Source: Bacteriovoracaceae bacterium
GTDB taxonomy: Bacteria > Bdellovibrionota > Bacteriovoracia > Bacteriovoracales > Bacteriovoracaceae
Direction of reading: 5' to 3'
Length of the DNA: 11,309 nt
Assembly: GCA_041586955.1 (NCBI GenBank)
Contig: JBFGZE010000097.1
Coordinates: 1-11,309 of the forward strand
Within the stretch, counting starts at the first letter, position 1. The number at the start of each line of letters is the position of its first letter. This document shows positions 1 through 11,309 of the stretch, piece by piece. The position numbers and the translations under genes were made by a program. The notes below the pieces were generated by a model. The model was not told the DNA's origin and did not search any database. It saw only the letters and a program-made list of their open reading frames with translations.

Positions 1-409
1 CAATGCCGCCACGAGGAGTAAATTCCCCAATAACTTCAATGTATTTTGGTTTAATTAATGCTGCCAAGTCGTCACAAATTTTTTGCACACAATCTTCGTG
101 GAAGTCTCCATGGTTACGAAAACTAAATAGATATAATTTCAAGGACTTACTTTCGACCATCTTTTTGTCGGCCACATAATTGATAAAAATACGGGCAAAG
201 TCTGGTTGATTGGTTTTAGGGCATAAAGACGTGAATTCAGTACAAACAAAAGTCGTCCAGGCCTCACTGCCCGGGTTTTTATTGGGGAAGGCCTCAAGGA
301 CGTAGGGGGCATAGGTGGTCGGGTAGTCGGTATTGGCCTGGCCGAGAGTAAAGTCTTTTAGTTCTTTTGCGTTGCGCCCAGCTTTTTTCTTGATAATCTT
401 TTTTGCCAT
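1..409 (-). CDS. queF: NADPH-dependent 7-cyano-7-deazaguanine (preQ0) reductase QueF, unimodular type; 3' end runs off the window
   Basis: Absent from the ORF track. Manual translation from ATG at 409-407: [23 protein letters not shown]...[21 protein letters not shown]...[24 protein letters not shown]...GEFTPRGGI. It has the catalytic Cys (CPxTxQPDFA), the QueF motif [12 protein letters not shown] and PRGGI. An AAGGA SD-like sequence lies upstream on the minus strand. Confidence 0.96.
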
Positions 410-486
410 GAGATTTCGGTCCTTTTCATTGCCTTTCTACTAAATTTAGGTCAAATTCCATTATAGAATAATGATGGATTTTTAAC

Positions 487-2892
487 ATGGTGCAATCGAA
501 AAAGCAAAAGTCGCCGATGGTGATATTGGTGCAATTGGGGTCTCCGGCGTCGCCGGGATTGAAAGACGTCCGCAAATTCCTCAAGGAGTTTTTAGGGGAT
601 CCACGAGTGGTGGATATCAATCCTTTTTTGTGGAAAATTATTCTTAATCTATTTGTCCTGCCATTTCGGCCTGCAAAGTCTGCGCGCCTTTACCGTCGTA
701 TCTGGAATGAGGAAAAACAAGAATTCCCTTTGATTCGCTATACTGAGGATTTTGCCCAAAAGGTAGGTGAGCAATTAAAAGATCAGGGGATTCTGGTGCG
801 CCATGCCTATCTCCTGGCCGAACCGCGCTTTGCTGCTATTTGGGATGAATATGAAAAAGACCCAGGAGCTGTGAGCGAGTTTATTATCGTGCCTCTTTTC
901 CCTCAATTTTCAGAGTCTACCACTATGAGTGTGATTGATATTTGGAATAAAGAATTGCATCAACGTGCTATTTCGCCCAGTTATCGTTTTCTTAATTGCT
1001 TTCACACCTCAAAGGCCTTTATTGATAATTCCGTTCTTAGAATTAATGCTAGTTTAGCACAATTAACAAAAGAGAAAGGGAAGCTTGATGCTCTTGTTAT
1101 TTCCTTTCATGGTATCCCCAAGAGGCGAGTGCTTTATAAAGGGGATTTTTACTTCGATCATTGCTTTGAAACCTTTCAACTACTTAAAGAACGGATTGAA
1201 GGTATTGATAGCGATCGCATTCATATGACCTTTCAATCGAGGTTTGGGTCAGAGGAGTGGCTGACCCCTTATACCGAAAATTATTGTCAAAACTTAGTTG
1301 CCGAGGGGCATTCAAAAATGGCGGTTTATTGCCCCGCTTTTGTTGCTGATTGTTTAGAGACAATCGATGAGATTGGCACGGAGTTAAAAGAAGATATTGA
1401 GTCTCTCGGTGGAGAGGTTTATCCCATACCCTGTCTCAATGATGATGATCGCTGGGCACAAGACTTTGCCACATTCCTCCAAGCGGAGGTTAATGGCACT
1501 AACTTAGAGCGGGAGCAACTGGCCTATGAGTTCAGACCCGACCAATATGATAAAAAACCGGAGATCGTTATGCAGTCACCCCCTCTCAGTGCTCCCGCTA
1601 AGAAGAGCTTAAAACTTATTTTCCTGACACTTTTTCTCGATTTGGTGGGATTTAGTATTATCTTTCCCCTTTTTCCAGAACTGGCGAAACATTATTTAGA
1701 GGTGGATGCTGATAATTATTGGTTACGTATGATCTTTGATGGCATAGGCAATTGGGCATCAGTAACAGGTGGTGATCTAACGGGAATTGTCCTCTTTGGA
1801 GGAGCTCTTGGCGCTCTATATTCATTTCTCCAATTTCTGGCAGCACCCATTTGGGGTGGCCTTTCCGATCGTATTGGTCGGCGTCCGATTCTTCTTATGT
1901 CAGTCGGTTGTTTGGCCTTGAGTTATCTTCTATGGTTTTTTTCGGGCTCCTTTACTCTATTAATATTGGCGCGTTTTATCGGCGGTATTATGGGAGGGAA
2001 TATTTCTGCGGCGACGGCGGTTGTTGCGGATGTCACCACCAAAGAGAATCGTTCTAAAGGAATGGCCTTCGTCGGTATCGCTTTTGCGATGGGCTTTATT
2101 TTTGGCCCCGCTCTCGGTGGAATTTTCTCAATGATTGATTTAACAAAGCTATATCCCTCCTTGGTTAGCTACGGGGTGAATCCTTTTTCTATGCCAGCGT
2201 TAGTTGCTTTTATTCTCTCCGTTGTGAATTTTATCAATCTCTATCGTAGCTTTGACGAAACATTGCCGGCCGAAAAAAGAGGCCTTCATAAGAGCGACCG
2301 TTCAGTAAACCCTATTGTTCTCTTTAAGCCCCTGCCATATGCTGGAGTGAACCTGACCAATTTTGGTCATTTCCTCTTTTTGATGGCCTTTAGTGGTATG
2401 GAGTTTACTCTCACTTTCTTGGCCTTTGAGCGCCTGGGCTATCGAGCTATGGATAATGCCTATATGTTTATATTTATCGGCCTTATCATCGCCTTGGTTC
2501 AAGGCGGCCATGTTCGCCGCAAGGCCCATCAAGTAGGCGAGAAGAAAATGGTATTGCAGGGATTGGCCTGTATCATTCCAGGCCTTATTTTAATTGCCTA
2601 CGCCCAGGTAACATGGGTGCTCTACGCTGGTTTATTCTTTTTAGCAGTGGGATCGGCGATGGCAATCCCTTGTTTAACCTCATTGGTATCACTCTATACC
2701 CCCTCGCAATATCAAGGTCGCAGTGTCGGGATTTTTCGCTCTCTTGGTGCCTTGGCGCGGGTTCTAGGTCCGGTTTTGGCGAGTATTATTTATTGGAAGT
2801 ATGGGAGCCAATATCCATATTTAATCGGCTCTTTTTTCCTCTTTCTTCCTATTCTTATGCTGAGCCGCTTGCCTAAGCCTGCTTTAAAATAG
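487..2892 (+). CDS. hemH: Fusion protein: N-terminal ferrochelatase (about aa 1-335) plus C-terminal MFS transporter of the DHA1/TetA/MFSD10-like type (about aa 372-801)
   Basis: Ferrochelatase motifs: LGSP, FLxEFLGDPRVVD, PLFPQFSESTT, SFHGIP (catalytic His), FQSRFG-EEWL-PYT, FVADCLETIDEI, IPCLND. MFS motifs: TM1 Asp (FLDLVG), motif A GGLSDRIGRRP, ARFIGG, antiporter motif C GFIFGPALGG, and about 12 hydrophobic segments. No in-frame stop between the domains. Confidence 0.93.
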   Translation: MVQSKKQKSPMVILVQLGSPASPGLKDVRKFLKEFLGDPRVVDINPFLWKIILNLFVLPFRPAKSARLYRRIWNEEKQEFPLIRYTEDFAQKVGEQLKDQGILVRHAYLLAEPRFAAIWDEYEKDPGAVSEFIIVPLFPQFSESTTMSVIDIWNKELHQRAISPSYRFLNCFHTSKAFIDNSVLRINASLAQLTKEKGKLDALVISFHGIPKRRVLYKGDFYFDHCFETFQLLKERIEGIDSDRIHMTFQSRFGSEEWLTPYTENYCQNLVAEGHSKMAVYCPAFVADCLETIDEIGTELKEDIESLGGEVYPIPCLNDDDRWAQDFATFLQAEVNGTNLEREQLAYEFRPDQYDKKPEIVMQSPPLSAPAKKSLKLIFLTLFLDLVGFSIIFPLFPELAKHYLEVDADNYWLRMIFDGIGNWASVTGGDLTGIVLFGGALGALYSFLQFLAAPIWGGLSDRIGRRPILLMSVGCLALSYLLWFFSGSFTLLILARFIGGIMGGNISAATAVVADVTTKENRSKGMAFVGIAFAMGFIFGPALGGIFSMIDLTKLYPSLVSYGVNPFSMPALVAFILSVVNFINLYRSFDETLPAEKRGLHKSDRSVNPIVLFKPLPYAGVNLTNFGHFLFLMAFSGMEFTLTFLAFERLGYRAMDNAYMFIFIGLIIALVQGGHVRRKAHQVGEKKMVLQGLACIIPGLILIAYAQVTWVLYAGLFFLAVGSAMAIPCLTSLVSLYTPSQYQGRSVGIFRSLGALARVLGPVLASIIYWKYGSQYPYLIGSFFLFLPILMLSRLPKPALK

Positions 2893-3730
2893 GTAGTAAA
2901 AAGGTTTCCACAATATAATGGGCCGTCGATTGATGATAACTTTCATCAATCGAACGCAGTCCAGGGCAATTATTTATTTCCAAAAAAACTGGCCCTTTGT
3001 GAGTATTTAAAAAATCAATAGCATAAATGCCAGGGGCCAAATATTGGCGAAAAAAGTTGTGCATAGGCCTAAGTGTGCTGGGAACTTCCTTTTCGGGGAG
3101 TGCCTCGACCGTGGCGCCTTGGGTGAGGTTGTGGCGCCAGTCGTTGGGGTTATTTTTATAAAGCCACCAATGATGGCCACGACTGGGGTGGTTAATAAGA
3201 AATAGACGAAATTCACCTTTGTTGGGGATAAAGGGTTGGTAGATGTAGCGTTGATCTTTACGCCTAAGTGCCTCTTTTTGCCAAATCACGAATTCTTCTG
3301 GGTTTAAGCGTTCGATGCCGCGTCCGCCAGAGCTGCGCTGGGGCTTGATGACCCAAGAGTCGCTTTTCAAGGGATAATCTTTATTGGTAAACGGGCCACG
3401 CCATGAAAAGCTGGGAATTCCTGGGATGGGAATATCATGCATTAATGGAATTTGCGCCAATTTATCACGGATTAAAAAAGATTGATTAGGTGAATTGATA
3501 ACCGGTACACCGAGCTTTTCTTTTTCGAGACAAAAATAAAGGTCATAATCATCATAGCGATATCCACTGATACGGTTAAATATCAAGGTGGGGGTTGTGA
3601 TTTTATGACACTCACCATTGAATGGATTGGCGAATTGAACTTCTGCGTTAAAGGCCGTGAGCGCCTGCGCCAAGGAACTTGGCGCATAGAGTTGTGGATT
3701 CTCACTTAAGATTATTCCCAATGATTTCAT
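2873..3730 (-). CDS. RimK/LysX-family ATP-grasp ligase (substrate unknown)
   Basis: PVINS..RDKL, WVIKPQRSSGGRGI, YQPFIP, EFRLFLI, DWRHNLTQGA, AIDFL and VFLEINNCPG follow the RimK-type ATP-grasp motif order. Overlaps the 3' end of hemH-MFS by 20 bp, convergently. Confidence 0.85.
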   Translation of the reverse strand: MKSLGIILSENPQLYAPSSLAQALTAFNAEVQFANPFNGECHKITTPTLIFNRISGYRYDDYDLYFCLEKEKLGVPVINSPNQSFLIRDKLAQIPLMHDIPIPGIPSFSWRGPFTNKDYPLKSDSWVIKPQRSSGGRGIERLNPEEFVIWQKEALRRKDQRYIYQPFIPNKGEFRLFLINHPSRGHHWWLYKNNPNDWRHNLTQGATVEALPEKEVPSTLRPMHNFFRQYLAPGIYAIDFLNTHKGPVFLEINNCPGLRSIDESYHQSTAHYIVETFLLPILKQA

Positions 3731-3738
3731 TTTATTAG

Positions 3739-3767
3739 TTCACCGGAGGTATTTTTTTATCTACAAT
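3739..3767 (+). promoter_or_regulatory. Candidate sigma70 promoter for the M14 peptidase gene
   Basis: TTCACC (3739-3744), 17 bp spacer, TACAAT (3762-3767). Its position favours the ATG at 3793 over the one at 3775. Confidence 0.5.
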
Positions 3768-3792
3768 ATGCCTCATGATATTAATTGAGAAG

Positions 3793-4821
3793 ATGAAAAT
3801 TGGTTTTTTCCTCATTTTAGGGGTTGTTTTTATAAGCTGTACGCAGGTTGAAAAACAAAATCTCAAAAATACGAGAAATGGACAAGCGCAGCTCGTGCAA
3901 AAGGTTAGGCCTAATTGGTTTTCCTCGCTTACTCCGATGACTGAGAAGGGTCGTGATAAGCTTTGCCAAAAAGTGAAAAAGAAATGGGTCACTTATCATT
4001 GGGGTAAATCTTATTGTGATAAAGTCAATTGGATGCAAATGGGGGAGTCTCATTTAAAAACGCCACTGGGTTTTGTGGTTTATGGTAATCCCCAAATTGA
4101 TTTAAAAAAGGCCGATACCACTTTGATTTTTTGCGGGGTTCACGGAGATGAAATCACCCCGGTCAAGTTTTGTTTCGATGTGATGAACTATTTAGAAAAC
4201 CTGGGGATGAACGACGAACATAATCATTTTAAAGACCATCTGGTTATTGTCGCTCCTATCGCTAATCCGGACTCCTTCTTTAAAAAATATCCATCTCGTA
4301 CCAATCATAAAGGCATTGATATTAATCGGAATTTACCAACTAAGGATTTTTCCAGTGATGCCATTCGACTATGGAAGTCTCGCTATCGTAAGGACGGCCG
4401 GCGCTTTCCTGGAGAAACGGCAGGCAGTGAGCCTGAAACTCAATTTCAATTAAAATTAATGGAGACCTTTGGCCCAGAAAAAATCATTTCAGTCCATTCT
4501 CCATTGACCATGTTAGATTACGATGGGCCAATGGGCCACTTTGAAGGCGGAGAGATTGGAACCAAGGCCAATCAATTATTGATTCAGATGGCCGAATCCG
4601 CCCGAGGTTACCGCATTAAGAATTATCCGTTTTTTCCAGGTAGCCTTGGCAATTATGCAGGTAATGAGCGCAATATTCCCACCTATACTCTGGAATTGCC
4701 ATCAAGTGATAATCGCAAATCTAAGCAGTATTGGAAATTATTTAAGTCCTCCATTCACTCGGCCATTTTTCATAAAATGAAAAGACCTGTTGCCTCGCTT
4801 AAGACAGAAACCGTGAATTGA
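3793..4821 (+). CDS. M14-family zinc carboxypeptidase/amidase, MpaA-like, predicted lipoprotein
   Basis: Zn-binding GVHGDE, NPD, DINRN, SEPET, ISVHSP, PGSLGNY and TLELP (catalytic Glu). N-terminus MKIGFFLILGVVFIS-C is a signal peptide II with a lipobox. Preferred start is ATG 3793, after GAGAAG; the ORF track starts at 3775. Confidence 0.85.
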   Translation: MKIGFFLILGVVFISCTQVEKQNLKNTRNGQAQLVQKVRPNWFSSLTPMTEKGRDKLCQKVKKKWVTYHWGKSYCDKVNWMQMGESHLKTPLGFVVYGNPQIDLKKADTTLIFCGVHGDEITPVKFCFDVMNYLENLGMNDEHNHFKDHLVIVAPIANPDSFFKKYPSRTNHKGIDINRNLPTKDFSSDAIRLWKSRYRKDGRRFPGETAGSEPETQFQLKLMETFGPEKIISVHSPLTMLDYDGPMGHFEGGEIGTKANQLLIQMAESARGYRIKNYPFFPGSLGNYAGNERNIPTYTLELPSSDNRKSKQYWKLFKSSIHSAIFHKMKRPVASLKTETVN

Positions 4822-4894
4822 TGGCCCTCGATTTTATTCTATCAAACTAACTCCTTAATATTTCACAATAGCCAACTTTTTTTGGCGAAATGGC

Positions 4895-4921
4895 TAAACC
4901 ATTAGAAACTTCCTCCGATAA
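4895..4921 (+). promoter_or_regulatory. Candidate sigma28 (FliA) promoter for the PilZ-GAF-AAA+ regulator
   Basis: TAAA (4895-4898), 15 bp spacer, TCCGATAA (4914-4921), against consensus TAAA-N15-GCCGATAA. It ends 30 bp upstream of the ATG, and a GAGG SD follows. Confidence 0.7.
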
Positions 4922-4951
4922 GTTGACTGGATCATTTGTGAGGTATTCATC

Positions 4952-6889
4952 ATGTTAGCGAGCTTTTCAGAATTCAAATTTTACCAATCCTTTCGTATTC
5001 CGGTCGAGAAGGCCGATAACCTTAGGTTTTTGGCCGAAAGGGATGATGAGTTTGGTAAACCTGTTTATATTGACGATGCCCGCTTAGTCGATATTTCTAT
5101 CACGGGGCTAGGCTTTGCCACGAAAGACCGGATCTCTGTAGGTGATGAAATTACCGTTTCCCTGCAATTTAAAAAGCAACATTTAGACCTGACAGGGAAA
5201 GTTGTCCGCGCCTTTTATAATAGTATAGAAGACGAAGAGCTGATTTATGGAATCGAGATTGATGAGGAAAGTGCCATTAATAAATTTCTGGAAACTTTTA
5301 TATTAAGCTTTTCAACAGATCGTCTTAAAGAATGTCTTATCGATTCAGCATTAAAAGAGCGTTATACCAAGGCCTCTGATGGTTTTGAAATGTTCTCTTT
5401 ATTATTGAGCCTTTTTAAAGATATCACCCATTTTGGTGATAAAGAGGGCTTCCTTGATAGTATGCTAGAGGAAGTTGTTCGTGTGATAAATGCACAAAGG
5501 GCATCTATTTTTCTTATTAATCCCGAAACGAATGAATTAGAGGCGGTCAATGCCATAGGTATTGAAAAGGGTAAATTAAAGTTTGATTATCGTATGGGGA
5601 TTGCCGGTTCTGTTTTCACTACAGGAGTGGCGCTTAATATTGATATTCATACCGATAGTAGTCGCTTTAATGAATCATTTGATAAAATATTTAATTTTGA
5701 GACCCGCTCGATTATTTGTCATCCAATTCATAATAGAGAAGATAAAATTATTGGCGTCATTGAGGTGATCAATAAGAGAAATCAAGATCGCTTTACCGTA
5801 GAAGATGAAAAAACGATGAAGGTCTTGGCCCTCGTCTTCAGTTCAGTCTTTCATAGTTTTAACCCCATTTCTGAATCAAGTCAGATTAGACGGTTTTCAA
5901 CGCCATTTGACCGAAAGTTTGCTATGGTCGGTCGCTCCACTCATATTTCTTCTTTACGGGGCGCGATTATTAAAATGAAAGATATTGAATGCCCTGTTCT
6001 TATTCAAGGTGAGACTGGTACTGGTAAATCTCTATTTGCCCGCATTCTTCATCATGAAGGGCAACGGGGTTTAAAAAGCTTTGAAACGATTGATTGTCGA
6101 GAAAAAGATATTGAAATTCTTGAGCAGCAATTATTTAGTACCGATGAAAATATCTGTAAATTTGCCAAATGCCGAGGTGGTACTTTATTTCTCAAAAATA
6201 TTTGTTCATTACCTATAAAGGTACAAAGAAAATTATTAAATGTGATTTCAGAAAGAGGTGTGCCAAATGGTAAAATCTCGTTTGATTCTCGTATCATTGT
6301 ATCTTCGGGGAAAGATTTAGCAGAAATGGTAGAAGAGGGGTCTTTTGATCGCGAATTATTTAATGTTGTCTCTAAGGCCTTCATCTATATTGAGCCTTTA
6401 AGAAGACGCCAAGATGATATTGATTTATTAGTAGATTATTTTTTAAAGTTGGAATGTAAAAAACAAGGGCTACTTCTTAAAAATTATTCTCCCCGTGCTT
6501 TAGATAAAATGAAAGATTACGATTGGCCCGGAAATATCAATGAATTGCGTATTTGTGTCGAGCGTTCAGTACTATATAATCCAAAGGCGCATATTATTAC
6601 TGATATAGACTTTGATTCGGCGGCGGCGCTCATTGATATTAGCGCCAAAAAAAGAATGTTTGGTGATTTGCCCCATGTTAGTGACTTTCATATTTCACTT
6701 AAAGACCGTCTCGCGATCGTTGAACGTGAAATGATTCTTGCGGAAATTAAACGCAATAATGGCAATAAATCAAAAGCGGCAAAGGAAATGGGTATTTCTC
6801 GCGAGGCGTTGCGGAAAAAGCTCTTGATTAGTCAGGATGTTCTTGAGGTTATTGATGGTGGCGCTATAGATAAAAAGAAGGCCGCTTAA
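4952..6889 (+). CDS. PilZ-GAF-AAA+(sigma54-interaction family, degenerate)-Fis-type HTH transcriptional regulator
   Basis: PilZ-like N-terminus (RIPV...LVDISITGLGF...GKVVR...YGIEI). GAF domain (RASIFL, GIAGSVFTTG, TRSIICHPI, IIGVIEVINK..FTVEDE). Walker A GETGTGKS, PLRRRQDDI, YDWPGNINEL. HTH GNKSKAAKEMGISREALRKKL. Confidence 0.9.
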   Translation: MLASFSEFKFYQSFRIPVEKADNLRFLAERDDEFGKPVYIDDARLVDISITGLGFATKDRISVGDEITVSLQFKKQHLDLTGKVVRAFYNSIEDEELIYGIEIDEESAINKFLETFILSFSTDRLKECLIDSALKERYTKASDGFEMFSLLLSLFKDITHFGDKEGFLDSMLEEVVRVINAQRASIFLINPETNELEAVNAIGIEKGKLKFDYRMGIAGSVFTTGVALNIDIHTDSSRFNESFDKIFNFETRSIICHPIHNREDKIIGVIEVINKRNQDRFTVEDEKTMKVLALVFSSVFHSFNPISESSQIRRFSTPFDRKFAMVGRSTHISSLRGAIIKMKDIECPVLIQGETGTGKSLFARILHHEGQRGLKSFETIDCREKDIEILEQQLFSTDENICKFAKCRGGTLFLKNICSLPIKVQRKLLNVISERGVPNGKISFDSRIIVSSGKDLAEMVEEGSFDRELFNVVSKAFIYIEPLRRRQDDIDLLVDYFLKLECKKQGLLLKNYSPRALDKMKDYDWPGNINELRICVERSVLYNPKAHIITDIDFDSAAALIDISAKKRMFGDLPHVSDFHISLKDRLAIVEREMILAEIKRNNGNKSKAAKEMGISREALRKKLLISQDVLEVIDGGAIDKKKAA

Positions 6890-7305
6890 TGTTGACCACC
6901 CAGGAATTTCAACCATAAGTTGCGCTGCTTGGGGGCCTCTCTAAATTCACATAAATAAATTCCTTGCCAGGTGCCCATTTGCATTTTTCCTTGCTCGATA
7001 ATTAGGGTGAGTGAAGTTTGTAATAGTATCGATTTCATATGAGATGGTGAATCATCAGGTCCTTCGGCCGTATGTTCAATAAACGACAGGTTACGTGGTG
7101 CTAGGTGTTGGAGAAATTTCTCCATATCTCGTTTGGCACTAGGATCAAAAGATTCGTTGATGGCCAGGGCACAGCTGGAATGGGGAATAAATAGGCATAG
7201 GAGTCCATCTTGCCATGTTTTACCCATTTGGGAGATCGTCTTTTCGATTATTGGATCAACCTGGTAAAAACCCTCTCCGTTAGTTTGAATCAAAATTTTT
7301 TTCAT
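6886..7305 (-). CDS. yjbQ: YjbQ/UPF0047 family protein (secondary thiamine-phosphate synthase family)
   Basis: HSSCALAINESFDP, H..EGPDDSPSHMKS, GTWQGIYLCEFR. Its stop codon overlaps the stop of the convergent regulator gene (TTAA 6886-6889). Confidence 0.93.
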   Translation of the reverse strand: MKKILIQTNGEGFYQVDPIIEKTISQMGKTWQDGLLCLFIPHSSCALAINESFDPSAKRDMEKFLQHLAPRNLSFIEHTAEGPDDSPSHMKSILLQTSLTLIIEQGKMQMGTWQGIYLCEFREAPKQRNLWLKFLGGQH

Positions 7306-7359
7306 TTTTTTAATTTCCTATTTTGCTTTTTGAATACCTTAACAGAATAATTAAAGGGT

Positions 7360-7386
7360 TAAAACTATTGCCGTTTTTGTCGATAA
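7360..7386 (+). promoter_or_regulatory. Candidate sigma28 (FliA) promoter for cdaA-cdaR-glmM
   Basis: TAAA (7360-7363), 15 bp spacer, GTCGATAA (7379-7386), followed by an AAGGA SD and the ATG at 7409. Confidence 0.65.
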
Positions 7387-7408
7387 GAAGTTAAAGGATT
7401 TCAACTTT

Positions 7409-8221
7409 ATGAATAGTTTGGCCATATTAATTGAGCAAATGTCACTCAAGGACGCCCTTGATATCGCAATTGTTGCGCTGTTGATTTATCAAGGTCTTTT
7501 AATTATTCGCGGCACGCGAGCTGTCCATATGCTCTTAGGCCTGCTTGCTCTATTAGGACTTTTTTGGGTGGGGCGATACTTTCAGCTTTATAGTCTTAAT
7601 TGGATCCTCGATCATTTCTTTGATTATTTTTTTATTTTCGCGATTATTCTTTTTCAAGACCAATTTCGCAGCGCCTTGGCCAGCTTTGGTGCAGGTCGCC
7701 GCTGGCGTCTGTTTAATCGCAAAAATGGTATAGATTTGGATATCCCAGAGATTGTTGAGGCCTGCGAAATTCTCTCTGAGAATAAAATAGGTGCCCTTAT
7801 TGTCATCGAAAGAGGAGAAGGTCTTCTCAATTATATTGGTACCGGAACGACTTTAGATTGTCGGGTGCATAGTGATCTGATCTTCTCTATTTTTCAGGCC
7901 GCTTCACCTCTCCACGATGGTGCAATTATTTTATCTCAAGGTCGCCTGCGAGCAGCGGGTTGTTTTTTACCCTTATCTAAAAATCATGATATCCATCGCC
8001 ATATGGGAACTCGACATCGAGCGGCACTAGGTATTTCAGAAAACTCAGATGCCGTCGCTGTGACAGTCAGTGAAGAAACTGGAAAAATGCATATTGCGAT
8101 TGCTGGAAAATTTTTTGTTTGTAGTAATGGGCAAAATCTGGGGCATTATTTAGAGCATCTTTGTGGTGGCCAGCATGGCGGTTCTTTAGGAATGACTTTG
8201 GAAGAAGGTGAGAGATCGTGA
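7409..8221 (+). CDS. cdaA: Membrane-bound diadenylate cyclase CdaA/DacA (c-di-AMP synthase)
   Basis: Three N-terminal hydrophobic segments (LDIAIV..., IRGTRA, ILFQDQFRSAL), then IGALIVIER, SPLHDGAII, GCFLPLS, GTRHRAALGISE and VSEETG. Catalytic DGA and RHR motifs are intact. Confidence 0.96.
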   Translation: MNSLAILIEQMSLKDALDIAIVALLIYQGLLIIRGTRAVHMLLGLLALLGLFWVGRYFQLYSLNWILDHFFDYFFIFAIILFQDQFRSALASFGAGRRWRLFNRKNGIDLDIPEIVEACEILSENKIGALIVIERGEGLLNYIGTGTTLDCRVHSDLIFSIFQAASPLHDGAIILSQGRLRAAGCFLPLSKNHDIHRHMGTRHRAALGISENSDAVAVTVSEETGKMHIAIAGKFFVCSNGQNLGHYLEHLCGGQHGGSLGMTLEEGERS

Positions 8222-9126
8222 AAAAAGTTGATGTCAATCGCCAATTATTGAAAGTGATGGCCTTGTTGATTTCAACGACATTGTGGTTTTATGTCCTTAG
8301 TGGTGAACCCATTGAAAAGAATATATCTCTTTCCTTAACCTATATTAACCCCACCGGATTAGCGGTTTCAAAACCTGGACCTGAAAATTTAAAAATAAAA
8401 TTATCTGGGCCACGCGTTCTTTTATCTAATTTTCAAAAAAGGCCACCCAAGGTCTATGTTGATTTATCAAAATCTAGTAAACGTCGGAAAACTATTAGAA
8501 TTAAAACGAATGAATTATCAATTCCACTGCCTTTTGGGGTCGAAATTATGGATATTAACCCCTTGGACTTTAAGGTGCAATTAGAGCGTAAAATAAAAAA
8601 ACGAGTCCCCATGAAATTGGTTTTATTGGGGGAGTTGGATAAAGATCTCAAGCTTGTTACCAAAAAAATGGAACCTGAGGAAGTGATGATCTCAGGCCCT
8701 CATAGTATCATTAAAACGATTGCTCAATTAAAAACTCACCCTATTGATTTAGGCCAGCTACAAGGAAGCGGTGAGCGAGAGGTATTAATTGATAACCTTG
8801 ATCCACGGGTCAATCTTGATTTTGAGGGGACGCTTAAATTGCATTATGATATTCGGCCAAATAAGGCAAATTTGACTTTGAAAAAAATAAAAATTAGGTT
8901 TTTATCCTCAAAAGGGAAAATACATAGTAAGATGCAGTACGCTTCAATCGACGTCCTGATTCCCAAAGAGATGGAGAGTCGGTTGACAGAAAAAAACATT
9001 AAAGTAATAGCTGAAATACCAGACAAGGCACGGGGCTCCGTTTGGGTCCCATTGAAAGCGGATTTACCAGATGGAGTTCATATGGTGAAGATTAATCCCG
9101 AGCGGATTAACGTGGTGGTACCTTAG
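8218..9126 (+). CDS. cdaR: CdaR/YbbR-family regulator of diadenylate cyclase
   Basis: N-terminal anchor KVMALLISTTLWFYV and repeated beta-rich YbbR-like segments (IKLSGP, PEEVMISGP, INPERINV). GTGA start/stop overlap with cdaA, and canonical position between cdaA and glmM. Confidence 0.9.
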   Translation: MKKVDVNRQLLKVMALLISTTLWFYVLSGEPIEKNISLSLTYINPTGLAVSKPGPENLKIKLSGPRVLLSNFQKRPPKVYVDLSKSSKRRKTIRIKTNELSIPLPFGVEIMDINPLDFKVQLERKIKKRVPMKLVLLGELDKDLKLVTKKMEPEEVMISGPHSIIKTIAQLKTHPIDLGQLQGSGEREVLIDNLDPRVNLDFEGTLKLHYDIRPNKANLTLKKIKIRFLSSKGKIHSKMQYASIDVLIPKEMESRLTEKNIKVIAEIPDKARGSVWVPLKADLPDGVHMVKINPERINVVVP

Positions 9127-9140
9127 CTTAGGGAATTTTT

Positions 9141-10502
9141 ATGGGTCAAAGAAAATTGTTTGGAACTGATGGGATTAGAGGGAAGGCAAATGTCTATCCT
9201 ATGACTGGTGATGTGGCATTTAATTTAGGGCGCGCTGTGACTCATTATTTTGTCACGCAAAAAAGAAATAAAAAACCATTAATTATATTGGGCAAAGATA
9301 CACGCCTGAGCTGTTATATGCTCGAGCAAGCATTCTCTGCCGGTGTTTGTTCTCAAGGTGGGCAAGTCATTTTAACTGGCCCTTTGCCCACTCCTGGCGT
9401 TGCCTTTGTGACGCGTTCTATGCGCGCAGATGTCGGTGTGATGATATCGGCATCTCATAATGCTTATTTTGATAATGGTATTAAAATTTTCGACTCTAAA
9501 GGTTTTAAATTGCCGGATGAAGTGGAATTGATTCTCGAGGATTATATTCTTAACCCCGAAAAATTGCCAGTTCAAACCAATGGTCATTTGGGGAATGCTA
9601 AGCGCTTAAAGGAAGTTTTTGGTCGCTATTTGGTCCAAACCAAAGCAGCTCTAGGAGCTGATTTTGACTTAGAGGGATTACGGATAGTCCTCGATTGTGC
9701 CAATGGTGCTGCTTATAAAGTTGCGCCGATGATGTTTCGAGAACTAGGGGCCGAAATTTTCCCTATTGGTGTAGAGCCCAATGGTACCAATATTAATATG
9801 GAATGTGGCTCTCTTCACCCTGGACGAGCGCAAGAGATGGTTAAGACTTACCGCGCCGATTTGGGAATATGTCTTGATGGTGATGCTGACCGGCTCATTG
9901 TTTGTGATAGTGACGGCAACTTAATTGACGGTGATTGTGTCATCGGGCTATTTGCCAAATTATTATTGGACCGCGGCGAATTAAGTAAAGGCGACACAAT
10001 TGTGGGCACAATTATGTCTAACTTAGGCCTTGAAAATTATATTCGCAGTTTAGGACTCTCCTTTCACCGCACTAAGGTTGGCGATCGTTATATTATGGAA
10101 TATATGCGTGAGCACAGTAGTATCTTAGGGGGCGAACCCTCCGGCCATGTTATTTTGGCCAATCATTCAACCACTGGTGATGGCTGTTTGGCCGCCCTTA
10201 AGTTGATTGAATGTTTGAAGTTTTATAATCGCTCCTTGGCCGAGTTAACAAGCGATATTCAGCTTTACCCACAGAAGCTCATTAATGTTCCCGTTAAAGA
10301 GAAACGACCTCTTAAAGAAGTTAAACTAATTCAAGATGAGTTAACACGGTTAGAAAAGACGCTTGATGGGAAAGGGCGTATTGTCCTGCGCTATTCGGGT
10401 ACAGAGTCATTGATTAGAGTGATGGTTGAAGCGAAGAGTGATCAATTAGTAGAAGAAATAATTGGACCTTTTGTCAAACTTGTAAAAAAGGCCTTGAGTT
10501 AA
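9141..10502 (+). CDS. glmM: Phosphoglucosamine mutase
   Basis: KLFGTDGIRG, GKDTRLS, PTPGVA, MISASHN (phosphoserine), DNGIKIF, DGDADR, VGDRY, GGEPSGH, RYSGTE..IRVMVE. Confidence 0.97.
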   Translation: MGQRKLFGTDGIRGKANVYPMTGDVAFNLGRAVTHYFVTQKRNKKPLIILGKDTRLSCYMLEQAFSAGVCSQGGQVILTGPLPTPGVAFVTRSMRADVGVMISASHNAYFDNGIKIFDSKGFKLPDEVELILEDYILNPEKLPVQTNGHLGNAKRLKEVFGRYLVQTKAALGADFDLEGLRIVLDCANGAAYKVAPMMFRELGAEIFPIGVEPNGTNINMECGSLHPGRAQEMVKTYRADLGICLDGDADRLIVCDSDGNLIDGDCVIGLFAKLLLDRGELSKGDTIVGTIMSNLGLENYIRSLGLSFHRTKVGDRYIMEYMREHSSILGGEPSGHVILANHSTTGDGCLAALKLIECLKFYNRSLAELTSDIQLYPQKLINVPVKEKRPLKEVKLIQDELTRLEKTLDGKGRIVLRYSGTESLIRVMVEAKSDQLVEEIIGPFVKLVKKALS

Positions 10503-10503
10503 G

Positions 10504-10532
10504 TTGCCGCGGAATCCTTGAAGGTTTATAAT
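10504..10532 (+). promoter_or_regulatory. Candidate sigma70 promoter for pdxJ
   Basis: TTGCCG (10504-10509), 17 bp spacer, TATAAT (10527-10532), immediately after the glmM stop. Confidence 0.65.
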
Positions 10533-10614
10533 AACCGATATTTCGGGTCGCAACGATGTCGTTAAATTCTTAACGTCAACCTTATTGCTACCATAAAAAA
10601 AAGAAGGAGTTGGA

Positions 10615-11309
10615 ATGACACCACGACTAGGGGTCAATATTGATCATGTCGCCACATTAAGACAGGCGAGAGGAGAACTTTATCCTTCAGTGGTTGATGC
10701 TGCGAATTGTGTGCTTGAGAATGGGGCCGATCAAATCACCATTCATTTACGCGAAGACCGCCGCCATATTCAAGATTTTGATGTCGAGACGGTTCAACTA
10801 ATGACTAAAAAGTATGGCCGTCCTCTCAATTTAGAAATGGGATGCCATCCGGAAATATTAGAAGTGGCCAAGGCGACATCTCCAGAATGGGTCTGCTTGG
10901 TTCCAGAAAGTCGCCAGGAAATCACAACTGAAGGTGGCCTTAATATCCTCGATTCAGAGATTTTTGCTCGCGCTAAAGAAACGATTCAAGAACTCAAGGC
11001 ACAGGCCAGGCCAATTCAAGTGTCATTATTCGTGGAAGCTGATCCTAATATTCTTGAGCAGTCAGTACTTCTGGGCGCGGATGCCATCGAAATCCATACT
11101 GGCGATTATGCCAAGCGTTTTTTAGAGGAGGAGGATTATTCAACTCTGATAGAGCGTTTTGAGCATGTGCAGGGTCTGGCATTGAGTGCTGGAATTGGTT
11201 ATCATGCCGGCCATGGCCTGACATTAAAGAGTGTTAAACCGCTATTAGAAAAAAGAATTTTTACGGAATATAATATTGGCCATTGGATTATTGCCCAGTC
11301 TATTTTTTC
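10615..11309 (+). CDS. pdxJ: Pyridoxine 5'-phosphate synthase; 3' end runs off the window
   Basis: Absent from the ORF track. ATG 10615 follows AAGGAG: MTPRLGVNIDHVATLRQARG..YPS...GADQITIHLREDRRHIQ...LNLEMG...CLVPESRQEITTEGGL...IEIHTG...HAGHGL...EYNIGH. Confidence 0.97.
   Translation, partial: MTPRLGVNIDHVATLRQARGELYPSVVDAANCVLENGADQITIHLREDRRHIQDFDVETVQLMTKKYGRPLNLEMGCHPEILEVAKATSPEWVCLVPESRQEITTEGGLNILDSEIFARAKETIQELKAQARPIQVSLFVEADPNILEQSVLLGADAIEIHTGDYAKRFLEEEDYSTLIERFEHVQGLALSAGIGYHAGHGLTLKSVKPLLEKRIFTEYNIGHWIIAQSIF

Follow-up and report, generated by a model that had tools for sequence, protein, structure and literature searches.

The ferrochelatases (HemH/PpfC) known from Gram-negative bacteria and mitochondria are soluble or peripheral membrane enzymes. 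Those of cyanobacteria and plants carry one CAB helix, and in some Actinobacteria HemH is fused to ChdC. A link with transport has been described in mitochondria, where ferrochelatase touches inner-membrane transporters thought to channel its substrate or product (PMC9133952). A bacterial system of related interest is PefA of S. agalactiae, a respiring heme auxotroph, in which this drug:H+ antiporter-type MFS protein has been implicated in heme and protoporphyrin efflux (PMC2858704). As for the carriers that concern us here, MFSD10 is classified as an organic-anion carrier (TC 2.A.1.2.73) whose cargo is listed just as 'organic anions' (PMC5627054), and a 2021 review places it in drug:H+ antiporter family 1 and gives its structure as unpublished (PMC8154325). 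Our literature search found no characterised HemH-MFS fusion, in agreement with the sequence-only reading of the present DNA, which knew of none.

Such a fusion is encoded at positions 487..2892 of the plus strand of the window, that is, the whole stretch of 11,309 nucleotides of DNA, from a marine predator of the Bacteriovoracaceae, that was analyzed. As had been claimed from the letters alone, the gene is one uninterrupted frame of 801 codons without any stop; it is monocistronic. It is divergent to queF (preQ1 synthase; 2..409, minus strand), a conserved neighbour that served as synteny marker for both fused and carrier-only relatives, and it converges with a minus-strand ATP-grasp gene whose 3' end it overlaps. 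A scan for promoters and terminators revealed nothing bearing on the fusion gene that exceeded the shuffled expectation.

The first part of the protein is a ferrochelatase domain, probably of the HemH/PpfC type (520..1479, plus strand; residues 12-331), which matches PF00762 with an E-value of 1.4e-81 and 274 bits (cut-off 27), over positions 4-313 of the 317 of the profile, and the NCBIfam model TIGR00109 with 209 bits (cut-off 124.6). It is followed by a linker (1480..1590; residues 332-368) that was expected to be hydrophilic and about 35 residues long, and which indeed measures about 37 residues, with 4 K+R and 7 D+E. The last part is an MFS carrier with 12 helices, which belongs to the MFSD10/TETRAN type (DHA1; 1591..2865; residues 369-793) and in which residues 378-762 match the whole of PF07690 (profile 1-347/347, E 6.3e-51, 174 bits, cut-off 33.4). 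The AlphaFold2 model of the fusion protein (pLDDT 88.1) displays 12 long helices between residues 369 and 793 with a 32-residue central loop, and the linker is modelled with two short helices, at block-mean pLDDT values of 78-92 over residues 331-370. The proposed ferrochelatase plus MFS architecture thus exists and is conserved, and neither half is damaged.

One could wonder whether the single frame results from a stop or frameshift missed in the linker, or from a chimeric contig, so that two genes would really be present. Two observations favour this idea: for an H. marinus gene that is nearly identical, one public record annotates 443 aa, corresponding to the carrier and nothing else, and in our sequence a GGAG at 1560-1563 precedes an in-frame ATG at 1570-1572 (Met362), directly before TM1. 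However, among the same-family genomes in which the carrier was found, 82 of 92, independently assembled, present one open frame of at least 736 aa, and in another four the contig stops within the gene. The best 120 database matches, each a cluster of its own, are all 783-824 aa long and all contain both Pfam domains. Moreover, contigs from four runs of one marine-metagenome study show no insertion or deletion over 400-3000, a single one of them covering 1035-3000, so that the linker is crossed without indels. These four runs, coming from one study that may include the source sample, do not count as independent support. The variation that they contain is mostly synonymous on either side of the junction (12 of 16 variant positions). 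Altogether, the fusion is not an assembly artefact, and we consider that there is hardly any chance of the opposite.

The GGAG and the ATG of Met362 could nevertheless have a meaning of their own, since they could possibly be a relic of the carrier's former start, or an internal start. The 443-aa public record begins at the equivalent Met of the fused protein of H. marinus, and a Met lies within 30 residues before TM1 in 18 of the 19 loci analyzed, after dropping 4 of 23 loci whose TM1 pattern was not matched. A GGAG, GAGG or AGGA is found upstream of 6 of these 18 junction Mets against 20 of 321 other internal Mets, at inconsistent positions. As a sequence pattern, this internal-start signal is suggestive.

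Regarding the enzyme half, the catalytic His and Glu had been announced as retained, and all 70 fused orthologues compared have both H208 (codon 1108-1110) and E291 (codon 1357-1359). In the alignment these fall on the active-site pair of human ferrochelatase (H263/E343, numbering taken from PDB titles), namely the His in SAHSLP and the Glu in D-x-I-E-T. The fold is that of class II chelatases, with Foldseek TM-scores of 0.80-0.81 to the human and 0.78-0.80 to the yeast enzyme, and human ferrochelatase is closer in sequence (7e-12) than CpfC from Bacillus (5e-8). The domain resembles known HemH/PpfC proteins in its full length above curated cut-offs, its invariant catalytic pair and its fold, and differs from these soluble or peripheral forms in being covalently joined to a 12-helix carrier. 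Unlike human ferrochelatase, it lacks a C-terminal Cys cluster akin to the [2Fe-2S] site. Extra cysteines at positions 324 and 335 are seen in many orthologues and are absent from this protein.

The fusion is the only hemH match in the genome, which is 88% complete; a second hemH, which had been suggested as a check, was not found there. The upstream pathway, also to be looked for, is present: the genome contains hemB, a cluster of hemA-like, hemC, hemL, hemE and hemN-like genes, and hemJ. The hemN-like radical-SAM gene scores 225 bits, under its cut-off of 325, and a search of this 88%-complete assembly gave no hemY. Like known HemH/PpfC enzymes, the fusion probably ends a protoporphyrin-dependent pathway, here of the HemJ type, as the organism's sole HemH. 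The same genome contains a ResB-like factor of cytochrome c System II (37.5 bits), and CcmE was not found in what is assembled of it; on this basis a separate route probably exports the heme destined for cytochrome c, and we rate it unlikely that such export for cytochrome c maturation is the job of the carrier.

The carrier half is an end-to-end homologue of human MFSD10/TETRAN, a statement of homology and not of orthology. Its alignment with the human structure (PDB 6s4m; 214 bits, E 2.8e-62) runs from residues 8-434 of the query to 18-444 of the chain and spans 427 of 441 residues, including the long TM1-TM2 loop; the next matches are far behind (YajR 6e-13, NorA 8e-11). Foldseek superimposes the two folds with a TM-score of 0.88, an rmsd of 2.9 and 33% identity. 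The TM1 Asp, the TM4 Arg and the loop motifs are conserved in both proteins, which differ in that ours is bacterial and fused to an enzyme. The loop 2-3, TM4 Arg and TM5 ('motif C') signatures of the drug:H+ antiporter-1 family are present: G-x3-D-R-x-G-R-R lies in GGLSDRIGRRP at 457-467 (invariant G457, D461, G464 and R465), the TM4 Arg is R496, also invariant, and G-x3-G-P-x2-G-G corresponds to GFIFGPALGG at 536-545. The TM1 Asp and motif C pointed out in the sequence-only reading correspond to D385 and to G536, G540, P541 and G544, which show no variation among the 70 fused orthologues. D461, R465, R496, E639 and R751 are invariant in this set as well. These invariant polar residues are common to MFSD10 proteins in general and none of them is readable as heme-specific.

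We also considered whether the carrier could be a tetracycline efflux pump, with which it shares the superfamily branch and the motifs. The best-scoring named NCBIfam family is indeed Tet(A)/Tet(B)/Tet(C) (NF012174), yet at 162 bits against a cut-off of 475, and all the specific tet models remain far under their cut-offs; the gene is not a tetracycline-resistance gene. Over 120 orthologues, the mean identity is 0.73 for the MFS half, 0.57 for the HemH half and 0.32 for the linker, the least conserved region of the protein. Because the carrier is more conserved than the enzyme and its transport motifs are invariant, we argue that it is a working carrier, and against the earlier suggestion that it serves as a mere membrane anchor.

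The distribution of the two halves is informative. Among the 150 hemH matches listed, every frame of at least 736 aa belongs to the Bacteriovoracaceae, and frames from other families are 237-411 aa long. A genome of the sister family (G252; 0.9 Mb, 96% complete) encodes hemH (330 aa) and an MFS protein (393 aa; best match MFSD10, 3e-25) as separate genes with a 4-bp overlap, and it retains hemB and hemE. Four same-family genomes (96-99% complete) are devoid of hemB, hemE and hemH; what they retain at the corresponding locus beside queF is a carrier orthologue by itself, its identity being 49-69% by tblastn and 51-71% in a further comparison. Conversely, five same-family genomes possess hemH and no carrier orthologue at an E-value of 1e-30 or better, one of them with a stand-alone hemH frame of 332 aa (G354), and in genus g9 the carrier is alone with a different hemH elsewhere. 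Outside the order, 17 genomes were cross-checked, and in none of them does hemH lie beside the best homologue of the carrier. Among stand-alone carriers, a close one with 52% identity bears the label Hydrogenedentes. The MFS tree leaves most forks open, and its three basal lineages, which are carrier-only, fit either the loss of the enzyme half or its never having been there. Since heme-pathway-less relatives keep the carrier, it is not dedicated to newly made heme, and since five relatives have hemH without a carrier orthologue, the enzyme does not need the carrier. A functional link between the halves is nevertheless supported, at the level of sequence, by the maintenance of the fusion in most of the family, the overlapping gene pair of the sister family and the conservation of the carrier.

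On this basis we propose, with a confidence that stays a little below an even chance, that the gene encodes a ferrochelatase tethered to the membrane and coupled with an organic-anion/H+ carrier, which would probably handle heme or protoporphyrin. MFS N-termini are cytoplasmic, and the ferrochelatase half, being placed before TM1, should therefore be cytoplasmic too. The product would be one bifunctional inner-membrane protein, whose N-terminal half would close the complete HemJ-type pathway by inserting Fe2+ into protoporphyrin IX, and whose variable linker would tie this enzyme to the conserved carrier of the MFSD10/TETRAN branch. The tether could keep the enzyme at the membrane surface, where membrane-bound HemJ would release hydrophobic protoporphyrin, and next to a carrier by which an anionic tetrapyrrole would cross the inner membrane. 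This cargo may be surplus protoporphyrin or heme, either self-made or freed from digested prey, and the direction would most likely be outward, in exchange for protons, so that the pair could act as a 'make it or dump it' valve for toxic pigment. What was observed is the fusion, the identity and intactness of its two halves, the single HemH, the pathway around it and the linkage of the halves in evolution; the cargo, its direction and any direct hand-off are our inference.

A parallel with PefA (with PefB) helps to place this proposal. Both carriers are MFS proteins of the drug:H+ antiporter kind, and the auxotrophy of the PefA host recalls the carrier-only relatives that lack the heme pathway; the likeness is one of description, and PefA is neither fused to nor encoded beside a ferrochelatase. 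The fusion hints, without proving it, that this type of carrier handles heme or pigment precursors. A stronger statement would be that it is a 'Rosetta stone', meaning that MFSD10/TETRAN carriers, the human one included, transport heme or protoporphyrin and that in these predators the enzyme passes what it has made, or substrate in excess, directly to the carrier; we hold this extension to be possible, if rather unlikely.

Against any tetrapyrrole cargo stand the four genomes that retain the carrier in the absence of hemB, hemE and hemH, the unlinked carrier of genus g9 and the five genomes with hemH and no carrier. One would thus also consider that the carrier transports, as a housekeeping task, an unrelated organic anion or drug-like compound, and that a stop-loss fusion was kept for anchoring or shared expression, with no hand-off. 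The lack of hemH adjacency outside the order and the resemblance of the carrier to a generic MFSD10-family member go in the same direction, and a stop-loss origin fits with the junction Met of 18 of 19 loci and with the overlapping pair in the sister family. We remain doubtful about this explanation, however, as a carrier of 12 helices whose conservation surpasses that of the enzyme far exceeds the needs of an anchor, and the linkage survives in the reduced 0.9-Mb genome as well as in 82 family genomes. Furthermore, retention of the carrier in genomes devoid of heme synthesis does not exclude a tetrapyrrole cargo, because a heme auxotroph with a porphyrin-efflux MFS has a precedent in PefA (PMC2858704).

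A different possibility is that the carrier works inward. Source records name the family Bacteriovoracaceae/Halobacteriovorax, bacteria that prey on other bacteria, and the carrier could take up protoporphyrin or heme from the prey, or else an iron chelate, into the cytoplasm, where the ferrochelatase tethered to it would metallate the cargo or be its first acceptor. Relatives without heme synthesis keep the carrier, and heme-copper oxidase genes are present in 4 of the 4 that were checked, which must therefore acquire heme. PCFT, at rank 44, is among the structural matches of our carrier; this SLC46 member, also called HCP1, works by proton symport and was at one time put forward as an importer of heme. 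Yet the TM5 motif G-x3-G-P-x2-G-G, regarded as typical of antiporters and exporters, is conserved in the carrier. The genome also makes its own protoporphyrin, and since the upstream pathway is present, the import of scavenged porphyrin for metallation that the sequence-only reading had envisaged is not required for the enzyme here. In favour of import, it has been proposed to class the MFSD10 group with SLC46 (PMC5627054), and mitochondrial ferrochelatase is reported to get iron directly from the membrane carrier mitoferrin (PMC9133952); against it, MFSD10 itself is filed under drug:H+ antiporters (PMC8154325). Import appears to us quite improbable, and outward movement of heme or protoporphyrin by a carrier tethered to its ferrochelatase remains the reading that we favour.

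In bacteria as well as in mitochondria, it has long been asked how heme and the phototoxic molecule from which it is made get away from ferrochelatase and across membranes. A conserved fusion offers a single expressible protein in which the coupling of enzyme and carrier can be tested directly, and the family provides built-in controls, with fused, split-but-adjacent, enzyme-only and carrier-only (heme auxotroph) forms. The architecture is easily missed, since public records label these proteins just 'ferrochelatase' or 'MFS transporter'; the MFSD10 homology, the higher conservation of the carrier than of the enzyme, the sole HemH, the split pair of the sister family and the carrier-only relatives are new here. 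The fusion may represent the first genomic clue to the physiological cargo of the orphan human carrier MFSD10. In the mitochondrial heme metabolon, ferrochelatase is associated with mitoferrin, ABCB10 and ABCB7, which are SLC25 and ABC proteins bound non-covalently, one of them delivering iron (PMC9133952). If the hand-off from enzyme to carrier were true, the fusion would be the hard-wired bacterial counterpart of this heme metabolon in these predators.

The fusion gene runs as 801 codons in one open frame (window 487-2892, plus strand) and encodes a full ferrochelatase domain (residues 12-331, Pfam E 1.4e-81), a hydrophilic linker (approximately residues 332-368) and a full MFS_1 domain (residues 378-762, Pfam E 6.3e-51), as the sequence-only reading had described. 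NCBIfam names the N-terminal half hemH (209 bits for a cut-off of 124.6), and its predicted structure has the fold of the human and yeast ferrochelatases (TM 0.78-0.81). The catalytic His and Glu, reported earlier as retained, correspond to H208 and E291, which do not vary among the 70 fused orthologues compared and line up with the His and Glu in the active site of human ferrochelatase. This half belongs to the ferrochelatase family.

We then considered whether the single frame is genuine. The best 120 matches in a collection of 5.8 billion proteins are all 783-824 aa long, 60-67% identical and equipped with both Pfam domains, the named ones being "ferrochelatase" of Halobacteriovorax, Bacteriovorax, Bacteriovoracaceae or Oligoflexia. 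Four runs of a single marine-metagenome study gave contigs with no insertion or deletion over 400-3000, and hence none in 1480-1610, where a stop or frameshift had been envisaged; these runs may include the source sample and are weak as independent support. One contig covers 1035-3000 and another covers 1402-1722 with zero differences. Twelve of 16 variant positions are synonymous, and the linker holds two of the four amino-acid replacements. In public data, a 443-aa "hypothetical protein" recorded for Halobacteriovorax marinus agrees at 442 of 443 positions with residues 375-817 of strain SJ's fused protein, and begins at the Met equivalent to an in-frame ATG preceded by GGAG (window 1560-1572), just ahead of TM1. 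This record could reflect an annotation split, a frameshift of its own or a real internal start. That the single frame of the window is an artefact is very improbable; the feature is real and conserved in most of its family.

The fusion gene stands alone, with no operon partner. It is divergent from queF (window 2-409, minus strand). At its 3' end, the final 20 bases are shared with the tail of a RimK-like ATP-grasp ligase gene on the minus strand, which forms a divergent pair with a plus-strand M14/MpaA-like carboxypeptidase gene (window 2873-4821). In genomes G150 and G162, too, both members of this pair lie beside the fusion gene or carrier; of the two, only the peptidase gene does so in G339, and only the ATP-grasp gene in G009 within the stretch covered. 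Further along the plus strand are a sigma-54 activator with an unusual PilZ and GAF sensor front end (window 4952-6889), which may be a c-di-GMP-responsive enhancer-binding protein, and an ordinary c-di-AMP synthesis operon, cdaA-ybbR(cdaR-like)-glmM, with pdxJ behind it (window 7409-10502).

When 401 genomes of the phylum were scanned for hemH, every open frame of at least 736 aa among the 150 rows listed belonged to the family of the source organism, the hemH frames of other families measuring 237-411 aa. A carrier orthologue is found in 92 of 100 genomes of this family. By hand count, 82 of these carriers lie within one frame of at least 736 aa, so that relatives do not always encode two genes; four are interrupted at contig ends (confirmed for two), and six stand alone (439-483 aa). 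Outside the family, the best matches of the carrier are only 33-40% identical, and in the 17 genomes with coordinates for both genes the carrier homologue and hemH either occupy separate contigs or lie 240 kb or more from each other. A search of 1.84 billion representative proteins yielded about ten fused ones, down to 43% identity; the remaining matches consist of a carrier or an enzyme by itself. No description of a ferrochelatase-MFS fusion, in Bacteriovorax, Bdellovibrio, Halobacteriovorax or otherwise, came to light in the freely accessible literature searched; this agrees with the earlier statement that no characterised one is known, and the fusion appears uncharacterised.

The carrier half is an MFS member and a close homologue of human MFSD10/TETRAN rather than a generic MFS protein. 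Over its whole length it matches the human protein (PDB 6S4M; E 2.8e-62), ahead of YajR and NorA, the solved relatives that follow at E 1e-10 to 1e-13, and its model, with 12 long helices over residues 369-793, superposes on 6S4M with a TM of 0.88 and 33% identity. A tetracycline pump was rejected: the Tet(A) model is the best named NCBIfam match, yet scores 162 bits against a cut-off of 475. Orthologues show no variation in the loop 2-3 motif, the TM4 Arg, the TM5 G-x3-G-P-x2-G-G motif or the TM1 Asp; motif C and the TM1 Asp had already been pointed out. Averaged over 120 orthologues, identity to the query reaches 0.73 in the carrier, against 0.57 in the enzyme and 0.32 in the linker. The carrier is under strong purifying selection and, as the best-conserved part, is not what would be expected of a mere membrane anchor, one of the roles first suggested for it.

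Cysteines vary within the fusion. C226, C282, C289 and C316 are widely conserved in the alignment of fused orthologues, 46 of 70 of which have an extra Cys at query position 324 (end of the enzyme half) and 29 of 70 at position 335 (linker), where the protein studied here has Ala and Val, respectively. Judging from sequence, some Cys-bearing relatives may hold a metal or cluster site.

Natural variants separate the two halves. In G252, a genome from a sister family of the same order, a 330-aa hemH and a 393-aa MFS gene, which also matches MFSD10 best, are separate and overlap by 4 bp; hemB and hemE are present too. This genome is about 0.9 Mb (4 contigs, 96% complete), in the same order as predators of 3-4 Mb. 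The pairing is therefore older than the fusion and survives strong genome reduction. Within the family, hemH, hemE and hemB were not found in four genomes (G150, G174, G264 and G339, 96-99% complete), all four of which have genes for heme-copper oxidases; such genomes look like those of heme auxotrophs that depend on heme from prey. They carry the carrier alone, adjoining queF, at 49-69% identity by tblastn (51-71% in the family-wide carrier scan). The two genomes of genus g9 (G066 and G133) also have the carrier alone (68% identical). That of G066 occupies the queF locus, and a hem cluster elsewhere in that genome contains a different hemH (26-39% identical), so that in this genus the enzyme half is replaced. 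In five further genomes of the family, which have hemH, no carrier orthologue reaches E 1e-30; the one checked, G354, has a stand-alone 332-aa hemH frame. In a tree of 29 carrier domains, the carrier-only forms of G150 and G066 fall inside a poorly resolved fused clade and the other three are basal to it; because of long branches and open forks, the order of fusion and loss is not firm. Altogether, these variants show that the link between the two genes is real and old, and that either half can work without the other. A reading of the fusion as a "dedicated machine" is tempered by the carrier-only and enzyme-only relatives.

The source genome (3.46 Mb in 194 contigs, 88% complete), of which the window is contig 97, contains no hemH match besides the fusion gene. 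It has hemB, hemJ and a hem cluster with a short hemA-like gene, hemC, hemL, hemE and a hemN-like radical-SAM gene; hemY was not found in this assembly. The fusion, the only HemH here, therefore probably performs the last step of a protoporphyrin-dependent pathway of the HemJ type. Within the cluster (contig 21, locus L006, plus strand), the only hemA-like gene is short (308 aa, 3721-4647; 67 bits for a cut-off of 210), with GlutR_N and NAD domains and apparently no C-terminal dimerisation part. The hemC frame (524 aa, 4666-6240) matches porphobilinogen deaminase up to about residue 280 (Pfam residues 5-231, TIGR00212 residues 6-279); its last 240 aa or so, which have no Pfam or NCBIfam match, might represent a divergent uroporphyrinogen-III synthase joined to HemC. 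Between hemL and hemE (7500-9097) lie genes for a histidine kinase and an OmpR-type response regulator, which may regulate heme synthesis.

In this protein, a cytoplasmic ferrochelatase is tied to TM1 of an MFSD10-type carrier that is itself intact. The preceding step is catalysed by a membrane protein, HemJ. Through the tether, the enzyme would stay close to the membrane, the place where protoporphyrin emerges, and next to a carrier for an anionic tetrapyrrole. The carrier would move surplus protoporphyrin or heme outward. This direction is favoured because the family is filed with proton antiporters, and because of a precedent described in PMC2858704, PefA, a drug:H+ antiporter-type MFS implicated in heme and protoporphyrin efflux in Streptococcus agalactiae, a respiring heme auxotroph; with it, a carrier kept after the loss of heme synthesis is no contradiction. 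Predators of this kind digest whole prey cells, and it is plausible that the carrier would serve them as a valve for prey-derived pigment. PMC8154325 lists 6S4M as an unpublished, outward-open structure of the human protein under drug:H+ antiporter family 1, and PMC5627054 gives MFSD10 as an organic-anion carrier (TC 2.A.1.2.73). Among the papers listed for MFSD10 together with heme, none names either one in its title or abstract. We hold this reading, whose cargo and direction we infer, with slightly less than even confidence. An importer feeding the enzyme or supplying heme is a good deal less probable: it would fit the auxotrophs' need for prey heme, but scavenged porphyrin is not needed to feed the enzyme in the source genome, where the upstream pathway is present. 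Cytochrome c maturation does not seem to require heme export by the carrier, since the 88%-complete assembly has a ResB-like System II gene and gave no match to CcmE.

The main rival, somewhat less probable than the favoured reading, is that the carrier has an unrelated cargo and that the fusion provides an anchor or shared expression. For it, carriers persist without the enzyme; against it, the carrier is better conserved than an anchor should be.

The nearest functional analogy is the mitochondrial heme metabolon, whose ferrochelatase, according to PMC9133952, is in contact with mitoferrin, ABCB10 and ABCB7; in the fusion such contact would be hard-wired, and the carrier class is different. 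Both component families are known, and what is new is the ferrochelatase architecture and a bacterial, enzyme-fused MFSD10 homologue. Predators of this kind digest whole prey cells, and it is plausible that the carrier would serve them as a valve for prey-derived pigment.
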